From Kiritimatiellia bacterium (GTDB lineage: Bacteria > Verrucomicrobiota > Kiritimatiellia > RFP12 > JBMNHG01): 53,070 bases of DNA. The notes beneath the pieces were generated by a model. It saw nothing but the letters and a program-made list of their open reading frames with translations. It did no database searches and was not told the DNA's origin. The DNA lies in assembly GCA_050950285.1 (NCBI GenBank), contig JBMNHG010000004.1:124001-177070 (forward strand). Reading direction: 5' to 3'. Below, piece after piece: positions 1 to 53,070 of this stretch. Every line of letters starts with the position of its first letter. Within the stretch, counting starts at the first letter, position 1. Position numbers and translations under genes: made by a program.

Positions 1-1
1 C

Positions 2-1918
2 GTGGCCGGGCTCTTCGCCCTCGCAAGGCGGTACACGGCTTCGAGCACCTCCGCCTTCCTGGCCACGCTGGTCGCCACCGCCTTTCCCTACCGCTGGATC
101 ACGCTGCTCGCCGGCAGTCCGACCGGTTTCGCCATGGGGCTTGCCCCGTTCGTGCCGCTTGGGCTGGACATCGCCGTGCGCGACCGGCGCATGCTGGGCG
201 GGTGGCTGGCGGGCGTCGCGCTGCTGCTGTGCTATTGCTCGGATTTGCACGTCTATTATTTCTCCGCCCTGTCCGCGCCCCTGTGGTGCCTTTTTTCGTG
301 GTTGTGCCGCCATGGCGGCGACGCCTCCCATGAAGCGCGCGAAGCCCCTGCGGGCCTCGCCGCTTTCCTTCGTTCCCTCCTCCCGGCGCTGCGCGCCCTT
401 TTGCCGGCGATCGGCCTGGCGCTGCTGACGGTGGTGGCGGGAGCGTGGATGAACCGGCAGTTCGCCGGAACGGACATGTCGGGCGGACGCACCTGGAACG
501 AGGTGATGCTCTATTCCGCAAAGGCGGCCAACCTCTTCGTGCAGGGCGGGAAAGGGATGGGCAGCCACCTTTTCCTGACGGTTTCGCTCGGCGCCCTGCT
601 TGCCCTCTGTCTCGGTTGCGCGCTCGCCTATCCGCGGGATCTTCGCGCCAACTGCCTCGCACCGCGCACGAACCCCTATGTTCTTGTCGCGCTCCTTTTC
701 GTGGCGATGGCGGGGGTGGTCTGCCTCGCGCTCGGTTCGAACGGCCCGGCGGGCGGCCTCGCGATGAAGCTGGCGCGGGCGGTTGTCCCCAAATACACGA
801 TGATCCGGCAGGCGGTGAAGATCTATTGCCTGATGCCTGCCCTCATCGCCGTGGCGCTTGCGCTTCTGCTGCCACGCCGCCGCCAGCATCCGGGCGTGTT
901 TCTTGTGGCGCTCCTCCTTTCCGTCCTGATGGTGCAAGAGGCGAAGTCCGGCATTCGCCCCGCCCTTTCGCTCCTGCCGCGCGAACAGGCCGCCTACCGG
1001 GCCATTGCGGAGGACGCGGCGAAACGGGGCGTCGTCCCCCACGCCCTCTGCCTTCCGCTCTGGCCGGGGGATTCGCATTGGTCGTCGCTGAACCTCCATG
1101 GGGCGATGAACACGCGCGTGCGCCTCGTGAACGGATACAATCCCGCCCGCCGCGACGAATATGTGGAGACGGTCTTCCGCTTCTACGAGAGCGCGAACGA
1201 AGGCTTCCTTTCCGACGAGCAGCTCGACCGGCTGCTCGCTTCGGGCGTGGACTACATCGTGCTCCACGAGGACGCCTTCCCCGAGAAGGTCTCCCCTTGG
1301 CCGGCTTCCGTCACGCTCCGCCGCCTTTTCGAAAATCGCCGCCTTGTCCCCATGCCGTACGCCGCAGGAGGCAGGGCCTGGACCTTCCGGATCGCGGGAC
1401 ATCCGTCGCCGGAAGGCGCGGACCGGACGCTGTGGACGCCGACCGTCCTCTCCGCCTCGCCGGGCTGCCGCAAGAAGTCCCCAGACGATCCTCCGCCCCT
1501 TCCGGACGAATCCGGACGCTACGTCTTCGCGGCGGCCGACCTCTTCCACGCCGGCGAAACCGTCCCCGAAGACGGTTCGGTCCGCCTCGATCCGGATCGC
1601 GACCCTGTCGGGGCCATCGTCTACGGACCCCACCGCGCGGTGCGTCCCGGCCGTTATCACGTCGAACTGGACTTCGCGGTGGACGCTTCCGTCCCCGCCG
1701 GGGAGAGGGTGGGGGAGCTCCGGGTGCGCATGGCCGAAGGCGACGTGCTCGCGTCGGAGCCCGTCGTTTCGGGGCGGCGCTGCGTCACGCCCGCCGCGAC
1801 TCTCGACGACGCTCCGCTGCGTCTGGAGTTCCTCTACGGATGCCCGGTGCGGGAGGGTGCGCTGCGCCCCGTCGCGCCGATCGTACTGCGCACCTTTTCC
1901 CTGGTCCCGGCGGACTGA
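2..1918 (+). CDS. Polytopic membrane protein with C-terminal extracytoplasmic domain, possibly GT-C/YfhO-like glycosyltransferase (5' truncated by window)
   Basis: Many hydrophobic helices over the first ~310 aa, then a soluble domain (LVNGYNP, GVDYIVLHED) typical of this class. Confidence 0.5.
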   Translation: MAGLFALARRYTASSTSAFLATLVATAFPYRWITLLAGSPTGFAMGLAPFVPLGLDIAVRDRRMLGGWLAGVALLLCYCSDLHVYYFSALSAPLWCLFSWLCRHGGDASHEAREAPAGLAAFLRSLLPALRALLPAIGLALLTVVAGAWMNRQFAGTDMSGGRTWNEVMLYSAKAANLFVQGGKGMGSHLFLTVSLGALLALCLGCALAYPRDLRANCLAPRTNPYVLVALLFVAMAGVVCLALGSNGPAGGLAMKLARAVVPKYTMIRQAVKIYCLMPALIAVALALLLPRRRQHPGVFLVALLLSVLMVQEAKSGIRPALSLLPREQAAYRAIAEDAAKRGVVPHALCLPLWPGDSHWSSLNLHGAMNTRVRLVNGYNPARRDEYVETVFRFYESANEGFLSDEQLDRLLASGVDYIVLHEDAFPEKVSPWPASVTLRRLFENRRLVPMPYAAGGRAWTFRIAGHPSPEGADRTLWTPTVLSASPGCRKKSPDDPPPLPDESGRYVFAAADLFHAGETVPEDGSVRLDPDRDPVGAIVYGPHRAVRPGRYHVELDFAVDASVPAGERVGELRVRMAEGDVLASEPVVSGRRCVTPAATLDDAPLRLEFLYGCPVREGALRPVAPIVLRTFSLVPAD

Positions 1919-1967
1919 GGCGTCCCGGCCGCCATTCCACGCCGTCTTCCCGCTCTTTGCTTGCATC

Positions 1968-2879
1968 ATGGAATCCTTCCGACACCTCATCGAATACGCT
2001 TTGCTCCGCGGCCTCTCCGGCTTCCTCTGCCTCCTGCCCTACCGCGTGGCGCTCGGGCTCGCCTGGTGCGTCGCGTGGCTGGCCTTCCACGTCGTCCGCT
2101 TCCGCCGGAAGAAGGCCCTCGAGCGCATCCGTTCGGTCTTCCCGGACATCTCCCGCCGCGAGGCGAAACGCATCGCCTGGATTTCCCTTCGAAACCTCTT
2201 CTTCAACATCGTGGAGCTTATGCGCATGCCGGTGTGTTCGGACAAATGCTTCGACCGCTACTACTCCAACATACTCCCGACGATCCGCCACCTCCAGGCC
2301 CTCGCGGAGAAGTACGGCGGCCTCGTGATGGCGCTGCCGCACTGCGGAAACTGGGATCTCGCCGGACTCGTCGCAGACCACTACGGACTCAAGATTTGCG
2401 CGATCACCGGACGCCAGCGCAACCGCAGGGTCGACAACTGGCTTGCGCGCGTCCGGGGCGGCATGGTCGTGCTCGAACGCGGGAAGCTCTCCGACATCCG
2501 CAAGGCGTCGCGCCTCCTCCGCGAAGGCTATACCATGGCGGTGCTGCCCGACGTGCGAATGCGTCGCAAGGACATCGACGTGCCCTTCCTGGGCGGCGTC
2601 GCGAACCTCGGAAGCGGCATGGCGCGCTTCGCCCGCGAGGCGGGCGTCCCCATCCAGCCCGTCGTGGTGCGCCGCGAGACCTGGACCCGCCTCGTCACGG
2701 AGACCCTCCCCGCCATCCTGCCCGAGGAGATGACGGCTTCGGACGACGCTTCCACGCCGGAGGAGATCGACCTCCGCACGACCCGCAAGGTCCTCGCCGC
2801 CTTCGATGCCGTCATCCGCAGCACGCCCGGGCAGTGGTTCTGGTACAACTCCCGGTGGGTCCTCGATCCCGTCTCCTGA
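1968..2879 (+). CDS. Lipid A late acyltransferase (LpxL/HtrB family)
   Basis: HCGNWD (Hx4D) motif, VPFLG, C-terminal PGQWFWYNSRW; ATG at 1968 within ORF 1161..2879. Confidence 0.85.
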   Translation: MESFRHLIEYALLRGLSGFLCLLPYRVALGLAWCVAWLAFHVVRFRRKKALERIRSVFPDISRREAKRIAWISLRNLFFNIVELMRMPVCSDKCFDRYYSNILPTIRHLQALAEKYGGLVMALPHCGNWDLAGLVADHYGLKICAITGRQRNRRVDNWLARVRGGMVVLERGKLSDIRKASRLLREGYTMAVLPDVRMRRKDIDVPFLGGVANLGSGMARFAREAGVPIQPVVVRRETWTRLVTETLPAILPEEMTASDDASTPEEIDLRTTRKVLAAFDAVIRSTPGQWFWYNSRWVLDPVS

Positions 2880-2906
2880 CCCCGCCGCAATCCTCGAAGA
2901 CGTGGC

Positions 2907-2923
2907 TTGGCACAAGGTTTGCT
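2907..2923 (+). promoter_or_regulatory. Putative sigma-54 (-24/-12) promoter
   Basis: TTGGCACAAGGTTTGCT matches TGGCAC-N5-TTGCW; predicted +1 near 2934. Confidence 0.55.
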
Positions 2924-2934
2924 CTTTCCGCGGC

Positions 2935-5241
2935 ATGCGCGCCCCCCTTCTTCTTGCGCCCCTCGCCGCCCTCCTGCCGCTCCTTCCCGCGACCGCTTCG
3001 CAGGATGGGCCGGTTGCCGTGGGGCTCACCCCCGAATCCGCCAAGACGGATCTCCGGACAACCCTTTCCGTCCCATTGTCCTTTCCCGGACGTGCGGACG
3101 TCTTTTTCCATCCCGCCACGGCCGACTGGCCGGACACCGACTGCGTCTCCGGCGTCGCCGTGCTCCCCGACGACGCGCCGGCCAACCTCCAGGCGCTTGC
3201 GTTCCTGAAGGATCGCGACAGCCGCTGGTACCAGGTTCTTTACGAAGGCCGCATGGGCCCCGGAACGAATCGCTGGGAAGTCGACCTCCGCCCCTCCGCA
3301 ACGGGGTGGGGGCCCCAGGGGCACCATGGCGTCTGGCATCACCGCCTGCGCCTCTCCCCCGACGCCGTGGGGATCCGCCTCTTCTCGGATGGCGCCAGCT
3401 ACACGGGCGCATGCACCATCGCCTCCGTGTCCGCTTCGGTCTGCACCAACCGCTTCGCCGCGCCACCCGAATTCCTCGCGGTGGACGTGCCGAAGGAGAC
3501 GGTCGCCTGCCAGGGCCTGTTCGAGGTGGAGGTGTCGATTTCCGACCGCCACAACGACCCGTTCGACTACGACAAGGCGTGGCTGCGCTGCGAGATGACC
3601 ACTCCTTCGGGTACGACGCATTCCCTCGACGGCTTCTACTACGAGCCGTACTATCGCACCTTCGACGACATGGGCGGCGAGCTCGTCCCCAACGGGCGTC
3701 CCCACTGGCGCGTGCGCTTCTGCCCCCGCGAGCCCGGCGAACACCGCTACCGGCTCTTCTTCCGCGACCGGGGAGGGGAGGCGGAATGGGGCCCCGCGAC
3801 CTTCCTCGCCACGCCCGCCCCCGACGGCGCGCCGCGATTCGTGCGCGTCTCGACCAACGACTTCCGCCAGTTCGAATTCGATGACGGAACCTACTACTAC
3901 CCCATCGGCCACAACATCCGCTCCCCCTTCGACACCCGCATGGACGAGCAGTTCCCGTGGCGCTTCCGCCATCCCGAAGGCAGCGAGGCCTACCGTCGCT
4001 ACCTCCGCGACATGCGCGCCGCCGGCGAGAATCTCGTGGAAATCTGGATGTGCGCATGGTCGCTCGGCATCGAGTGGTCGAACGTGATCAACGGCTACCA
4101 CGGTGCCGGCGACTACCACCTCGGAAACGCCTGGGAACTCGACGAAGTGCTCGGCTGGGCCTATGAGAGCGCCATCTACGTGAACCTGGTCCTGAACAAC
4201 CACGGACGCGCCAGCGAATGGTGCGACCCGGAGTGGGGGGACCATCCGTACAACAAGACGAAAGGCGGCTTCCTCGACCGCGCCATGGAGTTCTTCGACA
4301 ACCCCCGCGCCATCGCCCTCCAGAAGCAGTCCATGCGCTACGTGGTCGCTCGCTGGGGATGGTGCCCCTCCATCTTCGCCTGGGAACTCTGGAGCGAAGG
4401 CAACCTCTGCGGCAACGAAGGCAACCAGCGCACGAATTTCGACCCGCGCTACCTGGCGTGGCATCAGACCATGGGAGACCACCTCCACGCCATCGACCCC
4501 AACCGCCACCTCGTGGCTACCCACACCTCCGGGGACTTCAACGCCCAGAACCCCGCGATTGCCGTCCTCCCGCAGATCGACTTCTGCGCCGTGGATGCCT
4601 ACCACAACTCGCCCGACCCGCTGCACATCGTCCACCTCGTGCGGGCGACCGCCCAATTCAACAACAAATTCCAGAAGCCCGTACTCATCACCGAATTTGG
4701 CGGATCCCCCATGGCCGCCGGCGAAAACCACCTCCGCCGTGAACTCCATGCGGCGCTCTGGGCGTCCACCTGCGCCCCCCTCGCGGGAAGTCCGCTCTTC
4801 TGGTGGTGGCAGCTTGTGGAAGAGGCCGACTTCTATCCGATGTATGCGGCCATCGCGCGGTTCATGGCCGATGTCGACCGCCGCGACCCGGCCCTGGCCC
4901 CCGTGGATTTGAATCTCCGGATCGAGGAAACCAAGCCGCTTCCCGGCAACGTGGCGGGACACATCGCCATGGCCTCTCCCGACCTCTCTCTCGGCTGGAT
5001 CTTCGTGCGCTCCAGCTTCCAGGTGAACGCGCCTCCCCTGGAGAAGCCCCTGGAGGAGGTGACGATGACCCTTCCCAATCTCCCCGACGGAATCTATCGC
5101 GTGGAGTTCTGGGACACCGCCGAGGGAAAGGTGCTCCAACGCCAGGACCAGCGTTCCCAGGACAACCGGCTCGTCGTCGACGTGCCGCCCTTCTCCCGCG
5201 ACATCGCCTTCAAGGTCCGTCCCCTCCGGAAGGACTACTAA
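2935..5241 (+). CDS. Secreted DUF5060-domain glycoside hydrolase (GH5-like TIM barrel)
   Basis: Signal peptide MRAPLLLAPL...; DPFD...DGFY...WRVRFCP domain; AWELWSE and KPVLITEFG acid/base and nucleophile motifs. Confidence 0.7.
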   Translation: MRAPLLLAPLAALLPLLPATASQDGPVAVGLTPESAKTDLRTTLSVPLSFPGRADVFFHPATADWPDTDCVSGVAVLPDDAPANLQALAFLKDRDSRWYQVLYEGRMGPGTNRWEVDLRPSATGWGPQGHHGVWHHRLRLSPDAVGIRLFSDGASYTGACTIASVSASVCTNRFAAPPEFLAVDVPKETVACQGLFEVEVSISDRHNDPFDYDKAWLRCEMTTPSGTTHSLDGFYYEPYYRTFDDMGGELVPNGRPHWRVRFCPREPGEHRYRLFFRDRGGEAEWGPATFLATPAPDGAPRFVRVSTNDFRQFEFDDGTYYYPIGHNIRSPFDTRMDEQFPWRFRHPEGSEAYRRYLRDMRAAGENLVEIWMCAWSLGIEWSNVINGYHGAGDYHLGNAWELDEVLGWAYESAIYVNLVLNNHGRASEWCDPEWGDHPYNKTKGGFLDRAMEFFDNPRAIALQKQSMRYVVARWGWCPSIFAWELWSEGNLCGNEGNQRTNFDPRYLAWHQTMGDHLHAIDPNRHLVATHTSGDFNAQNPAIAVLPQIDFCAVDAYHNSPDPLHIVHLVRATAQFNNKFQKPVLITEFGGSPMAAGENHLRRELHAALWASTCAPLAGSPLFWWWQLVEEADFYPMYAAIARFMADVDRRDPALAPVDLNLRIEETKPLPGNVAGHIAMASPDLSLGWIFVRSSFQVNAPPLEKPLEEVTMTLPNLPDGIYRVEFWDTAEGKVLQRQDQRSQDNRLVVDVPPFSRDIAFKVRPLRKDY

Positions 5242-5388
5242 CTCGGCCACAATTCATACTGCAAAACAGGGGCACGGGTTTTCCAACCCGTGACACGGAT
5301 AGGAATGTCCGTGCCCCTTTCCCAACTCCCAATTCCAGCTCCCAATGCCTAAAATCCCCGCGCACAGCGCTATTTGTGGCCGGGTTAG
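5238..5388. mobile_element. ~150-bp MITE with internal REP-like hairpins, copy 1
   Basis: Terminal inverted repeats CTAACTCGGCCACAA / TTGTGGCCGGGTTAG; near-identical copy at 27157..27306; no ORF. Confidence 0.8.
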
Positions 5389-5446
5389 CAAAGTACGCGT
5401 CGCACCCCCTCCCGCCGAAGCGCCGCGTACGTTCCGGCTTCCGCCC

Positions 5447-6583
5447 ATGCCCCCTTTCTCGCTCCTCGTCAAGCCCGCCTCTTTCGACTGCAACCTTCGA
5501 TGCCGGTATTGCTTCTACCTGCCGAAGAAGACGATTTTCGGCCCCGGCCCGCACCGGATGGAGGCGTCCACGCTGGAGGCGCTCGTCTCGAACTACCTCG
5601 CCTGCCCGATGGAGCGGCACGCCTTCGCCTGGCAGGGCGGCGAGCCGACGCTGATGGGGCTCGATTTCTACCGCGAGGCCGTCCGCCTCCAAAAGCGGTA
5701 CGCGCCCGCCGCCAAGATCCCCGCCAATTCCCTCCAGACGAACGGCACGCTGCTGGATGATGCCTGGGGCGCCTTCCTCCGCGAGAACCGCTTTCTGGTT
5801 GGTATCAGCCTCGACGGCCCCGCCCCGCTTCACGACCGCTTCCGTCTCCGGTCCGACGGCGCGGGAAGCCATGCGGACGTGTTGCGCGGCTTGAAGGTGC
5901 TCCGGCGGCAGGGCGTCGATTTCAACGCGCTTGCACTGGTCTCCACCGCCAACCAGGACCGTCCCGAAGAGGTCTACGCCTACCTGCGGGAACAGGGAGT
6001 CCGCTTCCACCAGTACATCGAATGCGTCGAATTCGACGGACAGGGCCGGCGCCGCCCCTACGCGCTCGCGCCGGGAAAGTGGGGGGAGTTCCTCTGCCGG
6101 CTCTTCGACGCCTGGTATCCACGCGACGTCCACACGGTCTCCATCCGCCTCTTCGACTCCATCCTCTCGCGTCTTGTCACCCGCGTCCCCACGATGTGCT
6201 CGATGGCGGGGGATTGCCGCGGGTACTTCGTGGTGGAGCACGACGGCTCGATCTATCCCTGCGACTTCCAGGTGCGGCAGGACCTCCTCCTCGGCAACGT
6301 GCGCACGGACTCCTTCGCCGACGTGTGGGCCTCACCCCGCTACAGGCAATGGGGGAAGGGGAAGGAAGCGCGCTCCCCGGCCTGCGCGGCATGCCGCTTC
6401 CGGCCGTTGTGCATGGGGGATTGCCCGAAGAACCGCCGGGAGCACCGCAGCGTCCTCTGCGAAGACTGGATGCTCTTCTATTCCCACACCATCGAACGCT
6501 TCGAACGGCTGGCCTCGGCGCTTGCCGAAACGGGCGCGCGGCCCGAGGGCAAGCGCTCCCCGTCCGGCCTCCTCCCCGATTGA
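5447..6583 (+). CDS. Anaerobic sulfatase-maturating radical SAM enzyme (SPASM)
   Basis: VKPAS..CNLRCRYC, WQGGEPTLMG, QTNGTLL, YPCDF and C-terminal CxxCxxxxxCxGxCPK. Confidence 0.9.
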   Translation: MPPFSLLVKPASFDCNLRCRYCFYLPKKTIFGPGPHRMEASTLEALVSNYLACPMERHAFAWQGGEPTLMGLDFYREAVRLQKRYAPAAKIPANSLQTNGTLLDDAWGAFLRENRFLVGISLDGPAPLHDRFRLRSDGAGSHADVLRGLKVLRRQGVDFNALALVSTANQDRPEEVYAYLREQGVRFHQYIECVEFDGQGRRRPYALAPGKWGEFLCRLFDAWYPRDVHTVSIRLFDSILSRLVTRVPTMCSMAGDCRGYFVVEHDGSIYPCDFQVRQDLLLGNVRTDSFADVWASPRYRQWGKGKEARSPACAACRFRPLCMGDCPKNRREHRSVLCEDWMLFYSHTIERFERLASALAETGARPEGKRSPSGLLPD

Positions 6584-6607
6584 CTTTTCCTTCGGATCCG
6601 ATACCCT
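6580..6607 (+). promoter_or_regulatory. Putative sigma-70 promoter (leaderless geometry)
   Basis: TTGACT-N16-TACCCT, then 7 nt to ATG 6615. Confidence 0.4.
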
Positions 6608-6614
6608 GCTATCC

Positions 6615-8933
6615 ATGATGCATCCTCCCGCACGCCCTGTGTCCGCCGCGCCCCGAGCCCGGCGCATCTCCAACTGGTTTGCACGGAACGGGGCCCCGGC
6701 GATTCTGGCCACCGCGGCCGTCGCCGTGGTGCTCTTCTTCCAGCTGGACGAAGTGTGGACGTGGTCCCACGAGGAGCCGCTGGTCCAGGCGGGCATCCTC
6801 CGCAACGTCTCCTTCCTGTTCCCGCCCGACCGCATCAAGCTGTTCGCCTGGCTCGTCCCCCTGGCGATCCTGGCATGGATGGCGGGGCGCAGGCCGGACC
6901 ACGACGACGCTTGCCCTCCCCCTGCGCCGATCGTCCGCGGGGCCGCGTTCCCGATCCTGTTCATGGGGCTGATCCTCTTCCTCGTTTCCAGCATCCCGGA
7001 TCACCCCTGTGCCTATTACATGGGCTGGATGCCCGGGGATCCCAAGCCGTTCCACCATGCGTGGGGGAATTTGGAACGCGTCCTTTTCCTTGCGGCGTGC
7101 CTCACGCCGCTGACGTTGCGCACCCGTCGCTGGGGCGCCTTTCTGGTGGCGATGCTGCTGGCTGCGCAGGTGCTCGCCTTCGCCGCCCTGATGAAGACCA
7201 CCGGCGGCCTGCCGCTTTACCGGGACGACCACCCGTCGTTCCTCTTCCGTCTTCACGAGTTCGCCCTGACCTTCCCGCGGAACATCGACTACAACCCCTT
7301 CTGGAACGCGGGGGTCGTGAATTGGACGGCTACGTCGTCCGGCACGACGGGGCCGGGGCTGCTCTTCCTGCCGCTTTTGCGATGGTGTCCCGTGCATCTC
7401 GTCTACACGCCGCTTTGCGGCGCGCTGTTCATCGTGATCATGCCGTGGCTCGCCGTCGCATCGCTTCGCGCCATCCGCGCCGGATGGGCCGCCGCCGCGA
7501 TCGCCGGCCTCCTCGCCCTCTGCACGAGCCGCAACTTCTTCCTCTGGGCATTCCACTTCGGCACCATTGGCGCCTGCTTCGCGATCTCCTTCTATCCGCT
7601 CTTCATGGCCCTGGGCTATCGGATCCTCGTCCTGCGACGGCATGGGTGGAAGACGCTGCTGGCGTGGACGGTCTCCGCCTTCTTCCTCCTGCAATGGCCG
7701 CCGTGCGCGATCATGGCGGCCCTGCTGGCCCCCGGGGCGCTGCTCACGGCCCGCCACTGGCGCTGGCCGTCGGTCTGGCGTCTGGCGGTCGCCGCCGCCG
7801 TGGTGGCCCTCCTGTTCCTTCCGACCGTGCTGCTCCTGCTCACGCAGGGGACGGACTTGCTGGACTTTGTCGGGCGTGGCGCGGTGGTCGGGAGCAAAGC
7901 CCCGGGCGCCACCCTGCCCGCTTTCTCCGAGTGGATCCGTCTGTTGATCGAGAGGGTCGGCAGACAGCTGGTCGAGGCGAACCCGCTGCTGGTCTTCTTC
8001 GGCGTCGCCGGCGCCTGCGTGCTCCCGTGGAAGAACCTTCGCCGCTGGGTCGCCCTGCCCATCGCGCTGCTCCTCCTGCTCTCGGCGTGGGGGAGCCTGC
8101 TGGCGCCCCGGATGCAGCTGGAACGCATGGCGCTCCCCGCCTTCCAGCTTGCCATCGTCCCGGCGGCGGCCTGGATGGCGGCCGCCCTGTACGATCGCCG
8201 CCCGGCGATGGCCGTCCCGCGCGCCTTGCTCCTCTCGCTTCTGGCACTGGGCATCTTCAACGTACGGGAACTCTACCGGGCCAGGGGATTCGCGCCCTTC
8301 CACGCGCAGCCGCAGCAAATCACCTCCCTGGTCGATTGGGTGCGGGGAAACGTCCCGGAGGACGCCCGCCTGCTTTTCCTCGGAAAAAACATCCACGGCT
8401 ACGGCGGCGGCCACATCGCCTACCTGCCAATCCTGGCCGGGCGCGAGATGATGGCATCGGACTACTACGGCTTCCCGCCCGGCATGATCGACGAGATCTA
8501 TCCGCCCCGGCCCTACCGCAAGCAGGGGGCCGAAGGGGTCGCCCGCTTCGCCCGCCTGCATCGCGTGACGCACCTCGTGACCTACAATCCGACACGGTAC
8601 GTCGAACCCTTCGGCCTTCGCGAGGCGCCGGGCCTTTTCCGCGAGATCCCCGATCTCCAGGACGAATCGCTCTTCCTCTTCGAAGTGCTCGATCCGGCCG
8701 AATCGCTCTTCGAAAAGGGGACCGGACGGGTCCAGGCCACCTTCAACCGGATTGTCGTGGACAGGCTTGAAGGGCAAGACGAGGTGGTCCTTCGCTACAA
8801 CTGGGATCCGCGCCTGGAGGTATCGCGGCCCGCCGAGATTTTCCCGGTGGAGATCGAGGACGACATCACCTTCATCGGCGTCCGCACCCACGGCGCGGAG
8901 CGCGCGGTCATCCGCTTGAAGGGTCTCCTGTAG
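6615..8933 (+). CDS. Large polytopic membrane protein, possibly GT-C fold glycosyltransferase
   Basis: About 15 hydrophobic segments, loop DDHPSF..YNPFWNAG, soluble C-terminal domain. Confidence 0.5.
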   Translation: MMHPPARPVSAAPRARRISNWFARNGAPAILATAAVAVVLFFQLDEVWTWSHEEPLVQAGILRNVSFLFPPDRIKLFAWLVPLAILAWMAGRRPDHDDACPPPAPIVRGAAFPILFMGLILFLVSSIPDHPCAYYMGWMPGDPKPFHHAWGNLERVLFLAACLTPLTLRTRRWGAFLVAMLLAAQVLAFAALMKTTGGLPLYRDDHPSFLFRLHEFALTFPRNIDYNPFWNAGVVNWTATSSGTTGPGLLFLPLLRWCPVHLVYTPLCGALFIVIMPWLAVASLRAIRAGWAAAAIAGLLALCTSRNFFLWAFHFGTIGACFAISFYPLFMALGYRILVLRRHGWKTLLAWTVSAFFLLQWPPCAIMAALLAPGALLTARHWRWPSVWRLAVAAAVVALLFLPTVLLLLTQGTDLLDFVGRGAVVGSKAPGATLPAFSEWIRLLIERVGRQLVEANPLLVFFGVAGACVLPWKNLRRWVALPIALLLLLSAWGSLLAPRMQLERMALPAFQLAIVPAAAWMAAALYDRRPAMAVPRALLLSLLALGIFNVRELYRARGFAPFHAQPQQITSLVDWVRGNVPEDARLLFLGKNIHGYGGGHIAYLPILAGREMMASDYYGFPPGMIDEIYPPRPYRKQGAEGVARFARLHRVTHLVTYNPTRYVEPFGLREAPGLFREIPDLQDESLFLFEVLDPAESLFEKGTGRVQATFNRIVVDRLEGQDEVVLRYNWDPRLEVSRPAEIFPVEIEDDITFIGVRTHGAERAVIRLKGLL

Positions 8934-8943
8934 GGGCGGCTCC

Positions 8944-10131
8944 ATGCGGCGGCTCCCGGAATTCCCCTGCATCGGCTCGCTTCGGGCCGTCGAGCACCTG
9001 TACGTGCACGTCCCCTTCTGCGCACGCAAGTGCGACTATTGCGCCCTCTATTCCGTTCCGGAATTCGACGTGGCGGACAGCCAGGCCTATCCGGCGGCCG
9101 TCTTCGAGGAGCTCGGGCGAATCCACGCGAACACCGGCTCCCCGCTCCGTCCGCGTACCCTCTACATCGGCGGAGGCTCGCCCGACTGCAATCCGGACCT
9201 GCTCGAAACCCTGGTCGAGGGCCTTCGCGGCCGGCTGGACCTCTCGCGCCTCGAAGAGTGGACCGTCGAGCTCCGTCCCATACACCGCGGCTCCTCCTTT
9301 GTCCGGCGCCTTGCGAAGTGCGGGGTGAACCGCGCGAGCATGGGCATCCAGACGTTGAACTGCGCCGTCCTCCGCGAGGTCCACCGTCTTCCGGTGCCTG
9401 CGGACATTCCCCGCACCATCGAGGATCTGCGTGCCGGCGGCATCCGGAACATCGGCGTGGACTTCATCGCCGGCCTTCCGGGGACCTCCCCGGAACAGAC
9501 GCTGGAGGACATCCGCCGGATTCTGCCCTCGCGCCCCGCGCACGTGTCGGTCTACACCCTCATCGTCGAGCCCGGGACGCCGCTGGCGCGCCGCATCGCC
9601 GCCGGCGAACTCTCCGTGCCGGACGACGACGCCCAGATGGACGCCCTCGAACGCGCCGCCCGGGAACTTCGGAACCACGGCTACGCCCGCTACGAGATAT
9701 CCAACTACGCGAAGCGCGGACGGCGGTGCCTCTACAACCTCTCCGTCTGGCGCGGCGAGGACTACCTGGGCCTGGGGCCCTCCGCCGCCTCCCGCATCGG
9801 GTACGAACGATGGACGAACCTTCCGGACGTGGAAGCCTATCTCGAAGCCGCCCAAAACGGCGCGCCGTTTTCCAGGGAGCGGACGACGCAATCGCCCGCA
9901 GACGACGCCGAGGAACGCTTCCTCTTCGGACTCCGCCTTGCGGAAGGCGTCGATCCCGACGGCTTCGCGGCGCGCCGCCCCGACGCCGCCCCGCTGGCGC
10001 CGCATTGGAAGGCCACGCTCGCCACAGCCGCCCGGCAAGGTCTCGCACGCCGCCGCAACACACGCTGGCGCCTCACGGAACGAGGCTTCGAAGTGGCCGA
10101 TTCCGTTCTTGCCTCCCTCTGTCGGGAGTAG
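8944..10131 (+). CDS. hemW: Radical SAM heme chaperone HemW (HemN-like)
   Basis: HLYVHVPFCARKCDYC, LYIGGGSP, YEISNYA, YLGLGPSA. Confidence 0.8.
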   Translation: MRRLPEFPCIGSLRAVEHLYVHVPFCARKCDYCALYSVPEFDVADSQAYPAAVFEELGRIHANTGSPLRPRTLYIGGGSPDCNPDLLETLVEGLRGRLDLSRLEEWTVELRPIHRGSSFVRRLAKCGVNRASMGIQTLNCAVLREVHRLPVPADIPRTIEDLRAGGIRNIGVDFIAGLPGTSPEQTLEDIRRILPSRPAHVSVYTLIVEPGTPLARRIAAGELSVPDDDAQMDALERAARELRNHGYARYEISNYAKRGRRCLYNLSVWRGEDYLGLGPSAASRIGYERWTNLPDVEAYLEAAQNGAPFSRERTTQSPADDAEERFLFGLRLAEGVDPDGFAARRPDAAPLAPHWKATLATAARQGLARRRNTRWRLTERGFEVADSVLASLCRE

Positions 10132-10195
10132 GGTCGCGGCCGATTTCCAAGAAAAAGTTTTCCCATTTGTCAAGTCCGGAGTTTTTAGGGCAAAA

Positions 10196-10243
10196 CCACA
10201 AAATCTAGTGGACAAAACCCCGGAAGCATACTATATGTGGACA
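10196..10243 (+). promoter_or_regulatory. Tandem NrdR boxes upstream of the RNR gene
   Basis: CCACAAAATCTAGTGG (10196-10211) and ATACTATATGTGGACA (10228-10243) fit acaCwAtATaTwGtgt, 32 bp apart, in an AT-rich promoter region. Confidence 0.8.
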
Positions 10244-10334
10244 ATACGTTCCCGGCGCACCGTTGCCGGAAACCCATTTATCATAGTTTTTCCCGCCCTT
10301 TCCCCCCTCACCCCCGTACCCCTCCGCCCCCCGA

Positions 10335-12569
10335 ATGAGCACCGAAGCCCTCCAAGACTACGTTTTTACATCGAAATACAGCCGGTACATCCCCGAAAAG
10401 ATGCGTCGCGAGACCTTCGACGAAGCCGTCGACCGCGTCATCGACATGCATCGCCGGCATTTCGCCGCGAAGGGGATGGATGTGGAGGATCTGCTCGCCA
10501 TCTGCTCCAAGGCCATGCATGGGAAGCTGATGCTCGGAAGCCAGCGCGCCATGCAGTTCGGCGGCGATCCCATCCTCCGCAAGAATGCCCGCATCTACAA
10601 CTGCACCACCTCCTATTGCGACCGCCCGCGCTTCTTCCAGGAGGCGCTTTGGCTCCTGCTTTGCGGTTGCGGCGTGGGCTTCTCCGTCCAGAAGCACCAC
10701 ATCGCCAAACTGCCCCCCATCCAGCTCCCCACCGGCCCGCACGCCACCTTCGTGGTGCCCGACACCATCGAAGGCTGGGCGGACGCCCTGGGCGCACTCC
10801 TCTCCACCTACTTCACGGAAAACCAGCCGCTCCCGGAATTCGCCGGGAAGATCGTCGACTTCGACTACTCCATCGTCCGCCCGAAAGGCCGCCCCATCTC
10901 CTCCGGCATGGGCCGGGCGCCCGGCCCCGAGCCCCTTCGCCGCAGCATCGAGCTCATCCGCAACCTCCTCGACCGATGCGTCGCCGGCGGGAAGACTACG
11001 CTCCGCCCCATCGATGCCTACGACATCCTGATGCACGCCTCCGACGCCGTCCTTTCGGGGGGCGTCCGCCGTAGCGCCACCATCTGCCTCTTCTCGCCGG
11101 AAGACGAGGAGATGGCCACCGCCAAGACCGGCAACTGGTTCCAGGAAAACCCCCAGCGCGCCCGTTCGAACAACTCCGCCATGCTCCTGCGGAGCACCAC
11201 CACGCGCGAGCAGTTCTCGAAACTCATGAAGTCCGTGCGCGAGTTCGGCGAACCCGGCTTCGTCTGGACCGACGACCTGGACTGCACCTTCAACCCCTGC
11301 GCCGAAATCGGCCTGTATCCGCAGATCGACAACCAAACCGGCTTCGCCTTCTGCAACCTCTGCGAAATCAACATGGGCGCCGTCAACACCCCCGAGCTCT
11401 TCGAGGAAGCCTGCCGCGCCGCCGCGATTCTCGGCACCCTCCAGGCCGACTATACCGACTTCGAATACCTCGGCGAACTCTCCAGCCGCATCGCGAAACG
11501 CGAGGCCCTCCTCGGCATCTCGATGACCGGCATGATGGAGCACCCGAAGATCGCCTTCGACGCCGGACTCCAGCGCAAGATGGCGCACCTGATCCTCGAG
11601 GTCAACGAGAAGGTCGCCGCCCGCATCGGCATCAACCCCGCCGCCCGCGCCACCTGCGTCAAGCCCGCCGGCACCACCAGCTGCATCCTGGGAACCTCCT
11701 CCGGCATCCATCCCCACCACGCCCGCCGCTACTTCCGCCGCGCCCAGGCCAACGAGGACGAACTCCTCGTCGACTTCTTCCGCGCCCAGAACCCCGGCGC
11801 CGTCGAGCCCTCCGTATGGAACCCCAACGGCACCGACGTCGTCCTCACCTTCTGCATCGAGGCGAGCCCCGAGGCCGTCACCAAGCGTGACGTCAGCGCC
11901 GTGGATCTCCTCAAGACGGTCAAGCTCACCAAGAAAAACTGGATCGACTCCGGCAAGCGCGTCGATCGCTGCGCCCAGCCCTGGCTCTCCCACAATGTCT
12001 CGAACACCATCTCCGTGAAGGACGACGAGTGGGGCGCCGTCGAGGACTACATCTACGAGAACCGCGACGCCTTCGCCGGCATCTCCCTCCTCCCCGAAGG
12101 CGGCGACCTCGACTACCCGCAGGCCCCGTTCTGCTCCGTCCCCACCGCTTCCGAAATCGTCGGGTTCTACGGCGTCGGCGCCCTCATGTCCTCCGGTCTT
12201 ATCGTGGACGGCCTCCGCGCCTTCGACGACAACCTCTGGGCCGCCTGCGACTGCGTCCTCGGCCGTGGCGAGGACCTCGAGGCACCCACCCCGCGCATCT
12301 ACCCGAAGCGCGTCTACGAGGCCATCGAAGGCGTCCGCAACGAACGCCTCGACTGGGTGCGCCGCGCGAAGAAATTCGCCCGGAACTACTTTGGCGGCGA
12401 CCTCCTCAAGATGACCCGATGCCTCAAGCGCGTCCACAACTGCAAGCTCTGGGAGGATCTCAACCGCACCGGAGTCGCGGTCGACTATACCCAGCTCATC
12501 GAACGCCAGGACAACACCACCGTCACCAAGACCGTCGCCTGCGCCGGCGGCAAGTGCGACATCCTCTGA
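10335..12569 (+). CDS. nrdJ: Class II (B12-dependent) ribonucleotide reductase, monomeric RTPR type, no ATP cone
   Basis: YNC, GGVRRSA, NPCAEI, CNLCE, VKPAGTTS, terminal CAGGKCDIL; no adjacent nrdB. Confidence 0.85.
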   Translation: MSTEALQDYVFTSKYSRYIPEKMRRETFDEAVDRVIDMHRRHFAAKGMDVEDLLAICSKAMHGKLMLGSQRAMQFGGDPILRKNARIYNCTTSYCDRPRFFQEALWLLLCGCGVGFSVQKHHIAKLPPIQLPTGPHATFVVPDTIEGWADALGALLSTYFTENQPLPEFAGKIVDFDYSIVRPKGRPISSGMGRAPGPEPLRRSIELIRNLLDRCVAGGKTTLRPIDAYDILMHASDAVLSGGVRRSATICLFSPEDEEMATAKTGNWFQENPQRARSNNSAMLLRSTTTREQFSKLMKSVREFGEPGFVWTDDLDCTFNPCAEIGLYPQIDNQTGFAFCNLCEINMGAVNTPELFEEACRAAAILGTLQADYTDFEYLGELSSRIAKREALLGISMTGMMEHPKIAFDAGLQRKMAHLILEVNEKVAARIGINPAARATCVKPAGTTSCILGTSSGIHPHHARRYFRRAQANEDELLVDFFRAQNPGAVEPSVWNPNGTDVVLTFCIEASPEAVTKRDVSAVDLLKTVKLTKKNWIDSGKRVDRCAQPWLSHNVSNTISVKDDEWGAVEDYIYENRDAFAGISLLPEGGDLDYPQAPFCSVPTASEIVGFYGVGALMSSGLIVDGLRAFDDNLWAACDCVLGRGEDLEAPTPRIYPKRVYEAIEGVRNERLDWVRRAKKFARNYFGGDLLKMTRCLKRVHNCKLWEDLNRTGVAVDYTQLIERQDNTTVTKTVACAGGKCDIL

Positions 12570-12614
12570 TTTCCCCCTCCAACCCCTCCACCCTTGTTCC
12601 TCCAGGAGTCCGAC

Positions 12615-14591
12615 ATGCCCGAAAGCCTGCGCTTCCGCCAAATCCACCTCGACTTCCACACGTCGCCCTGCATCCCCGACGTCGGCGTCGACTTCGATCC
12701 CGACGCCTTCGCCGACACCATGGCCCGCGCCCATGTGGACAGCGTGACCGTCTTCGCGAAATGCCACCACGGCCACCTGTACTACGACACGAAGCACCCC
12801 GCCCGCCACCCCGGCATGAAGCCCGGGCTGGATCTCCTCGCCGGCCAGGTGGAGGCCCTCCGCAAGCGGGACATCAAGGCCCCCATCTACATCTCCGTCC
12901 AGTGCGACGAGTTCGCTGCCAACAACCATCCCGAATGGCGCGTGATCACCCCCGACGGCGCCCTCGCCGGGCATCCCCTCAACCCCGGCTGGCACATCTG
13001 CGACATGTCCAGCCCCTACCAGGACTACCTCGCCGAACAGATCGACGAGGTGCTCGAACGCTTCGCCCCCATCGACGGCTGCTTCCTCGACATGTGCTGG
13101 GACCAGCCGAGCATCTCCACCTGGGCCATCAAGGGCATGGTCAAGGCCGGCCTCGACCCCCGCAAGCCCGAAGACCGCGACCTCTACGCCCATCGGGTCG
13201 TCCACCAGTACATGAAGCGCTACTTCGACCAGATCAACGCCGCCCACAAGAAGAACGCGGCCGTCCGCATCTGGTTCAACTCCCGCCCGCTCTCCTACCT
13301 CCCCGAAGAGACCAAGTTCCTCCGCCACGTCGAGGTCGAGTCCCTCGCGACCGGCGGCTGGGGCTACACCTACTTCCCGCTGAACATTCGCCTCGTCCGC
13401 AACTACGGCATGCCGACCCTCGGCATGACCGCCCGGTTCCACAAGAGCTGGGCCGACTTCGGCGGGCTCAAGCCCGAGGCCGCGCTCATGTACGAGTGCA
13501 CGCAGTCCATCGCCAACGGCGCACGCTGCAGCGTGGGCGACCAGCTCCACCCGCGCGGCACGCTCGATCCCGCCGCCTATGACCTGATCGGCAAGGTGTA
13601 CGCCTACATCGAATCCTGCGAGCCGTGGTGCACGGACGCCCTCCCCGTCACCGAAATCGCCGTGCTCCGGCCGCTCTCCACCTCGTACCACACCGCCGGC
13701 GGCGACGCCCTCGAAGGCTCCGTGCGCATGCTCCAGCAGCTCCGCCAGCAGTTCGACTACATCCCGTCGGACGGCGGCGACTTCTCGAAGTACCGGCTCG
13801 TGATCGTGCCCGAATGCGTCACGGTGGACAAGGCGCTCGCCGCCAGGCTGCTCGCCTTCGCGAAGAAGGGCGGCGCGGTCATCCTCTCCGGAAAGGCCGC
13901 GCTGGACGACAAGGGCCAGCCCGTGCTCGGCGCCGCCCAGGGCATCCGGACCTTCGGCGATTCACCCTATCAGGCGACCTACCTCCGCTTCAACGGCCCG
14001 ATGGCCGACGGCATCGCCGCCACCGACCACATCATGTACGACCGCGGCTTCCGCATGAAGGCCGCCGCCGGCGCCAAGGGCTTCGTGAACGTCGTCGAAC
14101 CCTACTTCGACCGCCAGTGGAACCACTTCTCCTCGCACAGCCAGACGCCGCCCGCCCGGAAGTCCACCTACGTCGCCGCCGTGCGCAACGGGACCCTCTT
14201 CACGATCGCCTATCCCATCTTCACGGCCTACGCCGCGCACGGCAACCTTCCCTACCGCCACTTCGTGGGCAAGTGCATCGAGCAGCTCCTCCCCGACCCC
14301 CTCGTCAAGGCTGGCGGCCCGAGCTTCCTCGAAGCCACGCTCAACAAGCAGGGCAAGCGGAGCATCGTCCACCTCGTGGCCTACTGCCCCCAGCGCCGCG
14401 CGCAGAATCTCGACATCGTCGAAGACGCCACGGACGTCCTCGACCTCCCGCTCTCCGTGAAGCTCCCCAAGGCTCCGAAGTCGGCCACCCTCCAGCCCTC
14501 GGGCCAAAGCCTCATCTGCGAGTACAAGGACGGCCGCGCCAACGTCGTGATCCCCGCCTTCTCGGGCCACACGATGGTCGTCTTCGAATAA
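12615..14591 (+). CDS. Glycoside hydrolase, GH151/GHL6-like alpha-L-fucosidase with trimerisation domain
   Basis: FRQIHLDFHTS, FAKCHHG, RFHKSWADFGG, GDQLHP; AGGAG RBS. Confidence 0.75.
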   Translation: MPESLRFRQIHLDFHTSPCIPDVGVDFDPDAFADTMARAHVDSVTVFAKCHHGHLYYDTKHPARHPGMKPGLDLLAGQVEALRKRDIKAPIYISVQCDEFAANNHPEWRVITPDGALAGHPLNPGWHICDMSSPYQDYLAEQIDEVLERFAPIDGCFLDMCWDQPSISTWAIKGMVKAGLDPRKPEDRDLYAHRVVHQYMKRYFDQINAAHKKNAAVRIWFNSRPLSYLPEETKFLRHVEVESLATGGWGYTYFPLNIRLVRNYGMPTLGMTARFHKSWADFGGLKPEAALMYECTQSIANGARCSVGDQLHPRGTLDPAAYDLIGKVYAYIESCEPWCTDALPVTEIAVLRPLSTSYHTAGGDALEGSVRMLQQLRQQFDYIPSDGGDFSKYRLVIVPECVTVDKALAARLLAFAKKGGAVILSGKAALDDKGQPVLGAAQGIRTFGDSPYQATYLRFNGPMADGIAATDHIMYDRGFRMKAAAGAKGFVNVVEPYFDRQWNHFSSHSQTPPARKSTYVAAVRNGTLFTIAYPIFTAYAAHGNLPYRHFVGKCIEQLLPDPLVKAGGPSFLEATLNKQGKRSIVHLVAYCPQRRAQNLDIVEDATDVLDLPLSVKLPKAPKSATLQPSGQSLICEYKDGRANVVIPAFSGHTMVVFE

Positions 14592-14709
14592 GCCCCCCGC
14601 ACTTCGCCCGCTCTCCCGTCCGCCCCGCCACGACGTCCGCGACGCCTTGCGGGGCGGGGGAGGGGAGGGTCCCCTGCTTCCGCGGAGTCCCTCCGCCTGG
14701 GTTGGCGGC

Positions 14710-14738
14710 TTGAAAGGCCCGGCGGCGTGCCGTACACT
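14710..14738 (+). promoter_or_regulatory. Putative sigma-70 promoter (leaderless geometry)
   Basis: TTGAAA-N17-TACACT, then 7 nt to ATG 14746. Confidence 0.55.
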
Positions 14739-14745
14739 TCCCCCC

Positions 14746-16095
14746 ATGCCGAACGACCCACCCAAGGAAACCCGGATTCCGAAGCGCGCCGCGATCGGGT
14801 TCGATGATTCCGACGCGCCGCGCCCCGTCTGCTCGATGGCTTCGCGCTCCGGCGGCGCGCCGCTTTTCGGGGACGCCGACCCCGCGCACCCCGCCGTGTC
14901 GGCACGCCTTCGCTCGGGCGCCCGCTGCGCCGCCGCCTGCGGCGGGGCCGCGCTGTTCGCCGTCCGCCTCGACCTCCCCGCCGCAGCGCGCCGCGGACGC
15001 CATGCCCGGGAGGCCGTCGAGGCCCTGCTGGACACCCGGCTCGCCTTCCCCGTGGAGGAGGCCCGCTACGTGCTGCTCCGCGAGCCGGACGGCGCCTCCG
15101 CCACCGCGTTCGTCATGCGACGCCCCGACGTCGCCCGGCGCCTCGAGGCCCTGGGCCACGCCGGATGCGACCCCGAGTTCCTCGTTCCGGAACCCCTCGC
15201 CCTCTGGCGCCGGCGCCTCGCGGACCCGACGGATTCCACGGACGGCCTGCATGTGCTGGTCCATGCCTGCGCCGGCTCGTGGACCCTCGTCGTGGGGGAG
15301 GGGGCCCACCTCCTCGCTTCGCTCTCCATCGCCCCCGGCGACGGCGCGATCGCCCGCCGCACCCTCCAGGTGCTCGCCCCCGGAACCCCGCCCTCCGCCG
15401 TGCGCTGGTTCCTGTGCGGGCCGGAAGCCCGCCCCGGACCGGATTGGGAGCGCTTCCGCGAAACCGCCGGCCTCCCCGACGCGACCTCCCCGGCGGTTCC
15501 GCCGCAGCCCGCCTCCTACCTCGCGGGCGCTCTCGCCCTGCTTGCGCTGGAGAACGGCGCGGACTTCTCCCTCCGCCCCGCCGAGACCCCCTGCCCCGAC
15601 GTCGAAAAGCGCGAAAAACGGCGCGCCGCTTTTGTCCGGATCGCGCTCGTCGCGGCAGCCATCCCGCTGTTCGCGGGCTCGATCGCCGCCTCCCGCGCCG
15701 GCGCCGCCCTCGCCGACAAGGCGGAACGGCAGCTTCGCGACGAAGCCTCGCGCCTCGCCGGGCAACCCCTCCACCTGCGCGGCCCCGCGTTGCTCCAGGC
15801 CGCGCGCAGGATGTTCGACGAACGCCTCGACCCCGATGTCGAGGCGTGGATCGGCCGCCCCGGCGCCGCCGTGATCCGCGACACGCTCCAAATCGCCGCC
15901 CTCCGCGACATCTCGATCCACCTGCTGCGCTTCGAGGACGGACGCCTGACCCTCTCCGGCACCGCCGCCACCGCCGCCGACATCGACGCCCTCGAGCTCG
16001 CGCTCCGCGACGCCGGTTTCCCCGCCGCCTTCGTGCGCACCGCAAGCGAGGACGCCATCGCCTTCTCCGGAACCGCCGTGGAGGTGTCGCCATGA
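14746..16095 (+). CDS. GspL/PilM-PilN-like secretion/pilus assembly protein
   Basis: Cytoplasmic domain (LAFPVEEA, LVPEPLAL), one TM, periplasmic LTLSGTA..IDALELAL. Confidence 0.5.
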   Translation: MPNDPPKETRIPKRAAIGFDDSDAPRPVCSMASRSGGAPLFGDADPAHPAVSARLRSGARCAAACGGAALFAVRLDLPAAARRGRHAREAVEALLDTRLAFPVEEARYVLLREPDGASATAFVMRRPDVARRLEALGHAGCDPEFLVPEPLALWRRRLADPTDSTDGLHVLVHACAGSWTLVVGEGAHLLASLSIAPGDGAIARRTLQVLAPGTPPSAVRWFLCGPEARPGPDWERFRETAGLPDATSPAVPPQPASYLAGALALLALENGADFSLRPAETPCPDVEKREKRRAAFVRIALVAAAIPLFAGSIAASRAGAALADKAERQLRDEASRLAGQPLHLRGPALLQAARRMFDERLDPDVEAWIGRPGAAVIRDTLQIAALRDISIHLLRFEDGRLTLSGTAATAADIDALELALRDAGFPAAFVRTASEDAIAFSGTAVEVSP

Positions 16096-16598
16096 CCTTC
16101 TCCCCCCGCCCCTGGATCGCCCCCGCCCTCTTCCTTGCCGCCGTCGCCGCCGCGTGCGTCGCGCTCTCGTCGCTTGCGAAGTCCAAGCAGCGCGTCGCGG
16201 CGGCCCATCGCGCGCGGGCCGGGCTCGCCCCCGACTTGCGCCGCCTCGCCGCCTACGAAGACGCCGGGGCCGCCCTCGCCGCATCCTGGGAGGGGGCGGA
16301 TCCGCGGCGCGCCGCGGATCCCCTCGCCCTGCTTCGCGACGCCGGCTTCCCCGAGCCCGCCGAAACGAGCGTCCAGACCGCCGAACACGAGGCGTGGAGG
16401 GCCGTCCGGGCGAAGCTGGCGTGGCCCGGAATCGCCCCGTCGAACGCCATGGCCATTGCCACGCTCTTCTCCGAAGCGCGCCCGCCCTGGCGCATCGAAC
16501 GCTTCCTTGCCGAGCCGCTGCCGGATGGACGGCATGCCGCGCTTTCTCTCGGGCTCGTGCTCCTCCAGCCCGGGACGACGCCCGCACCGGCCCAATAA
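16092..16598 (+). CDS. GspM/PilO-like bitopic membrane protein
   Basis: ATGA overlap with upstream gene; N-terminal TM, coiled segment, small periplasmic domain. Confidence 0.4.
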   Translation: MTFSPRPWIAPALFLAAVAAACVALSSLAKSKQRVAAAHRARAGLAPDLRRLAAYEDAGAALAASWEGADPRRAADPLALLRDAGFPEPAETSVQTAEHEAWRAVRAKLAWPGIAPSNAMAIATLFSEARPPWRIERFLAEPLPDGRHAALSLGLVLLQPGTTPAPAQ

Positions 16599-16613
16599 AG
16601 GACGCCTTCCGCC

Positions 16614-17747
16614 ATGAATCCCATCCCCCGATCCCGCGTCTGGCTCGACATCGACCTCCAGGCGCTTTGCGACAACTTCCGTGCCATCGCCCGCAAGGTC
16701 CCGGCCTGCAAGGTGATCGCCGTGCTCAAGGCGAACGCCTATGGCATGGGAGCCTCCGTCTATGCCGAGGTCCTCTCCCGGTGCGGCGCAGCGGGCTTCG
16801 GCGTAGCGGAACCCGCGGAAGCCTTTCCCCTCCTCCCGTACAAGGTGCCCGTCCAGATCCTGTCAAGCGTCCTCCCCGAGGAAATCGAAGACGCCGCCGC
16901 AGCCGGCATCCGCCTTCCCGTGACCGACCTGGAGACCGCGCGGAAGATCGAGCGCGCCGGCGCCCGGCTCGATCGCCGCGTCAAGGTGCATGTCAAAATC
17001 GATACCGGCATGGGACGCCTCGGCATCCAGCTGCGCGACGCGCGCGACGTCGTTTCCAAGCTGGCCACCCTCCCGCATGTCGAGATCGAAGGCATCTTCT
17101 CGCACTTCCCCAATGCCTATGCCGAGAACGACGAAGGAACCCGCCGGCAGGTCGCCGATTTCGTCTCGCTCATCCACGACCTCGAAGCCCGGGGGATCCA
17201 CATCCCGAAGCGCCACATCGCGAACTCCGACGGCATCCAGAATGTGGCCGAAGCGCATCTCCCGCCCTTCAACCACGTCCGCACCGGCATCAACCTGCAT
17301 GGGCTGTTCGACGACGAAGGCGCACGTACCGTCGACCTCCGCCCCGTGGCCGCGCTCCGCACCCGCCTCGTCTCCATCCGCCGCCTGCCGGCCGGCACGT
17401 CCATCGGATACGGCCGCACCTGCGTGCTCGAACGCGAAACCCTCGTGGGCGTCGTCGCCGCCGGATACGCCGACGGCATGCCGCTCGCCCTCTCGAACCA
17501 CGGCCGCATCCTCCTGCGCGGCCGCGCCTGCCCCGTGCTCGGGCGCATCTCGATGGACTACACCACCCTCTCCCTCGAAGCCGTTCCGGACGCGCAAGTG
17601 GGCGACATCGCGACCTGCATCGGACGCGACGGCGACCTCGAAATCGGCGTGAACGAATGGGCGCACCTCAAGAACACCCATCCCTACGAGGTGATCTGCG
17701 GCTTCGGCAATCGCGTCCAGCGCCACTACCATCCCCTCCACGCCTGA
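16614..17747 (+). CDS. alr: Alanine racemase
   Basis: AVLKANAYG PLP lysine, KIDTGMGRLG, GYADG, GRISMD. Confidence 0.95.
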   Translation: MNPIPRSRVWLDIDLQALCDNFRAIARKVPACKVIAVLKANAYGMGASVYAEVLSRCGAAGFGVAEPAEAFPLLPYKVPVQILSSVLPEEIEDAAAAGIRLPVTDLETARKIERAGARLDRRVKVHVKIDTGMGRLGIQLRDARDVVSKLATLPHVEIEGIFSHFPNAYAENDEGTRRQVADFVSLIHDLEARGIHIPKRHIANSDGIQNVAEAHLPPFNHVRTGINLHGLFDDEGARTVDLRPVAALRTRLVSIRRLPAGTSIGYGRTCVLERETLVGVVAAGYADGMPLALSNHGRILLRGRACPVLGRISMDYTTLSLEAVPDAQVGDIATCIGRDGDLEIGVNEWAHLKNTHPYEVICGFGNRVQRHYHPLHA

Positions 17748-17784
17748 TTCTGCCGCCTCCACCTCGCTTTCCGTCGCGCAGCGC

Positions 17785-18540
17785 ATGAACTCCGATTCCT
17801 CCAACGAACAGGGAGAGACCCGCCTGGACCGCACCCGCAGCCTCCTGGGCGATGCGGCGATGCGGCGGCTCGCGCGATCCCGCGTGCTCGTCGTGGGAGT
17901 CGGCGGCGTCGGCTCCTTCGCCGCGGAATGCCTGGCCCGTTCCGGGGTGGGGCGCCTCGTGCTCGCCGATCCGGATTCCGTGTGCCTTTCGAACCTCAAC
18001 CGCCAGCTCCAGGCGACCACCGCGACCCTCGGACGCCCCAAGGCGGAAGCCATGGCCGATCGCTTGCGCGACGTCGCGCCCGAACTCGATGTCCGCCCCG
18101 TCGTCGCCGCCTATTCCCCCGACCATCCGGACGCATTGCTCGATCCCGCACCCGATTTCGTGGTGGACGCCATCGACAGCCTCGGCGCCAAGTGCCACCT
18201 CCTCGCGACCTGCCGCGAGCGCGGAATCCCCGTGGTTACCTCCACCGGCTCCGCCGGACGAATCGACCCCTCGCGCGTTCGCGTGGACGACCTCGCCCGC
18301 ACCGACGTCGATCCGCTGGCCAAGATGGCGAGGAAACTCCTCCGCCGACGCTACCGTTTCCCCCCGCGCGGGCGATTCGGCATCCCGGCTGTCTTCTCCA
18401 CCGAAGATCCCAACGCACCGGACGCCCCCGGCGCCGTTCCCTCCGCCCCTTCCGCCCCGCGCGGCTCGATGGCCTGCGTTACGGGCGTCTTCGGGCTGAA
18501 CTGCGCGGCCATCGTCCTGCGCGCGCTCGCGGGACGCTGA
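17785..18540 (+). CDS. tcdA: tRNA threonylcarbamoyladenosine dehydratase (ThiF family)
   Basis: VGVGGVGS, SNLNRQ, VVDAID, DPLAK, VFSTE, GSMACVTGVFG. Confidence 0.85.
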   Translation: MNSDSSNEQGETRLDRTRSLLGDAAMRRLARSRVLVVGVGGVGSFAAECLARSGVGRLVLADPDSVCLSNLNRQLQATTATLGRPKAEAMADRLRDVAPELDVRPVVAAYSPDHPDALLDPAPDFVVDAIDSLGAKCHLLATCRERGIPVVTSTGSAGRIDPSRVRVDDLARTDVDPLAKMARKLLRRRYRFPPRGRFGIPAVFSTEDPNAPDAPGAVPSAPSAPRGSMACVTGVFGLNCAAIVLRALAGR

Positions 18541-18557
18541 CCTTCCCGGCTCGCCCC
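18428..18557 (+). repeat. 130-bp direct repeat, left copy (3' end of tcdA)
   Basis: Matches 24367..24496 with 8 mismatches by hand alignment. Confidence 0.9.
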
Positions 18558-18607
18558 GATGGCGTTTTGTGCTTGACGCCTTTCCACCTCCTTCGCATCA
18601 TGGCGGC

Positions 18608-21600
18608 ATGGATGGGGGGTCGGCTCGTCCCGCCGCCCCCCGGCATGCGGCAACGGTCTTTGCGGGAGTCTCCATGGCGGATTGTTTCCGAAGATTGCAC
18701 ACGCTCCGCTCCGCGCGGCCCGCCGCGGATCCGGCCATCCTGGTCGTCCTGGCCGCGGCCCCCCTGCTCCATGCCGCGGAAGCGCCGGACGACCCCCAGT
18801 GGCGGCAGGCCGCCGATCTGTATGGCAAGCGGCACTGGGCCGACGCCGAAAAGGCTTTCCTGGCCTATGCCAGGCGCTTCCCCGCCCCTCCACGCCGCGC
18901 GGACGCGCTGGTCGGGGCGGGCGCATGCAGCCTGATGCTGCACGACGCCCCCGCCGCCCGCCGCCACTTCGAGAAGGCGGCCTACGACGAGGATGCCCGG
19001 CGCAAGTCCCCCAAGGCCGTCGCGGAGGCCTTCGACCGGCTCCACGCGCTGCTTCTGGAGGAAGGGGCGTCGGCCGCCCGGCGCGCCCGCGTGCTCGACG
19101 ACTGCCGCCGGCGCCTTCCGGACTGTGCCGCGCTCCCGCGGATGCAGGAGCGCGAGGGCGACGCGCTGCTGGCCGCCGGCCTCCACCGCCAGGCGGCGGA
19201 CCGCTACATGTCGGCCGGCGCCGGGCTCTCCCCCGGCGGCACGAACACCCTCCGCCTGCTCCGCGGATGCTTTTCCGTCAGCCCGCCGCCGCTCGACGGG
19301 GCGGACGCCGCGCGGCTTGCCGAGGCGGTCCGGGCCAAGCCCTCCTGTTCCGCCGCCCTGTGCGGCCTGCTGTCCGGGCGCCGCGAAGGCTGGCTGGCCG
19401 AGGACGTCCGGGCGCGGCATCTGCTGGACTCCGGGAAGGCCTCCGAGGCCGCCGCCGCATGGGAAGAGATGCTCCGCCGCCGCCGCGGCCCGCCCGACCG
19501 CATCGCCTTCGCGCGCTGCGAGGCGTTGGCCGCCTGGAAGCCGGGGAAGGGCATCGAGGCGCTGGAGGAGTGGCTGGAGCGCTACAAGGACTCGCCGCTG
19601 CGCGAGCGCGCCGCCGCCTGCCACGCCCTGCTGCCGGCCCGCCATGGCGACCCGGCCGAGGCGGCATCCCGCCTCGGGGCCTTCCTCGGGGAATACCCCG
19701 GCAGCCGCTTCGCGCCCGAGGCCCGGCAGGCGCTGGCCAGGGCGCGCGGCGCATCGGACCGGCTGGAACAGCTCCAGGCGGCGCAGGCCGCCAAGGAGGA
19801 GAGGCGCCGGCGCGACCCGGCGTCGGCCGACCTCGAACGCGCCGAGTCGCTCCTCTCCCAGGGACGCCACGCCGACGCCGAAAAGGCCTTCCTGTCCTTC
19901 CGCGACCGCCGCCGCCATCCGCTGTGGGGGCGCGCCTGGCATGGCCTCGGCAAGGCCCGCCACGCCCGGGGCGACACGCAGGGCGCTCTCGCCGCCTGGG
20001 ACGACCTCTGGCGGCGCTCGCTGGCCGACACCAACGTCCTGTGCGCCGCCCGGGCCCGCCGCGCGGCGGGCGACGCCTGGCTCGAGGATCTCGGCGAGCC
20101 GGCCCGCGCCCTGAAGGCCTACGACGAAGCCGCGTCACGCACCGACTTTTCCGACCCCGCCTTCGACCTCAACCGCGGGCTCGCCCTGCTGATGCTCGGG
20201 CGCGCCCCGGAGGCCGCGGCCGTCTTCACCCGCCGCCGCGACGCGTCCGCCGGCGACAAGGCCGAGTTCCTGCGCTGGGACCGCCTCGCGAAGGAGTGCG
20301 CCGCCGGACGCCTGGAGCCGCCCCCGCGCGGCCTGCTCCCCGTCCAGCGCCGCGCCCGTACCGACCTGGCGATGGCCGACGCCCTCCTCGCGGCCGGCGA
20401 GCCGGCCCGCGCCCTGAGGCTCTACCGCCGCGCGTCCGCCCCCCTGGCGGGCCACGAGGGGGCCGACCGGTGCGACCTGGGCATGGCGCTCGCCCTGGCC
20501 GCCCTCGGCCGGCCGAAGGAGGCGCTCGCCCTCTACGGGCGTTTCACGGGCGATCACGGGCGCAGCCCGCTGGCCGCCGGAGCCCTGCTCCGCGCCGGCA
20601 CGCTCTGCGCCTCGCCCCGCGTGAACGACTTCAAAGGCGCCTGCCAGTGGTTCGCCCGGGTCGTCGAAAACCACCCCGGCACGCGCGAGGCCGAGGCGGC
20701 GGAGTTCTATGCCGCCACCCTCGCCTGGCGCGGGCGCAAGTGGGCCGAGGCCGAAAAACTCCACAAGGCCTTCGCCGCCAACCATCCCGGCTCGCCGCTG
20801 GCGCGCGTGGCCCTCGACGAGCGCCTCCCCGCCATCGCCAGGAAATCGCTGGAGGTGCCGACAGGCGGAGGGATCGACCGCACAAACACGGTCTACGTGG
20901 CTCCCGGCAGCCGCAAGCGCTCGGCCTTTCCGATCGTCAAGGAGGGCGCCTATAGCGCCTGCCTGGATATCCGCAGCGAACGGGCGTTCAAGGAGTCGCA
21001 CGTCGAGGATGTCGACCCGCGCGACGGCACCGCGCTCTGGACCGGGCCCACGGTGAAAAGCCCGTCCTGGCACCGCTACCACCTCTCCGACGCCTACTCC
21101 AGCCAGGAGTACGTGATGGTGCGGGGGACTTTCGCGGAGCCGTCCGGCCGAGGCGGCGGCGTCGGCGGCGGCCTGCCGCCCTTCCGCGTCACCGTTCCGT
21201 CGGTCGACGTCGACTGGGCGGGCTTTGCCGGTCCGGCGGACGAAAACGGGGAGGAGGCCCGCTTCGTCGTCGTGCCGCTCAACACCAACAAGGCGGACGA
21301 CATCCGCGGGATCAAGCTCCACGACCCCTTCGACGACGACCAGCGAAACGGTCGCCCCCGATTCCCGCATGGCAAGCCCGTCCATCCCGACATCACGCTC
21401 CATTGGGAGGCGGGGAACCCGCTCGCCCTGCTCGGGGGCACCACGGTTTACACGGACAAAATCGGGATCGACGCCGGGGAGGTCGCCTGGCCGCTGGATT
21501 ACGCCGTCATCCCGCGTCATTCGGCCATTTCCTTCAGGATATTCGCCAGGGGACAGGCTGACAACGTGACGGGCGAGAAGGCGATCGACACGATCCACGG

Positions 21601-23053
21601 GCGCATCGTCAACGTGGATATCGATGTGGACGCGAACCACGACGGTCAAATCAACGACACCGACGAGCCTTTGGAGGTGGACCCCGGCGGCTATGTGTGC
21701 GTCGGAACCAACAACCTGACGCCGGTCAAGCTGACGCTGGCCCCCGCCGGCCTGCCGGGCAGGCTGACCCTCTCGGCAACGATGGGCGGCCAGCGCATTA
21801 GAGTCTGGCGGAACGCCAACCGCACCGGCCAGATCGATCTGACCAAACAAGGCAATGTGGTTCCCGGCACGCTCTATGTCGAGGGCATTGCCCCCAGCGC
21901 GACCGCCCGCGACGTGGAACTCCGCCTCGAATACGACGAGAACCCGCCGGGCCAGAATAACAGCCTCTTCAAGTGCGAGGACAGGGTGAAGCTGACCGTC
22001 GTTCAAGTAGACTCCGTTGACGTCCATGCTTCCGACTCCGAGACGCACAAAATCCCTGCCGTCTTCGGGGCCGCACACGACGACCACTTCGTTTGCGTAA
22101 AAAATACCGGTGACATTGTCCTTAACGCCACAATATCCCCGAATGATCCGGAGGTTCTTGACCAGCTTGTCTGGGAAGCCGATGGCGCGACGATCACTTG
22201 TCCGGCGGTGGGAACGAACAAGCGGACAGCTAAGCTGTCGAGCGCAACTTCGCAAAAGATTCCGGTGCGAATTGAGGTTGGCGGATCTACGTGCTGGGAA
22301 GGGGCAACATGGGTTGTGTGGTCAAGCGGTCAGAAGGTAGCAGACCGTCCTATCCAAGCAGGAACCGCCACAATTCAAACAGGGGATGGAACTACGGGCC
22401 CAGGTATTCTTATTGGTGGAGGATACGACTTCAAGTTCACGATCACTCCAGCATCGCTTATTACCGACAGCGACCGTCCAGACCTTAGCGGAGCAAATCG
22501 TTACAGTGGATTCACGGTTGATCCCCCCGGTGCCGGAACGCTCCATTTCATTTTTGCCACCGATATTAAGGGTGGGGCGGCTGCAAAATGGGATGTAAGC
22601 CGCCGCATCAAAGCCAAAGTCCTTAATCCCCACCTATATGATCAGAACAAGCTCGATGTTGTTCCAGGAACCTTGTGGAGCAATCAGCCCGTAGCGACTG
22701 ATTTGCCAGTGGCTTTCCCTGGTGATGACCGCGCTGGCAATGACGACACGTCAACGGGGGATGAAAGCAACAATCCGTACTCCGCGTCGTCATCGCCACA
22801 TACTATTCATGCGGTTGGAGAAATTTCTTCCACGGATGCACCCAATCACCTGTTGCGGAATTCAACGGGAAGCGATGGCGACACGTTTGAGCTCAGATAT
22901 CACTTCGGAGAATTCGCCCGCGTGTTGCTGGCAGACCAATGGTACCGTTGCTCGGACTTCTTTGATTGGCGAGCGCATTTCAAGATCAGGCGACAAGCAG
23001 GGCAGTGGGTGAATGATGGTTCATCTGTTGCGTTGGACAATAGCGGCTTTTAG
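18608..23053 (+). CDS. Large exported mosaic protein: TPR N-terminus, beta-rich linker, variable lower-GC C-terminal domain (candidate polymorphic toxin)
   Basis: Signal-like AILVVLAAAPLLHA; TPR repeats (FLGEYPGSRFA, VVENHPGT); DVDANHDG motif; composition shift near 22000. Start 18608 (after TTGACG-N17-CATCAT) or 18674 (GGGAG RBS). Confidence 0.7.
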   Translation: MDGGSARPAAPRHAATVFAGVSMADCFRRLHTLRSARPAADPAILVVLAAAPLLHAAEAPDDPQWRQAADLYGKRHWADAEKAFLAYARRFPAPPRRADALVGAGACSLMLHDAPAARRHFEKAAYDEDARRKSPKAVAEAFDRLHALLLEEGASAARRARVLDDCRRRLPDCAALPRMQEREGDALLAAGLHRQAADRYMSAGAGLSPGGTNTLRLLRGCFSVSPPPLDGADAARLAEAVRAKPSCSAALCGLLSGRREGWLAEDVRARHLLDSGKASEAAAAWEEMLRRRRGPPDRIAFARCEALAAWKPGKGIEALEEWLERYKDSPLRERAAACHALLPARHGDPAEAASRLGAFLGEYPGSRFAPEARQALARARGASDRLEQLQAAQAAKEERRRRDPASADLERAESLLSQGRHADAEKAFLSFRDRRRHPLWGRAWHGLGKARHARGDTQGALAAWDDLWRRSLADTNVLCAARARRAAGDAWLEDLGEPARALKAYDEAASRTDFSDPAFDLNRGLALLMLGRAPEAAAVFTRRRDASAGDKAEFLRWDRLAKECAAGRLEPPPRGLLPVQRRARTDLAMADALLAAGEPARALRLYRRASAPLAGHEGADRCDLGMALALAALGRPKEALALYGRFTGDHGRSPLAAGALLRAGTLCASPRVNDFKGACQWFARVVENHPGTREAEAAEFYAATLAWRGRKWAEAEKLHKAFAANHPGSPLARVALDERLPAIARKSLEVPTGGGIDRTNTVYVAPGSRKRSAFPIVKEGAYSACLDIRSERAFKESHVEDVDPRDGTALWTGPTVKSPSWHRYHLSDAYSSQEYVMVRGTFAEPSGRGGGVGGGLPPFRVTVPSVDVDWAGFAGPADENGEEARFVVVPLNTNKADDIRGIKLHDPFDDDQRNGRPRFPHGKPVHPDITLHWEAGNPLALLGGTTVYTDKIGIDAGEVAWPLDYAVIPRHSAISFRIFARGQADNVTGEKAIDTIHGRIVNVDIDVDANHDGQINDTDEPLEVDPGGYVCVGTNNLTPVKLTLAPAGLPGRLTLSATMGGQRIRVWRNANRTGQIDLTKQGNVVPGTLYVEGIAPSATARDVELRLEYDENPPGQNNSLFKCEDRVKLTVVQVDSVDVHASDSETHKIPAVFGAAHDDHFVCVKNTGDIVLNATISPNDPEVLDQLVWEADGATITCPAVGTNKRTAKLSSATSQKIPVRIEVGGSTCWEGATWVVWSSGQKVADRPIQAGTATIQTGDGTTGPGILIGGGYDFKFTITPASLITDSDRPDLSGANRYSGFTVDPPGAGTLHFIFATDIKGGAAAKWDVSRRIKAKVLNPHLYDQNKLDVVPGTLWSNQPVATDLPVAFPGDDRAGNDDTSTGDESNNPYSASSSPHTIHAVGEISSTDAPNHLLRNSTGSDGDTFELRYHFGEFARVLLADQWYRCSDFFDWRAHFKIRRQAGQWVNDGSSVALDNSGF

Positions 23054-23070
23054 CGAAAGGAAGGTGATCC

Positions 23071-23577
23071 ATGATTCACAGGTGTATCATGGTGGCGGGT
23101 GCTATGCTCGGAAGTATTATCATGTGCAATGTGTTCGCTGAGACTCCAAAACAGCCAAGAGAGAAGTTGCAGAACCTCGCCGATTCTGGCGACACTCTTG
23201 GACGGAACTTGCTTTCTGCGATTCAAAAGGGAGATCGGTCTTCCATCAGGACGAATGCGCAATCGCTCGTGGCGGCGGATCATTTTGATGTAGTCGTCGA
23301 TCTTCTTCGTGATCCCTCGGACGTAGTCAAACAGGAGGCTGCTTCGGCGCTGGCGATGGTGAAGCGCAAAGCAGTCGCCGCTGCTTTACTGGATTCATAT
23401 GCGATGTTGGATGTCGCAGTCAGGGGTGGCGATGAGGCGCAACTGCTTCGGAAGAGAACCACAACTGTTTATGAAAATGCCCTTGCACAGATGACTGGCG
23501 TGCAAATCAATCAGGAATGGGATAGGGAACAAAAGCACAAGACGTTCCAGGCCGCAATTCGGCGCATGCCCGAGTAA
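23071..23577 (+). CDS. Small exported HEAT-repeat-like protein, candidate immunity protein
   Basis: GGAAGG RBS, signal peptide ending VFA-E, LLRDPSDVVKQEAASAL; same lower GC as upstream C-terminal domain. Confidence 0.65.
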   Translation: MIHRCIMVAGAMLGSIIMCNVFAETPKQPREKLQNLADSGDTLGRNLLSAIQKGDRSSIRTNAQSLVAADHFDVVVDLLRDPSDVVKQEAASALAMVKRKAVAAALLDSYAMLDVAVRGGDEAQLLRKRTTTVYENALAQMTGVQINQEWDREQKHKTFQAAIRRMPE

Positions 23578-23797
23578 TGTCCATGGAAACTGCCTTCCTT
23601 CCCGCCCCGAGCCTGTCCGCGTCATCTGCTTACGCACAGGAAAAAGAAGGAGAGCCATCAGGGAAATTACGAAATGGGAAACTAGGGGACAGGGCTCGCT
23701 CCGATTCTCCGCCGGATGCCGGTGCGAACTCGGCGAAAACGTAGAAAACATGCGCCTAGCCGCCGACCCGGCCAGACGCGGAAAGAGTGATTCGAAC

Positions 23798-24151
23798 ATG
23801 GGAAACGACTCGTTCTCCCTGATGAAAAGCGGAAAGCTGTACCTCTGCACCGACCCGGCGCTCATGGCGCTCCAGTCCCAATGCATGGAACGGCAATACG
23901 ACTACAACAGGACGCGCCCGCGCGAAACGGCGCGGCGCACGGAACTGCTCCGCGGGATTTTCGGCGCCGTCGGCAAGAACTGCTGTTTCGAACCGCCCCT
24001 GCACGCCAACTGGGGGATCAACACCCGCGTCGGCGACGGCGTATACGCGAATTTCAACCTGACGCTCGTGGACGACGCCGACGTGGAAATCGGCTCCTTC
24101 ACGATGATCGGGCCGAACGTCGTCATCGCGACCGCGCAGCATCCGGTCGAC
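23798..24151 (+). pseudogene. N-terminal fragment of maltose/galactoside O-acetyltransferase (Maa/LacA family)
   Basis: MKSGKLY...EPPLHANWG...YANFNLTLVDD...IGPNVVIATAQHPVD, then homology stops. Confidence 0.8.
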
Positions 24152-24329
24152 GCCGACGGCGACGGCGCGATCGACGACGCCGACGAGCCCTTGGAGGTGG
24201 ACCCCGGCGGCTATGTCTGCGTCTGCACGAACAACCTGACCCCGATCATGCTCACGCTTCAGCCCGCCGGACTGACCGGGCAGGCTGACCCTCTCGGCGA
24301 CGATGGGTGGGGACCGAATCCGCGTCTGG
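24146..24329 (+). pseudogene. Diverged second copy of the linker domain of the 18608..23053 protein
   Basis: VDADGDGAIDDADEPLEVDPGGYVCVCTNNLTP...RLTLSATMGGDRIRVW matches 21626..21808; one extra A at 24275. Confidence 0.85.
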
Positions 24330-24366
24330 TGGGACGCCGGGCGCATGATCGAAGTGCCACTGACCA

Positions 24367-24496
24367 CCGGCGCCGTCCCTTCCGGCCCTTCCGCCCCGCG
24401 CGGCTCGATGGCCTGCGTCACGGGCGTTTTCGGGCTGAACTGCGCGTCCATCGTCCTGCGCGCGCTCGCGGGACGCTGACCCCCCCGGCTCGCCCC
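24367..24496 (+). repeat. 130-bp direct repeat, right copy (duplicated tcdA 3' end)
   Basis: Encodes ...GSMACVTGVFGLNCASIVLRALAGR* as in tcdA. Confidence 0.9.
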
Positions 24497-24510
24497 CTGC
24501 GCACTCGGGG

Positions 24511-24538
24511 TTGCACATCCGCCGGAACCTGCTATCCT
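24511..24538 (+). promoter_or_regulatory. Putative sigma-70 promoter for the TPP leader
   Basis: TTGCAC-N16-TATCCT with TGn extended -10. Confidence 0.5.
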
Positions 24539-24546
24539 CGTTCCCA

Positions 24547-24637
24547 ATCTTTCGGGGTGCTACGCGGCACAGACGCCGCGATGCTGAGATCAAACCCGAT
24601 GAAACCTGATCAGGGTAATGCCTGCGGAGGGAAAAGG
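24547..24637 (+). ncRNA. TPP (THI-box) riboswitch
   Basis: GGGGTGC...GCTGAGA..ACCC..GAAACCTGATCAGGGTAATGCCTGCGGAGGG; 3' P1 strand overlaps the RBS, suggesting translational control. Confidence 0.93.
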
Positions 24638-25771
24638 ATGAAAACCGGTGTCTTCACCAATGGGTTGATCTGGTTCGGCGCAGCGGTCTCCATCGCGGAG
24701 ATGGAGGCGGGATTCTCCATGGGCGGAAACGTCGCCGCCCTTGTGCTTGGACACCTGTTCGGCGGGTGCATGCTCTACGGCGCAGGGTTGGTCGGAGCGA
24801 CCACCGGCCGGTGCGCGATGGAGACAACCGCTGCGACGTTTGGCCGCCCCGGAATGCGCTTCTTCGCCTTCCTCAATCTCTTGCAGCTCGTCGGCTGGAC
24901 CGCCGTCATGATCGCGCAGGGCGCCTCCGCTATCGCGATGATCGGCAACTTCCCGCGATTGTTGCCCTACCTGATGCTGACGACACTCATCGGCGTGTGG
25001 ATCTTCGTCGCGTTCAGCGACCGCTTCCACCTCGCGACCTTGGCCGTGGGACTGCTCGCCGTGCTGTGCGTGGCGCTGACCTTCCGACTCGCCAGACTGC
25101 CACCGTCCACGACGAAGGCACTCCCGGTGTCTTCCGGCTTCTGGCCCGCCTTCGAGGTCTCCATCGCCATGCCCTTGTCGTGGCTCCCGTTGATTTCGGA
25201 TTACACCTCGACCGCGAAACGTCCATACGCCGCAACGGCGACCTCCACCATCGTCTACACCCTCACAAGCCTCTGGATGTACGCGCTGGGCATGCTTCTG
25301 GCGCACATCGGCGCCGAAAGCGTCGCGGACGGCATCGTCCGGGCCGGACTGGGCGTGGCGGGGCTGTTTGTCGTCGTCTTTTCCACGGTCACGACCACCT
25401 TCCTCGACGCCTATTCCGCCGGGGTGTCCGTGAAGTCCATCCTGCCCCGAATTCCGCCGCGACTGGCCGGGGTGGTTGTTTGCGCGATCGGCGGTGTACT
25501 TGCCATTCTCGGCATCCTCGACCGCTACATCGACTTCCTCTACTTCATCTCGTCCGTCTTTGCGCCGATGGCCGCAGTATTCTTGGTGGATCGATACCTC
25601 GTCCGGCGCGGGTTCAGAGTCTGGAACCTTCTGTCATGGGTCGCGGGGTTCGTCACGTACCACGTCGCCACGGCGTCGCCAATCGGACCAACCCTCTCGG
25701 CCATTGCCGTCTCCTCGACCCTGGCGCTGGGCGGATGGCTTCCCGGTTCCCAGCGCCGGGGGAGGAGATGA
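24638..25771 (+). CDS. cytX: Putative hydroxymethylpyrimidine transporter (NCS1 family)
   Basis: GLIWFGAAVSIAE, QLVGWTAVMI, MPLSWLPLISDYT, STVTTTFLDAYSAG; under a TPP riboswitch. Confidence 0.85.
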   Translation: MKTGVFTNGLIWFGAAVSIAEMEAGFSMGGNVAALVLGHLFGGCMLYGAGLVGATTGRCAMETTAATFGRPGMRFFAFLNLLQLVGWTAVMIAQGASAIAMIGNFPRLLPYLMLTTLIGVWIFVAFSDRFHLATLAVGLLAVLCVALTFRLARLPPSTTKALPVSSGFWPAFEVSIAMPLSWLPLISDYTSTAKRPYAATATSTIVYTLTSLWMYALGMLLAHIGAESVADGIVRAGLGVAGLFVVVFSTVTTTFLDAYSAGVSVKSILPRIPPRLAGVVVCAIGGVLAILGILDRYIDFLYFISSVFAPMAAVFLVDRYLVRRGFRVWNLLSWVAGFVTYHVATASPIGPTLSAIAVSSTLALGGWLPGSQRRGRR

Positions 25772-25796
25772 CGTTGATCGTCGTCCCGTGCCTGCA

Positions 25797-27074
25797 TCAA
25801 GGCAGGATCGCCCCGTGTTCCAGGAGGGTCGCGCGGAGATCGTCCATCGGGACGGATTCGGCGGGGACGCCCTGCCGGACGGACAGGACGGCGAGCGCAC
25901 CGGCGGCCTGGCCTGTGGCCATGCACGTGGGCTGGGTGCGAAGAGCGCTGTTGGCGAGATGGTCGCTGGAGAGGATGCGCCCGGCGACGAGCAAATCCGG
26001 CACGCCGCGCGCGATGGTCGCCCCGCGCGGGACGGTCGCGACGACGCCGGGCTTCAGGTTCTCCGTTTCCCAGTCCGTGGAACGAAGCCCATGGGCGTCG
26101 ATCGGATAGAACGAATAGCAGACCGCATCGGGGAAGACGCGTCCGGAGCAGTAGTCTTCCCGCGTGACGGTTTCAAGGCCTTCCACCGTTACGCTCTCGC
26201 GCACGCCGACCTCGGGGAAGACGTTGTCGAGCGAGAGTTTCTCCAGCCCGGGTTGCGTGCGAAGCCAGCGGACGATACGCCTCACGGATGCCCTGGCTTC
26301 GACTTCGAGGGCCGTGCGACCGCGCGCCGTGGCGCAGTCCGGCGTGGCGGGGATGTGGTTCGCATTCCGGCCGTGCTTGTAGAGGAGCTGCCGGACTTGC
26401 GGCTTGTCGATCTGCCAGCAGGCGTCCTCCGCACGCAGTTCGCCCGCTTCCACGGCCTGCACGAATGCGGCGTCGAGGCGGTCGCGATCGAGCTTGGCGT
26501 CGTCGTAGCCCGAGAGGTCGAAGGAGAGCGTGGCCGGCTGGCAATCGGGGCTGGAGCGAATCGTGGCGCCCGCGAGGCGCGAGGCGATGGCGTCTCCGGA
26601 ACAATCGACGACGCGCCGTGCGGACAGCGTTTCCAGGCCGTCCCGTCCGCATACGGCCAGCGTCCATCCGTCCTCGGGATCCCGTTCCATCGCGCCCGGC
26701 ATGGCGTGCAACCGCAGCTCCACGCCGGCGTCCAGGACCGCCTCGTCGCAAAGGGCGCTGTAGAGCATGGGATCCATCGGAATCTGGAGCTTCCACCACT
26801 GGAGGTCCGGATTCGGCCAGTCCGGCATCGGCATGCGCGCTTCGTCCAGCGCCTTCGTCACCAGCTCCCAGCCGATCCCGCCGCAAATCTGCTTTCCCCA
26901 GGCGTGGAACATCCCCGGACGCGCAATCCCGGAGTTTACGATCGTGCCGCCCAGCCGCGCCGACGCCTCGATCAAGACAACCCGCGCACCCAGTCGGCCC
27001 GCCTGGATCGCGGCACACGTTCCAGCCGTACCGCCGCCAATCACGGCGACGTCGTAACAAAATGATCGTTCCAT
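25797..27074 (-). CDS. FAD-dependent oxidoreductase
   Basis: DVAVIGGGTAG, VDCSGDA, GVRES, LLVAGR, CMATGQAAG. Confidence 0.85.
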   Translation of the reverse strand: MERSFCYDVAVIGGGTAGTCAAIQAGRLGARVVLIEASARLGGTIVNSGIARPGMFHAWGKQICGGIGWELVTKALDEARMPMPDWPNPDLQWWKLQIPMDPMLYSALCDEAVLDAGVELRLHAMPGAMERDPEDGWTLAVCGRDGLETLSARRVVDCSGDAIASRLAGATIRSSPDCQPATLSFDLSGYDDAKLDRDRLDAAFVQAVEAGELRAEDACWQIDKPQVRQLLYKHGRNANHIPATPDCATARGRTALEVEARASVRRIVRWLRTQPGLEKLSLDNVFPEVGVRESVTVEGLETVTREDYCSGRVFPDAVCYSFYPIDAHGLRSTDWETENLKPGVVATVPRGATIARGVPDLLVAGRILSSDHLANSALRTQPTCMATGQAAGALAVLSVRQGVPAESVPMDDLRATLLEHGAILP

Positions 27075-27156
27075 GCCATGAAGCATACACGATTGGCGCG
27101 AGCCATGCCACGGAAGATGCAGGCCGGTCGGAAACGGCAGGCCGGGATAGGCCTTA

Positions 27157-27306
27157 CCAACTCGGCCACAATTCATACTGCAAAACAGGGGCACGGGTTT
27201 TCCAACCCGTGACACGGACAGGAATGTCCATGCCCCTTTCCCAACTCCAAATTCCAGTTCCCAATGCCTCAATCTCCGTGCGCAACGCTATTTGTGGCCG
27301 GGTTAG
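27157..27306. mobile_element. ~150-bp MITE with internal REP-like hairpins, copy 2
   Basis: Near-identical to 5238..5388, same terminal inverted repeats. Confidence 0.8.
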
Positions 27307-28367
27307 TAACGATGGGTGAAGGCTACGGAAAGGGTCGTATCGTCGGCCTTTCGCGACAGGCGATGGCGGCGCACGCCCGTTGCCGGATCTTCGACGAGTT
27401 CGCTCGTTACGATGTCGCCGGGAATTGCGCCGACGCGGAAGACCATGTCGAGCCGGGACGGACGGCCGGGTTTGGCGAGGGGCTCGAAGAGCCAGTCGAT
27501 GAAACGGATGTGGTTGACGTGACGGTTCACGTCGGTGTCGGAGTGTCGCACGGAAAGGGTCGCCACGAGGGGGGGGCCGTCCCCCAGGGGTTGCTTGGGA
27601 TCGGGGGGATCCCTCTCCGCGACGGGGGCGCGGGGCGTCCCCTCCGGCGCCATTTCGGCGAAGTTGGCGGGGAGTCGCGCGATTTTCCCCGTGGTGGCAT
27701 CGATGTTGAGCCACTCGGTGTTCGCCGTGGCGAGAAGCGCGCCCTTGGCATCGTGCACGAGGAAGTCGCGAAGCGCGAGAAGCCGGCCTTTCGTGCCCGA
27801 CGGCCAGGTGTGGATGGCAATGGTCTCCCCCCACGTCGGCCAGTGGTGGAATTCGACGGTGATGCGGGCGAGCATCCACGAATGGGTGGACGGGGTGAGG
27901 AGGGGCATGCCGTAACCCAGGATCGCGGCATGGGTCGTGGCGGATTCCTGAAGCCAATTGCAGATCGCGGACGGACGAACCCGTCCGTCTTCGTCCAGAT
28001 CGGAGATTCCCACGGAGAATGAACGGCGAAGCAGGTTTTGGGGGGTTGCCTCTGGGGAAAACAGGTTGCGCTGGCGTGCACGGGATGCGGCCATCAGCGT
28101 TTCCATGACCGAAGCGACGGCGTCGCGATCCCCCTCGTCCACGTGGCTTTTGGCCTTTTCCAGCACTTCGGCCTCGCGCGCCGGATCGAGAACCGGGATC
28201 CCGGCCGCCCATTTGGCTTCGCCAATCTTCGTGGAAAGCGCCATGCGGCGCGAGACCAGCGAGGCGATTTCCCGGTCGACAGAATCGATGTCGTCACGCC
28301 ATTGCGAGAGGATGTCGCGATCGGATCGGGCGCAGTCCGATGGAGGATGGGGGGTTGGGGTCGTCAT
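27303..28367 (-). CDS. Chorismate mutase (AroQ) fused to acyl-ACP thioesterase
   Basis: WRDDIDSVDREI..RR..K..DPARE..SRARQ followed by LQESA, WMLAR, HTWP, RDF, DTDVNRHVNH. Confidence 0.85.
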   Translation of the reverse strand: MTTPTPHPPSDCARSDRDILSQWRDDIDSVDREIASLVSRRMALSTKIGEAKWAAGIPVLDPAREAEVLEKAKSHVDEGDRDAVASVMETLMAASRARQRNLFSPEATPQNLLRRSFSVGISDLDEDGRVRPSAICNWLQESATTHAAILGYGMPLLTPSTHSWMLARITVEFHHWPTWGETIAIHTWPSGTKGRLLALRDFLVHDAKGALLATANTEWLNIDATTGKIARLPANFAEMAPEGTPRAPVAERDPPDPKQPLGDGPPLVATLSVRHSDTDVNRHVNHIRFIDWLFEPLAKPGRPSRLDMVFRVGAIPGDIVTSELVEDPATGVRRHRLSRKADDTTLSVAFTHRY

Positions 28368-28382
28368 GGGGAACAGCGGAGG

Positions 28383-29300
28383 CTAGGCGTCTGCCGGATG
28401 GATGGAGGCGGGGTCGTTGTCGGAGGGCGGCTCGCGGCGTCCGCCCCAGCCGAGTTTTTCGCTGAGGACAAGGAAACGGTCGTGGCCGGGGAGGTGGAGG
28501 ATGTCCACCGTGCGCGGGCTGCGCCGGAGCTCCAGGCGGTCTCCGTCCTCGAGGTGGAGCACGTTGTGGCCGTCGACGGAGGCTACGGCGGGGCGTTCGC
28601 GCGTTGCACGGAGGGCGCGGAGGCCGATCGCGGAATCTTCCGAGAAAACGAGCGGGCGGGCGCCGAGGGCGTGCGGGCAGATGACGGAAAGGGCGAAGAC
28701 GCCGGCTTCCGGCAGGATGACAGGACCGCCGGCGGAGAGGGAATAGGCGGTGGACCCGGTGGGCGTCGAGACGATGATGCCATCGCAGGCGAAGGTTGTG
28801 ACGGAATGCCCGTCGATGTCCACGGCGATTTTCTCGAGGTGCAGTCCGGCACCGCGGCTGAGCACGAACTCGTTCAGCGCGTCGGGCAGCTCGTCCACCG
28901 AACCATCGGCGCGGAGGCACCGGCCTGCGAGCATGGTCCGGGGGCTGTGGAGGACGGTGTCCGCGAGAAGGGCGTCGAAGAGGGCGTCGAGTTGCGGCAC
29001 CTGTGCGGCGGTAAGGTAGCCGAGGTGGCCGATGTTGACCCCGGCGAGCGGGAGGTTCGAGCCATGGAGGGCGTGCGCGGCCCGGAGCATCGCCCCATCC
29101 CCGCCGATACAGACCACGGCCTCGACGCCGGAAGCGGCGAAATCGCGCGGTTCGCACGGCGTGCCGGTGCGCACGAGCGCGAGATCCTCCGGCGTGCCGA
29201 ACAACGCCATGCCGCGAGCCGTCGCGCATTCGCCCGCGAGGGTTGCGGCTTCCAGGGCATTGGGTTTGATGCGGTTTACCAGGATTCCAATTCGTTTCAT
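28383..29300 (-). CDS. nadK: NAD kinase
   Basis: GGDGAML, GHLGYL, ALNE, DGIIVSTPTGSTAYSLSAGGP. Confidence 0.95.
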   Translation of the reverse strand: MKRIGILVNRIKPNALEAATLAGECATARGMALFGTPEDLALVRTGTPCEPRDFAASGVEAVVCIGGDGAMLRAAHALHGSNLPLAGVNIGHLGYLTAAQVPQLDALFDALLADTVLHSPRTMLAGRCLRADGSVDELPDALNEFVLSRGAGLHLEKIAVDIDGHSVTTFACDGIIVSTPTGSTAYSLSAGGPVILPEAGVFALSVICPHALGARPLVFSEDSAIGLRALRATRERPAVASVDGHNVLHLEDGDRLELRRSPRTVDILHLPGHDRFLVLSEKLGWGGRREPPSDNDPASIHPADA

Positions 29301-29473
29301 CGTGACCACCTCCCGAATCCACGACGGGATACGGCGTCCAGACGATGGGCAAGGGGTGCTGGGCCGGGGTTTGAAACCGCGTCCAATATCGTGGACATCC
29401 GCCGATGGTGTCAAGGGAGGATTGGAGCGGACGATCCCGGTTTTGGGGGAGGGGGATGTTTTTTCCCGCCCCC

Positions 29474-29510
29474 GGGGAAACGGGGGAAACGGGGGAAACG
29501 GGGTTCGGGG
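29474..29510 (+). repeat. GGGGGAAAC-type short tandem repeat, G-quadruplex-competent
   Basis: GGGG-AAAC-GGGGG-AAAC-GGGGG-AAAC-GGGG-TTC-GGGG. Confidence 0.6.
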
Positions 29511-29557
29511 CCCTCGTCCTCCATCCCGACGTGGATGCCGGTCTTTCGCCGGAGCGA

Positions 29558-30208
29558 TCAGGGACTGGGGAGTTCGGCCGCGACCTCCTGCTCGGTCAAG
29601 ACTCGGGCGAGGCCGGTGAGGCGATGGACTTCGAAGCCGAGCTGGAGGTAGCGGGGCGCATCCTTCGGCCCCGTTCGCTGGCGGTGGCGGAGGAGGAAAA
29701 TCCGCCGTACTTCGTCCGCGCCCCAGTCGTTCGAGCCTTCGCCTTCCGGTTCGCCCCAGTCGCCCCCGACGGCACATCCGCCGTCGGGGGCGAAGGTGAC
29801 GCTGGTAGGGCGTTCAAAGCGGGAGGCGTCGTCGACGGGATCATCCGCTCCGGACTTCGTGAGCACGAAGAAGACGCCGCGCGGGAGGTCGTTGGTTTTC
29901 CCGATGCACAGGGGGAACTGGCCCGTTGTGTCGGCGATGTCCGGCGTTGCGCACGAAACCCAGATGCGGCCAAGGGGAGGGCGAGGGGAGTCGGGGACGG
30001 AGTTGGTGATGCAGAGGCGGACGGGACGCCCGTGCGTGACGGCGAACTGCCGGGCGCGCTGGAGTTCGCCCATCATCAGCGATTCCGCGGCCCGCATGGC
30101 ATGGATGCGCCCCCAGGAGGGATAGGCCGCGACCGCCGCCATCAACAGCGCCACGACCAGCGCCATCGCGGAGACGAGTTCGATCAGCGTGTATCCGCCC
30201 CGTCGCAT
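29558..30208 (-). CDS. Prepilin/pseudopilin, GspH/FimT-like
   Basis: MRRGG|YTLIEL; ELQRARQFAV; VTFAPDG. Confidence 0.75.
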   Translation of the reverse strand: MRRGGYTLIELVSAMALVVALLMAAVAAYPSWGRIHAMRAAESLMMGELQRARQFAVTHGRPVRLCITNSVPDSPRPPLGRIWVSCATPDIADTTGQFPLCIGKTNDLPRGVFFVLTKSGADDPVDDASRFERPTSVTFAPDGGCAVGGDWGEPEGEGSNDWGADEVRRIFLLRHRQRTGPKDAPRYLQLGFEVHRLTGLARVLTEQEVAAELPSP

Positions 30209-30777
30209 CACGGTGCCTCCCAGGAGCGAATGGCGTCCGTCTCGTTGGCCCCGAGGGCGGACTTCCCTTGCCAGGACCAGACGGCGACGGGGTGGAGATC
30301 CGGATGCTGGTTCCACCCGTCAGGCCCTCTCCAGTCCCGGTTTGCCTTCTCGACCTGCGTCATCGCGAACTCTTGTCGCTCCGTCTCCCAGCGAACCGCC
30401 ATCTGGTAGGGATTCCCCCAGGGGTCGATGGCCGGCGAGGCGCCATCGGCGGTGCGATTCCCCGAGAACTCCAGATAGGCGATGCCGCGAGGGTTGTCCG
30501 TCGCGGTTTCCGGGCAATCTGCGGATGCGCGGAGGACAGCCACGATGTTCGAGACCGACACCTCTCCCGGGTGCCGGTCGGAGAGGAGCGGCCAGACACC
30601 GTAGTCCTGGCGATAGGCGAGCATGGCCTGCGCCAGGGCCCGCACTTCAAGCCCCGCCTGCCGGCGCTTCGTCGATTCGCGCAAGGCGCGGTTGGTCGCG
30701 AAGCCCAGGAGCATGAGCATCGCGATGACCAGCATCGACAGAAGCAGTTCGACAAGCGAAAAGGCGGCTTTGCGCAT
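30208..30777 (-). CDS. Prepilin/pseudopilin, GspG-like
   Basis: MRKAA|FSLVEL; AYRQDYGVWP; DPWGNPY. Confidence 0.8.
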   Translation of the reverse strand: MRKAAFSLVELLLSMLVIAMLMLLGFATNRALRESTKRRQAGLEVRALAQAMLAYRQDYGVWPLLSDRHPGEVSVSNIVAVLRASADCPETATDNPRGIAYLEFSGNRTADGASPAIDPWGNPYQMAVRWETERQEFAMTQVEKANRDWRGPDGWNQHPDLHPVAVWSWQGKSALGANETDAIRSWEAP

Positions 30778-31454
30778 CACTCGTTCCAGCTCCCGACGAT
30801 ACGTTCCTTGTTTCGCGAGACGCCGCTCCCATCCGTGTCTCCAACGTGGATTTCCGGATTGTAGGTCCAGACGATTACGCCGGCGCGGACGACGTGGTCG
30901 TCGTCGGTTTCGGCATAACTGTCGGGTTTCCAGGCGGGATCCGAGCGGTTTCCGGCGCACTGGCCGCAGTCGGGAAGCGCGATGCGGCCGTCGCCGTCGT
31001 GGTCGAAGCGGACGAAGTAGCAGCGGTTCACGTCCACGGAGGTCAAGCCCCATGGATTGATGGGGTTGCCGTCCTTGTCGAAGTGGATGAACTCCATGAG
31101 GGGGATGTTGTCGGGGTTGATTTTCGGATCGTCCTGCTCGTCCCCCTGGAGGGCGAGCGCGATGGTTTTGTCGATCCGGTAGGTCGTGTCCGACTGCGGA
31201 TAGGCGCCCTCTTTCGCCAGATTGGGCCAGATTTGATAGTGGGCGTAGTACTGCTTCCAGGCGCCTTCGATGCCCTTCACCTCGCCCAGGGCGACGGTGC
31301 GGTAGGAGTGGCGGTGGACGGCGCGGATGGCGGACAGGATCATGCCCAGCAGAATGGAGATCACGAACATCGAGACGAGCAGTTCCGAAAGGGCGAAGCC
31401 GCTTCGGCCGCCTGCCGTGCGATGGGGTATGCGGAGAGGGTGGGGGACGTTCAT
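30777..31454 (-). CDS. Prepilin/pseudopilin
   Basis: RSG|FALSEL; QYYAHYQIWP; INPWG. Confidence 0.75.
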   Translation of the reverse strand: MNVPHPLRIPHRTAGGRSGFALSELLVSMFVISILLGMILSAIRAVHRHSYRTVALGEVKGIEGAWKQYYAHYQIWPNLAKEGAYPQSDTTYRIDKTIALALQGDEQDDPKINPDNIPLMEFIHFDKDGNPINPWGLTSVDVNRCYFVRFDHDGDGRIALPDCGQCAGNRSDPAWKPDSYAETDDDHVVRAGVIVWTYNPEIHVGDTDGSGVSRNKERIVGSWNE

Positions 31455-32041
31455 AGGGCGAGGAAGATGTCGTCGTTGGTGTAGGCCTTGGAGGAGCGAT
31501 CGCCTGCGTCCATCTTCTCCAGCCAAGGGCCGCAAGAGTAGATTTCGAAGGTGTCTTCCCCCTCCAGCGCCACGTCGTCTTCGTCGATCTCCTCCGGATT
31601 GCGGCCGAGGGGACGGTAGCGATAGGGGCGTCCCCAGGGGTCGATGTTCGACGCGATGGAGAGTTTGTTCGACCAATTCCAGACGTCGCCGCCGGCGTCG
31701 GAATTGCCGCTGGACATCGTCGCGAAGGGATAGGGCCGGCCTCCCTCGTCCTCCCAGAGCCTCCACAGGTTCGTGATGGCCCAGCTTCCGTCCTCGAAGC
31801 GGGAATCGCGCGTGGAGCAGGCCTCCAGTTCCGCCTGGGCGGGGGGGGCGCCGAAGGTGCGGGCGTAGTGCTCGACGACCTCCGACAATTCCGCGATGTC
31901 GGCGCGGGCTCGCGCCTGGTTCGCGGCGAAGCGCGAATGGCGTGCGAGGACGGTCAGCCCGCCCATCAAGACGCCCAGGATCACAATCACCGCGAACACC
32001 TCGATGAAGGTCATGCCCGATTTGGAGCCACTGCGTTCCAT
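31451..32041 (-). CDS. Prepilin/pseudopilin, GspG-like
   Basis: KSG|MTFIEV; DPWGRPYRY; FEIYSCGP; DDI. Confidence 0.8.
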   Translation of the reverse strand: MERSGSKSGMTFIEVFAVIVILGVLMGGLTVLARHSRFAANQARARADIAELSEVVEHYARTFGAPPAQAELEACSTRDSRFEDGSWAITNLWRLWEDEGGRPYPFATMSSGNSDAGGDVWNWSNKLSIASNIDPWGRPYRYRPLGRNPEEIDEDDVALEGEDTFEIYSCGPWLEKMDAGDRSSKAYTNDDIFLAL

Positions 32042-32083
32042 GCACAAAGATAGGAAGCAGGAATCATGCCGCAGGACAGGGAC

Positions 32084-32117
32084 AAAAAACGGCGCGCCGC
32101 TTTTCACGGCGCGCCGT
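32084..32117 (-). terminator. Intrinsic terminator after the first pilin gene
   Basis: Perfect 11-bp stem ACGGCGCGCCG/CGGCGCGCCGT followed by T6 on the minus strand. Confidence 0.85.
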
Positions 32118-32151
32118 CGCTTTCAGCACGGGGCTGGAACGGGGGTTATGG

Positions 32152-32868
32152 CTACTCGGCGCAGGGGTAGATCGTCAGCTCCCCATCTTGGCTGGCGAGA
32201 CCGGCGACCTGGTAGTTGGTGAGGTACTTCGGACGGGCGTCGGACACGGATCCGCCCTTGGTCACCCACACGGCGCGGGCCTTGCCGAAGGGGTTCACGC
32301 CGTCGCGGAGATTGAGACGTTGCTCCGCCCCCTGATCCGTGCAGAATGTCAGATTGACCGGCTCAAGATTCTTGGTGATCATGAGGGGGTATTCGGCGGG
32401 GGAGTTGTTGTCCACGGCGTAGATGTGCCAGGCGCAGTTTTCACCCTCGATGGCGCCATCGGTCTTCGCGGGGGCGATGCCTTGGGCGATGAAGGATTCG
32501 GGGGTGAGGTCGGAGACCAGGCGGATGTTGGTGTCTTGCTCGATGACGCCCTTGTTCGCTTCGGTTCCATCGGAGAGCAGGTAGGTGAAGTAGGCGTTGG
32601 CGGACTTGTCCACGGTTACTGCGGCGTTCTCGTTGGAGCAGACGTCGGCCGGCCAGAGCGAGTCGAGGTTGAGGGGCTCGCGCTCCATGTTGGCGGAAAG
32701 GATGGCGGTCCAGATGCCGCGTCCCTTGTTCTTCAGCGTTGTGGCGCGGGCCTGGTTCATGGCGCCGGTGATCGCCGGGAAGAGGGCGGACGCCAGCAGC
32801 GCGATGATGGCGATGACGACGAGGAGCTCGACCAGGGTGAAACCCTGCTTGAGGATGGACTTCTTCAT
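32152..32868 (-). CDS. Probable major type IV pilin-like protein
   Basis: KQG|FTLVELLVVIAIIALLA; own promoter and terminator. Confidence 0.85.
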   Translation of the reverse strand: MKKSILKQGFTLVELLVVIAIIALLASALFPAITGAMNQARATTLKNKGRGIWTAILSANMEREPLNLDSLWPADVCSNENAAVTVDKSANAYFTYLLSDGTEANKGVIEQDTNIRLVSDLTPESFIAQGIAPAKTDGAIEGENCAWHIYAVDNNSPAEYPLMITKNLEPVNLTFCTDQGAEQRLNLRDGVNPFGKARAVWVTKGGSVSDARPKYLTNYQVAGLASQDGELTIYPCAE

Positions 32869-32958
32869 AGTGATGATACCCTTTCAAAGTGGCTTCCGCA
32901 GTTGTTGCGGCCGCCGGTTCCTGCCACACGTGAACACATGCACGGCTTGAGCGTCAAA

Positions 32959-32987
32959 AGTATCGCACGGGCCGCACGAGGGGTCAA
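32959..32987 (-). promoter_or_regulatory. Putative sigma-70 promoter of the pilin gene
   Basis: TTGACC-N17-GATACT on the minus strand. Confidence 0.5.
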
Positions 32988-33091
32988 TACCATTTTTAGG
33001 CGGAAAAGGACGGCGGGACGGCGGGCAAGACGGCGCGGGATCGCCGGTGCCTGGGATCTCTCGATTACGGCCTGTTCTGTCTCGGTTCATG

Positions 33092-33170
33092 GAGGCTCTT
33101 GCAAAACCCGGTCCATCCGGCCCGCCGGGGACGGCGGTCCCCAGGGGCAAGGGGTTTTGCAATCGCCCCT
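33092..33170. repeat. REP-containing miniature element with inverted ends, copy upstream of gyrB
   Basis: GGCTCTTGCAAAACCC ... GGGTTTTGCAATCGCC enclosing GGCCCGCCGGGGACGGCGGTCCCC; related copy at 38827. Confidence 0.7.
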
Positions 33171-33218
33171 ATGGTCCGGCGGGTTGAGGGGCCTTGAAGG
33201 CACACAAACGAGCCCTCT

Positions 33219-33257
33219 CGCGTGCGCGCACACGCGTGTGCGCACGCGCACGCGCAT
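33219..33257. other. 39-bp perfect alternating pyrimidine/purine tract containing an 18-bp palindrome
   Basis: CGCGTGCGCGCACACGCGTGTGCGCACGCGCACGCGCAT; palindrome at 33226..33243. Confidence 0.85.
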
Positions 33258-33264
33258 TATGCGC

Positions 33265-33293
33265 TTGCGCGCGGGAGGGAATCCTGGTATCCT
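33265..33293 (+). promoter_or_regulatory. Putative gyrB promoter
   Basis: TTGCGC-N17-TATCCT with TGn extended -10. Confidence 0.55.
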
Positions 33294-33363
33294 GGAATGG
33301 CTTCCCCCATCAGGGAGGAAGCGTTCTTTTTTTTGTCCCGGTCCAACAAGACAAGGATTTCCC

Positions 33364-35898
33364 ATGGATGACACGGAAGCCCTGGCGCCGATGGAGTATG
33401 GCGCCAGTCAAATCCAGGTGCTGGAAGGCATGGAGGCCGTTCGCAAGCGCCCGGCAATGTATATCGGCGATACCTTTGAGCGCGGGTTCCACCATTGTGT
33501 CTACGAGGTGGTCGACAACGCGATCGACGAAGCGATGGCGGGCTATTGCACGCACGTCGAAGTGACGCTCAACCTGGACGGTTCGTGCACGGTCAAGGAC
33601 GACGGGCGCGGCATCCCCGTGGACATGCATCCCACCGAGAAGCGGCCCGCCGTGGAGGTCGTGCTTACGGTTCTCCACGCCGGCGGCAAGTTCGGCGGGG
33701 GGGGCTACAAGGTTTCGGGAGGGTTGCACGGCGTGGGCGTCTCCTGCGTGAACGCCCTTTCCGAGTGGCTCGAAGTGGAGGTCAAGCGCGACGGCAAGGT
33801 TCATCGCGTGCGCTTCTCCCGCGGCCATGTCACCAAGCCCCTCGAGGTGGTGGGGGAATGCCCGGCCGGAGAGACCGGCACCACGGTCACCTTCCGTCCG
33901 GACAAGGAGATCTTCCACGATGCGAACGGGAACAGCTTCGACTTCGATTGGGACACCCTGTCCAAGCGCTTCAAGGAACTGGCGTTCCTGAATCCCGGCG
34001 TGGAAATCCGCTTTAACGACGAAAACACGAAGAAGCACGCGGTCTACCTCCAGAAAGACGGCATCGTCGGCTACATCCGCTCGCTTACGAAGCACAAGAT
34101 GTCCATCGAGCAGGCCAAGGATGGCACGAGGCTGCCCTGTCCGAACGCGGAGGTCATTTCCATGCAGGGCGTCGAGAGCGGCGTCACCGTCGAAGTCGCC
34201 ATGCAATATTGCGCCGAGGACTTCGACGAGCACATCTACACCTTCGCGAACAACATCAACACCCACGAGGGCGGCACGCACCTGGTCGGCTTCTGCACCG
34301 CCCTCACGAGCGTGGTGAACGACTATGCCCGCGCGATGCAGCGCGACAAGGCGAAGGGGAAGGGGAGGGGCGCGGCCAAGGCCGAGGAGTTCGAATCGAT
34401 CGACGGCAGGGACATCCGCCAGGGGCTCTACTGCGTCGTCTCGGTGAAGGTTCCCGATCCCCAGTTCGAAGGACAGACCAAGACGAAGCTCGGCAACAAC
34501 AACGTCCGAGGCATCGTCCAGAAGGTCGTCGGCGCGAAGCTCAAGGACTGCTTCGAGGAAAACCCTTCCCTGAAGAACGCCATCGTGGAGAAGGCGCTCG
34601 TCGCCCAGCAGGTGCGCATCAAGATCAAGGAATTCACGGACAGGACGCGCAAGGAAGAGGGCAAGCTCGGGAAGTTTCTCGGCAAACTGCGCGACTGCTC
34701 CAGCCGGAACCGCGACGAATGCGAGCTTTTCCTGGTGGAGGGCGACTCCGCAGGCGGATCCGCCACGCAGGGGCGCGACCGCAGGACCCAGGCCATCCTC
34801 CCGCTTCGCGGCAAGGTCCTGAACGTGCAGAAGGCCTCGATCGACCGCATGATGGCCAACCAGGAAATCCACTCGCTCATTTCCGCGATCGGCGGCGGAT
34901 ACGGCAACCAGCCCCCCGAAGAAGGCGGCTTCGACGTGGGCAAGATCCGCTACGACAAGGTCGTGATCATGACCGATGCCGACGTGGACGGCGCGCACAT
35001 CCGCACGCTGCTGCTCACCTTCTTCTACCGGCAGATGCGCGCCCTCATCTCCCATGGCCACGTCTACCTCGCGCAACCGCCCCTGTATGGCTTGAAGAAG
35101 GGCAAGAACATCGAATACATCGAGAGCGACGCCAAGCTCACGAGCCGCCTGATCTCGCTGGGCGCCGAGGACTTTTCCTTCGCCGGCGCCGACGGTTCCG
35201 CGAAGGTCGAGCCCCGGCAGATGCCGGATCTCACCCGCACGCTTGCCGCGGCCGAATCGCTCTGCAAACGCCTCGCCAAACAGAACGTCGACATCCGGCG
35301 CTACTTCGACGCCCGCACCGGGGCCGGCGAATTCCCGCGCTTCCGCGTGATCGTGGACACCGACGGCAACCCCGTCGAACACTACGTCTTCCGCATGGAC
35401 GAGGTGAAGGCGCTCCAGGCCGAAACCGCGGCCCTCCTGGAATGCGAACTCGAAGCCCTCGACGAGGACGACAACCCCAACTTCCATTGCACCGAGATTC
35501 TCCAGTCGAAGACCCTCCGGACGCAGATGGACAACCTCGCCGAACTCTACGGCTTCCGTCGCGGCGACTTCCTTGGCAGGGAAGGCGAAACCATTGGTAC
35601 GCTTGCCGACAAAGCGGGCAAGGAAACACCCGTCGAATCCCTGCTCGAAGTGCTCGAATCCGTCCGTGCGCGCGGCAGGAAGGGCTTCGTGATCCAGCGC
35701 TACAAGGGTCTCGGCGAGATGGACAAGGAGCAGCTCTTCGAAACCACCATGGACCCGGCCAATCGCAAGCTTCTCCAGGTCACCCTCGACGACACCGTCG
35801 AAGCCGACCGGGTCTTCCAGCTCCTGATGGGCGACGAAGTGGCCCCCCGCCGTCGCTGGATCGAGGAAAACTCCCTGATGGCCGAGATCGACGCCTAG
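33364..35898 (+). CDS. gyrB: DNA gyrase subunit B
   Basis: VRKRPAMYIG, EVVDNAIDE, GGLHGVG, EGDSAGG, PLRGK, MTDADVDG, QRYKGLGEM. Confidence 0.97.
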   Translation: MDDTEALAPMEYGASQIQVLEGMEAVRKRPAMYIGDTFERGFHHCVYEVVDNAIDEAMAGYCTHVEVTLNLDGSCTVKDDGRGIPVDMHPTEKRPAVEVVLTVLHAGGKFGGGGYKVSGGLHGVGVSCVNALSEWLEVEVKRDGKVHRVRFSRGHVTKPLEVVGECPAGETGTTVTFRPDKEIFHDANGNSFDFDWDTLSKRFKELAFLNPGVEIRFNDENTKKHAVYLQKDGIVGYIRSLTKHKMSIEQAKDGTRLPCPNAEVISMQGVESGVTVEVAMQYCAEDFDEHIYTFANNINTHEGGTHLVGFCTALTSVVNDYARAMQRDKAKGKGRGAAKAEEFESIDGRDIRQGLYCVVSVKVPDPQFEGQTKTKLGNNNVRGIVQKVVGAKLKDCFEENPSLKNAIVEKALVAQQVRIKIKEFTDRTRKEEGKLGKFLGKLRDCSSRNRDECELFLVEGDSAGGSATQGRDRRTQAILPLRGKVLNVQKASIDRMMANQEIHSLISAIGGGYGNQPPEEGGFDVGKIRYDKVVIMTDADVDGAHIRTLLLTFFYRQMRALISHGHVYLAQPPLYGLKKGKNIEYIESDAKLTSRLISLGAEDFSFAGADGSAKVEPRQMPDLTRTLAAAESLCKRLAKQNVDIRRYFDARTGAGEFPRFRVIVDTDGNPVEHYVFRMDEVKALQAETAALLECELEALDEDDNPNFHCTEILQSKTLRTQMDNLAELYGFRRGDFLGREGETIGTLADKAGKETPVESLLEVLESVRARGRKGFVIQRYKGLGEMDKEQLFETTMDPANRKLLQVTLDDTVEADRVFQLLMGDEVAPRRRWIEENSLMAEIDA

Positions 35899-35997
35899 CG
35901 CGGAACCCGTCTGGCGGCCGGGCGCGAGGACGTCGCGCAGATGCGCCGCCCGACTCCGGATCGACCTCGGAACGCGAACCCTTGTGAAGGATTGATC

Positions 35998-38802
<2,805 letters not shown>

Positions 38803-38826
38803 TCCGCCGGGCCGGAGATTCACAAC

Positions 38827-38978
38827 GAGGCTCTTGCAAAACCCGGCCCGCCGGGGACGGCGGTCCCAAAGAAGGCCGCACCTCCATCCGGCCCGCCGGG
38901 GACGGCGGTCCCCAGGGGCGGATCTGGAGGGTCGGGCTCTGTCCCGACCGGTTTACGCAAGGGGTTTCGCGGCGCGCC
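38827..38978. repeat. REP-containing miniature element, expanded copy downstream of gyrA
   Basis: Same left end GAGGCTCTTGCAAAACCCGG, two GGCCCGCCGGGGACGGCGGTCCC units, a GGAGGGTCGGGCTCTGTCCCGACC hairpin, degenerate right end. Confidence 0.7.
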
Positions 38979-38983
38979 GCTTT

Positions 38984-39679
38984 TTATGGGGACGGGGCGG
39001 CTCGGAAGCTTCCGGCGATGGCCGGGAGGAGGGTCATCGCGTCGGCAAGGTCTTGGGCAACCCAGTCCGCGCCGGCGTCCCGCAGGGTCTGCCCGTCGAA
39101 GCTGGAGAGGATCCCGAGGGCGCGGCATCCTGCCGTCCGGGCGGCCTGGAGCCCGGCCGGGGCATCTTCGATCACGAGGCAGTGCTCGGGCGGGAGGCCG
39201 AGACGCCCGGCGGCGAGCAGGAAGAGGTCCGGGGCGGGCTTGTGGCGCGTCACCATCGTACCGTCGACCACGGCGTCGAAGAAGCCTTCGGCCATGCCGA
39301 TTTGCGCGATGTTTCCGCTCACTTTCACGAAATCCGCGCTACTGGCCACCGCCAGGCGGCATCCCCGGTCCAGGCAGGCGCGCGCGAAGTCGTGCGCGCC
39401 GTTCATCGGCGGCATGCGGTCCCGGATGAGTTCCAGGTACAGCTCGTAGCAGCGGGCCTTGTCCGCGATGGGATCGAAGGGGATTCCGCGCTCTTCGGCG
39501 GGGCCGCCCAGAAAGCGGTTTTCGCCCATTCCCACGAACGGGTAGAAGGCCTCGTCGGGGATGTCCACGCCGTGCCGTTCGCGGAACATGGCGCGGGCGG
39601 CCTCCCGGATGAAGGGCTCGGAGTCGCACAGCACGCCGTCCATGTCGAACAGCACGCCGCGCCATGGGGAGGCGGCCAT
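38984..39679 (-). CDS. HAD-family phosphatase
   Basis: FDMDGVLCDSE, VASS, KPAPD, VIEDA. Confidence 0.9.
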   Translation of the reverse strand: MAASPWRGVLFDMDGVLCDSEPFIREAARAMFRERHGVDIPDEAFYPFVGMGENRFLGGPAEERGIPFDPIADKARCYELYLELIRDRMPPMNGAHDFARACLDRGCRLAVASSADFVKVSGNIAQIGMAEGFFDAVVDGTMVTRHKPAPDLFLLAAGRLGLPPEHCLVIEDAPAGLQAARTAGCRALGILSSFDGQTLRDAGADWVAQDLADAMTLLPAIAGSFRAAPSP

Positions 39680-42600
39680 CAGCGGCCTTCCCTCCCGAAG
39701 CGAAGCACGAAGCGGAAGCTGCAGCCGCCGGAAAAGACGAGGTGCTTCTCTTCGATGGCCGTGGACCAGGCCATGTAGCCGCCGATGCCGGCATGGCGAT
39801 GGTCGAGGTTGAGGAAGGTCTCGGCACGCCGCGGGAGGCGGTGGTCGTGGGTGGCGAGCTGGTAGTCGCGGACGGACGCATGGCGCGCGTCGAAGTGGAA
39901 GCGGAAGGGCGCGGTGACCGTGAGCGAAAGACCGTCGTCGCGGGAGATCCGGAGCCAGCGGGTGTCCTCGTGTCCGCCGCATTCGGCGGGCGGGACGAAG
40001 GGGAAGTGCTGGTCGGCGACGGTGGCGCGGTAGACGCCCACGGGCGTGTGCTCGAGGCGGTCGCAGTAGCATTCGCCGGGCCCCCGCCCGAACCAGTCGA
40101 GGGTTTCGAACCCTTCGGGGAGCGCGAGCGAGAGCCCCATGCGCGGGACGTGCGGGAGCGACCGGGAGACATCGAGCGCGGTGCCGATCACGAGTTCGCC
40201 GTCGGGCGCGATGCGCGTGCTGCCGATCGCGGCGGCCACCCGGGTGCCGTCGGGCGCGACGAGCGTTTCGTCGGTTTCAACCAGCACGGCGCCGTCGGAG
40301 AGGACGCTGGCGCGGGCGCCGTTGGAGTGGCGCACGAGGTTTTCGAGCGAACGCTGCCAGATGCCGTCGAACCCCCAGTGGGTCATGGCGTCGGTGTCGA
40401 GGCCGGAACGGGGGCGCGCGAGGTTCACGCGCGGGCCTTCGACGAGGACAGGTTCTCCCTCGTACGTGGCGGAGGAGAGAAGGCCGTCCTTGCGGTCGAA
40501 GACGAACGAGAGGGGACCTGCGGCGACGCGGAAATCGCTGTCGCTCTCGGCGAGCTGCGCCTTCGCATCGTGGGCGGCGGGCTTCGTCGCGGCAAAGGCG
40601 ACGGGCCGGGAAGAGAGGGCGAACTGCGCATGCGAAATCTCGTGCCCGGCCGAAGCCCACGGGGTGTCCGCGGCGAGGGTCACGATGAAATCGAGGTGGA
40701 GTTCGGCCCCGGCAGGGCGCTCGGGGAAGAACGTGTCCAGATCCACCGTGAAGGGCGCGTCCGCCATCGGCGCGGCGTCCGGGACGGGCAGGTCGCGGAC
40801 AACGGTTTCCACTCCGTCCACCTTCGCGACGGCGCGGAGGGCGAAGCCCTGCGAGGTGGTGGCGTGGTGGCGGTTGCGGAGGAGGAAACGGCCTTGGCGG
40901 ACGGCGTCGGCATTCGCGGCCGCGACGCGCAACGGCGCCTGGGCCTCCTTCACCTCGAGGGCGGCGGGCTTGGGCGTGAGGTCCGGCAGGACCATGCCGT
41001 TGCAGGTCATGTGGAAGGGGCAAACGCGCTCCACGTAGTCCTCGTTGAAATCGCCGCCATAGCCGGGGAATTCCTCGCCCGTGGCGGGATCCGTCGCGAC
41101 GAGGCACTTGTCCTGCCAATCCCAGACGAAGCCGCCTTGGAAGCGTTCGAAATCCTCGATCAGGCGGCTGAACCAGTCCATGCCGCCGCCGGAGTTGCGG
41201 ATCTGGTAGAGGTATTCGACGAGCACGACGGGGCGCGGGTCCTTGAGGTCGCCGAGCATGCGGATGATCATGTCCGGCGGAGCGTACATGTTGCCCCGGA
41301 TGTCGGAGACGAGTTTCGCGGGGCCGCCGGATTCGTACTGGACGAGCCGCGTGGGGTCGTAGGCGCGGATCCAGTTGGACATGGCGGCGTGGTTGGGGCC
41401 GCAGAGCGACTCGTTGCCCATCGACCACGAGACGATGGAGGGGTGGTTCTTGTAGACGAGCACCATGCGCGTGGCGCGTTCGAGGTAGGCGTTCGCCCAG
41501 GAAGGGTCGGTGGAGGCGAGGCCGCCGAGGGCATGGGTCTCGAGATTCGCTTCGCAGACGAGGCAGATGCCGAGTTCGTCGCAGAGGTCGTACCAGTCCG
41601 GCCCGTCGGGGTAGTGGCAGGTGCGCACGGCGTTTAAGTTCAGTTGCTTCATCAGGAGGATTTCGGCGCGCATGTGATCCTTCGGGACGGCGCGGCCGTG
41701 GTGGAGCGCGTGTTCGTGGCGGTTCGTGCCGCGGAAGATCATGCGGACGCCGTTGAGGCGGATCACGCCGTCGGGATCGATCTCGATGCGGCGGAAGCCG
41801 GTGCGGCAGGATTCGATGTCCACCACCTGCCCGTCGGCATCGAGCAGGGTGATGACGGTGGTATAGAGGCGGGGCGTCTCCGGCGTCCAGCGGGCGACCT
41901 CCGGGATGCGGATGTCGAAGAGGAAGGCGTTGCCCGTTTCCCTGGCGTACCAGGAGCGGGTGTTGAGCTTCGCTTCGCCGGAGGAGACGAGGCCGGCATA
42001 GGCGTCGAAGAGTTCGACCTTCACGGTGTGGTCGGCATAGCCGTCGCGCTGCTGGAGGAAGATTTCACCGCGCCAGACGGCGCCGTCGCCATGGAGGTCG
42101 GGGGTGGCCTGGACGAACCAGTCGCGCAGGTGGACGGCGGGCTTGGCGAAGAGGCGGACGGAGCGGAAGATGCCGGAGATGTGCCAGTAGTCCTGGTCTT
42201 CCAGCCACGAGCCGTCGCTCCAGCGCATGACCTGGAGGGCGACGGTGTTGGTTCCGGGGCGGAGGAAACGGGTGATGTCGAAGTCGCAGGGGAGCTTCGA
42301 ATCCTGCGAATAGCCCACGGGCTGGCCGTTGATCCAGAGGTAGAAGGCCGATTCGACGCCGCCGAAGAAGAGGTGCACGTCGAGGCCCTTCCAGTCGGCC
42401 GGCAGGTCGAAGGTGCGCACGTAGCAGCCGGTCGGGTTGTCTTCGGGCACCTGGGGCGGATTCAGCAGGAGATGCTCTTCGCCGGTCCAGTTGGACTTCA
42501 GCGTGGGCTTCACCAGGTAGGGGGCCTCGCGGTCGATGGGCCACGGCATGATGTGGTTCGTGTAGATCGGCTTGCCGAAGCCCTGGAGTTCCCAGTTCCC

Positions 42601-42885
42601 GGGCACCTGGATGGTCGCCCAGCCGGAGGTGTCGCAGCCGTCTTTCCAGAAGCCTTCCGGCACGGCATCGGGGCGATCGGCGAGGACGAAACGCCAGGTG
42701 CCGTCGAGCGACATCGAACGAGGCGAAGCCTCGCGGTCGCAGGCGAGGGCCTGTTCGAGGGTCGTGTAGGCGCCCCACGGGGCGTGCTGGGTTTCGCGGT
42801 TGATCTGGGTGACCGACTGGTTCTCCCAATCACGCCGCGCGTTGAACTCGGGATAGAGGTTGCGGGAGAAGGTCTGGACTTTCAT
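39679..42885 (-). CDS. lacZ: Beta-galactosidase, GH2
   Basis: VPGNWE, GYSQDSKLP, WLEDQD, NRHEH, RTCHYP, WSMGNES, GGFVWDW. Confidence 0.92.
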   Translation of the reverse strand: MKVQTFSRNLYPEFNARRDWENQSVTQINRETQHAPWGAYTTLEQALACDREASPRSMSLDGTWRFVLADRPDAVPEGFWKDGCDTSGWATIQVPGNWELQGFGKPIYTNHIMPWPIDREAPYLVKPTLKSNWTGEEHLLLNPPQVPEDNPTGCYVRTFDLPADWKGLDVHLFFGGVESAFYLWINGQPVGYSQDSKLPCDFDITRFLRPGTNTVALQVMRWSDGSWLEDQDYWHISGIFRSVRLFAKPAVHLRDWFVQATPDLHGDGAVWRGEIFLQQRDGYADHTVKVELFDAYAGLVSSGEAKLNTRSWYARETGNAFLFDIRIPEVARWTPETPRLYTTVITLLDADGQVVDIESCRTGFRRIEIDPDGVIRLNGVRMIFRGTNRHEHALHHGRAVPKDHMRAEILLMKQLNLNAVRTCHYPDGPDWYDLCDELGICLVCEANLETHALGGLASTDPSWANAYLERATRMVLVYKNHPSIVSWSMGNESLCGPNHAAMSNWIRAYDPTRLVQYESGGPAKLVSDIRGNMYAPPDMIIRMLGDLKDPRPVVLVEYLYQIRNSGGGMDWFSRLIEDFERFQGGFVWDWQDKCLVATDPATGEEFPGYGGDFNEDYVERVCPFHMTCNGMVLPDLTPKPAALEVKEAQAPLRVAAANADAVRQGRFLLRNRHHATTSQGFALRAVAKVDGVETVVRDLPVPDAAPMADAPFTVDLDTFFPERPAGAELHLDFIVTLAADTPWASAGHEISHAQFALSSRPVAFAATKPAAHDAKAQLAESDSDFRVAAGPLSFVFDRKDGLLSSATYEGEPVLVEGPRVNLARPRSGLDTDAMTHWGFDGIWQRSLENLVRHSNGARASVLSDGAVLVETDETLVAPDGTRVAAAIGSTRIAPDGELVIGTALDVSRSLPHVPRMGLSLALPEGFETLDWFGRGPGECYCDRLEHTPVGVYRATVADQHFPFVPPAECGGHEDTRWLRISRDDGLSLTVTAPFRFHFDARHASVRDYQLATHDHRLPRRAETFLNLDHRHAGIGGYMAWSTAIEEKHLVFSGGCSFRFVLRFGREGR

Positions 42886-42915
42886 TCGGAAAATTTCCTT
42901 GCGCGGTTGTTGGGA

Positions 42916-44241
42916 TCAGCTGCGGATGAGGGAAAGGACCTTGTCGCGTTTTTCCTCCATCGTGGCACGGTCGCGGGCTTCGAGGTTCAGGCGCACGAGG
43001 GGTTCGGTGTTCGAGCAACGCACGTTGAACCACCAGTCGGGATAGCTCACGCTCACGCCGTCGAGCTCCATTTGCTTGCCGTCGGCGAAGGCGTCGCGGA
43101 TGCGCTGGAGGACGATCTGCGGGTCGATGGCCACGCGGGAGTTGATTTCGCCGCTGGTGGCGTACTTGCGGAGCGGCGCGGCGAGTTCGGAGAGGGTCTC
43201 CCCGAAGCGGCTCACCATGTTGGCGATGCACAGGACGGCAAGGGCCGAACTCTCGGTGGTGAAGTTGTCCTTGAAGTAGTAGTGCCCGGACAGTTCGCCG
43301 CCGAAGAGAGCGTCGTTGTCGCGCATCTGCTGCTTGATGAAGGCGTGTCCCACACGGCTCATCATCGGGGTGCCGCCGGCGGCGGAAATGATCTCGGGCA
43401 CGACGCGGCTGGAACGAAGGTCGTAGAAGATGACGCCCTTGCGCTGGGAGAGGATGTCCGTGGCGATGAGGGCCGTGATGAAGTCCATGGAGACGACGTC
43501 GCCCTTTTCGTCCACGAAGCCGGCGCGGTCGGCGTCGCCGTCGAAGGCCACGCCGAAGTCGAAACCGCCCTGCCGCACGCAGGCCTGCAGATCCGCGAGG
43601 TTTTCGACCTTGGCCGGGTTGGCTTCGTGGTTGGGGAAGGAGCCGTCGAGGTCGCCAAAGAGGGGCTCGATGGTGATGGGCAGCCCTTCGAGGGTGCGTC
43701 CTTCGAGGATGCCCATGCCGTTGGCGTAATCCACGGCGATGCGCAACGGACGGCCGATGTGTGCGAATTGCGCGATATGGGCCCTGTATGCGGGCAAGAT
43801 GTCGTGGGTGAAGATCGAGCCGGGCGTGGCTGCGGCGGGCGCGAAGTCGCCGGAGTGGACGATCTTTTCGATGTCCGCAATGCCCGTGGCGCCGCTGATG
43901 GGCACCCCATGGGCGCGGCAGAGCTTGAAGCCGTTCCATTCGGCCGGATTGTGCGAGGCGGTGACCATGATGGACGCGTCGGAATCGAGCGTGCCGGCGG
44001 CGAAGTAGGTCATCGGGGTGGAGCAGAGGCCGAGGTCGATCACGTCGGCGCCTTGCTCGGTCAATCCGCGGGTGAGAGCGCGGAAGAGGGATTCGGAGTG
44101 GATGCGGATGTCGCGGCCGATGCTCACCTTGCGGCAGCCGAGGTAGGTTGCGAAGGCGCGCCCGATTTTGTAGGCAAGCACTTCGTCGAGGTCTTCGCCA
44201 TAGACGCCGCGGATATCATATGCCTTGAAGATGCCAGCCAT
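42916..44241 (-). CDS. Phosphomannomutase/phosphoglucomutase
   Basis: IFKAYDIRG, TASHNP, FDGDADR, GELSGH, SNTEP. Confidence 0.95.
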   Translation of the reverse strand: MAGIFKAYDIRGVYGEDLDEVLAYKIGRAFATYLGCRKVSIGRDIRIHSESLFRALTRGLTEQGADVIDLGLCSTPMTYFAAGTLDSDASIMVTASHNPAEWNGFKLCRAHGVPISGATGIADIEKIVHSGDFAPAAATPGSIFTHDILPAYRAHIAQFAHIGRPLRIAVDYANGMGILEGRTLEGLPITIEPLFGDLDGSFPNHEANPAKVENLADLQACVRQGGFDFGVAFDGDADRAGFVDEKGDVVSMDFITALIATDILSQRKGVIFYDLRSSRVVPEIISAAGGTPMMSRVGHAFIKQQMRDNDALFGGELSGHYYFKDNFTTESSALAVLCIANMVSRFGETLSELAAPLRKYATSGEINSRVAIDPQIVLQRIRDAFADGKQMELDGVSVSYPDWWFNVRCSNTEPLVRLNLEARDRATMEEKRDKVLSLIRS

Positions 44242-44305
44242 GGACCATGCTCCTGTCTAGGGGGATGCGTGGCGGGGAATTCCGCCTGGGAACGTGAAAA
44301 GGAAA

Positions 44306-44334
44306 AGGATACCCCATGCGTACCCAAAGGTCAA
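44306..44334 (-). promoter_or_regulatory. Putative sigma-70 promoter for the PMM-lacZ-HAD unit
   Basis: TTGACC-N17-TATCCT on the minus strand. Confidence 0.6.
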
Positions 44335-44380
44335 TCCGCGAGGCCATGCGCACCCGGGCGCACGGCAAGGCTCCGTCCGT

Positions 44381-45541
44381 TCAATCCGATTCGTCCGTCC
44401 GCCGCACGTCGCGGTAGAGGCTGGCGGTGCGGTCGGCCATCGCCTCGAGCGTGAAGCGGCCGACGCGTTCCCGCGCGGCCCCGGCGAGGCGGCAGGCGAG
44501 CGGGGTGTCGTCGAGCAGCCGCAGGATCGATCGCGCGAGCAGGGGAGGGGAGTCGGGGGGGACGAGCAGGGCTTCGCATCCGTTGCGGACGGCTTCGCGC
44601 ACGCCGCCCACGTCTGCCGCCACGAGGGGCGTTCCCGCCGCCATCGCTTCGAGGACGAGATAGGGGAAGCCTTCCCAGCGCGACGGCATCGCCAGGGTCT
44701 TCGTGTCGCGAAGCAGGGCGTCGGCGGAACAATCCCCGCTCCGGGGGAAGAAGGAGGTCGCGGCTTCGAGCGCCGGATCGGCCCGCAGCAAACGGCGCGC
44801 CGCGATTCCCGGATCTCCGGAGCCCATCATCGCGAAGCGTGCGCCGGGGCGCGCCGCCAGGACCTTCCCGCAGGCTTCGAGGAAGACCTCGGGCGCCTTC
44901 TGCGGCCCGAAGCGTCCGATGAAGGCGGCATCGAAGCGGCGGGAGGGGAGGGGGGCCGGAGGGGCGGAAGACGGAGGAATTCCATTGTGGACCACCTCCA
45001 CGCGCAAATCCGGCGACAATCCTCGGGCAAGACGGGCTTCGGCCTCGCTCACGGCAATCAGCAGCGCGGTGTGTCCTGCCATACGCCTCTCGATGGCGCG
45101 GTAGAAGGCGCGGAGGGGAGATGGAACACGCATCTCGAAGGCGAAGCCGTGCGGCGTGTGGATCGCGGGAATCCCCTCGCACGCCGCGGCATGCCGCCCA
45201 AGGACCCCCGCCTTGGAGCTGTGCGTGTGGACCAGGTCCGGGCGGTGCCGTCGCATCCACGCGCGGAGGCGGCGTACGCAGGCCATATCCCGAAAGGGCG
45301 CGATGCCGCGCTGCATGGGAAGGACAAGGACGTCTGCACCGGCGTCGCGGAGAAGCGGGATGTCCTGGCGTCCGAAGTCGGGGTCCCGCCCCGTCGACAC
45401 GGCCAGGGACACACGGAAGCCGCGCCGGAGCATTTCAAGCGACAACTCGCGCACGTGGCGCCTCGTCCCGCCTTCGGTCGCTTCCAGGACCAGCAAAAGA
45501 TGAAGAGGGGCGACGGCGTCCATGCCCGTGGAATCCACCAT
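44381..45541 (-). CDS. Glycosyltransferase family 4
   Basis: GGTRRHV, HTHSSKAG, HTPHG, PSRWEGFPYLVLEAMA; start 45541 or 45523. Confidence 0.9.
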   Translation of the reverse strand: MVDSTGMDAVAPLHLLLVLEATEGGTRRHVRELSLEMLRRGFRVSLAVSTGRDPDFGRQDIPLLRDAGADVLVLPMQRGIAPFRDMACVRRLRAWMRRHRPDLVHTHSSKAGVLGRHAAACEGIPAIHTPHGFAFEMRVPSPLRAFYRAIERRMAGHTALLIAVSEAEARLARGLSPDLRVEVVHNGIPPSSAPPAPLPSRRFDAAFIGRFGPQKAPEVFLEACGKVLAARPGARFAMMGSGDPGIAARRLLRADPALEAATSFFPRSGDCSADALLRDTKTLAMPSRWEGFPYLVLEAMAAGTPLVAADVGGVREAVRNGCEALLVPPDSPPLLARSILRLLDDTPLACRLAGAARERVGRFTLEAMADRTASLYRDVRRTDESD

Positions 45542-45579
45542 CGCCCCTTCTCCCTGGGTGCCGGTTCGGCGGGAGGCCG

Positions 45580-46783
45580 CTAGGCCTGTCCGATGGCCTT
45601 GAGGAGGTCCGTGAACCACGGTTGCGTCACATCGAAGGGCTTGCCGCCCCGGATGCGCTCGAACTCGCAGGCGCGGATCACGCCGTCATGGTCTTCGTCC
45701 TCGCCGACGACGCCCGATTCGCGACGGAGGGCGCACTTCACGGCGGCGACCGCGCAGCGCTTGATGAGCTTGCGGTCTTCGGCGTTCGAAGCGGCGGCGC
45801 GGCTGAAGTATCCCGACTTCTGCACGAGCACCTTCCTGGCGTCAATCCTTTCGGCGAACTGCTTGGCGAACCAGGTGCCGGGGTTGACCGCATCCAGTTT
45901 CACGTGGCCGAAGGCGTCGCGCGGGACCTCTTCGCCCTTCGCCTCAATCTCCTTCACGATGGCCTCGACACCGGCGCCTTCGGAGATGAAGAGGTTGACG
46001 CAGTCGTTCTGGTCCATCAGGGCGCGGAGGCGCTTCGCCTCCGCCCTGAGGTTGATCTTCCGCTCCGGAATGTACACGCCGGTGCACTTCGCGCGTGGCG
46101 CGGGTGAGGCCGAGCCCGTCCACGAACGGCATCGTATCGAGCATCTTGCGGTAGGCGGCCGCAGTGGCGGCGGTGAGCCAGCCGCAGTTGCGCCCCATCA
46201 CCTCGTGGACGATCAGCATGCGCTCGTTGGCACTGTACTCGGACACGACGTTGGCGAAGAATTTCGCGCCCTGTTCGGCGGCCGTCCAGGCTCCGAGCGA
46301 CTGGCGGATCGGATAGACGTCGTTGTCGATGGTCTTCGGCAGGCCGACGACCGTCAGGTCGTAGTTGTTCGTTTTGAGGAAGTGGGCCAGATCGGCGGCC
46401 GCGGTGTTCGTATCGTCGCCGCCGATGGTGTGCAGCACGTCCACGCCGTCCTTCACGAGCTGGTCGGCCGCCACCTTCTGGGGATCCTGGCCTTCCTTCA
46501 CGAGGCCGCGCTTCACGCAGTCCTTGACGTTGGTGAGCTTGACGCGGCTGTTGCCGATGGCGCTTCCGCCGAACTTCACCAGGTCGAGCGCCTGCTTGCG
46601 GACCTTGGGCGTCACGGCGATGCTGTCGCCGGTGAGAAGCCCCTTGTAGCCGCCGCGATAGCAGATGATTCTCACGTTCGGGGCGGTCTTGGTGTACTGA
46701 TCGATCAAATAGCCGATCGCCGAATTGAGGCAGGGGGCGAGGCCGCCTGCGGTAAGAATGCCGACTTTGCGCACTTTTTTCAT
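45580..46783 (-). pseudogene. pfp: PPi-dependent phosphofructokinase with a single-base frameshift near 46081
   Basis: GGLAPCL, IGGDDT, PKTIDND, EVMGRNCG in one frame; VYIPE...SEGAG...QKSGY in another. Confidence 0.85.
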
Positions 46784-47430
46784 GATAGGCACCCCTTCTT
46801 ACGCCAATTACGGGGCGAAATCAAACAAAAACTGCAACAACAAAAAAGCGACCAAGGCGCGTAGACGCGCAACCAATCGACCAGCGAGAAGATGTTGCGC
46901 CGTACTGCGGCAGATCGTCCAGTGGACACCTCCGCGTGTTCTCCGAGTCGGACGCCGGATGGTACTCCCGATCCGAGCGGGACAGGCGCCTCCTGGGGAC
47001 CCTCCGCCGGTTCGGCGAGGGCGCGTATTTCTGGGTCGCCGCCTTCATGGCGTCCGTGTGGCCGATCTGGTACGTCAGAAGCCCGAGCGTCCGCTTGATG
47101 TCCTGCACGGCTTCGGCGGACCACCGATTCGCGATGGCCGCGCCGGACTCCCCAGTGGTGATCGCCGTCACGATGTCGCGGTACGGGATCGTCCGCGCCG
47201 CGAACGAAATGCGCGTTGTCGATCAAATAATCATACGCATCGTATCCGCCAAGGAGCTCTCCGGCTACTTGTTCTATTTATCCTAGGATTCAGTACGGGA
47301 CAGCAGGCGGCCCAAAGCGCCCTGTAATTGATCGCGATAAATCCCTGTAAATCAATGGGGAAAAGGGGGAAATATGCCCGTTTTCAGCCGCCTATGGGAT
47401 GCTAGTGGCCTCGGGAAAGGAAAACAAGGC

Positions 47431-47459
47431 TTGCCGCCGGCGTTGGCCCGTGCTACGCT
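47431..47459 (+). promoter_or_regulatory. Putative sigma-70 promoter (leaderless geometry)
   Basis: TTGCCG-N17-TACGCT with TGn, then 7 nt to ATG 47467. Confidence 0.5.
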
Positions 47460-47466
47460 CCCCACC

Positions 47467-48117
47467 ATGGGTACAGGTTGCATTTCCCTTGGGCCGCGGT
47501 TCCGGCGGCGCGCCGTTTTTCTCCGGGCCGTCGCCGCCTGTGCCGCCGCGGCGCTTGCCGCGACCGCGCCGGCGCTGACGCTCGACGTGCCGCGCCTTCC
47601 CGCGCCCGCTTTTGCCGACCGCGAGGCGTCCGCCGACGCCGCCATCCCCGCGTCCGCCGCCGGCAACCTGCGGCGCTTCCGCCTGGAGCTTTCCTTCGAC
47701 GCCACCCCCTCGAACAACGTGCAGGCCGCCTTCGGGCGCGACGCCGCGCCGCACGACGGCGCGCTGGCGGCGGAGGAGACGGCCTTCGTCGTCGGCTGGG
47801 ACGGCGGCGAGTGGTTCCTGCGCCCCGCCGGCCTGAAGGAACGCTTCGCCCACGCCCCCTCCGACGGCCCGGCACCCCGGAGGCGGACCCTCCACGCCGC
47901 CATCCGGGTCGACGCGGCGGGCGTCCCGGCGTCGGTCGCGTTCGGCGACGATGCGGGCGCCTTCGCCTTCGAGGGGCTTCCAGCCTCCCCGCCGCCCCCC
48001 TGGCTTTCCCCGGGGGAGTGGGACCTCCTGCGGGTGACCGTCCGCGGCGCGGCGGCCGCGGAGGAGGACGTCCTCGTCCGCTTCCTGCCCGACGGCGCCG
48101 TGATCCTTCTGCGGTAG
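47467..48117 (+). CDS. Exported hypothetical protein coupled to the RHS gene
   Basis: Signal peptide (RRRAVFLRAVAACAAAALAATAPA), beta-rich body, ends DGAVILLR; next ATG 4 nt downstream. Confidence 0.7.
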   Translation: MGTGCISLGPRFRRRAVFLRAVAACAAAALAATAPALTLDVPRLPAPAFADREASADAAIPASAAGNLRRFRLELSFDATPSNNVQAAFGRDAAPHDGALAAEETAFVVGWDGGEWFLRPAGLKERFAHAPSDGPAPRRRTLHAAIRVDAAGVPASVAFGDDAGAFAFEGLPASPPPPWLSPGEWDLLRVTVRGAAAAEEDVLVRFLPDGAVILLR

Positions 48118-48121
48118 CGCC

Positions 48122-51100
48122 ATGGGACTCCTGCAGTCGATGCACCATTGGATGTTCGCGGGCGCCTGCCTGCTGGCCGGCGTGCCGCTGCTCTTCTGCC
48201 TCGGCGCCTGGGCCGGGACGTCGCCCGGCCTGCGCCGCCTCTTCCGCGCTCTCGGCGACCGGTTCCGCTCGCTTGCGCCCTCCGTCAGGGCGGCGCTCTC
48301 CGCCCTCCTGGTGGTCGCCACCCTGCACGGCGTCCCGAAGGTGCCGCCCGGCAGCAATGCCCCGTCTTCCGGCCCTCCCCCGGCGGGCATGGTCTCCGGC
48401 GGCCTCCCGGCGCGGCCCGCGCGCGGCCCCTTCTCCGGCCCCCGCCTGACCGCCGACCAATACCGGGCCGGCGTCGCGCTCGCGCGCGTCGCCACCAATC
48501 CGTCGCCCGCCCTGGCCTCCGTCCCGTCGAACGCCGTCGTCCACGCCCCCTGGACCCGCTACGGGGTGGCCGAGGACACCTTCTGGCTCCCCGCCACCAA
48601 CTGGTCCTTCACCCTCGGCACCAACCGCGTCGGGGGGCTGCACGTCTCCAGCAGCGGCACGCTCTCCTTCGGTTGGCCCAAGGGCTCGCCCCGCGCCCGC
48701 CGGATGCCCGACGGCTCGGGCCTCGACTTCCTCGCCCCCCTGCAGACCTCCCTCGGCATCGTCCCGCCGGCCGGACGCTTCTGGCACGCCCCGACCGCCT
48801 CCAACAGCCTGCTGCTCGCCTGGCAGGACGTCTTCGCCGGCCGCGACGCCGGCCTCCCCGTCACCTTCCAGGCCGAACTCTTCCCCTCCGGCGACTTCGT
48901 CTACCGCTACGACCTGTCCCGGCTGTCCGCCACCAACGCGCTGCCCGCCACCAACTGGGTCGTCGGCGCCCAGCACGGCGGCGGCGGCGAGACCTTCGCC
49001 TTCGGCGGCACGGGCGTCCTCGTCCACGGCCTCGAACTCCACTGGCGCGCCTTCGGCATGCTCGACCCGGACGTCGCCGACCACGACGGCGACGGGCTCT
49101 CCACCTGCGACGAGGTGATGGTCCACGGCACCGACCCCCGCCTGCCCGACACCGACCTCGACGGCGTTCCCGACGGCGCCGAAGTCGTCCTCGGGACGAG
49201 TCCGCTGCTCCGCGACTCCGACGGCGACGGGCTCGTCGACGGCTCCGACCCCGATCCGCTGTCCCCGACGCCGCTCGACGATCTCGACGGCGACGGCATC
49301 CCCGACGCCTACGAAACGGCGACGTTCGGCTCCACCAACGCGGTGGACAGCCTCGACCACGACCCCGGCGGAACCGGCTTCCCGCTCTCCACGAAGATCG
49401 CCGCCGGCATGGACCCCCACGCGGAGGCTTTCGCCCCGACGAACCTCGCCTGGAACCTCGCCTCCCAAAAGCTCTTCGACGCCTTCCAGTGCGACCTCCC
49501 CCAGGCGTCGGGCGTCGTCTACCGGCGCACCTTCACGATCAACCGCAAGGGCGGCTGGCAGCAGTACTTCCTTTCCTCCGAGCCCGACAAGGCGGGCGGC
49601 TGGACGCTCGACGGCATGGCGCTGGACTGGGCCGACTCCGAAGGCGGAAGCGGCACCGCGACCGCCTCGCCCCGCGACGACAGCCTCCGCATCCCCGTGT
49701 CGACGAACGCCCTGCAACTGACCCTCACGCTCCGCGCCACCTCGACCAACTCGATTTGCGCCAAGCCGCTCCATCTGCTCGCCTGGGCGCCGGGCGTCCT
49801 CGTGGACGGCGCCGAGGCGCCGGCGGAAATCAACGGCGCCCGCTGCCAGGCCGTCGAATGGACGGGCGGCGAGACGTCGGTCGACGTCCACTACGACTTC
49901 TCGGCCCGTCCCTGCCGCGCCGCGCCTTCCGCGATGGAGCGGGCCGCGCTCCTCGACCCGTTCCCCGGCGAAGCCCGCCTCGCCTTCACGCCGGACGGCA
50001 GCTGCACGGGCGGCTCGCTCGCGGCGAAGGCGCCCGGCGTCTACGACACGCCCGGCTGCACGCTCGCCGCCGCGACGCCCCCGGCGCAACGCGGCGGCCA
50101 GGGCGACCCCGGCGAAGACCCGGTCGACCGCCTCCTCTTCTTCGCCCCCCGCATCGCCTACGGCGACGGCCTCCACGGCGGCGGCTGCTTCACCGCGCTC
50201 TTCTTCAACGCCGCCACCGGAGCGTACGAACCCGTCTCCGACTACCCCCTCGACAGCCGGTGCCTCCGGGAAGGCTGGCGGCAGGACGCCACGGGCGGCT
50301 CCCAGTGCGGCTGCATCGCCGAAATCGACTACGGCGACCCGGCGCTGGCCGGGTACTTCACCCAGTCCATTTCATACGAAGGCTTTTCCGCCACCGGCAC
50401 GATCTCCTTCAACGGCAGGCAGGTCTGGAGCGGGTCGGCCGCCCACCACGTCGCCGACGAATGCCTGGGCGCCTTCCACCCCTTCTACGACGAATGCGGC
50501 GACTGCGCGTCCAGTTGCGCCGACGGCAACTGCGACGACCTCGAAGGCGACGGCCTCGGCTCGCTCGCGTTCCGCATCCCGCTCGGAATCCCCCGCGACG
50601 GGCAGGTCTCCGGCTTCCTCTGGTTCCGGACGACGGAGCCGATTCTGGTCACCCCCGCCACGTTCAGCCTGCTCGCCCGGGAAGACGCCGCCATCGTCGC
50701 CGTCACGAACAACGGTCTGAGCCTCGTGACCTGCTCCGACGTCCGAGGCCGCACCGCCGCCATCGACCCGATCCCCCACGGCGTCCGGATCACCGTCCGC
50801 AAGACCGCCGGCAACACGCTCGAACACGTCTGGGAGATCGCCAATATCGACGGCAGCCCGGGTGAAATCGAGTTCAAGAAGATCAGCCGCCTCAACAACA
50901 TCATGCGCGATGTCGTCTACACGTACACCGAGGGCGAAGGCGAAGATCCCCCATCCTGGGTCTGTTTCGACAACATCGCGCAGACCTCCGAGCAGGTGCT
51001 TCGCACCGACACGCTCAACGACGGCCCCCACGGCGTCCTCCGCGAAGAGCGCATCGTGCGCGACGCCGCCGGCGCGATCCTCTCGCGGGACGTCGCCGAG

Positions 51101-53070
51101 TCCCGGCGCTTCGGCTACGGCCGGAACGCGACGCTCCGCCAGACCTACCACGCCACGCTCGGCCTCAAGCCCGACGGCGCGCCCGGCCTGGTCGAGGACT
51201 ACGCCTCCTACTGGACGGACAGCGCCCACCCCCGCCGCAACGGACGCCCCCGCCTCGTCCGGGGCGAGTCGCGCCCGTGGAGCTACCAGGCCTGGGACGC
51301 CGAAGGCCGCGAAATCCTCCGCCTCGACCAGCTCGACGGCTCGGCGATTCCCGAGCAATTCGCCGATTGGGCCGCCCCGTCCGATCTCGCCGATCTGTCT
51401 GATTTCCCCACCATCACCGCCATCGCCACCGTCTCCGACTACACGCCGCTGCCCGGCGATTCCAACCCGCTCGCCGCCCTCGATTCCGTCCGCACCGAAT
51501 CGCGCCACCTCGTCCGCAACGGCGCGGCGACGTGCATCGGGCGCACGTGGTTCATCCACACCGTCGGCACGGACGCCGCGGGCCGCGCCTTCGCGACCGT
51601 GAAGACGATCCGCGCCCGCGCCCCGGACGCCGCCCTCGACGACCCCGGCAACGCCGTCTCGACCGCCACCCGCTTCGACACGGACGCCCCCGGCATCCCG
51701 CTCCTCCTGCGCGGCCGCCCGCTCGAATCCACCGACGAAGACGGCGTGACCACCGCCTGCGACTACGCCCTCGGCGACTACGACCCCGCCACCCGCGTCT
51801 TCACCCCCGGCGGCTCCGAAACCGCGCTCCGCACCGTCGTCACCCAGACTCATCAGTCATCACTCGCCACGCATCACTTCCCGACGCAGTCGGAGACCAT
51901 CCAGGACGCCGCGCACGGCACGACGCTCTACTCGGCAACCCTCCTGCAGGCCACCGGCGCCACCCTCGACTGGCAGGCGCACGCCTACGACGACAAGAAC
52001 CGCCTCCGCTCCACGCTTCACGCCGACGGCTCCACCTCCACCAACGCCCATTCCTGCTGCCGCCTGCTTTGGACGCAGGATCGCAACGGCTTCAAGACCC
52101 TCCGCTCCGCCGAGACCGGCAAAGACCACCTCTACTATGCCATCGAAGAGGAATCGCTTGCCCAGTTGCCCGGCTACGGCTACGGACATCGCACCACCAT
52201 GCATTTCATGGACGCCCTCGGCAGGGAGACCAACACCGTCACGACGGCGGTCGGCGACCCCGGGAGCGCCTATCGTCCCGATTGCTGGACGCTCGGCTCT
52301 GCTGTCTCTGAAACGACGACGTACCCCGACGGCATCGGCGACCACGTCGTCCACGTCGACCGTCGCGGGGTGCGCACGGTCTCGACGAGCCGGTCGTTCG
52401 CCGACCGCGAGGAGAGCGTCGCCCTGACGTTCTCGCCGACGAACCCCGACGTTTGCGTCGTGGCGAGCACGAACATCGCCTACCGGAACGGGCGTTCCAT
52501 CGCCATCCAAAGCTGGGACGGCGGCTGGACGCGCGAAACCTCGTGGAGCGATTACGCCGCCGACGGGACGCGGCGCACCTTTTCCGTCACCGAGGCTTCC
52601 GATTCGGTTGGTGCCATCACCAACCAAATCACCCACAGCGATTTCCTCGGTCGCACGGTGGCGACGCTGACGCCCGGCACTGCGGGCGGTTGGCTCGTCA
52701 CGTCGAACGCCTACGACGGCGCGACCTCGCGCCTGATTCGCTCGGAAACGAGCGGTCAGCCTGCCACGACCTACCTCTACGACGAGCGCGGCGAGATGGC
52801 GGCGACCGTCCAGGGCGGCGTCGAGACCGCTTCCGAAACCCGCTACGAGAACATCGGCGGGGCATGGTGGCGGGTGGACGTCCGCAGCACGTCGCACGAG
52901 GGCGTCACCAACGCCGTCGCGACGACCCGCTGGCAGTTGACGGGGCTGTCCAACGCCTTGCGGAGCCGCACGGTGAGCATCGACCCGAACGGCTCGATCA
53001 CGACGGAGTCGAGCAGCTACAACCCGCAGACTTTTGAAATGACGACGGTTCGCGCCACCGATGCGGCAAC
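48122..53070 (+). CDS. Giant RHS/YD-repeat protein with N-terminal TM segments and thrombospondin-3-like repeats (3' truncated; absent from ORF track)
   Basis: Same frame at every point checked: MGLLQSMHHW..., DHDGDGL..DTDLDGVPDG..DSDGDG, AYDDKNRLRST..DG, YLYDERGEM. Confidence 0.8.
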   Translation, partial: MGLLQSMHHWMFAGACLLAGVPLLFCLGAWAGTSPGLRRLFRALGDRFRSLAPSVRAALSALLVVATLHGVPKVPPGSNAPSSGPPPAGMVSGGLPARPARGPFSGPRLTADQYRAGVALARVATNPSPALASVPSNAVVHAPWTRYGVAEDTFWLPATNWSFTLGTNRVGGLHVSSSGTLSFGWPKGSPRARRMPDGSGLDFLAPLQTSLGIVPPAGRFWHAPTASNSLLLAWQDVFAGRDAGLPVTFQAELFPSGDFVYRYDLSRLSATNALPATNWVVGAQHGGGGETFAFGGTGVLVHGLELHWRAFGMLDPDVADHDGDGLSTCDEVMVHGTDPRLPDTDLDGVPDGAEVVLGTSPLLRDSDGDGLVDGSDPDPLSPTPLDDLDGDGIPDAYETATFGSTNAVDSLDHDPGGTGFPLSTKIAAGMDPHAEAFAPTNLAWNLASQKLFDAFQCDLPQASGVVYRRTFTINRKGGWQQYFLSSEPDKAGGWTLDGMALDWADSEGGSGTATASPRDDSLRIPVSTNALQLTLTLRATSTNSICAKPLHLLAWAPGVLVDGAEAPAEINGARCQAVEWTGGETSVDVHYDFSARPCRAAPSAMERAALLDPFPGEARLAFTPDGSCTGGSLAAKAPGVYDTPGCTLAAATPPAQRGGQGDPGEDPVDRLLFFAPRIAYGDGLHGGGCFTALFFNAATGAYEPVSDYPLDSRCLREGWRQDATGGSQCGCIAEIDYGDPALAGYFTQSISYEGFSATGTISFNGRQVWSGSAAHHVADECLGAFHPFYDECGDCASSCADGNCDDLEGDGLGSLAFRIPLGIPRDGQVSGFLWFRTTEPILVTPATFSLLAREDAAIVAVTNNGLSLVTCSDVRGRTAAIDPIPHGVRITVRKTAGNTLEHVWEIANIDGSPGEIEFKKISRLNNIMRDVVYTYTEGEGEDPPSWVCFDNIAQTSEQVLRTDTLNDGPHGVLREERIVRDAAGAILSRDVAESRRFGYGRNATLRQTYHATLGLKPDGAPGLVEDYASYWTDSAHPRRNGRPRLVRGESRPWSYQAWDAEGREILRLDQLDGSAIPEQFADWAAPSDLADLSDFPTITAIATVSDYTPLPGDSNPLAALDSVRTESRHLVRNGAATCIGRTWFIHTVGTDAAGRAFATVKTIRARAPDAALDDPGNAVSTATRFDTDAPGIPLLLRGRPLESTDEDGVTTACDYALGDYDPATRVFTPGGSETALRTVVTQTHQSSLATHHFPTQSETIQDAAHGTTLYSATLLQATGATLDWQAHAYDDKNRLRSTLHADGSTSTNAHSCCRLLWTQDRNGFKTLRSAETGKDHLYYAIEEESLAQLPGYGYGHRTTMHFMDALGRETNTVTTAVGDPGSAYRPDCWTLGSAVSETTTYPDGIGDHVVHVDRRGVRTVSTSRSFADREESVALTFSPTNPDVCVVASTNIAYRNGRSIAIQSWDGGWTRETSWSDYAADGTRRTFSVTEASDSVGAITNQITHSDFLGRTVATLTPGTAGGWLVTSNAYDGATSRLIRSETSGQPATTYLYDERGEMAATVQGGVETASETRYENIGGAWWRVDVRSTSHEGVTNAVATTRWQLTGLSNALRSRTVSIDPNGSITTESSSYNPQTFEMTTVRATDAA

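Follow-up and report, generated by a model that had tools for sequence, protein, structure and literature searches.

Sec/T2SS-dependent polymorphic toxins with TPR repeats and lineage-specific N-terminal domains have been catalogued by Zhang et al. (2012; PMC3482391), whose catalogue also gives Imm-HEAT and Imm-ank as known immunity classes. A further architecture, in which an N-terminal DUF4157 ("eCIS core domain") is combined with C-terminal toxin domains, has been described by Geller et al. (2021; PMC8213781). Here we consider a locus of an uncultured Kiritimatiellia bacterium, found in a window (the whole stretch of DNA analysed) of 53,070 nucleotides, that is probably the expressed, full-length representative of a family of polymorphic toxin-immunity systems dependent on Sec. 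A first-pass annotation had proposed an "undescribed" system, which proved an overstatement: to judge from the catalogue of Zhang et al. (2012; PMC3482391), the class is already described there, and only the modules from which this member is built are new. Like the Sec/T2SS toxins of that catalogue (MafB/MAFB-N of Neisseria, Microscilla-N), the locus pairs a signal-peptide-like start with a conserved, lineage-restricted N-terminal region, its C-termini appear to be replaced by recombination with standalone cassettes, and a candidate immunity gene lies directly downstream; the catalogue also lists TPR among the repeats of the class, and among its immunity types the HEAT and ankyrin proteins seen with several cassettes of the family (PMC3482391). 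A literature search found no paper joining "kiritimatiell" and "polymorphic toxin".

Other systems offer partial likenesses. Rhs and CdiA-CT/CdiI loci have short junction motifs such as VENN and PxxxxDPxGL, and downstream of them lie orphan cassettes with low-GC cargo in which part of the conserved region survives and can act as a homology arm. Among T6SS pairs, the immunity proteins of Tae/Tai, Tge/Tgi and Tle/Tli have signal peptides because the toxins hit peptidoglycan or membranes in the periplasm. Bacteriocins of the colicin and pyocin type are released multi-domain proteins that kill by their C-terminal domain, are paired with a cognate immunity gene and enter through the target outer membrane by means of their own N-terminal domains; colicins are not known to be exported by Sec or stored as orphan arrays.

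The full-length gene and its surroundings

The P0001 gene occupies positions 18569-23053 of the forward strand, on which the parts of the locus given below also lie, and encodes 1494 aa when read from a GTG. The ATG at 18608, taken as the start in the first-pass annotation, opens an ORF of 1481 aa; the probable start is the ATG at 18674 (MADCFRRLHTLRSARPAADPAILVVLAAAPLLHAAEA...), the position that matches the start of the paralogue at C2:106770 and that gives a signal-peptide-like N-terminus. The protein is modular: behind this N-terminus come a TPR part of about 670 aa, a beta-rich linker that ends in a pre-toxin domain, and a C-terminal module (CT). Read from the translation, the candidate signal-peptide-like segment (18674-18784) has a basic n-region, a hydrophobic AILVVLAAAPLL and then HAAEA; in C8_1 and C11_0, two short paralogues, the hydrophobic stretch is missing. 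The TPR region (18803-20812) has the highest GC of the gene and matches TPR_16 (E 9.6e-15) and other TPR families, the only Pfam matches in P0001. Below the respective cut-offs, NCBIfam adds a YbgF-type match (TIGR02795, residues 79-151, 72 bits against a 90-bit cut-off) and a BamD-type match (TIGR03302, residues 686-748). The three GC tiers described in the first-pass annotation are real: in segments of 300 nt GC is 0.75-0.82 at starts 18700-20350, 0.63-0.71 at starts 20650-21700 and 0.51-0.56 at starts 22000-23500, with 0.66 for the whole contig.

Hallmarks of other polymorphic toxins were sought with Pfam, and RHS, PAAR, FHA and LXG families gave no match in P0001, as had been noted from the letters alone. 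Unlike Rhs and CdiA, P0001 lacks RHS/YD repeats (E<=0.1), a TPS domain and FHA repeats, and unlike CdiA it has no adjacent CdiB, the one ShlB-type gene of the genome (C11:338899) being separated from the closest array by tens of kb. It differs from MafB in lacking MAFB-N/DUF1020 or any other named N-terminal domain in Pfam and in having a ThiF-family enzyme gene, not a mafA-like lipoprotein gene, upstream. More generally, in contrast to Sec/T2SS polymorphic toxins, the conserved part here consists of the TPR region and an unnamed beta-rich pre-toxin domain.

A "head" comprising the 5' leader and the first codons (18551-18700) is shared at 95-97% nucleotide identity by five head-bearing loci, the other four blastn matches being at C2:106646, C2:287987, C11:296136 and C8:160527. 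P0001 is the sole intact full-length copy found within the 4.05-Mb genome; the C2 paralogue, 94% identical, has a frame shift at a C-run, and the remaining head-bearing copies are truncated or frame-broken.

The locus lies in a 5.9-kb island bracketed by two 133-nt direct repeats that are the genome's only copies (18425-18557 and 24364-24496, 93% identical). The left repeat spans the 3' end of the upstream ThiF-family gene (17785-18540, Pfam match 17785-18537) and the spacer before the toxin gene. Within the island lies P0003 (23750-24145), a truncated maltose-acetyltransferase-type gene with a Mac capping motif (E 2.2e-14, residues 25-75), of which the N-terminal ~130 codons are left and no second copy was found in the genome. 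It is cut off by a linker stub (24146-24366), 221 nt of the pre-toxin region with 80% identity to 21626-21824 and a best match at C2:293112-293331 (88%). No CT stands behind the stub, and this is the only orphan remnant in the window. A cytosine/purine-type permease (24626-25771; Transp_cyt_pur, E 1.1e-7) is the first ordinary chromosomal gene past the island and lies outside the system; the neighbours of the locus are alanine racemase, the ThiF-family gene and the permease. The first-pass annotation had recognized the ORF and its partner and had missed the linker copy, the repeats and four more arrays elsewhere in the genome.

Cassette arrays and the CEDRVKLTVV junction

The beta-rich spacer and linker extend from 20813 to 22003, and a 3' portion of this region, longer in some orphan cassettes than in others, is retained there as a homology arm. 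Its last part is the pre-toxin domain (DVDANHDG...PGG...LYVEG...CEDRVKLTVV, 21596-22003), which has many invariant columns in the alignment, is present whole or in part in the aligned cassettes and recurs as a second copy inside several C-termini. Among 401 genomes of the phylum, 9, counting the own genome, encode large proteins that match the final ~120 aa of the domain. ESM Atlas gave no usable match for the domain, and a model of the linker (A3, residues 760-1145) had a pLDDT of 34 and was not used. In alignment A3, the cassettes begin at differing points of the linker and all end at one shared junction, the codons for CEDRVKLTVV (21974-22003, residues 1136-1145).

Thirteen more junctions at which the stretch ending in this motif recurs are spread over four other arrays of the genome, located by tblastn with the whole protein (two on C2, one each on C8 and C11), where standalone head-less cassettes with variable linker lengths occur. 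At 13 of 13, nucleotide identity to the window copy is 73-95% over the 60 nt that lead up to the junction and drops to a background of 18-42% beyond it. Likewise, a 617-residue query gave 25 matches in the own genome, none of which, the self-match aside, reaches past query residue 287, the junction being query residue 268. Behind every further junction stands a different low-GC C-terminus, followed by different small genes with signal-peptide-like N-termini, several of which are HEAT or ankyrin proteins. There are about 10 further CT types at these at least 13 junctions. A whole CT is shared only by C2a_3b and C2a_4b (99%) and by C2b_3 and C11_2 (51%), and a few other cassettes have in common just a second pre-toxin copy of ~150 aa with which their CTs begin. 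No pair of complete partners matches by BLASTP, the sole match being a fragment that is 99% identical to the partner of a different cassette, and the partners of C2b_3 and C11_2 have no mutual BLASTP similarity although their CTs are 51% identical. The orphan cassettes are mostly promoter-less, most are head-less or frame-broken, and their GC is 0.49-0.59, compared with 0.51-0.56 for the CT and partner of the window and 0.66 for the genome.

These comparisons show that the CT has been exchanged by recombination exactly at the CEDRVKLTVV codons and arrives with the small downstream gene. The test proposed in the first-pass annotation, whether the sequence after VKLTVV and the downstream gene vary together, came out in favour of exchange at the 13 further junctions and in TPR-linker relatives from metagenomes (P0170, P0172/P0169, P0173 and P0174), which have four other CT types after the same motif. 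In its sharp passage from conserved to variable sequence at a short motif, the locus resembles Rhs and CdiA-CT/CdiI, and its cassettes resemble Rhs/CDI orphan arrays in keeping a conserved piece as homology arm and in their low GC.

Several apparent enzyme signatures in these C-termini were dismissed. The HExxH strings of C2b_1 and C2b_2 are not kept in the BLASTP alignment with the relative P0173, and neither the HExxH nor the QCGAW strings found in cassettes other than that of the window had profile support (Transglut_core, E 0.11 only). By sequence, the C2b_1 CT gave only chance GCN5 rows in the PDB. The SLT-like look of the P0174 C-terminus had neither Pfam nor PDB support (0 PDB matches by sequence), and NCBIfam returned nothing on 11 CT-bearing or neighbouring ORFs save sub-threshold TSP3-type matches on one.

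The C-terminal module and its partner

The CT behind CEDRVKLTVV is 349 aa long and has no Pfam match even at E<=1. The first-pass statement that it matches no known motif therefore holds for curated libraries; the CT nonetheless belongs to a large family, unnamed in Pfam and NCBIfam, with at least 565 cluster representatives at E<=1e-3; among the best 150 of the 565 it is C-terminal. The GNDD and NPY motifs that had been singled out fall among the family's most conserved columns, G250 and D253 being invariant and N251, D252, P263 and Y264 present in >=90%. The family is patchy, with 3 of 401 genomes of the phylum sample containing it; a scan of genome contigs with the single protein gave two loci, and a scan of metagenome contigs one short locus.

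The module is found on unrelated carriers, in agreement with the earlier proposal of a horizontally exchanged CT. The metagenome protein P0157 has an unrelated upstream part and shares 95% identity with P0001 over everything from residue 1144 onwards, and in P0004 a stretch ~91% identical, beginning near residue 1148, follows LTD and TSP3 modules and a distant version of the pre-toxin domain. Among the best 150 relatives, one (P0099) carries RHS_repeat (E 2.1e-9) and one (P0113, 530 aa) carries eCIS_core (PF13699, which we take to be DUF4157; E 6.1e-32) at residues 74-151 and the CT at residues 209-530. P0113 has precisely the architecture described for eCIS-associated toxins (Geller et al., 2021; PMC8213781), unlike P0001, which has no eCIS_core domain. 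LysM was found in 2 of 39 relatives, OmpA in 1 of 39 and 2 of 72, and PG_binding_1 in P0159 (a precomputed match), with one weak match besides. Most relatives end giant surface-type proteins with Big, Ig, Beta_helix, TSP3, LamG, PKD and Calx-beta modules. Endolysin and transglycosylase matches of profile A1 in PHROGs (2 members each) are attributed to the LysM domains of those members and not to the CT.

The structural model of the CT (pLDDT 96) comprises a Big_2/filamin-like Ig sub-domain (21989-22321, model residues 1-111) and a larger all-beta sub-domain (22322-23050), the candidate effector domain, which has the conserved columns, predicted strands, the motifs KWDxSR, GNDD, NNPY and FxEFxR, and ends in DNxGF-COOH. 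Searches of the PDB by sequence gave 0 matches for profile A1 (E<=1) and 0 for the sub-domain 2 profile A4 (E<=10), and in a fold search with the whole CT model no toxin or enzyme of solved structure matched convincingly. The closest structural neighbours, at middling Z, are S-layer, intimin, invasin and phage-tail proteins, and ESM Atlas gave Ig-like leads only (best score 0.82). With its Ig-like and beta-sandwich parts, the CT has the "adhesin-like" look that the first-pass annotation had set down as one half of a case against a toxin.

The partner gene P0002 (23071-23577, 168 aa) starts 17 nt past the P0001 stop and shares the lower GC of the CT, as first described. It is a candidate periplasmic immunity protein with HEAT-like helices and a signal-peptide-like N-terminus, in which a hydrophobic segment stands behind a basic residue. 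Its HEAT_2 match is weak (E 5.1e-4, 20.7 bits, below the 27.7 cut-off), and a 45% identical protein, P0156, carries PF13646. At all 5 loci examined in other records, a small gene whose start resembles a signal peptide lies <=20 nt behind the CT gene, and at two of them (L013, 40% identity; L014, 36%) tblastn recognized a P0002 homologue directly downstream of the CT; no P0002 homology was detectable by tblastn for the partners at L016, L017 and L035. Of the 401 genomes, the partner profile matches only the 3 in which the CT occurs, two of which had been rows of the profile. The partner family travels with the CT in other genomes, in line with the CT/partner pair proposed earlier. In the own arrays, N-terminal hydrophobic segments were present in all 13 downstream genes examined, an exported look in 13 of 13 partners that distinguishes the locus from Sec/T2SS polymorphic toxins. 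HEAT_2/HEAT_PBS or Ank passed the Pfam cut-off on four of these genes, the HEAT cut-off being passed by the partners of three other cassettes.

Proposed mode of action and competing readings

In the proposed mechanism, P0001 would cross the inner membrane by Sec and leave the cell via a type II route or an unknown one; the genome encodes six secretins. No delivery machine was linked to the locus, which counts against this mechanism, as do the absence of an orphan CT from the window, the dissimilar partners of C2b_3 and C11_2, and the partners at L016, L017 and L035 that have no P0002 homology by tblastn. The CT would then damage the envelope of neighbouring bacteria, while the exported HEAT-like partner would bind the CT in the producer periplasm and so confer protection. 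When an orphan cassette recombined with the expressed gene through their shared linker, the toxin-immunity pair in use would change. The exported look of the partners fits action in the envelope, as the first-pass annotation had reasoned, a logic shared with periplasm-acting T6SS pairs; in contrast to these, the sheath gene VipB was not found in the own genome (99.35% complete), the toxin candidate has its own Sec-type N-terminus, and the CT matches none of the Tae, Tge and Tle families in Pfam. The least certain step is the target, for which peptidoglycan is the best guess because CT relatives are fused to LysM, OmpA-like and PG_binding_1 modules. A bolder version, which we consider doubtful, is that TPR and beta-rich linker form a self-contained, bacteriocin-like import device that needs no T5SS, T6SS or T7SS, with YbgF/CpoB-like TPR engaging envelope machinery of the neighbour (e.g., Tol-Pal) and ferrying some eleven cargoes into the periplasm; the cargo of the window would then found a new, widespread all-beta family of peptidoglycan-directed toxins without a solved-structure relative. 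The comparison with colicins and pyocins does no more than point to a way in which a secreted toxin might enter the periplasm of a neighbouring cell.

The CT could also be something other than a toxin. P0001 might be a variable surface adhesin, a TPR-linker stalk whose tip changes as cassettes recombine, comparable to antigenic variation from silent cassettes or to the tips of phage tail fibres, and the downstream gene might encode a chaperone or anchor specific to each tip. In phage tail fibres, tip and chaperone also co-vary as cassettes, the CT has an Ig-like and beta-sandwich fold with S-layer, intimin, invasin and phage-tail neighbours, its family has no invariant His or Cys, and a binding tip would fit relatives that mostly terminate giant Ig, beta-helix or TSP3 proteins, also with Big, LamG, PKD and Calx-beta modules. 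We nevertheless regard an adhesin as unlikely: the same CT serves as cargo of recognized toxin carriers, behind RHS repeats and the eCIS_core/DUF4157 toxin marker, and a GYSHG nucleophile-elbow-like motif kept in a relative's CT at 47% identity suggests enzymes among the cargoes. Moreover, the partners are exported HEAT/ankyrin-type proteins, an immunity type known from the catalogue of Zhang et al. (2012; PMC3482391).

Alternatively, P0001 could be a non-antagonistic exoenzyme or a periplasmic cell-wall remodelling enzyme on a TPR scaffold, its downstream gene encoding its own inhibitor or a steric foldase comparable to the lipase-specific foldases of secreted lipases. The sub-threshold resemblance of the TPR part to periplasmic YbgF- and BamD-type proteins, the LysM, OmpA and PG_binding_1 fusions, and helical-repeat partners exported to the same compartment would all suit such a role. 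Fourteen junctions with about 11 unrelated C-termini are unexpected for a housekeeping enzyme, however, and the head-less or frame-broken state of most cassettes, their foreign GC, the patchy distribution (CT in 3 of 401 phylum genomes) and the 91-95% identical copies on unrelated proteins likewise make this improbable. Least probable of all is that the CT, within the same system, acts on membranes as a beta-pore-forming toxin, not on peptidoglycan. Its domain is predicted to be all-beta with very long strands, and Foldseek returned staphylococcal gamma-hemolysin, leukocidin and alpha-hemolysin chains at E ~7e-4 to 5e-3; these rows were rejected as evidence because their TM-scores are 0.17-0.22, with rmsd of 18-21 A. 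Hemolysin-type chains are also absent from the best 50 rows of the Z-ranked re-alignment, and the fusions to peptidoglycan-binding modules point elsewhere.

On the preferred reading of a Sec-dependent toxin-immunity system, a PVC-group member in which no T6SS sheath gene was found holds, in 4 Mb, five loci with 14 junctions and about 11 cargo types, an arsenal of toxin candidates that are exported by Sec and exchange their cartridges, each protector gene having a periplasmic look. Three modules unnamed by Pfam and NCBIfam are hereby defined, namely the pre-toxin domain with its CEDRVKLTVV junction, the CT family and the HEAT-like partner family, and the CT, being fused elsewhere to RHS, eCIS and peptidoglycan-binding modules, is a promising place to look for a new antibacterial activity. 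No RNA runs are among the sequencing runs listed with the stretch; these data consist of contigs only, in which rare recombinants are invisible and uncovered parts were not interpreted. Contigs containing the stretch come from metagenome runs of 19 studies of anaerobic digester, bioreactor, landfill and wastewater, where the system may shape competition.

Architecture of the candidate toxin gene and its island

The ORF for P0001, a protein composed of TPR repeats, a linker and a C-terminal module (CT), lies on the forward strand at 18569..23053 and encodes 1494 aa counted from a GTG. An alternative ATG at 18608, the start chosen in the first-pass annotation, gives a 1481-aa product; from sequence comparison the true start is likelier the ATG at 18674, because a near-identical paralogue on contig C2 starts at the same place. 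From 18674 the translation, read by eye, shows in order a basic stretch, AILVVLAAAPLL and HAAEA, a signal-peptide-like N-terminus. Against a whole-contig GC of 0.66, 300-nt windows fall into three tiers, 0.75-0.82 (starts 18700-20350), 0.63-0.71 (starts 20650-21700) and 0.51-0.56 (starts 22000-23500). Pfam matched P0001 to TPR families and nothing else, and NCBIfam gave YbgF-type and BamD-type TPR matches, both under the cut-off. The candidate immunity protein P0002 (168 aa, 23071..23577, forward strand) starts 17 nt past the P0001 stop and has an N-terminal hydrophobic segment and a HEAT_2 match under the cut-off. The initial description of a three-tier ORF followed 17 nt on by an exported-looking 168-aa gene was borne out in every point.

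The genes flanking this toxin island have ordinary functions: an alanine racemase (16614-17747), a ThiF-family gene (17785-18540), a cytosine/purine-type permease (24626-25771) and, also beyond the island, an FAD oxidoreductase. The 5.9-kb island lies between 133-nt direct repeats (18425-18557 and 24364-24496, 93% identical), the left one being the 3′ end of the ThiF-family gene, and no further copy of the repeat was found anywhere in the organism's own genome. At the right end of the island (23750-24366), a truncated Mac-type acetyltransferase gene reads on in frame into a linker stub of 221 nt, which in turn adjoins the right repeat. No integrase is present among the annotated genes inside. 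The arrangement resembles a scar left by insertion or recombination, or by a Campbell-type integration with later deletion. Elsewhere in the assembly, contig C9 (5854 bases) has a GC of 0.34, compared to 0.58-0.67 in all other contigs, and may represent contamination or foreign DNA.

An exact junction and a stock of cassettes

Searching the own genome (4.05 Mb in 12 contigs, completeness 99%) with the last 617 residues of P0001 returned 25 matches, and all except the self-match stop by query residue 287, the junction being at residue 268. With the whole protein as query, matches group into four additional arrays, at 106.7-124 kb and 288-298 kb of C2, 160.5-172 kb of C8 and 296-302 kb of C11. 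Fourteen junctions, the window's included, carry the motif C[EA]D[RV][VI][KR]L[TV]xx, and in ungapped comparison with the window copy all 13 others have 73-95% nucleotide identity over the 60 nt up to the motif end and 18-42% over the 60 nt past it. The linker retained 5′ of the junction varies in length among these cassettes, each a paralogous junction plus CT, and its end point is the same codon throughout. About eleven distinct CTs follow the motif; a whole CT is common to C2a_3b and C2a_4b (99%) and to C2b_3 and C11_2 (51%) only, and in a few other cassettes the likeness is confined to an additional pre-toxin domain (the conserved 3′ part of the linker) at the start of the CT. The P0001 locus is modular in build, with an exact junction.

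Sequence around the start (150 nt, 18551-18700) is 95-97% identical across five loci. The copy at C2:106770 retains residues 11-1131 at 94% identity to P0001 and is shifted in frame by an extra C within a C-run 45 nt 5′ of the junction (L009:4540-4570; C2:~110040-110070), and the cause could be genuine pseudogenisation, a switch prone to slippage or an assembly artefact. The copy at 288 kb of C2 carries an internal deletion and is put out of frame by what appears to be a short tandem duplication, the reading frame of the C11 copy is broken in several places, and short forms on C8 and C11 fuse the first ~19 residues straight to the linker, so that their signal peptide lacks its hydrophobic part. 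Since the remaining head-bearing copies are internally deleted, frame-broken or short, P0001 is the sole intact full-length gene found in the own genome, and the others look like orphan or decaying cassettes. In three head-bearing loci (L011:1031-1150, L012:1260-1320, L010:1096-1150), ~18-19 codons, MA[DG]CFRKLHTLRSARLAA, run straight into the linker or mid-TPR; the three have an identical left breakpoint and have lost the hydrophobic segment of the signal peptide. A DUF7689 match in the C2a_1 cassette is divided between two ORFs (L009:5694-6005 and L009:4436-5785), profile positions 7-44 lying at the end of one and 77-118 in the following one, so that this C-terminus is frame-broken too. The same C2 array holds a DDE_Tnp_1 transposase gene (L009:9921-11660, reverse strand).

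Downstream of the array cassettes lie 13 genes with a hydrophobic N-terminal segment after a basic residue, and those over the Pfam cut-off comprise three HEAT_2 proteins (two also HEAT_PBS) and one ankyrin protein. No pair of complete array partners matched by BLASTP, the sole match being a fragment that duplicates, at 99%, the partner of another cassette. Two overlapping contig ends, C2:1080112-1081679 and C8:832939-834503, carry a single 1568-nt sequence in reverse-complement orientation to each other (99.2%), and in it lies a fragment (49 residues) of a P0002-like gene; next to this fragment is a peptide string, present also near the C2 transposase locus, that looks from its sequence like an IS end.

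Exchange of the CT and partner across genomes

The first-pass annotation had proposed testing whether the sequence after VKLTVV and the downstream gene vary jointly in related genomes, and the outcome was as predicted. From residue 1144 through the last residue, P0001 has a 95% identical counterpart in P0157 (1608 aa, from a metagenome), whose N-terminus is of Glucodextran_B type and which shows no likeness further upstream. P0004 (1412 aa, LTD and TSP3 modules) is ~91% identical to P0001 from about residue 1148, and the shared CT there follows only a remote form of the pre-toxin domain. Conversely, the linker occurs at 54-73% identity in five proteins of other metagenomes, with Pfam TPR matches in P0170, P0172 and P0174 and none in P0169 (partial) or P0173, and all five have different C-termini past the same motif: that of P0170 is of C2a_3b type (47% identity, GYSHG motif retained), P0172 and P0169 have one additional type in common, P0173 has the first half of the C2b_2 type, and P0174 has a separate type again. 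In P0172 the toxin ORF continues in frame into an apparent downstream exported TPR protein, with a second signal-peptide-like segment and TPR matches at residues ~1256-1330, and this is either a toxin-partner gene fusion or a gene-calling run-through.

In all five CT loci from other records, the next gene is at most 20 nt away and has a signal-peptide- or lipoprotein-like start. The partners at L013 and L014 are P0002 homologues (40% and 36% identity), those at L016 and L017 are exported-looking HEAT-like proteins with no link to P0002 detectable by tblastn, and that at L035 is lipoprotein-like and unrelated. A word-based search found three P0002 relatives (93, 77, and 45% identity), the last annotated HEAT_2. 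The partner-family profile matches 3 of 401 genomes, identical to the three with the CT and at adjacent places, although two of these had supplied rows to the profile, so that the new information is its absence elsewhere alone. The CT has been exchanged jointly with its neighbour gene, and a stock of orphan cassettes is present.

An exhaustive HMMER search against 1.84 billion representatives found 565 proteins with the CT at E<=1e-3, including 132 at E<=1e-30. The best 150 of the 565, in which the CT match is C-terminal in hosts of 152 to 2619 aa, were compared with Pfam (40 at E<=1e-4, 38 together with the window CT at E<=1, and 72 at E<=1e-3). Their N-terminal parts are mostly surface-type modules or without match; TSP3_bac occurs in 12, and Beta_helix, Big, PKD, Calx-beta, LamG, beta-propeller and RCC1 are also present. 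Recognised toxin carriers occur in two of these 150, P0099 (RHS_repeat, E 2.1e-9) and P0113 (eCIS_core PF13699, E 6.1e-32), and thus the same CT is placed behind RHS and eCIS_core modules in other proteins. According to Geller et al. (2021, PMC8213781), eCIS toxins carry DUF4157 N-terminal to toxin domains. The module is patchy, in 3 of 401 genomes of the phylum sample, own genome counted, and occurs also in MAGs labelled Luteolibacter and Blastochloris.

In the family alignment (A1 numbering) W201, D202, G250, D253, R311 and three more Trp are invariant, N251, D252, P263, Y264, D283, E308 and others are near-invariant, and neither His nor Cys occupies an invariant position. AlphaFold2 with a 39-row alignment predicted an all-beta CT (pLDDT 96.3, pTM 0.91), and the linker model had a pLDDT of 34. 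All conserved motifs fall in the second sub-domain (112-354), for which no relative was found in the PDB by sequence even at E<=10. The predicted fold, all-beta and without a PDB sequence relative, is therefore compatible with both a toxin and a binding domain. Relatives are fused to peptidoglycan-binding domains, namely LysM in 2 of 39 CT sequences (38 relatives plus the window CT, E<=1), OmpA in 1 of these 39 and in 2 of the 72 at E<=1e-3, and PG_binding_1 in P0159 (precomputed annotation) and in one weak match (E 0.16), from which we would guess at peptidoglycan as the target.

Relation to known polymorphic toxins and occurrence in metagenomes

The first-pass annotation had called the system undescribed, and this holds for its modules and not for its kind. 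In Zhang et al. (2012, PMC3482391), polymorphic toxins are defined by the same hallmarks, and the catalogue includes a Sec/T2SS-dependent class in which TPR repeats occur, N-terminal domains confined to particular lineages such as MAFB-N and Microscilla-N, and Imm-HEAT and Imm-ank immunity proteins; the P0001 locus resembles that class in its TPR repeats and HEAT/ankyrin-type partners, and hence the kind of system was already known. On the other hand, neither Pfam nor NCBIfam has a model for the carrier, the junction motif, the CT family or the partner family, and in the open-access literature we found no paper pairing “kiritimatiell” with “polymorphic toxin” and, among the papers listed, none describing the CT family. 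That the locus is a real toxin-immunity system of the polymorphic kind, its class already described and its modules not, with the CT as a candidate toxin, is well supported, and the CT would represent a widespread new candidate toxin domain. In the proposed mechanism, P0001 would be exported by Sec and released by type II or another route, its CT would act on the envelope of a neighbouring cell, the exported partner would neutralise the CT in the producer's periplasm, and homologous recombination through the linker would renew the cargo. The own genome carries six secretin genes and one ShlB-type gene away from the locus; VipB was not found in it.

Among the matches listed, Logan contigs with the window stretch come from at least 20 runs in 19 studies, all of them anaerobic digester, bioreactor, landfill or wastewater metagenomes, with no RNA run among these matches. 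In run X1, which may be the source sample, one 2236-nt contig spans 21970-24205 with zero differences, and depth in the linker bins is 5-12 times that of the flanks, an excess expected because the linker is a multi-copy repeat.
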